Part shown: one piece after another, positions 1 through 64,000 of the stretch | Layout: every line of letters begins with the position of its first letter | Numbering within the stretch: the first letter of the stretch is position 1 | Assembly: GCA_001179505.1 (NCBI GenBank) | Contig: CDMY01000656.1 | Location: 62,001-126,000 of the forward strand | DNA from: Vitrella brassicaformis CCMP3155 | Taxonomy: Eukaryota; Protista; Chromerida | Direction: 5' to 3' | Length of the DNA stretch: 64,000 nt | The notes under the pieces: generated by a model | Databases searched by the model: none | Told to the model about the DNA's origin: nothing | What the model saw: the letters and a program-made list of their open reading frames with translations, nothing else | Program-made: the position numbers and the translations under genes

Positions 1-452
1 GTACCGTCAGCAGCGACATCCATCTGTATGACATGGGGCATCGCGTCAGCGTCAGTATAGCGCCCCACCACCTCTCTCACATGCGTCAAGAGCGCCGCCT
101 CACGCCGATGATGGTCCTTGCTGGCCCACCCCGGCACCCCTCGCCCCCACGTCACCAGAGGCATGCGCATCTTGAGGCCGAGTTCGGTGGACAGATCGGC
201 CATTCGGTCGCAGAGGGAGAAGTCGAAGACGCCTTGCTGTGGCTGCAGGACGCCCATTGTGCCTGACAGAGAGACAGACGGATGCTTTGGTGTGGGGGTG
301 ATTGTCCGTCTGTGTGTGCACATTGTGCAGATGTCGGCAGCAGGTTCGATTCTTCTGCCTGTGTCTGCAGGTAGGTGGGGTCTGTGAGCTGCCGTGGTGA
401 GGTGACGGCAAAGCCCACATACATCCTCCGCCCATCGGCCAATGCGCGAACG
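1..452 (-). pseudogene. 5'-truncated duplicate of the GH10-like module (copy of ~2664-3115); runs off the left window edge
   Basis: Near-identical to 2664-3115 at offset 2663, including the intron. ORFs 33..266 vs 2696..2929 and 118..387 vs 2781..3050 differ at only a few residues. The splice acceptor (GTGCAG|GCGGCG) of the full copy is missing; similarity ends in a (CA)n tract. Confidence 0.8.
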
Positions 453-1068
453 CACACACACACACACACACACAGTAGATGCACGTTTGCGCGCCGCACA
501 GACACACACACTGGCATGCAGACTGGGGGCGGCACTGAGTGAGAGAAAGACGCCTACAGAACAAAGGTGCAGGCGAGAAGCTGAGTGCGTGTGTTCCAAG
601 ATAATGTGACAATGGGCTATCAAGCCTTACCAAGCAGAGGGAATGAGGTTGTGTGTGCGGGTCATGAGGGGAATCCCAAGTTGGTCAAAAGGTATCCCAC
701 CTCGGGAATGACGAAGTAAAGACCATATAGGTCGGTCTTCATCGCAATCGCATCTCCATCACCAGCATACAAAAAGTCTGCTACAGGCCCTTGACGTCCT
801 TGCCGATTCCTTGAGGTCCTTCATCCTTTTCCTGAGCCGACAAGCGCACAGACAGAGAGAGATGTCAGCTGGAGGGCCTTGTGGCTGCTCCTCGCTTCAT
901 GTGTGGCCTCTCTATGTGTGAGCCTCTCTGGTGCCCTTTGTGTTTTGGGAAAGGCATGTGCCGTTAGCGACCCCTAGCACCACTCAAGCTCGCAACTGTA
1001 AACGCTCTCTGATTTTGAGGGCTTTTTCCCATCGCAGGGGGTCGGAGCGGCGGCTGAGGTGCTCATCT

Positions 1069-1092
1069 AAACCCTAATTATGCGTAGGGTTT
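1069..1092. promoter_or_regulatory. Inverted pair of telo-box-like octamers AAACCCTA-N8-TAGGGTTT
   Basis: aaacccta at 1069-1076 and tagggttt at 1085-1092, in intergenic DNA. Function not shown. Confidence 0.3.
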
Positions 1093-1280
1093 GCGAAATT
1101 CGTGAATGCGCGTGTGCAGGATTGCGCAGGACTCAAGAAGGCGCCTTCCCACACACGGATGTGCGCAGGGGTGGGCTGTGTGTGCAGAGAGGGAGGGAGG
1201 GGGCGTGCTCTGTCCCTCTCTCTCTCTCTCTCTCTCTCTTTCTGTGTGTGTGTGTGTGCGTGTGTGTGTTTGTGTGTGCT

Positions 1281-1354
1281 GGTCCGTGTCCATGGTGAAG
1301 TGACGCGACCGACCGACCGGCGGAAGCATCCAGGGCCATTAAATAACATCCGTC
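1281..1354 (-). repeat. ~73-bp dispersed repeat, copy 1 (partner at 15299-15372)
   Basis: Reverse complement GACGGATGTTATTTAATGGCCCTGGATGCTTCCGCCGGTCGGTCGGTCGCGTCACTTCACCATGGACACGGACC aligns to 15299-15372 at roughly 85% identity by eye. Both copies are followed by CA-rich tracts. Confidence 0.75.
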
Positions 1355-1823
1355 CGTCCTTCAAATTAGGGTGACTGCGTTGATGACACTAGCTACCCAC
1401 AAAAACGTGTGGCACACACGCACACACACATGGACTAAAGACACACACGCGCACACACGAAGCGGATGAAGGACAAAACGCCCTAACCTGCAAGAGAGCG
1501 GGTGAATGCAGGCCGATCTATAGAGAGAGAGGGAGAGAGGGGATGTGTCCCTCCATGTCTCGATGGATGGATGGATGGATAAAGGGAGCACGCGCACGCA
1601 TGCACAATGGGACACACGAAGGCACGACACGAAGCGATATCGATATCTACAGACGACGGTGTGAAGACCAATCAATTGCCCGATGCAGCGGTGGTAGGTA
1701 CCAAAAGGACTACAGCTACACACACGGCGATGTTTTCTCTACACACACACATACACGAAGGAAGCGCACGCGCGACAACGAAGGAGACAACACCAATGCG
1801 ACGCATGAGCCCCACACACACTA

Positions 1824-3122
1824 TCAGGCTCCCATGAGGGCCTTCCGCACACCGACATACGATGAGCCACTCAGCAGCAGAGACCGGTGGCTGCGCTGGC
1901 CCTTGTCGAGCCATGACACTGACACGCCTCCCATCGTCACTGTGGTGCAGTTGGGCTCCTCAAGACAGATGCGCGTCAGCAGCATGGACACCTCCACCTG
2001 ATCGATGACACACACACAGGGGGATGAGGGAAGGTTTGCTGCGATGCGCGACTGGCGTGCCCAGGTGGTACCTACCTGCTCTTGGAAGGCCAGCTCGTTC
2101 CTGCCATGCAGCTGCCGGCATGTGGCCGACTTGCCGCATGAGACCTCCAGCTGCGTCATGTGGACCTCCATGCCTAACCGTCCGATGCGACGGACCTGGC
2201 GTGACACACCTGATGGATCACACACACACAGATGGCGAGAGAAGGTCTCTGTGCGGCGGTTGAGAGCTTACTGTCGAAGTCTGTGCCGTGAAGGGCGACG
2301 CGCATCTGCATGGCCACTCCATTGACCGGCGCGCCTTTCTCCTTCAGGAACCGCAGATACTGATACATCGCCTCTCCCTTCCCCTGCACACACACACACA
2401 CACACGGAAAGGTGTATGTTCCTCTCATTCCCCTCACCCCTTTGCTTGATTCGATGTGGTGGTCGCTGATCATGAGCCGTATGGGCGCGTTGCCGGCGGC
2501 CTCACGCGCCGCCTTGAAGGCCCTCTCCACCCACCCTGACGGGCCGTGGAGAACCGGGGAATTCTGTGGGTCCTTCTGCACATTGGAGAGCACTGCACAC
2601 ACACAAGGAGGGAGGGGAGTCCACATACACATATACTTCGTTGATTCCGGCATTCACTCGGGCGTACCGTCAGCAGCGACATCCATCTGTATGACATGGG
2701 GCATCGCGTCAGCGTCAGCATAGCGCCCCACCACCTCTCTCACATGCGTCAAGAGCGCCGCCTCACGCCGATGATGGTCCTTGCTGGCCCACCCCAGCAC
2801 GCCTCGCCCCCACGTCACCAGAGGCATGCGCATCTTGAGGCTGAGTTCGGTGGACAGATCGGCCATTCGGTCGCAGAGGGAGAAGTCGAAGACGCCTTGC
2901 TGTGGCTGCAGGACGCCCATTGTGCCTGACAGAGAGACAGACGGATGCTTTGGTGTGGGGGCAATTGTCCGTCTGTGTGTGCACATTGTGCAGATGTCGG
3001 CAGCAGGTTCGATTCTTCTGCCAGTGTCTGCACATAGGTGGGGTCTGTGAGCTGCCGTGGTGAGGTGACGGCAAAGCCCACATACATCCTCCGCCCACCG
3101 GCCAATGCGCGAACGCCGCCTG
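1824..3122 (-). other. GH10 (endo-xylanase-fold) module, probably catalytically inactive
   Basis: The GH10 motif order is conserved. WDVVNE reads MDVAAD (2669-2686), ITELD reads MTQLE (Q at 2151-2153), and QSH reads QMR. Confidence 0.75.
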
Positions 3123-6100
3123 CACACACACACACACACACACCATAACACGCAATTCGCGCAGACATCCGCAGGCGCCCCCTTTCAGCCACTCACCATC
3201 GAGCGACGCACTTGCAGCACTGAAATGCGCCTTGAGATCCGGCGTGATGGTCTCAACCTGATGGACCTGCTGACTCCGAGCACTCAGCCGACCCCTTGTG
3301 TGTGTCGCCATCACTGTCACTATGTCCGACTCGAGAAGAAAGGGCTCCACCAGCGCGCATGGCGCGTGTCGCGTGTCGGCACACGACGGGCCCACCGACC
3401 GAATGTGCCACGGGCAGCACAGCTCCCTCATCTCCTCATCCCCACTCTCACAGGCCTCCCCCTCAGCGTCATCACGCGCGCCACATATGCTCGCGGAGCA
3501 GGCCGACCACTCCTTGTTGAACACGCCGTTGGCGATCTCGGTGCAGTAGGCTTGGGGGTCGACTGTGAAGCGGCAGGGCAGCTCTGACGCTGAGCCGTCC
3601 GGTGCACACGCGGGCAGCATCTCATAGTCGGGGCAGCAGAGTTCCGGGGTGGTGGGTGAGCATTGGTCGGCGTCCGCGCCGCAGTTGTCGCACGACTTGG
3701 GGCAGCAAACTTGGTGCGTCACGTCGAACTTCCCACCCAGCTGCTGCGCACACACGGCTGCAGGGAACAGGGGAAGTGGAAAGAGAGAGCGACATGTGTG
3801 TCAGTGGAATCGACTCTCGACTTACCGGCGTTGGATATCTCTTCCATCGGTGTGGCAGCGATGCTCGCAGTTGTGACGGGCCTGTTCCTGCCACTCGCCC
3901 GGTGGGTCTCCATCATGGTGACGCTCTCGTCATCCACAGCACACGGGGCAACCTCTAACTTGGAGCAGTAGAGATCACTTCCAGCCGCCCTGATCTCCTT
4001 GCTGCAGCACTTGTCCGGACGGCTGTCTGCGCGCAGCGAGCAGCCCTCCCCGCCGCACTCTTCGCATTCGATGGGGCAGCAGACCTCTCTCGCTTCGTTG
4101 AATACCCCGCCTATGTAGTCCTCGCACACGCGTCGCTTCGTCCATCGGTCCTTGATGGACATATCGGGCCGCTCCGTCAACACACACGGAAGCGCGGGGG
4201 TCCCATTTCCGTTGCTGCCGCTGCTGCATGCGGCCATTGCGGCCATTGCGGTTGTTGTCTCGTTCGTAGAGCAGTCGATGCTGCCGAGCGCGCCTCTCTT
4301 GCAGCAGACACCGGTGTCACGGTCGTAGCTGCCGTCCAGATGCCGCCTGCATAGCACCTCCCTCTCATAGACAGGTGCCACATCCGCCTTGACAGAGAAG
4401 AAGGTAGCTGCGGTGACCAGACATGGGGGCTCGTGGTCTATGTCGCAGGAAGAGGCGTTGCTGGCGTGTATGCCCGTGGAACAGCACACTGCTGTTCCGC
4501 CTGGCAGGCTCCCGCAGTCCATGCCGCCACACTGGCCACAGTCAGAGGGGCAGCACGCGTCCTCGCCATCCGACAAACCCCCAAGCTTGTGCTGACAGAT
4601 CTCCCTGCAGACAGAGAGAGGGAGACAATTGCACAGGGGGCACATTAGGCACGTGCACTGACTTCACGTACCAGGCACTCTCCGCAAAGGCGTCTTTGGA
4701 CGCCTCGTCCATCCGGCACGGCACAGCAGACGCATTGCTGCAGTCGGTCCCATGGGCGCGCAGCATGTCCGGGCAGCACTCGCTGTCGGTCTCGCATGTC
4801 TGTCTGTCGCACGACGCGCATTTCGCCGAACAGCAGACGGTGGCTCGGTCGTCGGCGATGCCACCAAGTCGGGTGCAGAGGGTGGTCCGATCGGCGGCCG
4901 AGAATGCGTCACTTCGGAGAGATATGTTCGCTGCACGAATGCACACACAGGAGATAACAAGATTTCCATACTCCATCCACAGGTGTTTGTATGTCTTATT
5001 CTGTACCCACCTGGCTTGGTGATGTCGTCAACAGGAGGAGGCTCGCCCCCATTCCCATCGACAAGCGCGGCTCTCACAAGATCCACATTGCGCATGGTGC
5101 ACGGCGGGGCCCCCCTGTCCTCGCACCTCTCGGCATACTTCTCGATCTCCTCCACACAGCACTCGGGCTCCATCCCCGTGCATCTCTCGCCGGTCGCGCA
5201 TTCGCTGCAGATTTCTGACGGACAGCATGCTCTGGTCGCATTGAGGCCGCCCTGTCCGAAGGTGCCGCCCAGTGCGGTGCAGGCTCGGTTGAAAGTGACG
5301 TTGAGTGTGGGCATGAGGGCTTCGGTGATGCGGCAGGGAGGGGTGTGCTCGCCGTCACATGCCGGTTTTAAAATCACTTCGTAGTCACAGCACTCGTCCC
5401 TGCCGCCCTCTCTGCACGCGTCAGGCAGCCATGCAAGCGTGTTTGTGCGTCCTGTGGGTGTGGAGGCTTTCGTGCTTGGTTACGTGTCTTCGCAGAATGC
5501 CCCTCCGCACTTGTCGCCACATCGGCCTGCAGGGCAGCAGTTGCCCGACAGCCCGTAGATGCCACCCACCTTGTGCTCGCACAGCCACTTCCTCTCCTCG
5601 AATGTCATGCCGGGGTGACGCTCTTGCTGCACTCAGACAGACAGACAGACGATGGACGGATGGACGTGTCCATACTGGTGTGTGTACCTTTTGGAACTGT
5701 GAGTTGAGTGAGAGAGGGTCGTTAGGGTGGTTGGGCTCGACGAAACCTGGAATGGTCGTCACGAGCGACTCGTTCTGACGCGTGGCCATCCAGACACACA
5801 GACGCACAGATGGTGCCCATCCATTCAGGTCATGCTGGCCAGCTCACCCACCGACCATAATTGATACGGCATCGATCCTGATCGGTGGGGACATTTTCGC
5901 CTCGTCAAGCGAACCAACATGATCGGCGAACGACACCTGCAGGGAGACAGACAGACAGACGGACGGACGGACAAGGACACACATGCTCGCACACCAACAG
6001 CCGCCCACCGACCTACTGGACCTACCGTGAACGCTCCATTGTTCCGCTCTGCGTTAAACCAAGAGGCGAGACGAGGATGGTACATCCGCATGTGCTTGAC

Positions 6101-6955
6101 GGGCACCGCTGCGTTCATGAAACTCACCTGCACACACACACACACACACACGCATCCTCGCATCCTCATGTGCGCCGAGTGTCCACTCGTTCTCACCACA
6201 AAGTAATAGTTGGTTGCTCGTGTGGGGAACGATGCGTAGATTGAGACGTTGTCATTGGCCAGACCGGGGCAGGGCACAAAGCGCCAGCTGGCCTCCTGCG
6301 TTGCGTGAGCCCTGGTGCTGCTCTTGACTGCCGCAAAGGGCATGACCGTGAGAAGGTTCTCTGGGCATCCCTCACACCTGCACACATACCCACACGGAAG
6401 GAGGCCGCATGTGGCTGCTGGCTGGATGGATGGATGGTGACATGATCGGCTGGTTACCCATCGACGACGAGCATGTGGTGGAGTGCTTCCGCATCCAAGG
6501 GACCCTCTGTGGTGGGGTAGATCTGCAGGAGCACACCACGGACAACCCTGGCTGTGTCCTCCCTCTGTTTGATTGATGTGCGTACCTCCATGCAGGTGCC
6601 GCAGGCCAGGCCGTCTTCGAAGTGTGTCTGCGGTACCCTCACCACACCGCTCACACTGGGAACTGGAGGCAGCTTGTGGATCGAGCACCCTCCCTGCCCG
6701 ATGACAACCGCCACCAACAACAATGGCAGCACCACACACCAACGCTAAGGTGTTGTCATTGCCTTCTGTGCAGTGTGCCTTGTGTACCGTATGTGATTCG
6801 TTCCAGAATGCCTCGTTGTCGAGATTTGCTGTGTGCCATGGCTTGTAGAAGTTGAAGGGCGCAGCAGCACGAGGGAGGCTCAGCAACGCTGCTGCAGCTG
6901 TGAGGGCAAGGATGGCGAGATAGTCCCTGGCAGTGTGGCCATCACCGTCTTGCAT
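1824..6955 (-). CDS. Secreted modular protein: signal/anchor + expansin-like (DPBB + CBM63) + 8 Cys-rich repeats + GH10-like TIM barrel (multi-exon)
   Basis: N-terminal hydrophobic stretch YLAILALTAAAALLSLPRAAA. Expansin motifs GGCS...FEDGLACGTCME...VVDGCEGC...SWRFVPCP...NYYFVV...VSFMNAAVPV. Eight C-x-GG...CC...C..CG...CC...PC modules. GH10 motifs RALAGGRRMYVGFAV, QPQQGVFDF, VERAFKAAREA, LKEKGAPVNGVAMQ, LGMEVHMTQLEV, ICLEEPNCTTVTMGG. GT-AG junctions checked by eye for several exons. Confidence 0.8.
3300..5630 (-). repeat. Eight tandem Cys-rich protein modules (~60-70 aa each)
   Basis: Modules begin CEHKVGG, CTALGG, CTRLGG, CQHKLGG, CRRHLDG, CEDYIGG, CAQQLGG and CTEIANG. Each is followed, with some degeneracy, by (V/A)CC, a C-x2-CG-like motif, CC and a terminal PC. 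Confidence 0.85.
5960..6830 (-). other. Expansin-like module (DPBB + CBM63) within the 1824-6955 gene
   Basis: Spliced peptide WHTANLDNEAFWNESHT|GGCSIHKLPPVPSVSGVVRVPQTHFEDGLACGTCME|IYP...MLVVDG|CEGCPENLLTVMPFA...SWRFVPCP...ATNYYFVV|VSFMNAAVPVKHMRMY...WFNAERNNGAF follows the motif order of expansin/EXLX proteins. Confidence 0.75.
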
Positions 6956-7173
6956 CGTCTGCACGGCAACCTGTCTTCGTCTTTATCTTGAAATAGTAGG
7001 CCAGCCCTTGTTGCTATTCCGGCCGATACTAGCTCGCACTTCCTGACACGAGCGAAGGATGGAGGGCGAAGAAGAGGTAGATGCGCACCTTGCTAGGCGC
7101 CGCACACGGCATCGAGCCTGTTGAAGCTACAAGACAGCACTCCGATCCATAGCTTTCGCGACTTGGTCGCACG

Positions 7174-9142
7174 ATGGCTGCCAGCTGTAGTGCCGCAGCC
7201 CAGGTGAGAGAAGAGGAAGCTGCAGGCCAAGCAAAATCCCTACATCATGACGTGAACAATTTGTGCTGTCTGTGTGTGGTTTGTCATTCGCTTTGGTGCA
7301 GATGAGCGCAGTGATCCGGGCGCAGCTGCTGCCTCAGGTAGAAGGCTATCGGATGAAGCAGGCTCAGGTATCAGCTGACCAAAACACCAAAACCAACTCG
7401 TCCATCCATGCAGTGCATCCAGCGCTCATCGGCTGCTGGTGTCTGTGTGTGTGTGTGGTGCAGGTCAACAGTTGCATCGACCAACTCCTGCAGATGGACA
7501 CCGCTGCTGCGATGGCACCACTGGTGCGGCAGGCTGCCAAACACACCGCACACCACAAAGCCCTCTGTTGCTCTCGTCGACTTGATTCATTCATCAGATG
7601 GTGGCCAAGGTGAGTCGTCAATTTGCTGCTGTGTCCGACCTGCTGGCCGAGTTGGCAGACACCATCAACTCGACCATCGCACTGACAAGACATAGCTGGA
7701 CACAGGTGAGGGAGTGACTGATCACAGGCAGGCACAAACGCAAGACCCACACTGATGTGGTGTGTACGTCTCATGTGTGTGTTGTGTGCATGTCCTTCTT
7801 TCTGTGTGCAATCAGGCGCGACGGCTGCACCTGACTGACATCCCCGCCAACCCCATGAGCGTCGTCATGGAACTGTCTGACCTCACCACCATCGCCCACG
7901 TCAAGTCGACAGCCCGACCCATCAGAAATGCCCTCTGGCCGATCGTGCGCAACCTTCGGCTGCCGAAGGCCATCGAGCGGGCGGGGGTTAATGGCGTGGT
8001 GCAGTTCGACGATCAGCTGAGCGACGGCGATGTGATGAAGGCCATGTGGGTGGTGGAGGAGGGGGGCGAGGGCGGCTGGGGGGAGGTGGACGACACACTG
8101 AGACTCTCGGAGCATTGCGGCTATTCCCAGCTGCCGATCACTGTGGCTGCTGGAGACCTGCAGATACACGCCACCAAGGCGGTAAACACAACAAACAGGA
8201 GAGGCAATGGGTGAGCTGCTGGATGTGTGTGTGTTGGGTGCAGAATTTCTTGGCACTGCCCCGTTTCTGTGCGCAGTGGATGCTCGTGGGCTGCCATGTC
8301 GTCCTCCGCCGCCCCACTGGCCAGCAGGACGGCACACTACAGCTGTTCCGCCACAACGATCAGATCCGCGCCATCCGCAACGAGCCCAACTTCACCATCA
8401 CACCCAACCCACCCCTCCCCCTCCCCAACCGCCCCGTCCACCCCTTCTCGCAACACCCCTTCACCCACCACGCCAAGCCACACGACCCGCCAGTCAGCAG
8501 CCGCATTACGTGGCAAAATGGTGTGGGCTGGGTGACGATTGGCGTCAACGACGGGCCTCTTTACGCATCGGCGAGTTCCATGTTGAAGGACCTGGTCCTG
8601 TGTCACCGGCTGTTGGCTGTGAGCGGCTTCACCGACTCGCCAGCAGTGGTGGTTGACCGGTGAGTGAATGGACGGCACGCAATGAGAGGGCGAATGGCTA
8701 TGTGGTGCGTCATTGATGTGTGTGTCAGGAGTGCGCATGGTGGCCACCTCGACGGCATCATCACCCAATCGCCGCACAGGCCCCTCGCCGAGTGCCCGGA
8801 CGTGACGGCATTTGAGGGGGCCAATGGGCGGTGTATGCAGTCGCATGTGCTGACGACGTCGGACGACCCATTCATCGCATGGACTTACTTTGGCATCTTC
8901 CCAGGCGACAACCAGGACGGTACGATACACATTGACAACACATCCATGCTGTCGTGTCGTCTGATCATCCGCTTTGCTGTTGTCTGCATGCAGTGCGCGT
9001 CATCATCCGTACCAGCGAGGCGCCAGCAGCAGGTGTCCCTCAGGATGCGCCCTTCGCCCAGCGGTTCCCCCTGACGGCCGCCAAGGTGCGTTGCGTCCTC
9101 GGCCTCATCGCACCCATCGTGCTTGATGGCCAGGCGCCATAG
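7174..9142 (+). CDS. Lineage-specific family protein, paralog A (weak F-box-like motif), multi-exon
   Basis: Micro-exon MAASCSAAAQ|MSAVIRAQLL..., then RRLHLTDIPANPMSVVMELSDLTTIAHVKST..., GWVTIGVNDGPLYASASSMLKDLVLCHRLL..., ending VLDGQAP*. Exon structure is shared with paralogs B and C. Confidence 0.75.
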
Positions 9143-9406
9143 ATACAAGGTGAAACATGCAGGCATGCATGTGATGTGTATGCCCAAGATGCCTGTGTGT
9201 TGGTCTCTGTCATACAGGATGGTCGTTTCGCTCGAAGGATGACCCGCTTGACTGGGCGGCTGACTGGCTGGCTGGCTGTTAGTGGGATGGTCCTCTCTTC
9301 AACACGTGCAGCCTGCCGACGTGTCTGCACCAAATCCATCAACACACAGAAAAAACATCAACACACACGCGCATCATCATGCCATTGTGTGGCTCTCACC
9401 TTGTAT

Positions 9407-11556
9407 CTATGGCGCCTGGCCATCGAGCACGATGGATGCGATCGGGCCGCACAAGCTACGGACCTTGGCGGCTGTCAGGGGGAACCGCTGTGCGAAGGGC
9501 GCATCGTGGAAGACACCTGCTGCTGGCGCCTCGGTGGTAGGGATGGTGACGTGGACTGCACGCAGACAACAGCAGAGCGGATGATCTGACGACACGACAG
9601 CATGACCATTGGTTGTCAATGTGTATGCGTACCGCTCTGGTTGTCGCCTGGGAAGATGCCAAAGTAAGTCCATGCGAGGAACGGGTCGTTGGATGACGTC
9701 AGTACATGCAGCTGCGCACAGATCCTATCGGCCGCCTCCCATGTCAACACGTCCGAGCATCCATTGGGCGGTGTATGTGGCGATTGAGTCATGATGCGGT
9801 CGAGGTGGCCGCCCCGCACACGACTGACACACACATCAATGACGCACCACATAGCCATTCGCCCTCTCATTGTGTGCCTCCCATCCACTTACCGGTCCAC
9901 CGCCACTGCTGGCGAGTCGGTGGAGCCGCCCAGAGCCAACAGCCGGTGTCACAGGACCAGGTCCTTCAACATGGAACTCGCCGATGCGTAAAGAGGCCCG
10001 TCGTTGACGCCAATCGTCACCCAGCCCACACCATGCTGCCATCCAATGCGGCTGCGGACTGGAGGGTCGTGTGGCTTGGCGTGCTGCTGGAAGGGGTGCT
10101 GCGAAAAGGCATGGACGGGGCGGCCGGTGAGGAGGGGGAGCGGCGGGTTGAGTGTGATGGTGAAGTTGGGCTCGTTGCGGATGATCCGAATATCGTTGTT
10201 GTTGTGGCGGAACAGCTGTAGTGTGCCGTCCTGCTGGCCAGTGGGGCGACGGAAGACGACATGGCGACCGACGAGCATCCACTGCGCAAACACACGGGGC
10301 AGCGCCAAGAAATCCTGCAGGCAGCACACCACATCCAGCAGCTCACCCATTGCCTCTCCTGTGTGTCGTGTTTACCGCCTTGGTGGCGTGTGTCTGCAGA
10401 TCTGCACCATCCACAGTGATCGGCAGCTGGCAATTGCCACAGTGCTCGGCGACTCTGAGCGTGTCGCCTACCTCCCCCCACGCCCCCTCGCCCCCCTCCT
10501 CCACCACCCACATGGCCTTCATCACATCGCCGTGGCTCAGCTGAGGGTCGAACTGCACCACGCCACTAGCCCCCGCCCCCTCGATGGCGTTCGGCAGGCG
10601 AAAGCGGCGGACGATCGGCCAGAGGGCATTTCTGATGAGTCGGGCTGTCGACTTGAGGTGGGCGACAGTGGTGAGGTCAGACAGTGCCAGGACGATGCTC
10701 ATGGGGTTGGCAGGGATGTCAGTCAGGTGCAACGATGTGGCCTGACGACACTCAGCAAACACACACACACACACACGCAATGCATGTGGCAGCTCGGTGT
10801 GTGTGTCCATCTATGTGCCTGCGTGTGGTCAATCACACACCTGCACGTGGCCATCGGCATCTTTGCCATGTGTAGCAGAATCGCTCGCGCCATCACCTGC
10901 CACACAGACAACGACACAGACACACACAAGGCTGTGTTTGTGTGTTGGTGTGCCATTCTCCCTTAGGTATATATCGGCTCACCCTCGTGCGTTGCCTGTG
11001 CGATGGCGGTCTCTATGGTGTCTGCCAGCTCGGCCAGATGGTCGGACACAGCAGCGAGCTGCCGGTTCACCGTGGCCACCACCTGAGGAACGAATCAACC
11101 ACACGAGAGGAACACCAACCGACAGAGGCCATTGTGTGGTTGTTGGTTGTCTGTGCTGCTTGGCACCCTGCAGGCACCTACCTGTACTGTCAGCTGAGTA
11201 GAGTCCATCTGTGAGAGTCGTGTGATCTGTGCGTTTGCCTGCACGCATGTGCCACATGGACAGCAGACAGAGCAACCAAGCGGCCGGGTGAGCGATGGAT
11301 GCATTGAATGGATGAGTGAGCGAGTCAGTGTGTTGGTTGGCTAAGTACCTGAGTCTGGTTCATCTGAAGGCATGCTGTGATCAGAGGCGTGAACTCTCGC
11401 TGCGGCAGGAGCTGCTCACGCACACGCAGAGCAACCATCTGCACCAGACAGCAGGACAACACAAAAACATGCCACGATTCGCTGCGTTGCTTCATGTTAT
11501 GCTTGGCCTGCAGGCTCCTCTCCTCTCACCCGAGTGTGACTGATGGCGACGGCCAT
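9407..11556 (-). pseudogene. Paralog B of the same family, inverted; premature TGA at 9949-9951
   Basis: Starts MAVAISHTR|MVALRVREQLL... and ends VLDGQAP*. The codon that is TGT (Cys) in A and C (LVL-C-HRLL) is TGA here. Downstream exons remain open. Confidence 0.7.
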
Positions 11557-11708
11557 TGTGAAGATCTATGGACACACACGAGCCTTCCCTCGCCCCCTGC
11601 GAGCTTAAACCAAAATCGAGACGAGACGGACGAGATTCATGGTTTGCCTGTTTCTTTCTCCTTGCGCTGTTTCCCACGTAATCGAGAGAACAGCGTATGC
11701 GAGCGAGG

Positions 11709-14700
11709 ATGAAGGCGATGACCTTCATTGTCCTGTTGCTGCTGACGCCGTCGAGAGCGGAGTCCTTCGAGAACGACCAGAACAACACCAGCAGGGGGGT
11801 AGTGGCGGGCGGGGGGGGTAGTGGCGAGCAAGTCCGAGACAAAGCACGACAACGCCAGCGGGGTAGCGGGGGGCCCGGGAGGGACGGAGCCGGTGGCACC
11901 GCAATCGGCGCAACCCAGGGAGAAGAAAGCGCACAACAAGAACTCAACACACACGCGCTCATGGCTGTGCCCAATATGTGTCTTCCTCCTCAGAGACAGA
12001 GTAGCGGAGGGCCCATGGCCTGTTTGTCGAATCGGATGAGGGAGAGCAGCACCGGATCGGTGCCTTCGGCGTCGTGCTGCCAATGCGCGACCGGGACGGC
12101 CGCAAGTGGGCAGTCAAGATCCTGCACAAAGACCATGACTGTGCCCTCCTAGTACGCGAGACCACACGACACCAATATTCGACCCACTGTGTGCCTATCC
12201 ACACACGCACGTGTGTGTGTGTAGGTTGACGGGTTTCAGCGCACAGGCAATGACCTGTGGAAGGAGAACCGCGTTACCTCCCGGACTCCATACCGTTGTG
12301 CGACAGGTGAGCAAGGCGAACAAAAGAGAGTGAATAAAGGGATCTGCGTCACTCAGGCTCTCCGCCCCTCCGTCTTACCTGTCTGTGCTGTGTCTGCAGG
12401 ATGACGATGCGGATGTGCGACATCTGGAGGCTGAACTGAGGCGAATGAAATCCGTTCACTCAGAGGTAGCCGCAGCGACGCACAGTGTATGCAGAAGCAT
12501 CATCCCATCCATCTGTGTTGTGTCCGCTTTCAGTTTACTGATCGCCTCGACAGGGTGCGGCAGGACATGACGCCTGCCGTCGCAAGCCAGGTGCCTGGCG
12601 CCGCCGACTACTTGGCTGTCCTGCAGCAGACCATGCTGTCGGCGTCGGATGCACTCGACGACTTGAGCGACCTGTTCAGCGACATTAGGTGCCATCCAGA
12701 CCCGCGGACTCGTCCACGACCGTCGACGCTGCCAACTCCGCTGCCTCCGTCGATCGGCCTGAAAGGCCCCCCCACAACGACGAGCAACCGACAGATAAGG
12801 TAGCCTGGCCTCGCACACATGGGAGAGGGTGAGGGAAAGGTATCACGTCCATCATATTAGTCGCTGATGGTGCCTGCCTGCCTATCAGGAATATGGACTT
12901 CCCTGCCTCGACGGGTTGCCGCCCGATGTCATCACCACCGAGGGCCATCGCAACATCGTCAACATCGAGTCCATCTACCACATGTGTGGCCCCGAAGGCG
13001 AGCACATCACGGCGTATCGGATGGAGTGGATCGAACGTAAGCAAGCACTCATACAACACAACACAACACAACACACACAGGCAGTCAGGAGAGGAGCCAT
13101 GGACATTCATTCCGTTGGTCACGTGTGTGTCGTGGATGTGTTGGGTGTGTGTGTTGGGTGTGTCTTCGAACAGTCACTTTGAGGCAGCTCAACTGCCGGC
13201 GCGATTCCGCTTTGATGGCTCGCATTGCGGATGGTGTGCTCGCGACTGTCGAGGAGTTTCACCGCCACAAATTGGTGCACGGCGACCTGCATGTGTGTGA
13301 GCCGCGCACACACAAAAGACATGATCTCAGCTATGACATCACTATGGTGGGTGTGCAGGAAGGTAATGTTGGTCTACGGAGGCTGGGTGACGACAGCTAC
13401 GAGCCGGTGCTGATCGACCTCGATCGGCTGAGGAAGGACCCATCCACGTCCGAAGGGCGACAACACGCAGTGAGACTACATTGTCGTGTCTCTTCTGGTT
13501 GCTGTGTGCAGATCGATGGCTGTCTACATTTTATATCTGTCGGCCCATTGAGCATCGCCACGTCATCTTTTGTGTTGCTGATCGACCGCATTGAGGGCCC
13601 GGTGGCATGACAGGTGCGTAAGTGAGACTAACAAGAGGCTGACACATAGACACATTACATGTCATGGGTTCTCTATGTGTCTCCGTTTATCTGGCCGCCT
13701 CGGCGGCCACCGAGCTTCCGTCGAGGGGCATCCCACTCCGTCTCTTTCCGCACTCAAGAAGGACATGGCCGTGAAGAGCACACAGGTGCGCACGTCATCC
13801 ACACCCGCACCCACACATTCCCACTGTCTCTCTCTCTGTGCGTGTGTATGCAGGTTCAGAAGTTGAGCTTGGACTTAGAGGCCGCGAACAAGGCATCAAA
13901 GGACCAGTAGGTGGGCATCATGACACACACATGAGGGTGTGTGTGCACTTCGAGCACGTGAGCAAGCGTCTGGAGGCTACCTCACCGCATTCGCTATGTC
14001 TGTCTATGCACACATACACACAAGTACGTCTCTGCGTGCTTGTGTGTGTGTGTGTGTGTAGTTGGTGCGAGAAATGTGTAGCATCACCGACGCCCTTCTG
14101 GCGCGTTTCGAGAGCTTGAATGCCAACCCGCGGCTGACCAGCCTCATCGGACGGCTGCAAGCACGCAACAGCCTCTTTCCCAAGGACGCACTGTCACGGG
14201 TATGTGATCCACTTGAAGTAGAAGAGATCGACAGAAGACAGACCGACAGGCATGATGGGTATGTAAATGTGCCTGTATGTCATAGAGTCGTGTTTGGTCA
14301 TGTGTGGGTCTATGACGTGCAGGCGAGGCGTGACAGCCGCTGCTGAAGAGTGCGAGGATGGAAGACCGTCAGGGCTCACACCGCCCCGCCGACGACAAGA
14401 TGGTGCCACATGCAGAGGCAGAGATACAAATGGATGTTTGACTCTGTTGTGTCGATTAATTCATTCTTGTGGCAGAGGATCAGAGGACACTTTTGTCGGG
14501 ATCTTCGCGTCCCTCCTCAAAGAGTACGCATGCGCACGATGGGATATCATGTCAGTGTGTGGACATCATGGGTGTGTGTGCACGTGCCTCTCAGGTTCTG
14601 GCAGCGCGTCGGCAATCAGTCACCCACCACCACCGCATCATCAACCAGACCCCAATGCCTCACCATCGTCATCAGGCCCCGCCATGCCGCCGCCGTCCAC

Positions 14701-15222
14701 TGCTGCTTCCGCGGCTCCTCATGCAGCCGTTGGCCAACACCACCAAGGTCACTCAGAATGGGTCTGGACTCACACATGCATGGCCACCACATTACTTGGC
14801 ACATCTCTGTCTGTGTGCGTGTGCGTGTGCGCGGGCGTCTCAGGTGCCGGCAACGTGCCGATGAGCAAGCAGCCAGCACCACAGCAGCAGCAGCAGCAAG
14901 TGATGCAGCAGGGTATGGCCACGACGATGGGATATCATGTCAGTGTGTGTCCATCATGTGTGTGTGTGCGTCCATCTCAGCTTCTGGCAGCGGTCCGGCG
15001 ACTACTCACGCAGCAACTCACCCACCACCACCGCATCATCAACCAGACCCCAATGCCTCGTCATCGTCATCAGGCCCCGCCATGCCGCCGCCGTCCACTG
15101 CTGCTGCCATCAACGCCATGCCCCAACGCCATGCCCCATCCCCCATGCATCGTTGCCTACATTTTATATCCGTTGTGTGTCTCTTCCTTTGCACATCTGC
15201 TTGCAATGGAATGATGAGGTGA
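11709..15222 (+). CDS. Divergent protein kinase-like gene with predicted signal peptide, a long N-lobe insert and a Pro/Gln/His-rich tail; possibly degenerate
   Basis: MKAMTFIVLLLLTPSRA. Kinase motifs RIGAFGVV...GRKWAVKIL (~12045-12125), HRNIVNIES...YRMEWIE (12945-13035) and VHGDLH|EGNV...VLIDLD (13275-13425). The exon 1-2 join and the C-lobe frame could not be reconstructed cleanly, and the 3' extent is uncertain. Confidence 0.6.
14536..15105 (+). repeat. Direct duplication of an intron+exon unit (~175-185 bp, period ~388 bp) encoding HPPPPHHQPDPNAS-SSSGPAMPPPSTAA
   Basis: 14536-14707 and 14924-15105 share ACGATGGGATATCATGTCAGTGTGTG...CACCCACCACCACCGCATCATCAACCAGACCCCAATGCCTC...CCGCCGCCGTCCACTGCTGCT. 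Confidence 0.85.
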
Positions 15223-15298
15223 TGTCACTGATACATAAGTTTGTGATGGCGATAGAGACGAAACAAGTAGATACATGAAACGGGCAAGTTCGTCAAAC

Positions 15299-15372
15299 GA
15301 CGGATGGTATTTAATGGCCCTGGGTGCGTCCGTCCGTCGGTCGATCGCGTCACTTCACCATGGACATGCACC
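15299..15372 (+). repeat. ~73-bp dispersed repeat, copy 2
   Basis: GACGGATGGTATTTAATGGCCCTGGGTGCGTCCGTCCGTCGGTCGATCGCGTCACTTCACCATGGACATGCACC matches the reverse complement of 1281-1354. Confidence 0.75.
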
Positions 15373-16075
15373 ATCACAAATAATCCACCACACACACACA
15401 CACGCACACACGCACACGCACACACGCACACACGCACATCCACAGTCACAGCACCATCAAGCAGCGGCCAGACAGAGAGACGGGCAGGCCACGGAGCCGC
15501 TCATACATTCCTTATGCGGTCTGGATAGCTAATGGGCCGGGCTGGTGGAGGAGAGAGGGAGAGAGAGAGAGAGGTTGGTCGACGTCCAGTGGTGGGGTGT
15601 GAAGTGGGGTGTGAATGAAAATAGACCTTGCCCCTGTCTTTCTCCCTCTGGCTGTCTGCTATGCGGTAGGTATTGGAATAAGGCCTCAATTGGATGCAGA
15701 ATGACAGACACTCCCACACACCCCGGCCACACGCCATGCGACAATGAACACGACAAGAGACACGGCTGGCACGGCACGTTCCAATGCATCCTCTTCTTTT
15801 CCTTTGGTCTCGCCATTCTCGTGCAGTCAGTGTTGCCAACTCAGAATTCTTGACAGGCACGTATGTGGGACTGGGGTGGATATGCCTGCCCTGAGGGACA
15901 CACTGACAGACAAAACGACACAAGGAGGCGACGAACAGTTCCGTCGGCCCAGGTATGTGCATGGGAAACATGGTCAGAAAGCCGGCCACGCTCATGGAAA
16001 AAAAGACACACACAGACACACACCGACACACACAGACAGACAGACAGACAGACACGTATGGATACGGTTGGTTGG

Positions 16076-17793
16076 TCACAGGGCCAGAAACACCCGGTCG
16101 AGCAGCTCCTCCTCACCCACCACCTTTTTGGCCATGAAGTCGTTCCACGCCTTCACCCAGCCGCCCAACCACCCGCACACCCCCATCCCCTCCGTGCCCT
16201 CAGACTCGCTCTCGCTCTCGCCCTCGCTCTCCAGGTCGCTGATCGTCACCTCAGTCCACCCATCCCCCTTGATGGTGTCGGGTGTGGCGGTGGTCGTCTC
16301 ATTGCCGGCTTCGGCCACATCTGAGCAGACAGGCCCGTCGTGTGTGAGACAACTTGGTGGTTTGGCAGGTGTTCGGTGCTTACCGACGGGCCATATGACG
16401 AGCGACGGGCTGTTCGTCACATGGGTGTCACCAGAGATAGAGATGGAGGTGGTGATGGCGTGGCCTCTGCGGGGCGCACTGGCCGACGCCTTTCTCGACA
16501 CGCGCTTCTTGCATGAGGACACACCTATGAGAAAGGATAATGGGTGGATGAAGTGTTGCGCCCTTTTGCTTTGCGGTGCAACTCACTCTTTGCCACGGCG
16601 TGGGTGTTCCGCTTCTTGGCCTTCTTGTGTGACGGCAGCTGCAGGTACTGATCCATCTCCGCCCTCTCCCATCCCTCCGTCAACTCATCTGCAGGAATGG
16701 AATCCCGGACACAGAGAGAACAGCCAGGCAGGAAGTGAGAGATGAGAAGGAGAGAGAGAGCGAAGTCACTCTCTGTGCACATGGCGTGGCGTGTGGTGTG
16801 TGTATTGTGCTCACCGTCCTTCGTTCTGTCTGTGGTCTTGAGTTCTTCGGCCTCCACGCTCATGGCCTGGTACTGCTGGGTGAGTTCCTGTCAGCATGTC
16901 ACACACACACACGGATTGGACAGGCGATTCCGCACCTTCAGAGTGTATTCCGCACCTTCAGAGCGGTGTCGATTTCCTTGTGCTCAGCCTTGACGGCGGT
17001 CGTCACTCATGCCGCCCCGTCGAGCTCCATGGCCTTTCCGAAGGCCGCCAGGGCCTCGCTAAAACGGGAGAGCCGACGCAACACACGGCCGTGCCTGAAC
17101 AAACCCTGCAGCCACACAGAGAGACACAGAGACACAGAGACAGAGATGCGCGCACTGTGAGGGGAAATTTGTCATGTCTCGTCGATTGCAGCTGACCTTT
17201 ATGTGGTTGGGATTGGCCTGCAGGAGTTTCCGTGCTGTCTTGAGAGCCATGTTGAGCTCGTTGGCCTTGTCGTGGGCCTGGATGGCGTTGCTGAGGAGCG
17301 CCTCGTACACCTCCTGCGCATGGGGGCTGGTTTTGAGGAGTTTGGTGAACTCCATCAGTCCCACTCCAGTCGTGTAGAAGAGGGCGGCCCCAGCGAAGTC
17401 CCTTTCTCTCATCCGCTGATTCCCTTGGTCCTTGTATGACATTGCACTGCAGGCACGAAACACAAGGAGGCAAAATGCGCTGCATGCCTTGCCGCACGTG
17501 GTGCTTGGTACAGCGCTCACCTTGCGAAGACGCTCTCTACAGCTGCAGTGTCCATGACATTGCTCTTGACCGCAACGCAGCCCTCGCCTGCACGCAGTCC
17601 ACATCCGACGACATGGCATTGCACTGTAGACAAGTGCCCCAGGCTCAACACATGTCTCAGCATATTGTCAGCATATGCAGTGGCAGCTCTTCCTTTCTGA
17701 CTCACCTCGTGACAATGTAGCCCCCGACAAGTCAGGGACGTCTTGACCGGATGCCATCGGATTCCGTCCTTCGGCAGGCATCCAACGTGCCAT
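16076..17793 (-). pseudogene. TPR-repeat protein gene with in-frame TGA (17007-17009)
   Basis: TPR-like helices AMSYKDQGNQRMRERDFAGAALFYTTGV..., ALLSNAIQAHDKANELNMALKTARKLLQANPNHIK|GLFRHGRVLRRLSRFSEALAAFGKAMELD. After the stop, the frame stays open through four further phase-compatible exons ending LLDRVFLAL*. Confidence 0.65.
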
Positions 17794-18084
17794 ATACAGC
17801 TCTCCTCCTCCTTCCTGAGGCTCGACGATGATCACAGGCCGTCTCTTGCAGCCGATGACTTGATTACGACTCGAATATGGACCTTCGCTTCACCAACAGT
17901 ATCACAACGTCCGAGAGAATCAACAATGGGCTGAGACAGAGATGACCCCCTGGCCACCTTCGTTGCGAGCCTGAGCTCGCAGAGAGGAAATGAAGAAAAG
18001 AGAAGGCGTTGATGGTGACGACAGATGCGTGCAGAGCTCCGTGAGGCCTCGAGGAATCAGTCTCATCCATAGCTTTGCAGGACG

Positions 18085-20005
18085 ATGGATGGCAGTGCCA
18101 CTCGGGTGAGAACAGCAGCCTCCAAGCCAAGCAAAGCACGTGAATCATCATGGCATCATATTATGATTCATGCATCGTGTGTGCTGTTTGCGTGTGATTG
18201 TGTTGTCATTCGCTTTGGTGCAGATGAGTGAAATGGGAACGAGGGATCAGCTGCTCAAACAGATTCAGGCCTATCAGACCAATCAGGCGAGGGTATCTGA
18301 CCAACACACTCACTCATCCACTCAGTCAGTGCATCCGTCGCTCATCGGTTGCTTTGTGTTGTTTGTTTGTGTTTGCTGTGGTGTGCAGGTCAACAATGGC
18401 ATCGGCCGACTCACTCAAATGGACACCGCTATGATCACACCACTGGTGCGGCCAGACTACCACACTCAGCACAACGGCCTCTGTGTCATGATCCCTCGTG
18501 TGATTCATCAGATGGTGGCCAATGTCAGTCGTCAACTCGCCAACGAATCGGCCCGTCTGGCCCAGCTGGCGGATACCATCGACTCGACCATCGCACTCAC
18601 AACACACCCCCACTCAGGTGAGAGAGAGTCCACCCACACACACACACACAGCTGCATGTTTGTCTTTGTGTGTGTCGTCAGGCTCGGCGGTTGCAGGTGT
18701 ATGACATTCCCGCCGAGCCAATAAGTATCATCCTGGCACTCTCTGACCTCACCACGGTCGCCCACCTCAAGTCGACAGCCCGCCACTTCACCAACGCCAT
18801 CCGACCGATCATCCGCAATATTCGGCTGCCGAACGCCATCGAGGGGGCGGGGGCTAGTGGCGTGGTGCAGTTCGACCCCCAGCTGAGCCACGGCGATGTG
18901 ATGAAGGCCATGTGGGTGGTGGAGGAGGGGGGCGAGGGCGGCTGGGGGGAGGTAGGCGACACACTGAGAGTCGCCGAGTACTGTGGCAATTGCCAGCTGC
19001 CGATCACTGTGGATGGTGCAGATCTGCAGACACACGCCACCAAGGCGGTAAACACAACACACAGAAGAGGCAATGGGTGAGCTGCTGGTGTGTTGGGTGC
19101 AGAATTTCTTGGCGCTGCCCCGTGTGTTTGCGCAGTGGATGCTCGTCGATCGCCATGTCGTCTTCCGTCGCCCCACTGGCCAGCAGGACGGCACACTATA
19201 GCTGTTCCGCCACAACAACAACGATATTCGGATCATCCGCAATGAGCCCAACTTCACCATCACACTCAACCCGCCGCTCCCCCTCCCCACCGACCGCCCC
19301 GTCCATGCCTTCTCGCAGCACCCCTTCCAGCAGCACGCCAAGCCACACGACCCTCCAGTCCGCAGCCGCATTGGATGGCAGCATGGTGTGGGCTGGGTGA
19401 CGATTGGCGTCAACGACGGGCCTCTTTACGCATCGGCGAGTTCCATGTTGAAGGACCTGGTCCTGTGTCACCGGCTGTTGGCTCTGGGCGGCTCCACCGA
19501 CTCGCCAGCAGTGGCGGTGGACCGGTAAGTGGATGGGAGGCACACAATGAGAGGGCGAATGGCTATGTGGTGCGTCATTGATGTGTGTGTCAGTCGTGTG
19601 CGTGGCGGCCACCTCGACCGCATCATGACTCAATCGCCACATACACCGCCCAATGGATGCTCGAACGTGTTGACATGGGAGGCGGCCGATGGGATCTGTG
19701 CACAGCTGCATGTACTGACGTCATCCAACGACCCGTTCCTCGCAGAGATTGCCTTTGGCATCTTCCCAGGCGACAACCAGAGCGGTACGCATACACATTG
19801 ACAACACATCATCATGCTGTCGTCTTGTCTGATCATCTGCTGTTGTCTGAATGCAGTGCGCGTCATCATCCGTACCACCGAGGCGCCAGCAGCAGCTGTC
19901 CCTCAGGATGCGCCCTTCGCCCAGCGATTCCTCCTGACGGCCGCCAAGGTGCGTTGCGTCCTCGGGCCCATCGCATCCATCGTCCTCGACGGCCAGGCGC
20001 CATAG
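18085..20005 (+). CDS. Paralog C of the lineage-specific family
   Basis: MDGSATR|MSEMGTRDQLLKQ..., RRLQVYDIPAEPISIILALSDLTTVAHLKST..., ending VLDGQAP*. The central ~1 kb is nearly identical to B, introns included. Confidence 0.75.
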
Positions 20006-20309
20006 ATACAGGGTGAGAGCCACACAGGTGATGCAGAGGACCTGATGTATGTGTCCATTGTGTGTGTTTGTTGGTGTGGGTTCTGCAGGGCGGCTGGATG
20101 GCGAGCGGACTGGGTGCTGCATGATGGACAGACAGATGCGTGTGTGCGCAAGGTCTGGGCGTGACGATGCGTGTGTTGAGAAGATTATTCCCACATCGCA
20201 TAGCCGATCGGTCATAAGTCGTCTCTGTCCGGCAAACCTATCTATGCACGCCCCCATCATAAACTAAGCCATGCACTAGAGCCCCCTCCCCTGCCCTAAT
20301 ACCACTATC

Positions 20310-20960
20310 ACCCCTTGTCCACCGTCTTGGGGTCCGTCATCCAGTTGATGGCCTCATGCTCAGTCACCTTCTTGCCGTCGCTGCTCACCAGCTGCAGGTC
20401 ATAGTCCGCACACTGGCCGTTGCCGCCTGCTGTGGTGCCAATCGTGTCGATGAAGACGCTCAGCAGGCCGTAGTTGCGGTCTTGCACTCACCCGAGGTGG
20501 TCGAATAAGTAGTGGCCCGGCAGCCGGGCTGACAGCTCACGGGCGCGATATGATGCTGTACTCGTGGCCTCCGTCAGCGGCTGCCGTACCACAGCTCGTT
20601 GACGAGAAATGGCCTCGGTGTGGCGGCAATCAGCTTTCGTACGGCTGCATTCTCGCGCCAGAGGTCGCACATCTGACATGCGCACACATGCAGCAGCAGA
20701 TATGGTGTATCACAGCTGCACAGATGCAGTCACCGACCTCTCCTTCGAAGGCCTCCATTTCTCGCTGGTTGGGCTGCCGTGTGGGACGAGTTGAGCGTCG
20801 GGATGGGCTGAGGCTCGTTGATCACCCAGTAAAGCGGTGCTGGCTGGGCCAGCTGCCGCAGCTGGTCTACATGGGCACACCGACGTAGTGGAGGATTGTC
20901 ATTGTTGACGAGGATTCCCTTGCCCTCGTAGCGCTCGTACACCGACACACTGCACCATCA
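20310..20960 (-). pseudogene. Degraded coding relic of unknown family
   Basis: Protein-like fragments in shifting frames with splice-like signals: VSVYERYEGKGILV, MEAFEGE|MCDLWRENAAVRKLIAATPRPFLVNELWYG, LPGHYLFDHLG*VQDRNYGLLSVFIDTIG...AINWMTDPKTVDKG*. Confidence 0.4.
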
Positions 20961-21339
20961 TTCATTGAACACCACGCAGATGCAGCGGACTGGCGAGTTG
21001 GATGTGTGTTGGTCTTTCAGTGTTACCGGAGAAGGCTGCTTTTCACCAGTGTCAGGGCGCAGGTAAGGCTTCGCTGCCTCGCCCTCAGCAGACATCCTTG
21101 CAAACGGGCAGATCTATGAATCCACCAAATTCGAACGTCCTCGTGAAGTCATTGGCAGCCAGCGTGAGCCCTCCTAGGGCGTTTCGAGCCGGTTGGGCGA
21201 GTGGAGCTTGGAGGAAAGAACATTTTTGGCTCGCAGAGATCGGTGAAACCGCTCACAGCTACAGACTCGGGTTTCTAGTCAGGTCTCCGCATCGCACACT
21301 TTGCCTGTGCGGCATTGACATCATCATCATCGCACCAAG

Positions 21340-22680
21340 ATGACGCTCATATATGCCCTTGTGGCCAGGGGTGAGGACGAACGACGCAGGAGCACCACAT
21401 TGCTTGACTCTCTGTGCTTGTGTGTATCCGTCCGTCCAGGGAGGACGGTGTTTGCGGAACACACCGACAAGTGAGTCGTCTGACAGGCGGGGGAGGGAGG
21501 GAGGGGTGAGGAAGAGATCCATTGAGATCTGTGTTGCTTGTCTGTCTGTCTGTGTATCTGTCTGAAGGATTGGCAACTTCACCACAGTGACACGGTGAGC
21601 AGGACACAGGGGAGTTCACGGATCACCAAACCGTCGCAGTCTTGAAACACTGCGTGTGACGTTGTTGTTTCGTTCTCTGCAGTGTGCTACTGGGGAAGCT
21701 GCCGGAGGACCCGCCGCGAATGTCGTACCTGTACGATGGGTAGGCCACTGATTCATCCCTGCCCCTCACGACAGACAGCAGACACCTCACTCAGCACGGT
21801 GTGTTGCTCTCTGTCTGCCTGTGCGTCTGTCTGCAGGTACGTGTTTCATTATCTGTACCACGCGGGCCTCACGTATCTGGTCATGTCGGAGCGGGAGGCC
21901 GGCAGGCGGATACCCTTCGCATTCCTGGAAGACATCAGCCAACGGTACGGCAGACACACACACACACCGATCGATCGACCGATCAGGTGGCACATGAGCG
22001 AATCGTGGACCTGCAACCGTTGCAGGTTTGAGTCTTCGTACGGTGATGTGTATCGCCACGCCATTGCCTTCGCCATGAACGACGAATTCGCACCCGTCCT
22101 CGCTGAACGAATGGTAGGCAGATCAACACTGACACGACAGTGCCCTACGCACACAATCAGTGGTCGTGTGTTGTGTTGTTCTGTGTGTTCACCTACACAC
22201 ACCATCAGTACTTCTTCAACACGTCCCCCGGGGCAGACGAGTTCAGCCGCGTGAGGTCGCAGATCGACGAAGTCCAAAACGTCATGATGGACAATATCGG
22301 TACACACACACACACGTGCATCTCTCGGGGGCATACTGACTGTCTGCCCGTGTTGGGTGTGTGTATGTGTGCCGCAGAGCGGATATTGCAGCGTGGCGAG
22401 AAGATCGATCTGCTGGTGGACAAGACGGAGGACCTCAACAGGAGCGCATTTGAGTTCCGGCGGGGCGCGCACCGACTCAAGCGGACCTACTGGTGGAGAA
22501 ACGCACGGCTGCTCATGGCCATGATACTCGGCGCCGCGGTATGCGTGTGGCCACGATAAGTGTGGGTCGGTCGTGCAATGTGTTGTGCTGTGTTGTGTGT
22601 GGCAGATCTTGATCTTTATCATCGTGACGTGGTCGTGCGGTGGCTTTGACTACCACCGATGCAGACCACGACACAAGTGA
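21340..22680 (+). CDS. VAMP7: Longin R-SNARE, VAMP7/VAMP71-72-like (multi-exon)
   Basis: MTLIYALVARG...GNFTTVTR...MSYLYDG-YVFHYL...TYLVMSE...RRIPFAFLEDI (longin domain). [36 protein letters not shown]...F...A.RLKR..WWRN (synaptobrevin domain). C-terminal TM plus short Cys tail. Confidence 0.95.
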
Positions 22681-23359
22681 CTCCGAGTGATCCGTCAGCG
22701 TCAGCTGATGTGTGTGTGGTCGTTCGTCACCGAGTACAGGCAGAGAGGGAGGGAGGGACCCGGGGTGTCAGTTAGTGCTGTAAGTAAGGTGTAGGCAAGT
22801 GTGCAATGTCAGGTTTCGGTTCCGGTTTCGGTTTCGTTGGTGTGTATAAGGGTCAGCATCGGTGGATGCTCGTGGTGTTTTTCGTGGATTATATCGGCCG
22901 CCTGTCTGCCCGTCCGGCTCATGGGTGGCGGCGAGAGAGCAAAAGCGGTCTGACTCTTTCTTGGTGATGCCGTGAATGCGTGTGCCAATCCCGACCTGTA
23001 CTAACCGTCCAGTGCCCCGCGAGGCACTCAAGGCGCCGCATGCCACAGACTGCGCGCTTTTGGGTGGGGGCCATGGGGGTCGCAATCAAAAGACGGGACA
23101 GAAAGCAAGACATGAACTCGTCACGAGGGCGTCTTGGTCATCGCGCTCACGACAAGAAAGAGATCTCTGAGGCCCCCGGCCCCTGGTGACCCGCTCCCTG
23201 CACAAACACATCGCATCAGCAGCTGAGGGGCAGGCAATCATCTCTTTCTGCTCCAGAAAGCTGAGCTTATGGAAGCTGCATAGCGGTGTTCCCGTGCTCG
23301 CACCCTGAGAGGCCTTTCCCTTTAGCTATTGTGGGTGTCGCCGGAGTCTCAGACCGACA

Positions 23360-25915
23360 ATGAGGGGCTCGGGTCTCTCGTGGTTTATGGTGGCTCTGCT
23401 GGTTACCTCTTCCTTCCCCCTTCTGCATGCCCAGACCTACACTCTCGTTTTCGACCCGGACCCACCTCCGTCCGTGGCCCTGGGTGACTCCTTAGCCGTG
23501 GATGTGCAGGTCCATAATAGTCTACTTCCAGGACTTGATACCGGCATTGGTGGGATGGACGTCCTGCTGCTGCTCAAACCTGCCGTCGGCGGCTGCTGCA
23601 CCTCAACCGTCGGCTTGTTCGGCGCACGCAAGCAGGGAATCTCTCTTGGAGTGGCAACTTTCACTGGGCTGAGTATCAACGAGGCGGGCGAGTACATACT
23701 GGAGGCCTTCATCCACGACTCCCCCCCGGGAGGGGCGACCGTTGCGGGCAATTCGAGCAGTTTTGTGGTCGATCAGGTGCCCGACCGGCTGGCCTTTCGC
23801 CAGGCGCCTACATCTGGCATTGCTGGGCAGCCATTCGCCGACATGCCCATCGTCGCTGTCCGCGACTCGCCCGGCAACCGGCGAGTGCGCACATACACGG
23901 GAGACATCCACCTCTTCTTCAACGGGCCAGCGGGTTTCACCGTCACGGGCATCACCACACAGACCGCTGTTAAGGGGATTGCTCAGTTTTCATCTCTTAC
24001 GGTCGATACGCCGGGCAGCTACACTATCACGGCAGTGGCACAGGACCCTGGGATCACTGCAGCCACGACTGCGTCCTTCACGGTATTGGCCGGGACTGCC
24101 ACAGCCCTCGCCTTCTCAACGCAGCCTGTGGGCGATACAGGAGGGCAAGTTCTCTCCACCTCGCCGGTCGTGCAGGCCGTGGACAGCACTGGAGCACCGG
24201 ATACGACTTTCAACTCCCCCATTACCGTCACCCTCCTCACCAGCGGCCCTTTGCTGCCGCCCGGGGCGGGGCAGACGACATGTGGCGGCTTGACTATGGT
24301 GGGAACCAAGACCGTCGGCGCAGCGCCCAGCGCGACCTTTAACGATCTTGCTATCGACCGAGCGGGCACCTTCCGGCTGCAAGCGACGGCGCACGGGCTC
24401 ACGACGGGCATCTCTGACCCATTCACCGTCGCGGTCGGTATCCCTGCGGGGATTGTGTTCACTCTGCAGCCGCCCCCTCGCGTGACAGTGGGCAGCAACA
24501 TCCAGATCGACTTGCAACTTGTGGACGCGGGAGGCAACGACTGGACCACTACACCAAATCGCGCCGTGACCCTTGACCTGTGGGATCCATCCAGTGGGAG
24601 TTATGTCACGTTGGGAGGCCTGCCGACCCCTTCATGCACCACATCAAGCGGCGCCTGCTCTATCGCAACTGTGCGAGTCCCCCAGGCCGGCAGCTCCCTG
24701 CAGCTCCGCGCTAGGGTGACTGCCGACACTCTGGAACAGTTTTCCTCTTTTTTCGACGCCTCATTCGACTCGGGCATCGAAGTGACGGACGCCGGCGGCA
24801 CCTGCCTCTCGCCCCACGCGACAGAGACCAGCCCTCCGACCATTGGCATGACCTACCGGCTGCGTCTCACCCGGCCGCCCATCGACGACGTCGATATCAC
24901 GCCGGTTGAAGAGGGGGGGCCCACATACCTCACCTTTGCGCCGACCACACTCACCTTCACGGACAGCGACTATGCCACTCACCAGACCGTCGCCGTGACT
25001 GTAACCAACTTCAACGTCAGGGGTCCTGCGGTGGTCACCGTCACACACACCCTCACCAGCACCGACCCGGCCTACGCGCAGAACGTGCCCCAGTGGACAG
25101 CTCCAATGGACGCCACCGGCCGGTTGCAGCTCACCATCTCCGGCGACGACGGCCCCCACCTGGTGCGGCTGTCCCCCTGGGCCGTCCAGGTGCGCGAGGG
25201 CGCCTCAACTACATACGGCATTTATCTCGACGCCGAGCCCGCTGCGCCGATAGAGATCTTGATATCGCCGCCATCGAAAGTGACGGTGTCCGATCGGACT
25301 GTGACGATCCTTCCTACCGACTGGACGGCTCCCGGCTCCGCAGCTGTCAAGACCATCACGGTGACGCCTGTGCGAGACATCGTCAAAGGGGCCACCTCCA
25401 GGGAATTCTTCAACATCCAACACCACATTCTGTCTTCAGGGGGAGAGGGTCTGTCCCCCACTACGGGCGACGTGACTGTGGCTGTGCTGGAGGCCGATGC
25501 CGAGGTGGTGCTGGTGGACCCCGTGGCGCTTGTGGCGGTCGAGGGGAATTCGGTGTCTTTCGCCGTCGCACTCAACACGCCCGCGACGGGCACGGTGACA
25601 GTCACCACCACTTGCGACGGGACCTACACGCAGGTTGCCGGCGGCTCACCTTTGACTGTAAGCAGGGAATGAGGGCATGTAGATCCATACAGCTGGCCAG
25701 TAAAGCGGCTTGCGTGTCTGTGCTCTTTCTCTCTCTCAGTTCAACTCGGGAAACTGGGCGGTTCGTCAGACAGTGGATATCATCACTTTGGTTGAGGACG
25801 ACGACACGCTGTTTGATACGGTCGCCTGCACGCTGGGCGTCACCGGCTACGCGAGCGCATTCGAGCCATCAGAAACCGTGTCCGTCACCGTTGGTGCGTG
25901 AGACACACACGCACA

Positions 25916-25952
<37 letters not shown>

Positions 25953-26217
25953 CAGTGCAGAAGAGGCATCGTTGGATGTGTGTGTTGGTTCGGTGGTGCA
26001 GTGCACCAGATCTGCCCACTTGGGACGTTCGGCCCCGACTGCGCCCCCTGCCCGGTAGGGTCGGCGTGCTTCGCCGGCGACGTGTCCACGTGCTACCCCG
26101 GCGAGACCATGCACCCCAACAAACACATCTGCATCCCATGCCCTCCGGAATACATGTACACATCTACAACACACATGCCCTCTCTCACCAAAGTGCACGC
26201 ACTCGTGGTCTCCCCAC

Positions 26218-26250
<33 letters not shown>

Positions 26251-27627
26251 TGTCTGCAGGTGTCCGACCGCAGATGTGGAGCCCTTCTACTGCGAGGCGG
26301 GCACGTACGCCCTAGGCAATGCGACCGAGTGCTCCCCGTGCCCTCGAGGCAGCGCCTGCCCCGGACGCGGTATGGACCCTGTGCCCTGCCCACCGGGATG
26401 GTTCTCGATCGAAAACTCCACCAGCTGCACGGCCTGCCCCAAGGGCCACTATTGCGACGACCCTGCTGTGATGCCTGTGGCATGTGCCACTGGGGAGTAT
26501 GCCATGGGGCAGGCTATTGAGTGCATCAGCTGCCCCCCTGGTGGGTGGATTGGGTGGGATGAGTGAGACACATGCCATGTCCACGAGTGTGTGTGATGGT
26601 TGGGTGTGGTTACAGGTTTCTTTTGCCCCGATCCAACGCGCATGCCCCAGGCGTGTCCACGAGGTGAGTGCGTGTGCGTCGTAGTGGTGGCGGTGCACCG
26701 ATCCACCTGTGTGTGTGTGTATATTGTGTGTCATACGCAGGGACGTACAGCGAGATGGGGGAGACCAACTGCACTTCCTGCCCCGCGGGGGAGTCGTGTC
26801 TCGAGCCTTTTATGTCACCTCCAACCCAGGTATGGACTCACACACCCCGTGCACATTGGATTGGTCTTCCTGACGGTGGTGGATGGGATGGTGGTGTGTT
26901 CAGACGTGCCAGCTGGGTACCTGCTCTCTTGCAGGCGACCCCGAGTGCCGGCCATGCCCCAGAGGTGAGCAAAGCAGGTCCCCTGGATTGGCGGATGGTG
27001 CATTGGGTTGGGTGCAGGCTACCACTGCCCTAACAAGGATGAGGAGCCCGTCGCGTGTGAGCCGGGACAGATCTCAGGGACAGGGAGCACGACATGCGAC
27101 GACTGCCCTGTGGTGAGTGAAGCAGCCGGGCGGAATAACACACATTTGGCCAGCCAGCCATGTGTGCCTCATTTCTTTCTTTCTTCCGTTCTGTCCAGGG
27201 CCATCGCTGCCCGGCGCCGTGGGGCCCGGCCAGGGAGTGCGAGTTGGGCGAGTGGGCTCCGGCTAGATCGACAAAATGTGACCGGTGCCTCCCGGGAAAC
27301 ATTTGCGCCACGACACACAACGCAGTGAACCCACTTGGAGATGAGGAGTGCCCCATTGGGTTCTACTGCGAGCCGGGGCTGCCGAGACCTTGCCCTGCGT
27401 ACGTAGGCACACGTGCAATGGGCAAGGCGCGACAGAAAGAGATGAATTTGTGGATGTGAATCCTTTGGCTGCGTGCATGTGTGTGTGTGTGTGTGTGTGC
27501 AGGGGGTATTACAATGACCTGCCAGGGCAAGGCTCCCTGGACAACTGCAAAATCTGCACTGCTGGCAAATACTGCCCCGCTGGTCACACACACTCCCACA
27601 CAGAAGCTCACTCGCTATAAATGTCTC

Positions 27628-27660
<33 letters not shown>

Positions 27661-29781
27661 CTGTATGCAGGGTCTGTGGCGGCCGACCACGACTGTCTGC
27701 CGGGCTACTTCTGCCCCGAAGGCAGCAAGAACCCGGGCGACCTCTACCACGCCTGCCCGGGGGGCACATACAATCCCTCAGCCGCACAGGTCACACACAC
27801 ACGCACACACACACACACACACCATCTCTCTGTGTGTGTGTCTGTGTCTGTGTGTCGAATGGGTGGCTCTGTTCTGGTTGATGTCTCTTCCTTGGCGCGT
27901 CCCTCCATACTCACTCCGTAGGGCACGGCCCCTCCCGTCCCTCCTGAAGACGATTGCCTAGCGGTACGGGCAGCCGACGAGGAGCGCATCCTCATGCTTT
28001 CTCTCCTTTATCTCCCCCTGTCTGCATGGCGTCTGTGCCCCACTGCCTGCGTGCCTTCAGTGTGCCGCCGGCATATTGTGTCTCCCTGCGAGCAAGACCA
28101 ACACGATGCTCTGTCCCTACGGCTACTACTGTGAGAACAGCGTCAAGCACGTGGACTACCTGGCTCCCGCCCCCGCCGGCAAGTACACCGGCAAGACCGG
28201 CGGACGCACCAGCGACGCCGACATGGAAGGTCAGTCATAAGTGCGTCAATGGATGAGCGCACAGAGACAGGACTCCCTCCCTCTCCCATGTGTGTGTCTG
28301 TGTGTGGTTGCAGATTGTCCCAGAGGGGCGTATTGCCCCGAGGGCAGCTCTTACCCTCTGTTGGTGAGGAGACACGGAGGCGTACTTCTTTCTTTGTGTG
28401 CACTGACTGGGCGTTATGCAGTGCCCACCGGGGACCTTCAATCCCGACCAGAACGAGGTGGACGAGACCGCGTGTGACCCGTGCACGGCAGGGTATGCCT
28501 GCCCCTTCGCTGGGATGACTGCCGGCAACACCGTCAAGTGCGCAACGGGGCACTACTGCCCAGAGGGAACCAGGTGGGCAGGCAGGCAGGCAGGCAGGAC
28601 ACACCGATCCAATTGAAGACTGTGTGGGACGGGGTAGGTATGCGACGCAGTTCCCCTGTCCGCGTGGCACCTACACCGACTCGGAAAATCTCGCGGCCGA
28701 AAGCTCGTGCGATCCATGCCCTGCCGGTCACAACCACACCCACAGAGAGAGAGAAAGAGGGAGACCAGATTCCCACACTGTGTGTGCGTGTAGGCAAGGC
28801 GTGTGACTTCGGGACGGGGGGCACGAGCAAGCCGCCCCAGCCATGCGCCCCGGGCTACTACTGCCCGACTGGCGCCGACACTGGCACCCAATACAGGTTC
28901 CAATACCCGGTAGGCACGCGTGCACATCTGGGGGTTAGCCTCTTACAAGCGCTCACACACACTCACACACACATTCACTTGGCTGAGATGGCTGCAGTGC
29001 CCAGCGGGCACGATGTCTAACGGAACAGACTTGACGAGTGACACAGAGTGCGGCGACTGCCCAGGTCAGCCTACAGATATAGTGTGTCTCTGTGTGTCTG
29101 TGTATGTGTTTGTCAATGCACGTCTCATTCCGTGAGCCCTTCATCTCCTTTCAGAGGGCCTTTACTGCACCGGCGGCAAGCCATTCGCCGACGGGAGATG
29201 CCCAAAGGGTCCGTGAGTGAGGCACGAGGCGCGAGACATCAAACAGAGAAACGATAAATGGTGCAATGATCTGTCTGTCTGTCTGTCTGTGTGTGTGTGC
29301 TGCGTCTATGTTGGTCAGGTTACAAATGCCCGCCAGGGACGCAGTACGCCACGCAGTTCCCATGTGACGCCGGCTCATACGGCGACCGGTAGGTAACACA
29401 TGGATCGAGCTGTATGACTTCAAAGACCCTGTCGCTCTCTCGCCCTGTGTGACATCTCTGTGTGGCCATGTGTGTGTGCAGCACCGGCCTTCCAGACCAG
29501 GCCAACTGCACGGCCTGTCCCAATGGCCACTACTGCGTGCCGGGCACAGTTCGGCCCATCCCCTGCCCCGCGGGATCATACGCACAGGACAGCACCATCG
29601 GAGGGGCGGAGGCCGCTGGTTCGGCTCCGCCCTTTCCCTGCATACCGTGCGACGCCGGCAACTTCTGCCCCACGGGCAGCGTCGACCCGATCCCATGTGG
29701 AGTGGGATACTTCTCGCCTCAGGGGGCTTCCCAATGTAACAAGGGGTCGGGATCGGGGCCGGGCGTGGCGGGTTGTTTATG

Positions 29782-29817
<36 letters not shown>

Positions 29818-32751
29818 TGTGTCTCGGGGGGCTGGTAGGTTTGAAGTGTCCGAAGGGGCACTACTGCGACTCGGCCACGACAGATGAGACCACCATGCTG
29901 AATACAAACTTGTGCCCGGCGGGGACGCTGTGTCCTTATGAAGGGGTGAGGCGGTTGGGCGGTGAGACACAGGGGGGCGTGTACATGCCACATGGGTGTG
30001 GGTGTGGTGTGTGTCAGATGGACCATGTGCCAGATACTACTACTGACCCTTGCCCATCGGGGCACTACTGCCTGCTGGTCAGCCTCATTCACACACACGG
30101 ACAGCCGGTGTCTCTGATGAATCAATCGCCTTTTCCCTCTGTCTGTCCCTTGCCCTTGACCTTTTCCCAATACACACAGGGCACCGAAGTGAGCCTTCAC
30201 CACTCAACGCTCCACCGAAACAAAGAACCCCTGTCTGTCTGGTCTGTCTGACGCGCCTTTGTGTGTGTGTGCCATGCAGCGTCCCACGCCGTGTGCAGCA
30301 GGTTACTACAACCCCAATAACGGCTCCGGCCTCCCAACGGCCTGCATAGCAGCCGACCCCGGCACGTTCGTCGAGCGAGAGGGCCTATCTGCGCCGAGCG
30401 GCAAGTGTGCCCCACACCACTACTGCGACCAGAGCCCCGACCCTGCCACTTCGCCCACCGAGAAGCCATGCACGCCTGGGACGTTCAAGTCAGAGAGGGG
30501 GGGAGGGAGGGAGGGAGGGANNNNNNNNNNNNNNNNNNNNNNNNNNNNNNNNNNNNNNNNNNNNNNNNNNNNNNNNNNNNNNNNNNNNNNNNNNNNNNNN
30601 NNNNNNNNNNNNNNNNNNNNNNNNNNNNNNNNNNNNNNNNNNNNNNNNNNNNNNNNNNNNNNNNNNNNNNNNNNNNNNNNNNNNNNNNNNNNNNNNNNNN
30701 NNNNNNNNNNNNNNNNNNNNNNNNNNNNNNNNNNNNNNNNNNNNNNNNNNNNNNNNNNNNNNNNNNNNNNNNNNNNNNNNNNNNNNNNNNNNNNNNNNNN
30801 NNNNNNNNNNNNNNNNNNNNAGCAGACAGGGAGGGACGGAGGGAGGGAGGGAGGGAGGGAGGGAGGGGAGAGGGGCAATGTCCCTGTGTGTGTGTGATGG
30901 GTGTGATTGGTGTGCAGCTTCGCTCCCGGTGCCGTCGCCCTAGCGGACTGCACCGACTGCCCTGGTGAGATCTCTTCTGATCGAGAGGGATGTGATTGGT
31001 CGCATTGTGTGTTGACTGACCACACAGCGGGCTACTACTGTCCGATGGAGTATGTCGACGGCGTCTTCTCGACGCACCCCTTCCCCTGCCCAGAGGGACA
31101 CTTCTGCGACCCCCGGACAAGCGACCCCTCACCATGCCCAACAGGCAGGGACACACCACTCCACTCACCGCATACAATTGCAAGTGTGTGTGTGTGTGTG
31201 CGTGTGTTGGCCGTGCAGGCACCTACCGCCACCGCATCGGTGCTCACAACCAGAGCGAGTGTGTGCCGTGCCCCGGGGGAAGGTTCTGCGACACCACCGG
31301 CCTCATCGCACCCTCCGGACCGTGCGATGCTGGGTGAGGGTGTGGATATGGGTGTGAGGACCATTCCATGTGTGTGTGTGTGTGAATCGATGCAGCTATC
31401 TGTGCATCATCGGCTCCGACACCCCCCAGCCGAACGATACCGTCATGGGCGACGTCTGCACCCCCGGCGGCTACTGCCAGCAGGGCACTACCGTCAAAGA
31501 AGTCTGCGAGCCAGGTACACACACACCACACACCACACCCTTCCCGTCTCAAACACACTACAACCTTCCCCTCTGTCCTTGCCCTTGTCCGTGTGTGTGT
31601 GCCAGGTTTCTATAATCCCGATCCGGGCGGCCGCACGGTCGGTGACTGCATCCAGTGCCCCGCCGGCCAGTACTGCTCCGGCTCCAACCTCAACACGCCC
31701 AGCGGCCCCTGCGATCCAGGCTACTACTGCACCGGCACATCGGGCCTGCCCACTCAGTTTGAGACTGGCCCGGGTCAGTACTCTGAGAGCGGGGCGGCCT
31801 TCCCCGAGAACTGTCTGCCTGGGACGTACAACCACATGTACAAGCAGAGTGCTTGTCTGCCCTGCCCGGCGAGGTATTACTGTCCTGAGGAGACGCTGAC
31901 GGCGCCGGTGCAGTGTTTGCCGGGGTTCTTTTGCCAGCCCGGGGCCTACACCTTCACAGAGGTCGGTGACAGCCACGGAGACACACACCTGCCCTCCCCT
32001 CTCTCTCTCTCTCTCTCTCTCTAACTGTGTGTTGTGTTGTGGTGTGTCAGTGTCCCCAAGGCACCTATGGCGCGTTCCCTTCCCGCAGCTCGGCGACCGA
32101 GTGCTTCCCATGCGACCCTGGTGAGCAAGGAACAGCCTCACGGTGGGTGCAGTGCAGTGCGTGATTTGTCCAATCTCGCTGTGCAGGCTACTTCTGCGAC
32201 GCGAGCGGGAAGACAACTTACACGTGAGTGGCTGGCTATCAAGCGAAGGCCAGCCACATCTGTGTGTGTGTGTGTGTGTGTGCAGTGGTCCGTGTGCGGC
32301 CGGCTTCTACTGCACAGGAGGGAGTCTCACTGACCGCCCCGAGCTCGGCGACATCCACGGCGGCCCATGCCCACAGGGACACTACTGCCCACCTGTAAGT
32401 CACCAAACCCCCCCACCACCACCATCCCCACCACCCACAAGCCCACACACTCTTCTGTGCTGTGCCTCCCTCCCTCTCTGTGTGTCTGTCCCGCGTCAGG
32501 CATCGACTCAGCCCATCCCCTGCCCCATGTCGACCTACAATCCAAGCTCGCGGAAGCAGGCCGACAGCGACTGCCTGACATGCCCGTCCGGCAAGTACTG
32601 CGCGTCGATGGCCCTGACAGCCCCTGAGGGGGACTGCGATGCGGGATGGTTCTGCCCCGACGGCAGCACCTCCCCGAAGACGACGGTGTGTGACTGGGGC
32701 GAATACTGTGTGGCGGGGAGCGGGGCCAATCTAACGTGCCCTGCCGGTGAG

Positions 32752-32810
<59 letters not shown>

Positions 32811-35800
32811 CAGAGAGAGAGAGGGGACGAGACTGGAAGGCCGTGTCTCTGTGTGTCTCCCTGTGTGTGTGTGTGTGTGTGCGTGTAGGGGAGTACAACA
32901 ACGCCCCTGGTGCTGACTCGTGTGACCCGGTGAGACACGTGACAAACACCCCAAACAAAGCAAATCGGCGTGATGCGATCGATGCGCCTGATGCCTCATC
33001 CCCCCCCCCTCTCTCTCTCTCTGTCCTTCTCAGTGCCCATACCGATTCTGGTGCCCCTCGGGGACCTACAACTTCACCGAGAACCTCTGCCCCAAGGGCC
33101 ACTACTGCGGCGTGGGCACCTCCACCGGCACACAGTTCCCATGCGACGCCGGCAGATTTAACAACGTCACAGGTGCCTACAAGACCACCGAGTGCCAGCA
33201 GTGCCCACCCGGCAAGTACTGTGACACTAGTGGGCTCGAGGAGCCCACCGGGGACTGCGACCCGGGCTACTACTGCCAGCAGGGGTCTGAGAGCGCAACG
33301 CCCACGGGGAATGAGTGCGCTGCCGGGACATACTGCCCGGCTGGCACTCCTGACTTTGTGCCTTGCGACGCTGGTGGGTCGGTGGCTCTGGGAGAAAGGG
33401 GAGGAGTTTGTTGCACCACTCTCAATCTCTCTCTATGTGTCTGATGTGTGTGGGCAGGGTATTTCTGCAACGATACAGGCCTGGCGAGTCCCACCGACAT
33501 CTGTGACGGCGGCTACTACTGCGAGGAAGGCGCTAAGGGCCGCACCTCAGCCGGTATGTATGTATTGTCTGTGCGTTTGTGTGAGCAATGCCGCGTCTTG
33601 TGTGTGTGTGTGTGTGTTGGCTGGGCGAATTCATTAATCAATCAAACAGAGGACAGTGGCAACGTCATTCCTTGTCCTGCGGGCAGCTACTGCGAGCCCG
33701 GCAGCACCTTCCACCGCCTCTGTCCCAACGGCACCTTCTCAAGCGCGACAAACCAGGACGAACGAAGCGACTGCCAGGACTGCATGCCCGGAAAGTAAGC
33801 AAACCAGCCCCCTCTCTCCCCGCACATCCCCCCCTCTCTCTCTCTGTATGTGTGTGTGTGTGTGTGTCAGGTATTGCGCCGAGGCCGGCTTAACAGCGCC
33901 CTCAGGCGATTGCGAGGCGGGCTTCTACTGCCCCGCGGCCTCTGTGTGGAAATACGGAATCCTCTGCCCGGCGGGCAAGAAGTGCCCAAGCGGGTCGGCC
34001 ACACCGCAGAGCTGCGACACTGCGGCCGAGTACCAGCCTTTGCAGGGGCAAGCGGACTGTGTGGCGTGTCCTCCTGGGCGCCTGTGCAATGATACTGACA
34101 GTGTGCCGTGCCCGGAGGGTCACTTCTGTGCGGGGAACGTGCAGACGGCTTGTGGGCCTGGGAGCTACAACAACTTTACTGGGGGGTGGAAGCCGGATAA
34201 TTGCACGGCTTGCCCGCCCGGTATGTCTGTGTGTGTGCGTGTGCGTGTGCGTGCACGTGTGTGTGTGTGTGCCTGGGGGGTGGTGGGGTGGGTTTATTGA
34301 TGCGCCTCTTGTTTGTTGTGTGTTTGTGTGGCGCAGGGAGGTATTGTGACAGCAGTGCTATGACTGCCCCTGGGCCGGACTGGTATGCACCGCACAGACA
34401 GCACACACACACGCGCACACGCACCAACACACGTGTGCTGCGTCTGGTATTTGTGTGGGTGTGTCTCCTTCTCCCCTCTCTCTGTCTCTCTGGCCTTGCA
34501 GCCCCGCTGGCTACTTCTGCAGAGGAGGTCAGCTGCCCATCATCTCCCCTCCCACATCCCCCTCCTTGACAAGCGAACACCCCACCACACCACACCCTTT
34601 CTCTCTGTGTCCGTCCCTCCCTCCCTCCCTCCCTGTGTGTGCAGAGACACCGGTGGAGTTTCCCCTAGACCCCGCCACAGACAACGGGGGCGGCTGTGAA
34701 AAGGGCTACTACTGCCCCCCGGGATCCACCAGCCAACTCGACTGCCTCCCCGGACAGTACTGCTCCGTCGCCTTCGCCGCTGCGCCCACGGCCCTCTGTG
34801 CGGCGGGGTTCTTCTGCAAGCAGCGGGCGCTGACTGCCCAGCCGCTTGTGAGGGAAGATCGGAAATGTCCTTCTGCGAGGCTGTATGGGATATGCCCTGA
34901 AGGTCAGCTGTGGGCAGGGTGTGTATGTCTCTCTCTCTCTCTCTCTGTGCAGGTCACTACTGTGAGGAAGGTACGGCAGATTCCGTCCGGTGTCCAGCCG
35001 GCACCAAGAAGGAGTGGGGCGGTGTGTCGTCGACCAGCGGCGCCAGGAACGTGTTGGGGTGCAGCTCGTGCCAGGCCGGCAGCTACTGCCATGGCACCGC
35101 ACTCACCGTCGCCACATCCGGCGTCTGTGTGGAGGGATACTACTGCCCTGCTGGGAGCAAGGTGCGTGCAGCGTGCAGACGGACACAGGGAGGGAGAGAG
35201 ACACCACACCCACCTGTCTGTCAATCAATTGTGTGTGCAGCAAGCCCGGGAGAAGCTGTGTCCGCCAGGGCACTACTGCGGCGAGGCCAGCGGGGACAAG
35301 AGACAGTGCGAGAAGGGGCAGTACCAGCCGCTCTACGGGCAGACCACATGCGACCCGTGTGTGGCAGGTGAGCACCATGCTTAAGACCCCACCACAGCCC
35401 CCCTCCCCATCCCCCACATACACACACATCGACCCATCGGTAGTCGACATGAATCTTGGGGTGGGGGTCGTCAGGTCAATCGTGTGAGGACTTTGCTCTA
35501 GATCACACCCAGGAGTGTGAGCAGGGAATGTACTGTCAGGCCGGCGACAAGCCAAAGGTAGGTTTGGTAAGGTGGGAGTGGTGTGGTGACCGCCAGAGAG
35601 AGAATGATTCAAGCAAGCAACTCCACCAAAGAGAAGATGGTACTGTTTCGCTTGCCTCTTCTACGCAATATCAGAACTGCCCGATCGGCACTTTTGGCAA
35701 CGACGTCAACCTCACTGCCTTGTTGGAAGTCAGTATGAGAAGACACAGACACAGAAACACACACACACACACACACAGAGAAAGAGAGAGAGAGAGAGAG

Positions 35801-36731
35801 GGAGGGAGAGGGGCAGCAGACGGGCATGTGTGTGTTCTCCCTGTCTGCCTGCGTGTGTGAATCACGCCAGTGCACGGATTGCCTGCCCGGCCAGTACTGT
35901 GGGACAGAGGGCCTAGACGCCCCCACAGGTCAGTCAACTCAACCTCTCAACGATACGATGCAAGCATTGCAACAAGTGTTGTGTGCCTGGGTGCCCGCGG
36001 TGCAGCCAACTGTTCCGCGGGATACTACTGCCGTTCTGGCTCCGAGCGCGCCAAGCCTGACGCTTTCTCCCCGGGCTACAAGTGCCTCGGCGGGGACCAG
36101 CGATTCTGCTCCCCTGGACGAGGGTAAGAGGGCACGACGGAGAGACTCTCCACAGACACTAGGTCATGGTTGCCCGCCTGCCCTGCCTGTGTTGTGTGGT
36201 TGTGTGCAGGTGTCCCAAGGGCTCCTACTGCCCAGAAGGCTCTGTCGCACCGATTCCATGTGCGCACACCCCTCCCCCCACCCACCCACCCAAACCTGCC
36301 CACATGGGTTTCTCCTGTTATCTGTCTGCCGGTCTGTCGGTTCAGGCCGGCCTGGGAAGAACAGCCCGAACGAGAACGCCACAAGCCCGGCTGACTGCGC
36401 CGACTGCCCCCCTGGCAAGTGGTGCGCCCCCGACGGCAGCATCTCCAACTGCGACGGCGGGTTCGTGTGCGTCGGCAGCTCCGCCACGCCACGCCCCACC
36501 AACCAAACCGGCATGGGGTACGTCTGGTCGGTTCTCGCGTTGGGTGTGATGTGAAATAAGTAGGCAGGTATGATGGGTGTATTGTGTGTGTGTGTGTATG
36601 GTGCAGGTATCGGTGTCCGAGTGGGCACAAGTGTGCTGCGGGTGTGTTCGCCCCGACGGAGTGCCAACCAGGCTCATTCGCAGACATGGCAAGAGAGGAC
36701 CCCCGCTCTGTTCTTCCTCCCAACACACCTG

Positions 36732-36767
<36 letters not shown>

Positions 36768-39700
36768 TGTGTGTCTCAGGGTTTGGACGACTGCAAGGAC
36801 TGCCAGGCCGGCTTCGTGTGCTCCGACACCCAGCAGGACACCACCGACACCTACCCCTGCCCCGAAGGCCACTACTGCCCCAGGGGCTCAGACAACGGCC
36901 TCAGCAACCCCTGCCCCTCCACCACCTTCAGAAACCTCACACACGGGGCGCTCCCAAGTGACTGCTTCGACTGCCCTGCCGGCGAGTACTGCCCAATCGC
37001 TGGGCAGAATGACACCGCCGGAGCCTGTTCTGCTGGGTATGTGTGTGTCGGGGGCGACTACTCGGCGACCCCAACGGGGTTTTGGCCGAACAGTGGGCAG
37101 TGTCCTGCGGGGTTTTACTGCCCTGAGGGAACGGATCGGCCGGTGCCGTGCCCGATTGCGACGTGGCAGGGGTCTCTTGGGGCTGACCGTTTGGAGAACT
37201 GCACGGGGTGCCCTGCTGGTCACTACTGCCCGGAGACTAATCTGCTTGACTATCGGCCGTACAAGTGCGCCGCGGGTATGTATGTTGGGTGGTTTGCCAC
37301 ACACGCAAAGCACGTCTGGATGATGGAATGGCAGCATTGACACCGACACACCGTATCTTACTGTTGCTGTGTGTCTCTCCCTCCCTCCTTCCCCCCCTCC
37401 CTCCCCCCCTCCCGCCGTGTGTCAGGCTACTATTGCTCAGGTGCGTACGTGGGGTGGGCGCTTTGTGCTCCCTCGCACACACACACACACACACACATGC
37501 AAGTGTTCTCTTGTTCTGTTGTTCTGTTGTCCGGCACCCGCCCGCCTTCAGGCAACGCCACTACGCCCACCCCCCGCAACCTCGGCGGCGGTACCCCCCA
37601 CTGCGACCCCCACAACTCGACCACTTGCACCATCGACCCCGGCGGCCAATGCGCAAACACTCTCACAGGAGAGATTTGCGACATCACCCCCACGACGAGC
37701 ACTTGCACCGTCACGGATGCGTGCAACAACCAGACGGGCGAGTGCCACACTGTCAGCTACGACTGCACCCTCACCGGGACGCTTCTGGTGGACGGAGTGA
37801 CGCCCTGCGGGTACTCGGGGGACGTGTGTGACCCCGAAGTGTTCAACGCCGCTTGCAACTTGACCGGTGACATCTGCACGATCGACCAGGCGGCGTGTGA
37901 CGACGCCAAGACTGAATTTGAGCTGGAGGCCGCATGTGGGGTGTCGGGGGATCTCTGCCCTGAGGGACACTACTGCCCCCAAAGTGAGTTGAGTGCGGGA
38001 CGGGAGACGCAGAGCAGAGAGAGGGGGTGTGTGTGGTGTGCCAACACGGGTGGTTTGGCTGGGTGGTTCTGGCTGTGTGTGTGTGTGGGTGTGTGTGGGT
38101 GTGTAGACGCCACATCGGGGTGTGACGTGCCGATACCCTGCCCTGGCGGCTCTTATGCTAACAGAATCGGTGAGAGGGCAGGCAGGCTGACACTTAGACC
38201 AACGGACGGAGCCTGAACACGTCCGACCTCGCCCCGTCTCTGTCTCTGTGTGTGGTCTTCAGGGATGGATGCGTGCATTCAATGTCCGAAGGGCAACTAT
38301 TGCCCGGAAGGCAGCGTCTGGCCACAAGTAACTAACACACAGAGGGAGGGACACACACACGTATTGTATGGCCATGTGTCTCGTGTCTCTCTCTCTCTCT
38401 GCCCCTTGGATGCAGCCGTGCCCCGAGAACTATTTCTGCAACGTCAGCACGGCCGAGCCCTACTACTGCCCCAACGGCACCTGGAGCAACTTCACCGAGC
38501 TAGAAGACCCCTCCAACTGCACAGAGGCTCTCAAAGCAGAGTACAGCCAGTTCGGCCAGATGCAGGGCAGCTGCTCGGCGGGCCATCTCTGCATTATGGG
38601 CGTCAACACGTCCACCCCCCTCTCCTTTGCCGATGAGCGGTTCGGGGAGCCGGCCATTCAGTACGGCGGGCTGTGTCCGTCTGGGCACTACTGTGAGGAG
38701 GGCACGGTGGCGCCCACGCCTTGTCCGGAGGGCACTGGCGTCGCTTGGGAAGGAGCCAGCAGTGAAGACAACTGCACTGTGTATGTGACACAACAGAGGG
38801 GGGAGAAGGGGTGGGTCTATCTCTCTCTCTCTGTGTGTCTCTGTGTGTGTGTGTGTGTGTGTGTAGGTGTCCGCCGGGGTACTACTGCGGGGATTTCATG
38901 CTAGTGCCGGCCGAGTGTCCGCCCGGCTTCTTCTGCGGAGAAAACACCACAGACCCAAGTAAGGACGAAACACACAGGGCAGGGCGGGGGCTTCCTCACT
39001 CCTCATCCCGTCCGTGGTATGGTATGGTTGTCTGTTCAGTACCCTGTCCAATCGGGACGTACAACAACCAGTCGAAGGCCGTGGACACCTTTGTCGTCGA
39101 GGCCGAGAGCATCACCAATGTGTCCGTGTCCGCTGTGGAGAGGGAGCTCACCGTCAACTACACCGACGGCGCTTTGGTGGCCATCAACCTCTTCCACGAC
39201 ACGACCAACGGCTCTGTGCTCGTCACACATGACACCAAGTGGGCCACTCACACAGACAGGGAGGGGGAGGGGGAGGGGCAGGAGAGTCGTGTGTCTGTGT
39301 GTGAGTGTAGGTATCCAGAGGATTTCAATGTGACGTATGTGTCTGGCGGCGGTGGTGGCGGGGCGGACGTCGTCATTGTCGAGTATGAGAGCACCACCAC
39401 CACCATAGATGTCGACACCTCCGGCCCCTCCATGACCGTCATCTACACCGACCCAGTCGTCAACCCCGACAACAGCACCACCTGCCTCCCATGCCCCGCC
39501 GTAAGCCTCACACAACACACATTTATTTCCTTACACCACACCACACCACATCACATCACATCCGCCCATTTGCTCTCCTCTGTGTTGTGTGCAGGGATAC
39601 TGGTGTCACAATATCACCGACCCACTGGATCCTGGCCCCGGCATATCAGACTACCGGCCCTTCGTCTGCCCGATCAGCAAGTACTGCCCCCTGTACACCC

Positions 39701-42700
39701 TGTGGCCCAAGCCATGCCCCCAGGGCACCTACCGCAACGACACGGGCGCCGCGGCGGAGAGCGACTGCTTCCCTTGCCCGCTGGGCTTCTACTGCGATAA
39801 CGACGCCAACACTTTCAATCTCACCTATGTGCCCTGTCCGGCTGGCTACTACTGCAACGACCCCAATGGGACTGTCCTGCCTGTGGTAAGTGGGCGGATT
39901 GTGTGAGTGGGGGAAGGGGAAGCAGCGCCACATCTTGTGGTGGTCCGTGTGCGATGCGATTGTGTGCAGCCGTGTCCGCAAGGGTTCTACTGTCCGGTGC
40001 AGACGATCGACCCAGTGCCGGTCAGACAGACGTGAGAAGCCAGGCTTGCACACCCATGGATGTCTCTCTCTCTGTGTCTCTGTGTGTGTGTGTGTGTGTT
40101 TCAGTGTGACGAGGTGTCCGTGTACGGCATCGGATGCAACGAGGTGTGCCGCGTCAATCTGACCGACGACCTGGAAAAACCCGAAGACTCGCTGGCATGC
40201 CTCAACAACATCATGCCTGTCAACATGACCACCACACCCGCCCCACCCACAGCGAATGACACCGAAGCATTCTTTCCTCCCTCTGAGGCACGCAAAGAGG
40301 CCACCAATACCGCCCATCAGCGAGACAGACATGGCTCTGTGTCGTGTGTGTGTGTGTGGTCAGTGTGGGGCGTCAGGGTACTACTGCCCAAGCCCGGCCC
40401 TGTCCCAGCCAGTGCCCGTTGTCCGCGCCCTGCAGACAACCACCCAGGCCGACCTGGACGATGCGGGCAGCAGCATCCCCATCCCCTGCCCATACGCACA
40501 CTACTGCCCCAGAGGATCCGGCGACCCCACACCCTGCCCACCCGGCACCAAGGTCGATCTCACACACAGACGACAGACAGAGAAGGTGGTGCATCGCTTC
40601 CTGTGTCTGTGTCTGTGTCTGTGTGTGTGAATGTGTCTGTCGTTCAGGCGCGCAAGAGCTGCCACCACGGTGTGACGTTGGAGGACTGCTGCGAGGCCTG
40701 CCCTCGAGGCACGTACACGGCGGGGAATGCCAGCCTCGAGTGCACCGAATGCGACGCGGGATACGTCTGCACTGGTATGGTCTAGGTGTGTGAATGCATT
40801 GCACGTTTATGTGGGTGCGTACGTATGTCTGGTTCAGGCGGTGGTGTGATCCCAGCTCCCACATCGCTGGCTGAGGGCGGCAAACAGTGAGCAAACAGAC
40901 AGACAGACAGACAGACATGGTAGACATCACAGAAAGACGGAGGCATGGCTTGTCCGTGTGTTTGCTTGGAAATTGGTGCCATTGCGCCCACACACACAGG
41001 TGTCCTGCCGGTCACTACTGCCCCGCCGGCGCCACGTGGGAGATCCCCTGCAGCCCGGGCGCCTTCAATCCCGACATCCTCTCAACCAGCGCCGCTTCAT
41101 GCCGACTGTGCCCCCAGGACACTTTCAACGACCACTTCGGACAGGTCGGTCGGGGTGAGGAGAGGGAGAGAGTGGGGCGCTCGCCACACACACCGCCTGA
41201 TGGTTTGGTGGTTGGCTGCTTGATTGATGGTGCAGTCGTCATGCATCACGTGTGGGGCGACGTCCTACTCGCTTGTCGGCGCCTCGGCGTGCACGTGCCT
41301 CGGCCGGCACAGGGCCTTTCAGCGAAGCGACAAGACATGCAGATGCGCACCAGGGTAACACACCCGACACCCCACACCCACACCCACACACAAGCCCCGA
41401 TATGACATCTCTCGCCCGTCCATATTATGCAGGTATGAGTTCCTGGATGTGGACTTCAATCGTGTGGAGGGCGACGGCGGTTTCGACTGCCAGCCCAAGA
41501 TCCTCGCCCGCTGCGGGGCTTCGGAGCTGCGCAACGCCGACGGCGAGTGTGTGGGCAAGAAGGACTGCAAAGACGTCTGCATTGGGACGCCGGGCGAGTA
41601 CATCGCCACCATTGGGCTCTGTCAGGTGAGGCGCAGACGGACGCATTAAAGGAATCCACACACCACACACACACACACCCCGATGGATGTGATGTGCTTC
41701 TGTCTGTCACGTACCTTGTCAGTGCGAGGCATTGGAGCTCTCCAACGTGGAGTGCGACCAGGCCTGCCGTGATGACAAGTTCCAGATGGCCCTTGTGCCC
41801 TCGTCTGACAAGGGCGTCTCCCTGCGGGTGACGGACCCCGCCACACAGACGTCGGTGGAGATCCCCATCTCAGTGCTGCAGGGCGGCGCACTGGGCGGTG
41901 GCGCCGGCCCAATGTCCAACGCGTCCTTCATTGCGTGTGATATCGACGATCGAGACCTGGAGGGAGCCACGTGCGACCTCAAGTTCCAGGGGGCGTCCAA
42001 CACCGCTCTACTGGGGCTCTTCGGGCCGCCTGTGGCCATGCTCGACGTCATTGATCAGCTCTATGCAGAGCTTGAGGCGCTGCTGCAGAACGCCACAGTG
42101 ACCACACCTGCACCGACCGCCCGGATGTTGCTGGGACAAGAGATGTTGGGGAAGTGGGATAAGGAGAGCGTTGCGCTGTCTCGCGTGAAGACCCGCTATG
42201 ACGCGAATGGCGAGTGCATGTTCCGTCGTCGGCTGCAGGCTGTGGTGGCTGATGAGGGGATCAACAACCCGGTGCAGTGTCTCGAGTACGGCACGGCCAT
42301 GGTGTGGCAGCTGGACGACGGCCGGTACCCCGTGTATGTCAAGGACTCGCTCCTCAACAGCAACGCCAATTTCGACTACCGCGCATTCGACCTTCTCAGA
42401 GACGTAACGAAATGCACCAAACATAAGAAACACTCTCTCTTTTGTGGATGGATGGCCTTCATTTGGCTGTTGTTCTGTCTGTCAGGACATGAGATCTGCG
42501 AATCCGCCGTCGATCTTTGTTTACACCTTCAACCAGGAGGGCTCCTACACCTTCAGGAAGGACAACGACCCGCAGAAGCAGACGGTCATCGTCGTCATGG
42601 GGCAGACCAAGACATGCCCCGATGACAGCGACTTCCCCCAGGCCACGACGGCCCCCGCCCTGTTGCGGCTGGGTGTGCGTCAGCGCGACGACATAGTCAT

Positions 42701-43392
42701 CGCCCCCGACTGGTGGATCGTGCTGATTGTCACCATCTGTGTGGTCGCCATGTTCATCGTGCTCGTCTCGGCACTCCGCAATTACCGCAAGAGGCAGTGG
42801 GCACGGGCCACCAAGGGCAGGTCGGAAATCAGATACCGATCCCACGCGCAAAAGGCCGACTTCTCTGTCTTCGGCAGCAAGGTCAGCCGTGCCATGCCGT
42901 CAGCGAGACACACGGCGATCTTTGTGTGTGTGTGTGTGTGTGTGTGCAGGGTGGGCAGGTGGAGGTCAATCGTGTCGAGGACGCAGCCAACGTGAATGCG
43001 CGGCGCAAGTCGTACTTTGCCGGGACAGAGGAAGCCGACATGGAGGAGCTCGCAGAAAGGGAAGAGGTCAGCTCCCACAAAGACAGACAGACAGACAGAC
43101 AGAAAAAGCAATGGTCATGCCTCCCTCTGTGTCAGGTTCAAGCGTTGAGTGCGGCTGAGATCCAGGACGCCCTGCAGGACTACAGCCTTGACCTGGTCGA
43201 CCCGCGAGTGTTCCAGGCCATCTTTGAGAAGATCCTCGACCACTACGACTTCACCAAGAAACAATTCAATGAGCACCAGGAGTACATGCACGAGTCCACC
43301 AAGCTCATACTCTCACAGGTCGGCCGATGGACGGACGGACGGACGGACGGACGGACGGACAGATGGAACAACAGGGCACCAGAGAGACCTGG

Positions 43393-43426
<34 letters not shown>

Positions 43427-46400
43427 TGTGCAGACAGAGCAGCTGCAGGAGGCCCTCGCCCAGCGTCTCAAGGCGGCAGTGCGCCGCCAAGAGATCAGAG
43501 GTACACCTCCCTTCCATCCCGCCCCAACCAGCCCGCCCTCACACCCATGTCTCTCCCCCTTCCTATTGAGCAGACGAGGAGGTTGCCGCCGAGAAGCATC
43601 GTCTGGCAGAGATCTTCGACCGTCTGACGGAGGAGAGCAAGAACGTCCCCGAGCGGCCCGAGGACGTCGAGAAGTTCATGGAAGACGAGGCCACCGGCAG
43701 ACACAAGCGCGTGTCGTTCATTGCACCTCAGGAAGCCGCCGAGGAAGAGGACACGGTAGAGGAAGTCGATGTGACCCCTGTGGGCCCCTCACAAGCTGGT
43801 GTGTGGTGTGTGTGTGTGTGTGTGTGAATGAAGGGCAAGGCGCCCGGTGCGTTATGTCGGCCCCACACGCAGATGTCCCGTGCCTCCAGCATGGTGTCGG
43901 TGGGGCTGTCGGAGCTCGACCTGCAGGACCATGCAGCCCTACTCGAAGAACAACTGGAGGTAAACGGCTCTGTACACACCCACCCACCACCCAGCCACGT
44001 GGGTCAGTCGCTCATGGGGTGCGATGGGTCGTGGTGCTTTATGTGTGCAGTTGGGCGACCAGGAGAAAGAGATCCTGCAGAAGCTCGAGCAGAGGGTGGC
44101 CGAGATGGAGAACGAAGAGGACCGCGCTAAGGCATACAACGAACTCAACGCCGAAATGGAAAAGGTACACACGCCCTAGGTACGCGTAGCCGAGCACGTC
44201 TTCCTCCGTTCGTTGGTTGGTCGCTGCAGGTGCGTGCTCGTCTGGACGAGGAGAAGATGAAGATTCTCTCAGAGGTGCAGGAGCGAACAAACGCCAGACA
44301 ACAGCGCACACTGGTCAGTCCACTCACAGCAAGACACACACACACCCCTCCCAACCCAACCGCCACGACCTGTTCGTTTGTTTCTTAGGAGCGCCGTCGG
44401 ACCCGCAAGCACGCCGAGCAGGAGTTGGCAGAGCTCTACGAGCTGCAGGACGCCGAGATCATGCGTCTGCGCGAGAAGAGCGACCGCGAGTTTCTGAATG
44501 AGGAGCAGAAGGCCACCGACGAGCTGATGGAGCTGGAGGCCAAGCTGCAGGCCGAGGGTGAGGCCAAGAAGCAGGAGCTCTACCAGGAGTTCCAATACCG
44601 ACTGGCCGCTGCCAAGAGCCCACACGAGAAGGAAATCATCATCAGACACTTCAAGGTCACAACCATTTCGCTCGATAGACAGACAGACTTACACTCTGGA
44701 CACTGTCCGCACATCAAATCGACATACATGTCTCTCTCTTCAGCAAAACCTGGAGGCCTTGAATGAAGCCCTGGAAGAGGAGGCCGAGAAGCAGCGACTT
44801 GCACTCGCGGTCCGTTTTGAAAGCAACCAGGCGACAGCTCTCCTCGTCCTTTGTCCTGTCTGTGTGTGTGTTCGTAGGAGAAGCTTCGCAAGCGTCAGGA
44901 GGAGCGGAAAAAGACCCAGAAGGAGGACACGGAGAAGGTGCTTAAGAACCAGACCAAGGCAGCCAACGCCGCCGAGCTGGCCGTCATCGACCGTCGCCTC
45001 GACGAGATCGCCACTCGACACGCAAACGAACGCGAGATACTCCAAGAAAGCGAAGACCTCCACATACGCAAGGTCAGCCAGCAGAGAGGGTCCGCGCCTA
45101 GCCTACACACCGACTCTTGCTCTGTGTATGGATGGCCTCATAGGAGCAAGCAGCGCTCGAGAAGTGGTTCGACCGTCGCAAGAAGGAGAAGCTGGGCGCC
45201 CTGTATGAGCAGATCATGGGCCCCACTCCGCCCACCGACGAGGCGGAGAAGGAGAAGCTGCTGAGCGAGTACGAGACGCGGGCCGCCAGACTTGAGGAGG
45301 AGCTCGCTGAGGAGAAAGAGGAGCAAGAGCTCATGCTGCTGCAAAAGATGAAGGTCAGCTTACTGGCTGCTGATGGCCGGTCACTCAACGGAGACACAAT
45401 GATTGTGTGGTTTGTGTGGGTGTGTCCCTTCAGGAGCGGACAAAGCGTAGACAGGCAGCTCAGGAGGCGAGGCGGCGCGCAGAAGTGCAGCTCATCCACG
45501 GCCAGCGCAGCGTCATGGACAAGAGAAACGCACTCGAAGAAAGGATACAGGTGAGTCAGTGAAGACGCAGACAGTATGTGTGTGTCATTCATTGGCATTG
45601 GCCTGGCTGTGTAGATGGAGCGTCTGGGTGTCGAGGCAGATTACAGCAACAACCGTCTGGCGCTGCAGCAGAAGCAGGAGATGGACCTCAACGAGAAGCT
45701 CCGCGACCTCAACGAGAAGATGGTCACCGCACTCAAGGTCCAGGCCCTCCAGGACGAGGCCAACGGGGTGGCCGTCTTGGTAAGGCAGACTGATTCCGTG
45801 TGCCGATGGGACGGATTGCATGCATTTTTCCTTCTGTGGGTGACTGACAGGACCGCGAGAAGAACGCCAACGCCATCAAGCAGCGTTTCGAGCGGGACAA
45901 GCAGCGGATCCTGCAGGATCATCGCAACCTATGCGAGGAGCAGAAACAGGACCTGCTCAACGCACATCGACTCAGGCAAGCACCATCGTGAAGAGACACA
46001 CGGATAGCCACAGCCGAATACACCACTTTGTGTGATGTGTGTGTTTGTGTAGGCTGGAAGAGCTGCGTCAGAAGCACAAGGGCGAGCGCGACGAGTGCAA
46101 CAAGGAGATATCGGACGAGCTGCAGGCCCTTCATGCAAAGATCGACGAGGCCACAAAGGAGGAGCTCAGCCAAAGGAAGAACGCAGCCGAGGAGGCCGTC
46201 AACGTACGGACAGCAAAGAGAGGCGACTGGGGCCAATTGCTGCACTGGTGGCATGTGCGCGTGTCTCCCTCCCTCCATTGCAGGATGAGGCTGAGCGTGA
46301 GGAGATGATCCAGCTGGAGGACCTCCAGGCCAAAACTGAGATGGACAAGATCGCAATGCTCAAAAAGGCAAGACAACGGGACGCTGTCTCAGAGTTCAAC

Positions 46401-49400
46401 GGTGCGCTGACCCACAATCCAATATGTGTGTGCAGGAGGAGTCCAAGCTCCAGGAGGCGTTGCGTGAGGCCCCTCCCAGTGAGCGCCAGGAGCTGATCGA
46501 GCAGCACGAGAAGAACATCAAGCGGCTGCAGGACCTCATGGAAGAAGAGCAGCACTCACAAGCAGAAGCCCTCAAGGTAGATTGCTTCAAAGCTTTCCTG
46601 GCACCGGCTTCTAATCTTGCTGTGTGTTTCGTTCAGGCTCAGCTCGCCGAGCGCCGCAAGCGTCGTCTTGCTGCCGTGAGCAAACGCACTGAAGCGGAGA
46701 CAGAGATGATACTCATCCGGAGAGAGCAGGAGAACGACGCAGCAGCTCTGCAGCTCGAGGCCATGGCCGAGGCACAGGAGTATCGTGATGACGTCCTGAC
46801 TGCGCACGAAGAGAACCGACAGAAACGGCTGCAGGGACGCGAGAACGACATTCACAAGGCGACGGAGAAGCTGCGCGACCACATCCAGGCCCAGCCGGCG
46901 GCAGATGAGGGTGAGCGCCAGGCGCTGCTCTCTCAGTGGCGCGCCGAGATCCACACCGCCTGGGAGCAGCACGAGGAGAGCGCACAGCAGCAGGCAGCAC
47001 AGCTCAAGACACGGCTGGAGGCGAGACGGAAGCGCATCGCGATTCAGCAGAGGCAGAAGGCGGCGGAGCAGCGCGCCAAGCACACCGAGGCCCGTCAGGA
47101 GCTGCGCAAGGTGGTGGAGGGCAACAAGGAGGCGGAGCGGCACATCCAGGCTGCGGGCGCGGAGGCTGCGTTGGAGAGTCAGCTGCAGGCGGCCATTCAG
47201 AAGGTTGGTTTGCAGAAGATGAAGGAGCAGCAGCAGGCCGAGATGGAGGAGCTGCAGCACAAGCACCGTGAGGACGCCAAGAAGGCCAAGCAGGAGTGGG
47301 AGGCCGAGCTCAGCCGTCTCAAGGAGGAGCTCGAGGAGGAGAAAGAGGAAGTCAAGGTTGAGGAAGAGGTGCAAATCACCAAGCTCAAGGAAGACCTCGA
47401 GGCAAAGTGAGACAGACACACGACAGACATGGACACTGATTGATGGGTGAGACACTTTCTTGTGCCCGCAGCTTGGCTGTCGCCACGACACAAGGTGAGA
47501 AGGAGCGGCTCATGGAGGAGCACCAAGCGCAGGTCGCGGAGATCACAGCCGCGATCGAGCGGGAGGAGAACAGGCAGAAGGAGCAGCTCGAGAAGAAGCT
47601 CCAGGCTCGGCGTGAGAAGCTCCGAATGCAGCAAGAGAAGCTGCTCCAACAGCAGCAGCAAGAGATGGCCGAGCGGGAACTGCAGCAGGCCAAAGCATTG
47701 GAGGAGCTGCAGCGCCAGCTTGGTCGCCAAGCACAGGAGAATATGACAGTGTTCGATACGGGAGACTCGGAAGAAGAGGCGTTCGGTCGGCTGAAGGTGC
47801 GTTTGGGGATCGGAGCTTGTCAAGACATAAGTGGATGTGTCCTGCATGCATGTGTGTGTGTGTGTGTGTGTGCAGGGTATGCTTGAGTCTCGTCATCAGC
47901 AGGAGACCAACAGCCGCGTGGCGCTGCACTATCGCGAGAAGACGGTCAAGCTCAAGGCTGCCATGGATGCCCTCCAAGTCGAGAACCAACACAAAATCGT
48001 GAGTGGCATACTCAGACGGTTGTGCAGATGGAGGAAAGGGCAAGACAGACAGACACGCAATCCGACGAGTGGACATGTGTGTTCAGATGGAGCTCAACAG
48101 CCAATACGGCCAACTCATCGCAGGTTCGCACAACGATAAGGGCACAGTAAGACTTGCCACTATCCTCCTCTGCTTTGCTCAGAGGCGGAGTCTCAAGCTG
48201 AGGAAACGGGCAGCATGGAGCACCAGCTGGCCGCTGACGATCTCAAGAAGGAGAAAGAAGAAAAGGTATAACACCAGCAGACTGATACCTGCAACACTCT
48301 ATGTGTGACAAATGGCATCAGTCTGCTGAGCTGAGAGCTGCTCTTGACGAGGAGTATGAGGGCCGGATGGCTGAACAGCGGCGAGTCATCGAGCTTGAGC
48401 AGGCGGAGGACCTCATGACTCTGAGGGAAAACCAGCTCTTTGAAGTGCTCGGTGGGTAGACACAACAACCAGCGATCATTCATTTCATTTTGTCAACGTG
48501 TGTACCGTCTCCCTTGTGTGTCTATCACAGAACAAATCGCAAGCTACATCCGGTCGGGTCTTGAGAGCGCCATCAAGTGGCAAGAGGAAGCCGATGAAGG
48601 TACACACACACACACACACACGATGCATACGCCCTCCTGCTGGTACATTCCTTCCTTCTTTTGCTGTCTCCCTGCCCCAGAGAAATCCAAGATTGAGGGC
48701 ATTCGTCGTCAGAAGCGAGACGAGGCCAAGAACCGCCTGCAGGAGATCGAGCAAGCCATGAAGCAGAGAGAGGAGGAGGCCCGCCAAGAGATCGAGAAGC
48801 AGATGGCCGAGCTGCAGGCCCAGCTGGAGCGAGAGCGCGAGAAGGCTCGTCAGGCTGCCGAGGAGAAAATGAAGGCTCAGAAGGCGAAGCTGCGGGAGGA
48901 GCGCCGCCGCCAGCACGAGAAGAATCTCGAGCGCATGAAGGACGCCGGTGGTGAGGTCAAGGACGCCATCCTCGAGCAGCATCAGGCCGAAATCCAAGCG
49001 TTAGAGCAGAACCTCGATGTCGAGAGGGCACGGCAGCTCGAGAAGATGAACCAGCGACTGATCGACCGCAAGCGCAAGAAAGAAGCCGCTCTTCAGCAAC
49101 AGGTAGCTTCGCGCATACAATGAATCCATCGACACACACCTGGGGTGACTGACTGGGTCTACAATTCAGAAAATGGAGGCGTTGATCAATGAGCGTCGTG
49201 AGTTGCAGAAGCAGCAGGAGCAGCTGCAGAAGCAGGAGGAGCGCGAGCAGAAGAGGAAGGAAGAGATCCTGGCCAAGATCAGGAGGAAGTCCACTATGCG
49301 GAGGGTCTCCAAGAAATGGCATGCTTTCGTTCGAGAGCGCAGAAAAAGCAGGACATCACCAGCTGCGGCAAAGAAGGGTCACAAACAAGAAAAAGCACAG

Positions 49401-50954
49401 ATACTCACAGCCCACCCCACGGTGCTGTCCTTGATGTATGTATGTGTGTGTGGCAGCCCCCGAGTCGCCCAAGCTGCAGAAGAAGGGCACCCGGCACGTG
49501 CAGATCATGCTCGAGGACGACGAGGATGAAGAGGAGGAGCTGATGCCGTCGCCAACCAAACCTCCACCTGCACCAAAGGCCGCACCGACCGAAGAGGACA
49601 TTGCCAAGATCAAAGCCAGGCAAGAATGCCCGAGACACAACATACGGAAACAGCCATGTACCGATTTCTACGCTCTTTGCGTGCAGGGAGCAGCGTCGGG
49701 CACAGATAACCAAGGTCGCAGGTCGCGTCAAGACGCTGATCGGTGCCCTCTTCGTGTCGGCCGACAAGGACAAGGAGGAAGAGGCCGCACCGCCACCGCC
49801 GCCCGAAGGTGAAGAGGCCCCCATCCTGGAAAGGCGAAGCACCCGGCTGGAGGCACAGCTGGCGCTGAGGGAGCTGCCGCTGCTCATTGAGACATTCGAC
49901 AAGTAATCAAGAAGACACACATACATTTTCTCACTTGCTGAACATGACCTCGGTCTTCTCCATATGTGCTGAAGGGTGGGTCGTCTGATAATGCGGCTGT
50001 CGTCCCTTCTCGGTGCTCTGGGTTCTGAGGGAGGCGGCCCAGGCCCTCTCCGCTCTCCCAGAGGCGTGACTGGATCCATTCTGGGTGCCCGTGGGTCGAC
50101 CCTCAACCAGTCGCGAGGCGGCCCTGTCATCGTCACGACCTCCGCCGACACAGCGGCCTTCAGGAGACAAGGAAGCGGCGGATCCTCTGCAGCCAGCGGT
50201 GTTACCGGTAGTGTGACGAGCCCCCCAGTGATATCTGTTCCTGCTGGTCAAGGCCTATCTCCTGGGGGGCTCGCAGTCCCCAAGCAGCAAGCAGGCAACA
50301 GGCTGGCTGTGGGTCAGCGCTCTCAAAACAGAAAGGAGTCATCATTTGCCTTCGCGAGTGAGAAAATACCCTGCAAATCGACCTCTGGTCATATGCATCT
50401 CGCCTTCTTTCTGTCTCCGCTATGTGATTTATGCAGTGCTCCCAGGACAAATGGCCCCGGACGAGAGAGCGACAGGGAGAGACAGCCCCGAGCTACGACC
50501 CGGTAACACCACCACTAGTACAGGCCGCACATCCCCCCCACCCCCACCTGCACACCCACCCCCAGCAGTCAGCCAACAGACCACACAACCCGCTGCCGCT
50601 GCCGGCAGTGGTGGTGGTGGTGGTGCACCGCCAATGATCATAGAACAGCCCCCGGTCGTCCAGAGACACCAGACACGGCCACTGCCCGCTAGTGCCAGCA
50701 TCGGCGGTGGGGCGGCAGTCCATCGACAGCAGACGAGAAAGGGGGGTGAGAGACGTGTGCGGACAGCCACTAATGAATCGCAAGTGTCAGCTGACGGCGG
50801 CGACCGCACACCGGGGCAGCAGGGGCGGCAGCGCAGAGACCGGAGGGGCAGCGCCGCATACTATCTGGGAGAGGCGGATGATGTGGCCACATTCATGAAG
50901 AAAACTCCCAGCAGCAGCTCCAGCAGTTCCAGCAGTAATCAGCACCCAAAGTGA
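23360..50954 (+). CDS. Giant type-I membrane protein: signal peptide, Ig-like/beta-sandwich modules, many dozens of GCC2/GCC3 (ephrin-receptor-like) Cys repeats, juxtamembrane domain, one TM, very long cytoplasmic coiled coil; roughly 5-6 thousand aa by estimate
   Basis: Signal MRGSGLSWFMVALLVTSSFPLLHA. Exon 1 (23360-25657) splices in frame (LT|FNSGNWAVRQTV). CPxG(Y/H/F)(Y/F)C repeats run from ~26000 to ~41100. TM WWIVLIVTICVVAMFIVLVSAL at 42711-42776. E/Q/K/R-rich heptad exons run ~43100-49900, and the protein ends SSSSSSSSNQHPK* at 50954. Not every junction was verified, and one region is in the N gap. Confidence 0.8.
30521..30820. other. Assembly gap (300 N) flanked by (GGGA)n repeats, inside the giant gene
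   Basis: N run from 30521 to 30820, with gagggaggga on both sides. Confidence 1.
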
Positions 50955-52132
50955 AAGTTCTGTCCCTTACAGATTGCAAAAATCTCGCAGCATGCAGACG
51001 TGCCTCATTCTATGTGTGGATTGCTTGTCGGTTTCTCTGTCTATCTGATTGTGCATGCAGCTTAGCATGAGTGCATATTCTGTGTGTGTAATTGGAAAGG
51101 GTCAACTCTGGAAGACCCTGTATTACCTCTTGGGAAAAGCGGAAGAGCATCGACAAACGAACCAGAGGAAACCGAGTTCCTGCCAAGAGACAACGAGACA
51201 TGCGGACCGATGGATGCTATGTCATTGTGGCAGTCATATGTGTTTGCGCCAATACGTCTCTTTGTCATATCAACGTGTCTGCGTGTCTGCTGGGTGCGAA
51301 TGATCACGGTAGACACTAGACAAGGCCGGGCTTTCAGGCAGGCCGTGCATGGACACGCGTGTCTCCAAAGTAGTAAACGTCGACAGCCTGGCGAGGCCAG
51401 CGTTTATGAAATGCCTGCGTGCATCTGTGCGTCCATGTGTGATGCCTTTTTCCATCCACACTTTCTGTGGTCTGACTTATTGACAAGTCTACACGTAGAC
51501 CCCCTCTTGTAGATCAATGGCCCATGAATGGTCTAATTTGATTGCAACTCATCGGGGGGGATCAGCCCATTGTCAGCCCCCGCCGTCAGTGAACGGGTCA
51601 TTGGGGCGAAATAGGCACAGATACCTGCATGAATGGCTGGACGGCTCGAATTGCTACTGCCTCAGGTATGCGTCGGCCGTATGCTGGTGTGGTGGAAGCC
51701 TGGCTTTCTTGGCGTCAATTAGCCCACTGCACTGCTTGATGTCCACGCCGTCTGCGTCACCATCACTTCACATGGCCTGTACACACACATGAATGTGGCT
51801 GTATGAATGGGGCTGTCTATGGCTTGGCTGACCTCAGGCAGCAGGGTGTAGGGCCTGTGGCGAGGGGCTCTGACGGCCTGGTCGTTGGTCGTGGGCAGCA
51901 GCAACAGAGACAAGTAACCGTCAGTCACTGTCAGTCGGCACACACACACAGCCACGCACATCCGTCCATGTGTCCACACACACGATCCACACACAGTCGC
52001 CAAGACATCACACACGTCGTGCAGTGACACACACGCGAGAGTCCACCCAGTAGGCCTACCTGGTCGGATAATTGCAGCAGCAGGTTGATTCGGATGGCCC
52101 TTCCGCGGAAGACAACAAGATCACCCGTTGCT

Positions 52133-52929
52133 TATACGTTGCCTCGCCTCAGACTCGGCCATCGGCGCACTGCAGTGAGAGCCACAGATGGACACATAAC
52201 AGAAAGCGATACATCCACTCATTGACAAGTGCCTCCGTCTGTCTGTCTGTCTGCCTGTGTGTCTGTCTGTCTGTCTGCCTGTGTGTCTGTCTGTCTGTCT
52301 GTCTGTATGCCTGCCGGTGTTCTGCTCACCTAGCTGCCTTCTCATGCGGGAAAAGACTGAACACCCATCTCGTGGCGTCCAACAGGATGTCTGCACGTAC
52401 AACAGGCGCACCATCCACGCACCTGTCTTGCGTGTCACGACGTCCTCACATCTCACTCACCTGGCGCGTCTATTTCGATGCGGATGGGATTGTCCCAGGT
52501 CCCCTCAGATGGCTCGAAAACGTCCGTCACCAGGTCATCAGTGAGACGGTTGCGCGTGAACAGCTCCTCTGCGCCATTGTTCACGTAAGTAAAGCGTGGC
52601 GGCAACGGTATGATGTCCTCCTTGAACCAGACGTGTGGGATGGCTGCCCGAGCCTTCACATGCTCTACGATGGCTGCGGTGAATGTCAGGATGCCAGTTT
52701 CGTCGAGATATGGCACTCTGAACAGGGAGACCAGCCGGTAGGGCTTCCGTAGCCTACTCCTCTGCCACACGTCCACCCACTTGTAGTGAATCATCGCAAC
52801 CACCACCCGTGTCAACGGAATGGTTTCATGGAATGTCCTAGGATCGTGTTTACACAGCGGGTCGCGCGTTTCTTTCCCGGCATGCAGCATTCGCGATGCG
52901 CCATTTGGGTTATCCTCTTTGGCCTTCAT
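52133..52929 (-). CDS. Hypothetical protein (long first exon 52460-52929, possible further exons)
   Basis: 158-codon ORF with globular-looking sequence (LVSLFRVPYLDETGILTFTAAIVEHVKARAAIPHVWFKEDIIPLPPRFTYV...) ending at a CAG|GTGAG donor. No family recognised; start codon and 3' end uncertain. Confidence 0.4.
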
Positions 52930-55900
52930 CGGCTCCTCATTGCCGCACAGGAGGCGTCAGAGAGCCTCTTCGCTTCAATTGGAAGCAATGGAGCTGTCAC
53001 AGCTGTCGCTGACGCCCCCGCAGCCGACGATGAAGCCCTTGAAGACGATGAATTCGACTTTGGTACACACAATGAGCAGTGCCACCCCCAGGGCAGAAGT
53101 GAGTTTCATTGTCTTTGTGCGTCTTGGTTTCTGTCTTAACAGGTCCGCCCCAGCAATGGTCACCGAAGGCATACATCTACGCCCACTTCGCGCGATTCAA
53201 AGACTCTGAGGATGATGAAACAGAGGGCGCTGCGAATATACAGTCCCCGAAGTCAACTTCAGAGGAGGAGGAGACGTCTCAGACGGACCATCTGAATGGG
53301 GCTTCACTGCCTGATCCGAATGTGCAACGACGGCCGAAAGACGCTAATGCTACAATGGAGGAGCCCCCTGTCGAGATCAACGATGAAGAAGAAGAAGAGT
53401 TTGAGTACGACACAAGCGAGTCCGTCGACCAACCCCTACCCCTCCGCCCATCACCAGCTCCTCAGCCATCAGACGAACCGCCGCCATTGAATGGAGATGG
53501 AGTGGCGCAGCACGATAACACCACTGAAGACAGTGCCACCGATGGCAGCCGAGGCCCCAGCACCATGTCGATTATCACATCCTTTCTGTGGTGGCTCTTC
53601 CATTGCATCATCTGGTGGCTGACGAGGGCCATGACATGCGTCATGCTGGGATGGACGGGCGCAGAGGTCGTGGGCTTCGTTATGGCTCTGCCCAGGTCGC
53701 CATTGGGGTCGCCCGGCGCCGCTGATGGCGACAAGGGCGATGAGGGGACACAGCAGGGCACATCGCAGTCGCAGCAGGACAGTGAGGGAGGCAGCTCTTC
53801 CTTGCAGCCCGAAGTTCTCGACCGATTTACTCTGGCCCTCACATTCGCGTGCAACATCTGGTGGGCTTAAGGGATGCCGGGAACGTACTACATGCATGTA
53901 TGTATATCGCGTGTCGTGTTTGGTCATTCATGGTCAGGTGTTTCTGTTCGGTGAATTTCTACAAGGTGGGCTTTGTGGTTGCACTGGTGGTCGCTGCCAT
54001 CAAGACCGGAAGCAGCGTCGAGTGGCAGGTCCGTACGTCACGTGGGCTTGATTGACATTTCCCGCTATCTGTCTGCGCTTTATTCTCGTGTGTTGCCTAT
54101 CTGTCTGTCTGTCTGTCTGTCTGTAAGTGGATCACCGGTGTGGTGGCTCTGTACATATTCGGCCAGCTACTTGGGTACGATTGGCTCCTGCAGCCCATTC
54201 CCTATGTTCCCATCTTCTCGGTCAGCTGGCCACACAGATCACCAGTGATGATTGAATGCCCCTATCTACCTGTCCATATCTCCCTCCCTCCCTCCCTCCC
54301 TCCCTGTGTGTATGTTGCAGCTGGTAGTACGGTCCCTTGTGGCTTTCATCAACGCAGTCATGCTGCGTGACCTCGTCGCACCGCCCTCATCCACCACCAG
54401 CCGCCAGTGGGCGGACTTCTGCCGCTCGTACGACGCCTCCTTTCTAGCTGCCAACCCGGCCATCGCCAGGCAGGCCAAGGAAGACAAGGACACGGGCGAT
54501 GGCCGGCCAATATACCAAAACCAATATGATGATGGTATTAGAGGGGTGAAGGAGAGAAAGGGGTAGGTCGACCCAGGTGTATGTGTTTGTATGTGTGTGT
54601 GTGTATGTGTGTGTGATAGGTCTTGGTATAGGGTTCAACAGCCCCTGGGTGCTGGTGAGTTCTTGGCTGCTCTTCGCCTATTGGATGAACGTGCTGACCT
54701 CCCTGATCATCGCCTTCGACATTGCAGTCTCGTTGGGCTTCACTGTGTGGATCACACAGGTGGGCAGGGCACAACCTGTCTCTCCTTCTCTTCTTTACAC
54801 CTGTGTGTGTGCGTGAATCATAATATGCCTGCATTGCAGCCTACCTACATGCTTCGCAAGCTGATAGCCGACGAGGGGATGCGGTCATGCTGGTCCTTCA
54901 CCTTCCTCCTCCACGTCATCATCCTCACACTCATAGACCTACCGTGGATCTCCACACCAAGGGTACCCACACACATACACATACATACGCCTCAACAACA
55001 GAAAACCCACCCAAATTCCTCCTGCCCCCCTCTGTGTGTGCAGGCGTGGCGAGATGCGTATTGGCGCTTCCCCGAATCATTCCAGCGGGCCACCCGCGCC
55101 ACACAGCATCACCATTTCCACTTCCACCACTGGATGCCCAAGATGCCCAAGAAAGCCCTCACAGCCGACACACCTAGGAGTAGCAACAGCACCCTGACGG
55201 CCGCCACCGACGACGGCCAACAGCAGCCCCTTTCGGCCACACCAACCCACCGCACACTCGAAGACTTCTTGGACGAGATCTCGATTGCGCGGTTCAACCA
55301 AACAGCGCTTCTCGGCTCTGGGCGGGACGGCAGTGGATATTCTTTTCACTACCACACGCACCGGGACGTTCCTCCTCACCTCTCTCTACCCCTCCCGAGC
55401 AGCATCGACCTTGACAGTCTCATCAACATGGCGGCCCTCCAGGACACCCTGCAGCTGACCCTCATGGCCGGCCTGGTGAGAGACATGTCTCACCTGCCAT
55501 ATCCCAACCTGGGCGGCATCAAAGTCCCACGCCAGCTGTCGGCGTCGCTTCAGTTCCCTAGGGCGTTCAACATGGACCCCTTCTTTGTGGAGATGTGGAC
55601 CGAGCTCCCGTTGCCGGTGTGGAGCTCCTACCGGGCGGCGGTGGCGCTGCTGGGTCTGGTCATATGTGCGGTGATGGCCACACGGCGGTATGGGTATTGG
55701 GTTGACGGGCCGCACACGCTCATGCAGCCCGGGACGCTGTTCTGTCTCAACGAAATTGTCTTTATCGGTGGGTCTTTTTGTGCACTTTTGGGCAGATCAG
55801 ATGAAAAAGGGCCTCCCTCCTGGACGGGAGACTGAATGTATGTGTGTGTTGTGTTGTGTTGTGTTGTGTGCAGCCATCATGCTGGACTTTCTTTTCCTGT

Positions 55901-58439
55901 GTGGGGGCACCTTCTATTGGGCGCACTTCCTGTGTGCCTTCCTGATCACCATGCTGGCGTCCATCCTGCTGGAAAAAGCACAGGACGACTTCGCGGTGAG
56001 CATGATATGCGTGCGCCCGGACCCCCACTCTCTCTGTTCCGTATGTGTCTGTCGATCTGCCTGCGTGTGTGCAGAGATGCGAGCCGGCAATAGTCGATGA
56101 TCTGCATCGCAGCTTCCACTTCAGCCTCTACCTCTCCCGTGTCTCCCTCAAGACAAGTGCCAAGGATCCCCCGCAACCACCCGCAGCAGCCGCAGCCGCA
56201 ACCGGCCCCAGCGAATGTCAGGCCACATTCACTTGCTCAGACGGCCGCACACGAGGCCTCCTGGTGCGCCCTGCGCCGGGCTATACCGGGCCGCCTCCCG
56301 ACCTCGGTGATGGGGAGGGCATTCTGCAGTCCGACATTGATGCTCTGACAGCGGGCTGCAGCAGCACCACCGTGTCGCTCCCCTCCTGCATGCGTCGCCT
56401 CTTCTGCACGTCGACCTACAGCGGCCTCGAGAACGGCCTGTCGATGGATGTTCCGGTCGACGACGTCTTCGCCGTGGGGCGGGACACATTCGACTCCAGC
56501 CACGCGAGATACCCCCACACGCTGCTGACCCTCCAGGCCATCTACAAGGAGTCCGGCAAGCACATGGCGATCTCCCGGCCGCCTCCGCCAGAGCCGCCCG
56601 GCATGACGCCGGCGAAGACAGAGGAGGAGATAGCGCGTGAAGCGATGCGGGAGAGGGTGCGGACGGCCATCGAGGCGGCGGATGCGGAGGTGGGGCTGGG
56701 CCCCAAGACTTATGGGGCTTGCGGGATGGGACTGAGTCTCAAGGGGGTGAGGCGGGCGGCCGAGAACCTCTCGCGCAAGCCCATGCTGCGGCCTGAGCCA
56801 TTCGCTGCCAGCAGTGGCAGTGGCAGCGGATCCCCACAGTCTGCTCGAAGGCGGAGCGCAGAGGTAACCAACCCGATCCACACACAACCGAATCGACACA
56901 CTGGACTTCCTGTCTCCTTGTTTGCAGGAGCCATTCCGCCCAACTACAAGTCGGCAGCCGAGTCCTTCTGGCGGCCCCGAGATGACCTACCCGCGAGAGC
57001 AACAAGCCGCGGCCACCGCCAAACCTTCACCCTCACCGTCACCCCCACCGCCCCAATCTCCTGCATCAGACGCCTCGTCACGGTCGACGGCGGCATCGAA
57101 TGGCCGCAGACAGGGGGGAGGAGACGGCCAAACAAAGAAGACACCAGGCCCAACACCTGCACCGCTATCGCCGTCACGGCCCCCGCCTGCTGAGCAGGCA
57201 CCCACGAATGACGAGAGGGATGAGGCGGGGCGCAAGGGCGACCGGCGGTTCTCCCAGCCGCCCACGCGGCAGGTGTTTCTCCCCCTGGCCATCCGGGTGC
57301 TGCTGCTGTACTGTGTGTTTCGGCTGCTGTCGGGCTACACGGCCTTTCTCATGATGCACAGCCTGCGACGCAAGTACCAGCCGCCGGGATTCTTCTCTGA
57401 CCCCGCCACCAGCGACATCGGCGGTGTGGGTGTGGGTTTGGGTGTGAGGAGGGTGGCGGATGACGGGAGTGAGCTGCAGGAGCCGGGCTGGAGCTGCCTG
57501 GCGGCCGCGCTGCCCCTCATCGACTGCCAGGCACCCTTCCCCTACGCCTATCGCACCACCAACCATGGCATGGTCGCCATGCCCTTCATCCAGCAGTATC
57601 CCTTCCTCAACCGTACCTTCAGCCCCCCCGTTGTCCACCTGCACGCGCACCTCTACGGGCCCCTCACACGCAGCAGAGTGGCTGTCGTGCAGCCCCCAGA
57701 ACTCCTGCAGTGGGCACCATCTAGAAACAGGAGTGCCCCTGCCACCTTGGCATCGTATCAGTCGGCCCCCATGTCCGCCCTTGGCCTTCACTGGCTGGAC
57801 ATGGGCATCAAATGGCTTGTGAGCGGCTTGCTCCCAAGTCAGCTGACCACCACAGAGACGACAGAGGCCTCCTTTGAGGAGCCACCTCCCAGCAACGGCG
57901 GACATGCTTTGGACGACCATCTCACATCTGGGCCGCCGAATGGGTCAGAGAAGGTCGCTGGCGGGGAGGAGCGGGCGAGGGCGGTGGAGTGGGTTTCTGG
58001 AGCAGCAGATTCCGTCACGGCTGGCAGTGGCGATGTCTCTGCCTCTGTACCTATCATCGCTGCTGACGAGTGCTGGCCCACACGTCACCTGCCGCCCCTC
58101 ACCTACCCCTTCTGCACCTTCCAGCAAGTCGGCTTCTGGGACCCACTCCCAACCATCGCGTGAGGGAGGGAGCCACATGAAATAAATGCCCACAGACAGA
58201 CAGCCAGAGAGACGCATCCATTGAAGCACCTGTGTGTGTGTGTGTGTGTGTGCAGGGTTGACGATTTCGACACGGCGAGTGCGTTGTATGGTGCGTGGGT
58301 GGGGCCGTGGATGAGCGGGACGCTTGCGCCGCCGCCGGGGCAGACCCCTCGTGGCCCCGTGCAGTTTTATCTCCATTTGCATGCGCACCTCAACGAGACA
58401 CTCAGCAGGAGGGGGCTGGGGGCTTACAGAACTTTTTGA
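52882..58439 (+). CDS. Large secreted-pathway polytopic membrane protein of unknown function (multi-exon)
   Basis: Signal-like MQHSRCAIWVILFGLHRLLIAA, an acidic low-complexity region, then many hydrophobic segments (IITSFLWWLFHCIIWWL; FYKVGFVVALVVAAI; WITGVVALYIFGQLL; WVLVSSWLLFAYWMNVLTSLIIAF; FTFLLHVIILTLI; AAVALLGLVICAVM; IMLDFLFLCGGTFYWAHFLCAFLITMLASIL; FLPLAIRVLLLYCVFRLL). Exons join in phase through GT-AG introns; ends GAYRTF*. Confidence 0.7.
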
Positions 58440-58699
58440 TAGAGCGACGACCTGACACAGTTTGCCGACAGTGGATGAGTGAGTGGATCACATGTTGGTC
58501 GATGAGCTAATGGCCAGCCAGTGCAGTTGCGGACAGCTACAATAACATGCGTCAAGCGATTCAGTTGTGACACAGACAGACAAGGAAGGCACAGACAGAA
58601 TGGACACACACCACACCACCGTCTGTCTCCTATATCGCTTCCTTCTTAAGGCTCTCTCTCTCTGCTCCCGTCTGCCCGCCTGCCTGTCTGCCCGTCACG

Positions 58700-60323
58700 T
58701 CACTCACACGGCCGCTTCACCACCACGAGTATGTCCCTCATCAGATAGACATTCTTCCCGCCCGCAAACTCATATCGCCCCGCGGTGGCACACTCGGCTG
58801 CCTCGGTGGTTGCGCTTGTCCCCCGTGTGTGTGCCTCATCTGCCCTCTCGTTGATGCGCACCACCTGCAGCCCCGCCCGGCCGACGAGCGTCGTCACCAT
58901 CTCCCGACACATGAAGTAGAAGCCGCCCACTGAGTATTTCTTCTGCCGAGCGAACCGAGACCAACCACCACTGCACAAAATCACACACACACACACACAA
59001 ACATGTTCGTCTATTGTGTGTCTGTCTGTGTTTATGTGTGTTGTGTGTGCTGTGCCGGCGTCCGTCAGTACGGTGAGGTGAGATCAGCGAATGAGAGGAA
59101 GCAGAGGCCTCCGGGCTTGAGCGACCGCCGGATGTGTGTGAGGTAGGTGAATGTGACGTGCAGGTCCAGATGCGGGAAGACGTCCACACTGTACATGACG
59201 TCAAACCTGTGTTGGTTAAACGAGAGACACACAACACACACATCAGCCACGACCACAGGCATGGCATGGCGGCCTGCCAGTGAGTGTCGCAGACAGACCT
59301 CTCCGTGTAGCTTGGTGGCAGATCGGGGCTGTCGAGCAGATGCAGGTCGACCGATGGCATGGCGGCATCATCCTCTGCTGCTGCTGCTGCTGCTGATGTT
59401 TCAGGAAAGGGCGGGCCTGTCCGAACTCTAGCAAGGTCTCTCAACGCCTGCAGCGCACCAGACAGAATGACAGCCAATACACCTGTGTGGTTGCTCCATC
59501 CATCCATCGCACCTGTTTGGCCTTCTTGAGCATCTCGCTGCTGATGTCGAAGGCCACAAGCGTGTCGATAGCAGCCAGGCCGTTCTCCTCCCTCACCGCC
59601 CCTCTATTCTTTGGAACCCTCCTGAGCAGCTTGGACGCCACACGCGCGCCGCCTACACCAATCTCGCCCACAGTGAGGCCACTCGTTTTGCCACCGTGCT
59701 GCTCCCGAGAGAAGAGCGGCAGCAGCCAATTGGACACGATCTCATCCAGCGACTGCTCACACACATAGGTGCAGACAGTGTCTTCATACTTTAAGGCGGT
59801 TTCTGTCCATCATGTGTGTGTTTTCTGACCTTTGTGTCCGACCACTCGCTGCCCAGGAGGGGGACAGACAGGTCATGGTGCTCATCATCCGCGGCAGTCT
59901 CTTGAGAGCTACCACTGGCGGTCTGCTGCTGCATCCGCTGCACCCAGGGCTGCTCTGCACGCCAGCTCTTGGCATACTGATGATGAGGGAGATGTGGCAC
60001 ACACAACACAGAATGCACAGAATGGATGTGTGGTGCTTGTGAATGCAGTCGTGATTGCATTGCGCTTGCCTCGTTCCACAGTTTTTTGTTTGTTTCGAAG
60101 TTGCCCGCATCTGAGTATACCACAGCGCTGTGGCACACAGACACACACACAGACAGACAGTAGAATGAGCTCATCTATCTATGGCCTTTTTCATGCCCGC
60201 TGATCTGTCACTGACTGACCTGTTGAGTGTCTGCACGAGCTGCACGAGAAGAGGGTTGCCGCCGCTGGTGGACTCGGCGCCCTTCAGCCTGTCCTCAAAC
60301 GACTCCACACTGTCCTCCTCCAT
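58700..60323 (-). CDS. Class I SAM-dependent methyltransferase (Methyltransf_11/25-like)
   Basis: MEEDSVESF...NKKLWNE|YAKSW; motif I VGEIGVGGARVA; LVAFDISSEMLKKA; FDVMYSVDVFPHLD...IRRSLKPGG.CFLSFADL; ends RDILVVVKRPCE*. Confidence 0.88.
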
Positions 60324-60441
60324 CGTACCCAAGCTGGTCCTTCTCGCCCCTCAAAACCCAAGCCGCTTAGGGTGCTGCATGAAACCGCTGCTGCAAACCC
60401 ACAGGAATAGGGATTGGGCTGGATACGCGGAGTCGCCGAGA

Positions 60442-61220
60442 ATGGCAGGAAGGATGCTCGATGCTGTGTTTTTGCTTGTCATCATCGCATCATTCGAGGT
60501 CTTGAACTCATCTACCTCACCACGCCAGACGTGTGTGCGGTGTGTGTGTGTCAGGTGCTCGCTGTTCAATCCGACATCACCAAGGCCATGATCCTTCGTG
60601 AGGTTCAAGAGCTGAAGCAGCAGAGCTCTCAACTGGATGAGAATTTCAAGCTGGCGACCGCTGCCCAAGATGCCATCATCCGCCAGGTGCACAGTAACAA
60701 GCGCCATTACGGAGCTGAATCGGGCGCGGTCAGTGGCCTTGTGGGTGGCGCCATCCTTAGCGCTGTAGGCCTCTCGCTTTTCAACCCCATGGCGAGCGCA
60801 CCGACCGTGTTGCTCACGACGTTGGGGGGCGGTGCGGTTGGTGGAGTCACTGGCGGTCTCACTGGCGGCATCACTGCGGACGCATACGTCAAGCGACACC
60901 TGCCTGACTGCGTGACGGACGAGTGTGTGGATGCAGTGCTCGGCTGGGCCACAGGATTTGGCTGCCTCACTGGAGCGATCGCTGGTAGTGCTGCAGGCGG
61001 AGCCACGGGGACATTGGCTGGTTACCTGGGCAGTCGGCCTTAGGTGCTCGAGAACCTGAAGGCCCAGCTGGCCGGCCCGCCGGGACAAGCTATCACGACT
61101 GGGATAGGAGCTGGGATAGGCCTGGAAGGCTTGCAGTTCGCGAAGGAACGAATCCGCAAGATGCACCTCAGAATCACTCATCGCGCCGAGGAGCTTGAGC
61201 GCATAGCCCTTCAGCAGTAA
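60442..61220 (+). CDS. Small secreted glycine-zipper protein; TAG at 61041-61043 followed by 58 further in-frame codons to TAA at 61218-61220
   Basis: MAGRMLDAVFLLVIIASFE|VLAVQSD (signal), a coiled segment, then GAESGAVSGLVGGAILSAVG, LGGGAVGGVTGGLTGGITA and GFGCLTGAIAGSAAGGATGTLAG. After the TAG: VLENLKAQLAGPPGQAITTGIGAGIGLEGLQFAKERIRKMHLRITHRAEELERIALQQ*. Confidence 0.7.
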
Positions 61221-61749
61221 GGGAACGGGATGCGCGTGTTCTACATTTTGTGTGTGGTGCGTCGTGAAGAGGTGCCTTTCGTGGCATATGTCGCATGAGA
61301 TTCGTGTGCGTGTACGACTGTGTCGGGGGAATTGTGGCCGATTTTTTGCGGCCATCGTTATCGGCCACTTTGTACACGCGCGCGGTTTTGCGTGGTGGTG
61401 TCTGCAAAGCCGTGGGGCGTCTGTCTTTGTGACGCTTCCATGTCTTGCATCTCTCCCGTGTGTGCGGTGTGTATCGGTAGCTAAGAGGGATGTGCGGGCT
61501 TGACGGACTGATGTGTGTGTGAGACGAATATTCGAGTGCGGGCATTGCTCAGTGAAGGACATCACATCAATGGATGAAGTGTCTGATACGTAGGCATCAC
61601 AAGGGACGAAACTGACAGCTCACCTGCACAATGTCAGTCAGCGTCCCCATCCCATATATCTCTTTCGACACGCGCCGAGCCGGTCCGCCCCACCATACGA
61701 ACCACCACCCATGCATCCACCAGCTAAGTAAGTGCTGTCTGTCGGTTGG

Positions 61750-63754
61750 TCAGCATCGTTCGAAGATCTTGTACAGACGCTCCAAACTCGTCAGCAACAC
61801 GATGGTGCGATCGCTCTCGTAACTGAAACACAAAGTAACCAATCACACCTCAGATCAATCACATCCACTCACTTCTCTCAGGTCGTGCCTTGCCCACCCA
61901 CTCACTCACTCAATGATGTGCGCCCTTACCTGTCGGGCACTTTGAATGTGTGGTTGAACCGCAGTGCTTTGTACCACACGTCCTCCATCAGCCGACGGGT
62001 GCTCTCACACACCGCATGGCGGGTCCGCCTCTCACCGCCGCCGCCACCGTCCTTGCTGCTGCTCGACCCTCCCCCTCCCCCACTTGAAGCCGCAGCAGCC
62101 GCAGCAGCGGCAGCAGCTGGGGCACTCGCGCTGGCACTAGCACTCGCTGGGCCGGGGCCGTTGTCGTCATGGGTGTGGTGGTTGCTGTCTTGCGGCGGGA
62201 GTGGGACGAAGAAGTAGGTGAGCAGTCGGCAGATGTCGGTCAGGCGGTCCTCCTCGCAATCCCAACGCACCTGCACGACATGACAACCAGATAGACAGAC
62301 AGACGGAGGGCTGAGAGAGAGAGTGTGTGTGTGTCGGTGAGTGTCATGATGTTGGCTGCTGCCCACCTGTACAGCCAGGCGGAGTACCCACAGAGGGAGG
62401 CCGTCGAAACCGGGGAAATACCTGGCGGCACAGAAAGAACCACCGTCACATCAGACGCCGGCGCTTGTGTGTGGCTGGTCACTTACTGTCTGAGGCACTG
62501 TGGGAACTGGCGCAGGTGACCATCCTGACACCATACGCACACACACGGGCACATGACACCGTGGTGTGATATTCATTGTCTGTCTGTCTGTCTGTCCGTG
62601 CCCAAAGTACCCGTATGTCGATGGCGAAGTAGTCCCGCAGCCACCGAGAGTGACGCTCGAGCCGCGACGCACATTCAACCTTCTTCGCACTTAACCACAG
62701 ACCACACCACAGACACACCACAGACACATGATCTAATGGACAAGATGTGTGTGTGTGTGTGTACTTGATTCGTTCCTCATCCTGCTGCTGTGCGGCGTCT
62801 TGCCCGTTGTCCTGTGCTGCCTTCTTGATCCCAGCCATAGGGTCGTGCAGGCCGAAGTGCAGGAGGTCACTGACTGGCAGGGGCGGGTCGATCTTGACAG
62901 CCGGGAAGCGGCCGATGCGATGCAATATGGACTGATACACACACTCTGCACATTACATACACATACCCACACAGACACAGACCAGCACGAGAGTTGTCTC
63001 CAGGCCATGCCTCAGATATCTGTCCATCCCCAGCCCCACCAATGATCGGTGTAGTGTGGTGTACCTCTGGTGAGTACGAGGAGGTTGACGAGGTACAGGC
63101 AGCTACGGTACTGCAGCAGCGCCATCTGCCGGTTGACGCTCCCCACCCACACCGATTGCGTCACCACCTCACTCAGCCGACGGCCCTCCGACCCACTGCA
63201 CGCCGCCTCTACCGCTCCCACGAGCTTCGACAGCCCCGGAGGAGCGGGGGGCGGTGGGGCCGGAGGAGTGGTGCTGCTACACACATGCTCTGACAACTGA
63301 ATGAACACCAGAAGCACAGCACACACACGAAGGGAAGGAGACGGCGTGTCTGTCTGGCTGCGTACGTGTCGCCTCTCTCTGCATTGTCTCTTTGAGTTCA
63401 GTCACCTCACCGGTCTCATCCTGAGTTCAGCGGGTCTCGGCAGCGGCTGCCCCACTCCGATGCCCCCGCCCTCCCTCATGGCCACAAACGCCCTCAGTGA
63501 CGACTGCTTGGGGTCGGTGCGCACCCTGGCCGCCTTGGGACCGGACTTCTTCTTGCGCTGTGGCTGCTGCTTGGCCTGCTGCTGGGGCTCCTCGTTGTCG
63601 GCCTCCTCGCCGTTGTTGTCGCCATCGTCTTCGGCGAGGAAGTCGATGGGCGGCGACCGCTCCCGCTTCCGTTGGGGGGGCCGCGGCAGCAGGGTGGTTT
63701 GGCGGAGGTCGAAAGTGCGCGACTTGGGGTATGACTCGAGGGACGACTGACACA

Positions 63755-63792
<38 letters not shown>

Positions 63793-64000
63793 ATGGCAAT
63801 GGTCGATGTGTGTGTGTCTGTGTGTGTTGGATGCAGGTAAGGTACCTGTAGGGTTTTGATGACGTGTGAGATGATGTCGTCTTGGTAGAGGAACTTGACC
63901 TCCCGCTTGGTGGGGTGCACGTTGACGTCCAGCGTCGTGGCCGGCAGCTCCAGCGACAGATACACCCACGGCTTGGACCCGCGCGGCAGCAGAGGCTCAT
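61750..64000 (-). CDS. MLH1: DNA mismatch repair protein MLH1, 3' portion (5' part beyond the right edge)
   Basis: [25 protein letters not shown] (MutL transducer domain), VRTDPKQ linker motif, VWVGSV...ALLQY...LYLVN, and the characteristic C-terminus [11 protein letters not shown] (stop at 61750-61752). Confidence 0.97.

What the first reader, a model, noticed from the sequence alone, without database searches (positions are those of the whole stretch)
1824..6955. Expansin-Cys-repeat-GH10 fusion: a modular wall-glycan protein in an apparent apicomplexan relative
Seen: one spliced minus-strand gene joins a signal/anchor, a full expansin-like module (DPBB+CBM63), eight Cys-rich spacer modules and a GH10 xylanase-fold barrel. 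Known: microbial expansins (BsEXLX1 type) are largely HGT-acquired, and described fusions are mainly to GH5 cellulases or CBMs. I do not recall an expansin-GH10 fusion, or one in an alveolate. Inference: both enzyme-like ends look inactivated (next two findings), so this may be a two-headed, rod-spaced glycan binder or cross-linker for the cell or cyst wall, or for attachment to algal or coral substrate, rather than a hydrolase.
Basis: partly seen in the sequence, partly recalled or inferred. Interest (0 to 1): 0.85.

Follow-up and report, generated by a model that had tools for sequence, protein, structure and literature searches.

The report
Expansin-cysteine-repeat-dead-xylanase wall protein of Vitrella
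The alga Vitrella, a photosynthetic relative of malaria parasites, makes one 1300-residue secreted protein joining an expansin-like cellulose-binding head, eight copies of an undescribed cysteine-rich module and a xylanase-fold domain without its catalytic residues. It is a non-enzymatic sister copy of an intact expansin-xylanase gene in the same genome.

Summary
A minus-strand gene runs from ATG 6955 to TGA 1824, with 18 exons, 17 GT..AG introns of 54-94 nt and an open frame of 1300 codons. Spliced transcript contigs from three runs show 13 introns directly, two more follow from contig arithmetic, and two are predicted. Two overlapping contigs tie the expansin exons to the GH10 exons and the stop.

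- **Expansin:** a profile of the window's pieces plus Vitrella paralog CEM23853.1 hits one solved chain, an EXLX1 expansin (E 1.3e-6). The window's exon 2 alone ranks maize beta-expansin first (E 0.063, weak).
- **Cysteine modules:** eight 10-cysteine modules of about 63 residues. They have no Pfam family and no fold match, and also occur in brown algae.
- **GH10:** real by Pfam, exon by exon. The acid/base Glu is Asp and the nucleophile Glu is Gln. By my reading, six more active-site residues are changed.

The paralog (expansin, four PAN, two Cys modules, intact GH10) shares intron positions in both end modules, so the fusion predates the duplication. This scan already reported that paralog on other DNA of this genome (s1-231054). 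A wall-binding, non-hydrolytic role is inferred, not shown.

The parts
1824..6955 (-). Complete CDS: 18 exons, 3903 nt, 1300 aa
   Evidence: GT..AG introns, open frame, spliced transcript contigs with no mismatch
6860..6955 (-). N-terminal signal peptide or signal anchor (MQDGDGHTARDYLAILALTAAAALLSLPRAAAP)
   Evidence: Read from the sequence: charged n-region, about 15-residue hydrophobic core, small-residue c-region. No predictor was run.
5688..6859 (-). Expansin-like module, exons 1 (end) to 7. D1 (DPBB) is about aa 40-150 and D2 (CBM63-like) about aa 150-250.
   Evidence: Profile A2 hits EXLX1 7wvr_A at E 1.3e-6 as the only PDB hit. Exon 2 hits maize EXPB1 2hcz at E 0.063 as top hit. BLASTP to the paralog's N-terminus gives 2e-4 and 0.002. 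The paralog hits NF041144 at 6.6e-8.
6347..6349 (-). Thr in CPENLLTVMPF, at or next to the position of the conserved expansin D1 Asp (HLDLF in 7wvr)
   Evidence: alignment read against the exon 4 sequence. The register is uncertain by one residue (Thr or Leu).
3351..5587 (-). Eight tandem 10-Cys modules: M1 5486-5587 plus 5327-5410, split by an intron; M2 5093-5287; M3 4710-4883; M4 4415-4603; M5 4178-4357; M6 3935-4132; M7 3567-3755; M8 3351-3551. M5 and M8 are degenerate.
   Evidence: Local HMM built from 139 instances hits all eight. 222 representative proteins reach E<1e-3. No Pfam family. AF2 pLDDT 89.
3198..3350 (-). Linker of about 50 residues between the last Cys module and the GH10 domain
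   Evidence: no profile hit and no cysteines
1827..3119 (-). GH10-fold domain, exons 13-18, about aa 980-1300
   Evidence: Pfam PF00331 on three exon pieces, E 1.2e-4, 5.4e-7 and 3.8e-3. PDB GH10 hits for exon 14. BLASTP to the paralog's GH10 gives 7e-13, 3e-4 and 2e-5.
2669..2674 (-). Ala-Asp in place of the Asn-Glu of the GH10 acid/base motif (aa 1108-1109)
   Evidence: MDVAAD aligned with FDVANE; that motif aligns with WDVANE of 1xyz.
2151..2153 (-). Gln in place of the GH10 nucleophile Glu (aa 1218)
   Evidence: MTQLEV aligned with FTEVDV. FTEIDI in 1xyz. No RNA difference at this place in X1, X2 or X7.
1..474 (-). Start of the next tandem unit (period 2663 bp): a 96.7% copy of 2664-3142 (GH10 exons 13-14). 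It lacks the expansin and Cys exons and has lost the exon 13 acceptor site.

Best explanation
This is an expressed Vitrella brassicaformis gene for a secreted modular cell-wall protein. It has, in order, a signal peptide, an expansin-like D1+D2 module, eight disulfide-rich 10-Cys modules and a GH10-fold domain.

It is a paralog of the intact expansin-PAN-Cys-GH10 xylanase CEM23853.1, and both descend from one ancestral, intron-bearing fused gene. After the duplication this copy has no PAN domains and eight Cys modules instead of two. Its GH10 lost the acid/base residue (Glu to Asp, with the preceding Asn to Ala), the nucleophile (Glu to Gln) and most -1/-2 subsite residues. Its expansin D1 probably lost the conserved Asp as well.

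It most likely works without hydrolysis. The expansin D2, whose aromatic NYYF/SWF positions are kept, would dock it on the cellulose of the alga's own wall. The Cys-module array would act as a rigid stalk. The dead barrel would serve as a binding or structural end.

Shown: the gene model, expression, domain identities and substitutions. Inferred: secretion, wall location and binding.
For: - Gene model and expression.
- Expansin identity: the profile containing the window's own pieces has EXLX1 7wvr_A as its only PDB hit, E 1.3e-6, covering D1 and the first half of D2. Window exon 2 alone ranks maize EXPB1 first. The paralog's N-terminus hits NF041144 expansin_EXLX1 at 6.6e-8 and EXPB1_D1 at 0.0026, and its nearest Atlas clusters by language-model features are expansin/DPBB families.
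- GH10. Catalytic motifs compared with an intact relative and with 1xyz.
- Paralogy: the same module order and shared or near-shared intron positions, within one codon. These lie after CGTCME/CLEV, after VVDx, after YYFV/YWLA, after GAFT(V), after DVAAD/DVANE and after QEQ/YIQ.
- Genome identity: tetranucleotide correlation of 0.92 with a Vitrella locus, and earlier notes.
- Context: the Chromera wall is mainly cellulose, with linkages read as heteroxylans and xyloglucans (PMC9293442).
Against: - No localisation, binding or activity data exist.
- Expansin scores are below the curated family cut-offs (32 bits against 100 for NF041144), and the window's exons alone give only weak hits.
- AF2 of the paralog's expansin module failed (pLDDT 39), so there is no fold-level confirmation.
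- The GH10 cleft has lost the residues that usually bind xylose, so the barrel may bind nothing.
- Two of the eight Cys modules are degenerate, and the neighbouring tandem copy differs by 7 non-synonymous against 2 synonymous changes. This is compatible with relaxed constraint in this gene family.
Confidence: 0.6

Rival explanations
1. It is a decaying duplicate. The gene is transcribed but is drifting toward pseudogene status, and the substitutions in both end modules are loss of function rather than a change of function.
For: Catalytic and subsite residues are lost. Modules M5 and M8 are degenerate. The tandem copy at 1-474 has lost a splice acceptor and shows 7 non-synonymous against 2 synonymous differences. 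No protein model for this gene was found in the databases searched.
Against: A 1300-codon frame is intact across 18 exons, with all 17 splice sites canonical. Spliced transcripts occur in three runs of two studies. All ten cysteines are kept in six of the eight modules, and the aromatic D2 positions are retained.
Confidence: 0.17
2. It is a regulator or decoy for the active paralog. The dead GH10-expansin protein would occupy the same wall sites as, or bind partners or inhibitors of, the intact xylanase CEM23853.1, and so tune wall remodelling.
For: The two proteins share ancestry and end modules. Pseudoenzyme paralogs often regulate their active relatives (general knowledge).
Against: There is no co-expression or interaction data. 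The PAN domains of the active paralog are absent here. The cleft residues are changed, so occupancy of the same sites is doubtful.
Confidence: 0.1
3. It is an adhesin for foreign substrate such as coral, algal or biofilm glycans, rather than a protein of the alga's own wall.
For: It has a secretory N-terminus and many putative binding modules. Vitrella is coral-associated (PMC9293442).
Against: Nothing in the sequence points to a foreign ligand. Expansins of walled eukaryotes usually act on the organism's own wall (10.1101/637728).
Confidence: 0.1
4. The GH10 domain keeps some catalytic activity, on a new substrate or by a new mechanism, using Asp1109 and other residues.
For: Asp can act as a general acid, and the barrel is otherwise recognisable.
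Against: The nucleophile is Gln, and by my reading His, Asn, Glu, Lys and Trp of the active site are also replaced. Nucleophile Glu-to-Gln mutants of retaining glycosidases are essentially inactive (established knowledge).
Confidence: 0.03

Closest known systems
Vitrella brassicaformis CEM23853.1 / UniProt A0A0G4G5L3 (P0047), annotated 'endo-1,4-beta-xylanase'
   Same: Same genome. Same order of modules: signal, expansin-like module, Cys modules, GH10. Shared intron positions in both end modules. Same 10-Cys module.
   Different: That protein has four PAN domains, only two Cys modules and an intact GH10 (FDVANE, FTEVDV; 1xyz E 1.6e-48). GH10 identity to the window is only about 33%. The window copy has no PAN, eight Cys modules, and Asp/Gln at the catalytic positions.
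Microbial expansins (EXLX1 type; PDB 7wvr, BsEXLX1) and plant beta-expansin EXPB1 (2hcz)
   Same: Two-domain D1 (DPBB) plus D2 layout. Motifs GGCS...F.DG.ACGTC.EV, VVD.C.GC and W.FVPCP. Aromatic residues at the start of D2.
   Different: It is very divergent and below the curated profile cut-offs. The conserved D1 Asp seems replaced by Thr or Leu. The module sits inside a 1300-residue protein rather than standing alone at about 200-250 residues.
Known expansin fusions: GH5-expansin (Xanthomonadaceae), GH5-CBM2-expansin (Clavibacter CelA), CBM1-expansin (swollenins), CBM2 and CBM32 fusions (10.1101/637728)
   Same: An expansin module is joined in one chain to another carbohydrate-active module.
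   Different: The partner here is GH10, which is not on that list, and it is catalytically dead. The host is an alveolate. The spacer is a Cys-module array. The gene is intron-rich, so it is not a recent bacterial transfer.
Glycosidase-fold pseudoenzymes such as chitinase-like lectins (GH18 fold with the catalytic Glu replaced); an analogy from general knowledge
   Same: A glycoside-hydrolase barrel is kept after loss of the catalytic acid.
   Different: Chi-lectins keep their sugar-binding cleft. Here most cleft residues have changed too, so ligand binding is unproven. I found no GH10 example in the literature searched.

Membership tests
Expansin (D1 DPBB + D2 CBM63) | Significant profile or sequence match covering both domains in the order D1 then D2 | tested here: met
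   Profile A2 (paralog plus window pieces) against PDB: the only hit is EXLX1 7wvr_A, E 1.3e-6, chain residues 16-152 of 199. The paralog against NF041144: E 6.6e-8, two stretches. Window exon 2 against EXPB1 2hcz: E 0.063, top hit.
Expansin (D1 DPBB + D2 CBM63) | Score above the curated family thresholds (NF041144 100 bits; Pfam DPBB_1 28.8; EXPB1_D1 27) | tested here: not met
   The paralog scores 32.1, 13.4 and 18.6 bits. The window's exon pieces give no hit.
Expansin (D1 DPBB + D2 CBM63) | Conserved D1 Asp of the HFD/LDL motif (BsEXLX1 D82), needed for wall loosening | tested here: not met
   The window has CPENLLTVMPF where 7wvr has CGTNHLDLFEDAF and the paralog has ADGDLRVDA. The register is uncertain by one residue, but no Asp is available in either register.
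Expansin (D1 DPBB + D2 CBM63) | DPBB plus beta-sandwich fold | tested here: inconclusive
   AF2 of the paralog's module with a 3-row alignment gave pLDDT 39, so no fold search was meaningful. The window's own module is split over 7 exons, and the joined step was left out.
Expansin (D1 DPBB + D2 CBM63) | Non-hydrolytic loosening of, or binding to, cellulose | not testable with these tools
   Needs protein and wall assays.
Glycoside hydrolase family 10 | Match to the GH10 profile along the barrel | tested here: met
   PF00331 on three exon pieces covers profile positions 47-125, 179-220 and 206-291, with E 1.2e-4, 5.4e-7 and 3.8e-3. One piece is above the 22.1-bit cut-off. Solved GH10 chains are hit by exon 14.
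Glycoside hydrolase family 10 | Acid/base Glu in the (W/F)DV(V/A)NE motif | tested here: not met
   MDVAAD.
Glycoside hydrolase family 10 | Nucleophile Glu in the TE(L/I/V)D motif | tested here: not met
   MTQLEV. Transcript contigs show the same letters.
10-Cys module (no named family) | C-x(4,5)-GG-x(~8)-CC-x3-C-x2-CGG-x-C-x(6-10)-CC-x(8-12)-C-x(6-8)-PC pattern, about 63 aa | tested here: met
   Alignment A3 (125 instances): 7 Cys invariant, and 3 more Cys, a Gly and a Pro at 90% or more. The HMM finds eight copies in the window. No Pfam model.

The most novel reading that the evidence does not exclude
This would be the first natural case of a GH10 barrel converted into a non-catalytic wall-binding or structural domain. 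It is tethered through an array of a structurally new 10-Cys module to a binding-only expansin, forming a cellulose-to-matrix cross-linker in the wall of an alveolate. An active sister gene in the same genome gives a direct before-and-after comparison.
Probability: 0.3. Interest if true: 0.7.

Novelty: new variant of a known kind. Interest (0 to 1): 0.55.

Why it matters
Expansins, GH10 xylanases and Cys-rich spacers are each known, but their union in one chain is absent from the published survey of expansin fusions, and so far it is seen only in Vitrella. This genome holds both an intact and a dead version descended from one fused ancestor. That makes a natural experiment in how a wall-degrading enzyme becomes a non-enzymatic wall protein. 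It also offers an entry point to the almost unstudied wall biology of chromerids, the free-living relatives of apicomplexan parasites. The 10-Cys module is widespread in brown algae and other protists, folds confidently, matches no solved structure, and has no family entry.

Tried and rejected
- Pfam on raw stop-free ORF pieces of the expansin region gave nothing. NCBIfam on the window pieces gave nothing meaningful.
- MAFFT alignment of single exons to the paralog misaligned them (A1). Two longer in-frame pieces that read through a short intron aligned acceptably, apart from the tail of one piece (A2).
- AF2 of the paralog's expansin module with three rows failed (pLDDT 39), so no fold search was done on it.
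- The word-indexed search with the paralog's N-terminus found no relatives, neither as part of long proteins nor as a stand-alone piece. phmmer of that N-terminus against PDB found nothing.
- The Atlas feature search on the window's exon 4-5 piece gave no usable hit. phmmer of that piece against PDB gave only a chance hit.
- The window's own protein was not found in the representative library or the 5.8-billion-protein set, so no stored full-length reference exists.
- Fold searches of the Cys module found nothing convincing: Foldseek PDB no match, VIA wide no Z of 2 or more, Atlas TM 0.42 or below.
- Mis-assembly or a chimeric model is rejected. A genomic contig of X3 covers 3068-6121 without a difference, and the RNA contigs match this copy exactly while the tandem copy differs by 3.3%.
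- RNA editing that restores the Glu codons is rejected, because the transcript contigs show no differences.
- Plastid targeting (Phe after the signal peptide) was considered and dropped, because the DPBB domain starts at once with no transit-peptide-like stretch.
Full report
**Gene model.** The region is GC-rich eukaryotic DNA, 57-62% GC in 500-nt windows. Three-frame reading of the minus strand and a splice-site check give 18 exons from ATG 6955 to TGA 1826-1824. The 17 introns are all GT..AG and 54-94 nt long. The CDS is 3903 nt (1300 codons) with no internal stop, and an in-frame TAA lies nine codons upstream of the ATG.

**Expression and continuity.** Contigs of four public runs were laid on 1700-7100. 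X3 is genomic: one contig covers 3068-6121 with no difference. X1, X2 and X7 lack the introns, with CT..AC joints on the plus strand, so they derive from spliced RNA. Thirteen introns are seen directly. Two more (2384-2437, 3120-3196) follow from the arithmetic of contig coordinates. Two (5937-6025, 6128-6196) lie in masked repeats and are predicted only. X7 contig 19 carries every joint from exon 11 up to exon 1. X1 contig 1 carries the joints from exon 11 down to exon 18, with about 380 nt of 3' UTR. The two overlap over 470 nt of exon 11. Two independent studies therefore tie the expansin, Cys and GH10 parts into one message. X7 retains intron 2384-2437.

**Handling of the spliced product.** Every query was an exon, or an in-frame stop-free piece, given by reference, or a database protein.

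**GH10 end.** Pfam PF00331 hits three exon pieces, with E 1.2e-4, 5.4e-7 and 3.8e-3, and exon 14 hits many solved GH10 chains. A full HMMER scan with exon 11 brought in P0047, which local BLAST showed also matches the GH10 exons. P0047 is Vitrella brassicaformis CEM23853.1 / A0A0G4G5L3, 1097 aa. It has four PAN domains and a canonical GH10: Pfam E 8e-71, and 1xyz at E 1.6e-48 with FDVANE and FTEVDV aligned to WDVANE and FTEIDI.

Pairwise alignments place the window's MDVAAD on FDVANE (E 7e-13) and MTQLEV on FTEVDV (E 2e-5). The acid/base Glu is therefore Asp, with the preceding Asn now Ala, and the nucleophile Glu is Gln. I read the same alignments against the usual GH10 active-site set (my knowledge of Cex numbering) and find further replacements:
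- AENECK becomes TSAQCT;
- RFH becomes RMP;
- GFQTH becomes AMQMR;
- WGFTD becomes MGGVS.

This is a dead barrel whose sugar-holding residues are largely gone. The transcript contigs show no differences there, so editing does not restore the residues.

**Expansin end.** The window's exons alone give no Pfam hit. P0047's N-terminus is visibly colinear with them:
- GMCS...ACGTCLEV against GGCS...ACGTCMEV;
- ALVVDLCHEC against MLVVDGCEGC;
- IRWHAIPCP against SWRFVPCP;
- AYWLALQVSN against NYYFVVSFMN;
- LGAFTV against NGAFTV.

BLASTP gives E 0.002 and 2e-4 for the two in-frame pieces. P0047:30-270 hits NCBIfam expansin_EXLX1 at E 6.6e-8, Pfam EXPB1_D1 at 0.0026 and DPBB_1 at 0.095. Its nearest Atlas clusters by language-model features are expansin/DPBB families, with scores of 0.85-0.92.

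A profile of P0047 plus the two window pieces (A2) searched against all PDB sequences returns one hit only: EXLX1 7wvr_A, E 1.3e-6, across chain residues 16-152. The window's exon 2-3 piece alone ranks maize beta-expansin EXPB1 first, at E 0.063, on the GACG...F.DG.GCGSCYEVRC motif.

I conclude that the module is a divergent expansin, with D1 and D2 in the usual order, below the curated thresholds. Where 7wvr has HLDLF, the window has LLTV, so the D1 Asp needed for loosening (my knowledge of BsEXLX1 D82) seems absent. The aromatic residues at the start of D2 (NYYF, SWF) are kept. Fold confirmation failed, with AF2 pLDDT 39.

**Cys modules.** Exons 8-12 hold eight copies of a module of about 63 residues with ten cysteines. 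M1 is split by an intron, and M5 and M8 have lost some cysteines. The exon 11 search found 222 representative proteins at E<1e-3, none above 44% identity.
- Named sources include the brown algae Ascophyllum, Choristocarpus and Nemacystus, an MMETSP transcriptome and metagenomes.
- Partner domains include LRR, polysaccharide deacetylase, ShK, malectin, TIG, F5/8C and PAN+GH10.
- Pfam has no model for the module.
- With a 125-row alignment (A3), AF2 gives pLDDT 89.
- Foldseek on PDB, VIA-align on 48,161 chains and the Atlas shape search find no convincing match. Such searches are weak for small disulfide-rich domains.

**Origin.** The genome is Vitrella: the tetranucleotide correlation with the P0047 locus is 0.92, against 0.94 between the two halves of the window, and earlier notes of this scan say the same. 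I mapped P0047 on its locus (28 exons) and compared it with the window's model. Intron positions coincide, or fall within one codon, at four sites in the expansin module and three in the GH10. The fusion therefore existed, with introns, before the two genes diverged. It is not a recent bacterial insert, and the two fusions are not independent. No other protein with this N-terminal module was found, within the word-sharing limits of that tool. The window's own product is not in the databases searched.

**Neighbourhood.** Window 1-474 repeats 2664-3142 at 96.7% identity, starting 23 nt upstream of exon 13. The GH10 half and its 3' region form a tandem unit of 2663 bp. The next copy lacks the expansin and Cys exons, has a 5-nt deletion that removes the exon 13 acceptor, and differs by 7 non-synonymous and 2 synonymous changes. 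The variants seen in X3 match that copy.

**Literature.** The survey of microbial expansins lists Vitrella as the only alveolate with an expansin and names fusions to CBM1, CBM2, GH5 and CBM32 only (10.1101/637728). The wall of the sister chromerid Chromera is mainly cellulose, with linkages read as xyloglucan and heteroxylan (PMC9293442). I found no report of a GH10 pseudoenzyme.

**Verdict.** The cross-linker function is a reasonable but untested inference, weakened by the loss of cleft residues. The architecture is new to the literature but not unique to this gene. Its active paralog is in public databases under a xylanase label, and this scan already reported it (s1-231054).

Noticed in passing
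window 1-474 vs 2664-3142: The GH10 half of the gene is a tandem unit with a period of 2663 bp. The next copy is 96.7% identical, starts inside intron 12, has a 5-nt deletion that removes the exon 13 acceptor, and shows 7 non-synonymous against 2 synonymous changes. It is probably a decaying partial duplicate.
   Followed up: partly
window 3351-5587; proteins P0001-P0150: The 10-Cys module of about 63 residues has no Pfam family. It folds with pLDDT 89 and has no PDB or Atlas fold match. It is common in brown algae and in unnamed protist or metagenome proteins, joined to LRR, polysaccharide deacetylase, malectin, TIG, F5/8C and ShK domains. It is a candidate new extracellular domain family.
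   Followed up: partly
L001 10001-14960 (Vitrella CDMY01000571.1): The paralog's gene has 28 exons, and 26 of its 27 exon boundaries fall between codons in my exact-match mapping. A second, GH10-only gene (410 aa) lies head-to-head next to it at L001 7605-9952.
   Followed up: no
window 2384-2437: This 54-nt intron is spliced out in the X1 contig but retained in the X7 contig. Its length is a multiple of three; whether it would read through in frame was not examined.
   Followed up: no
window 5630-5650 and 6416-6439: Very deep contig pile-ups and many loose ends occur at two short intronic low-complexity stretches (GTCT/CCAT-type repeats). The motif is dispersed throughout the genome and is the cause of the spurious 5650-to-6419 joint.
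   Followed up: no
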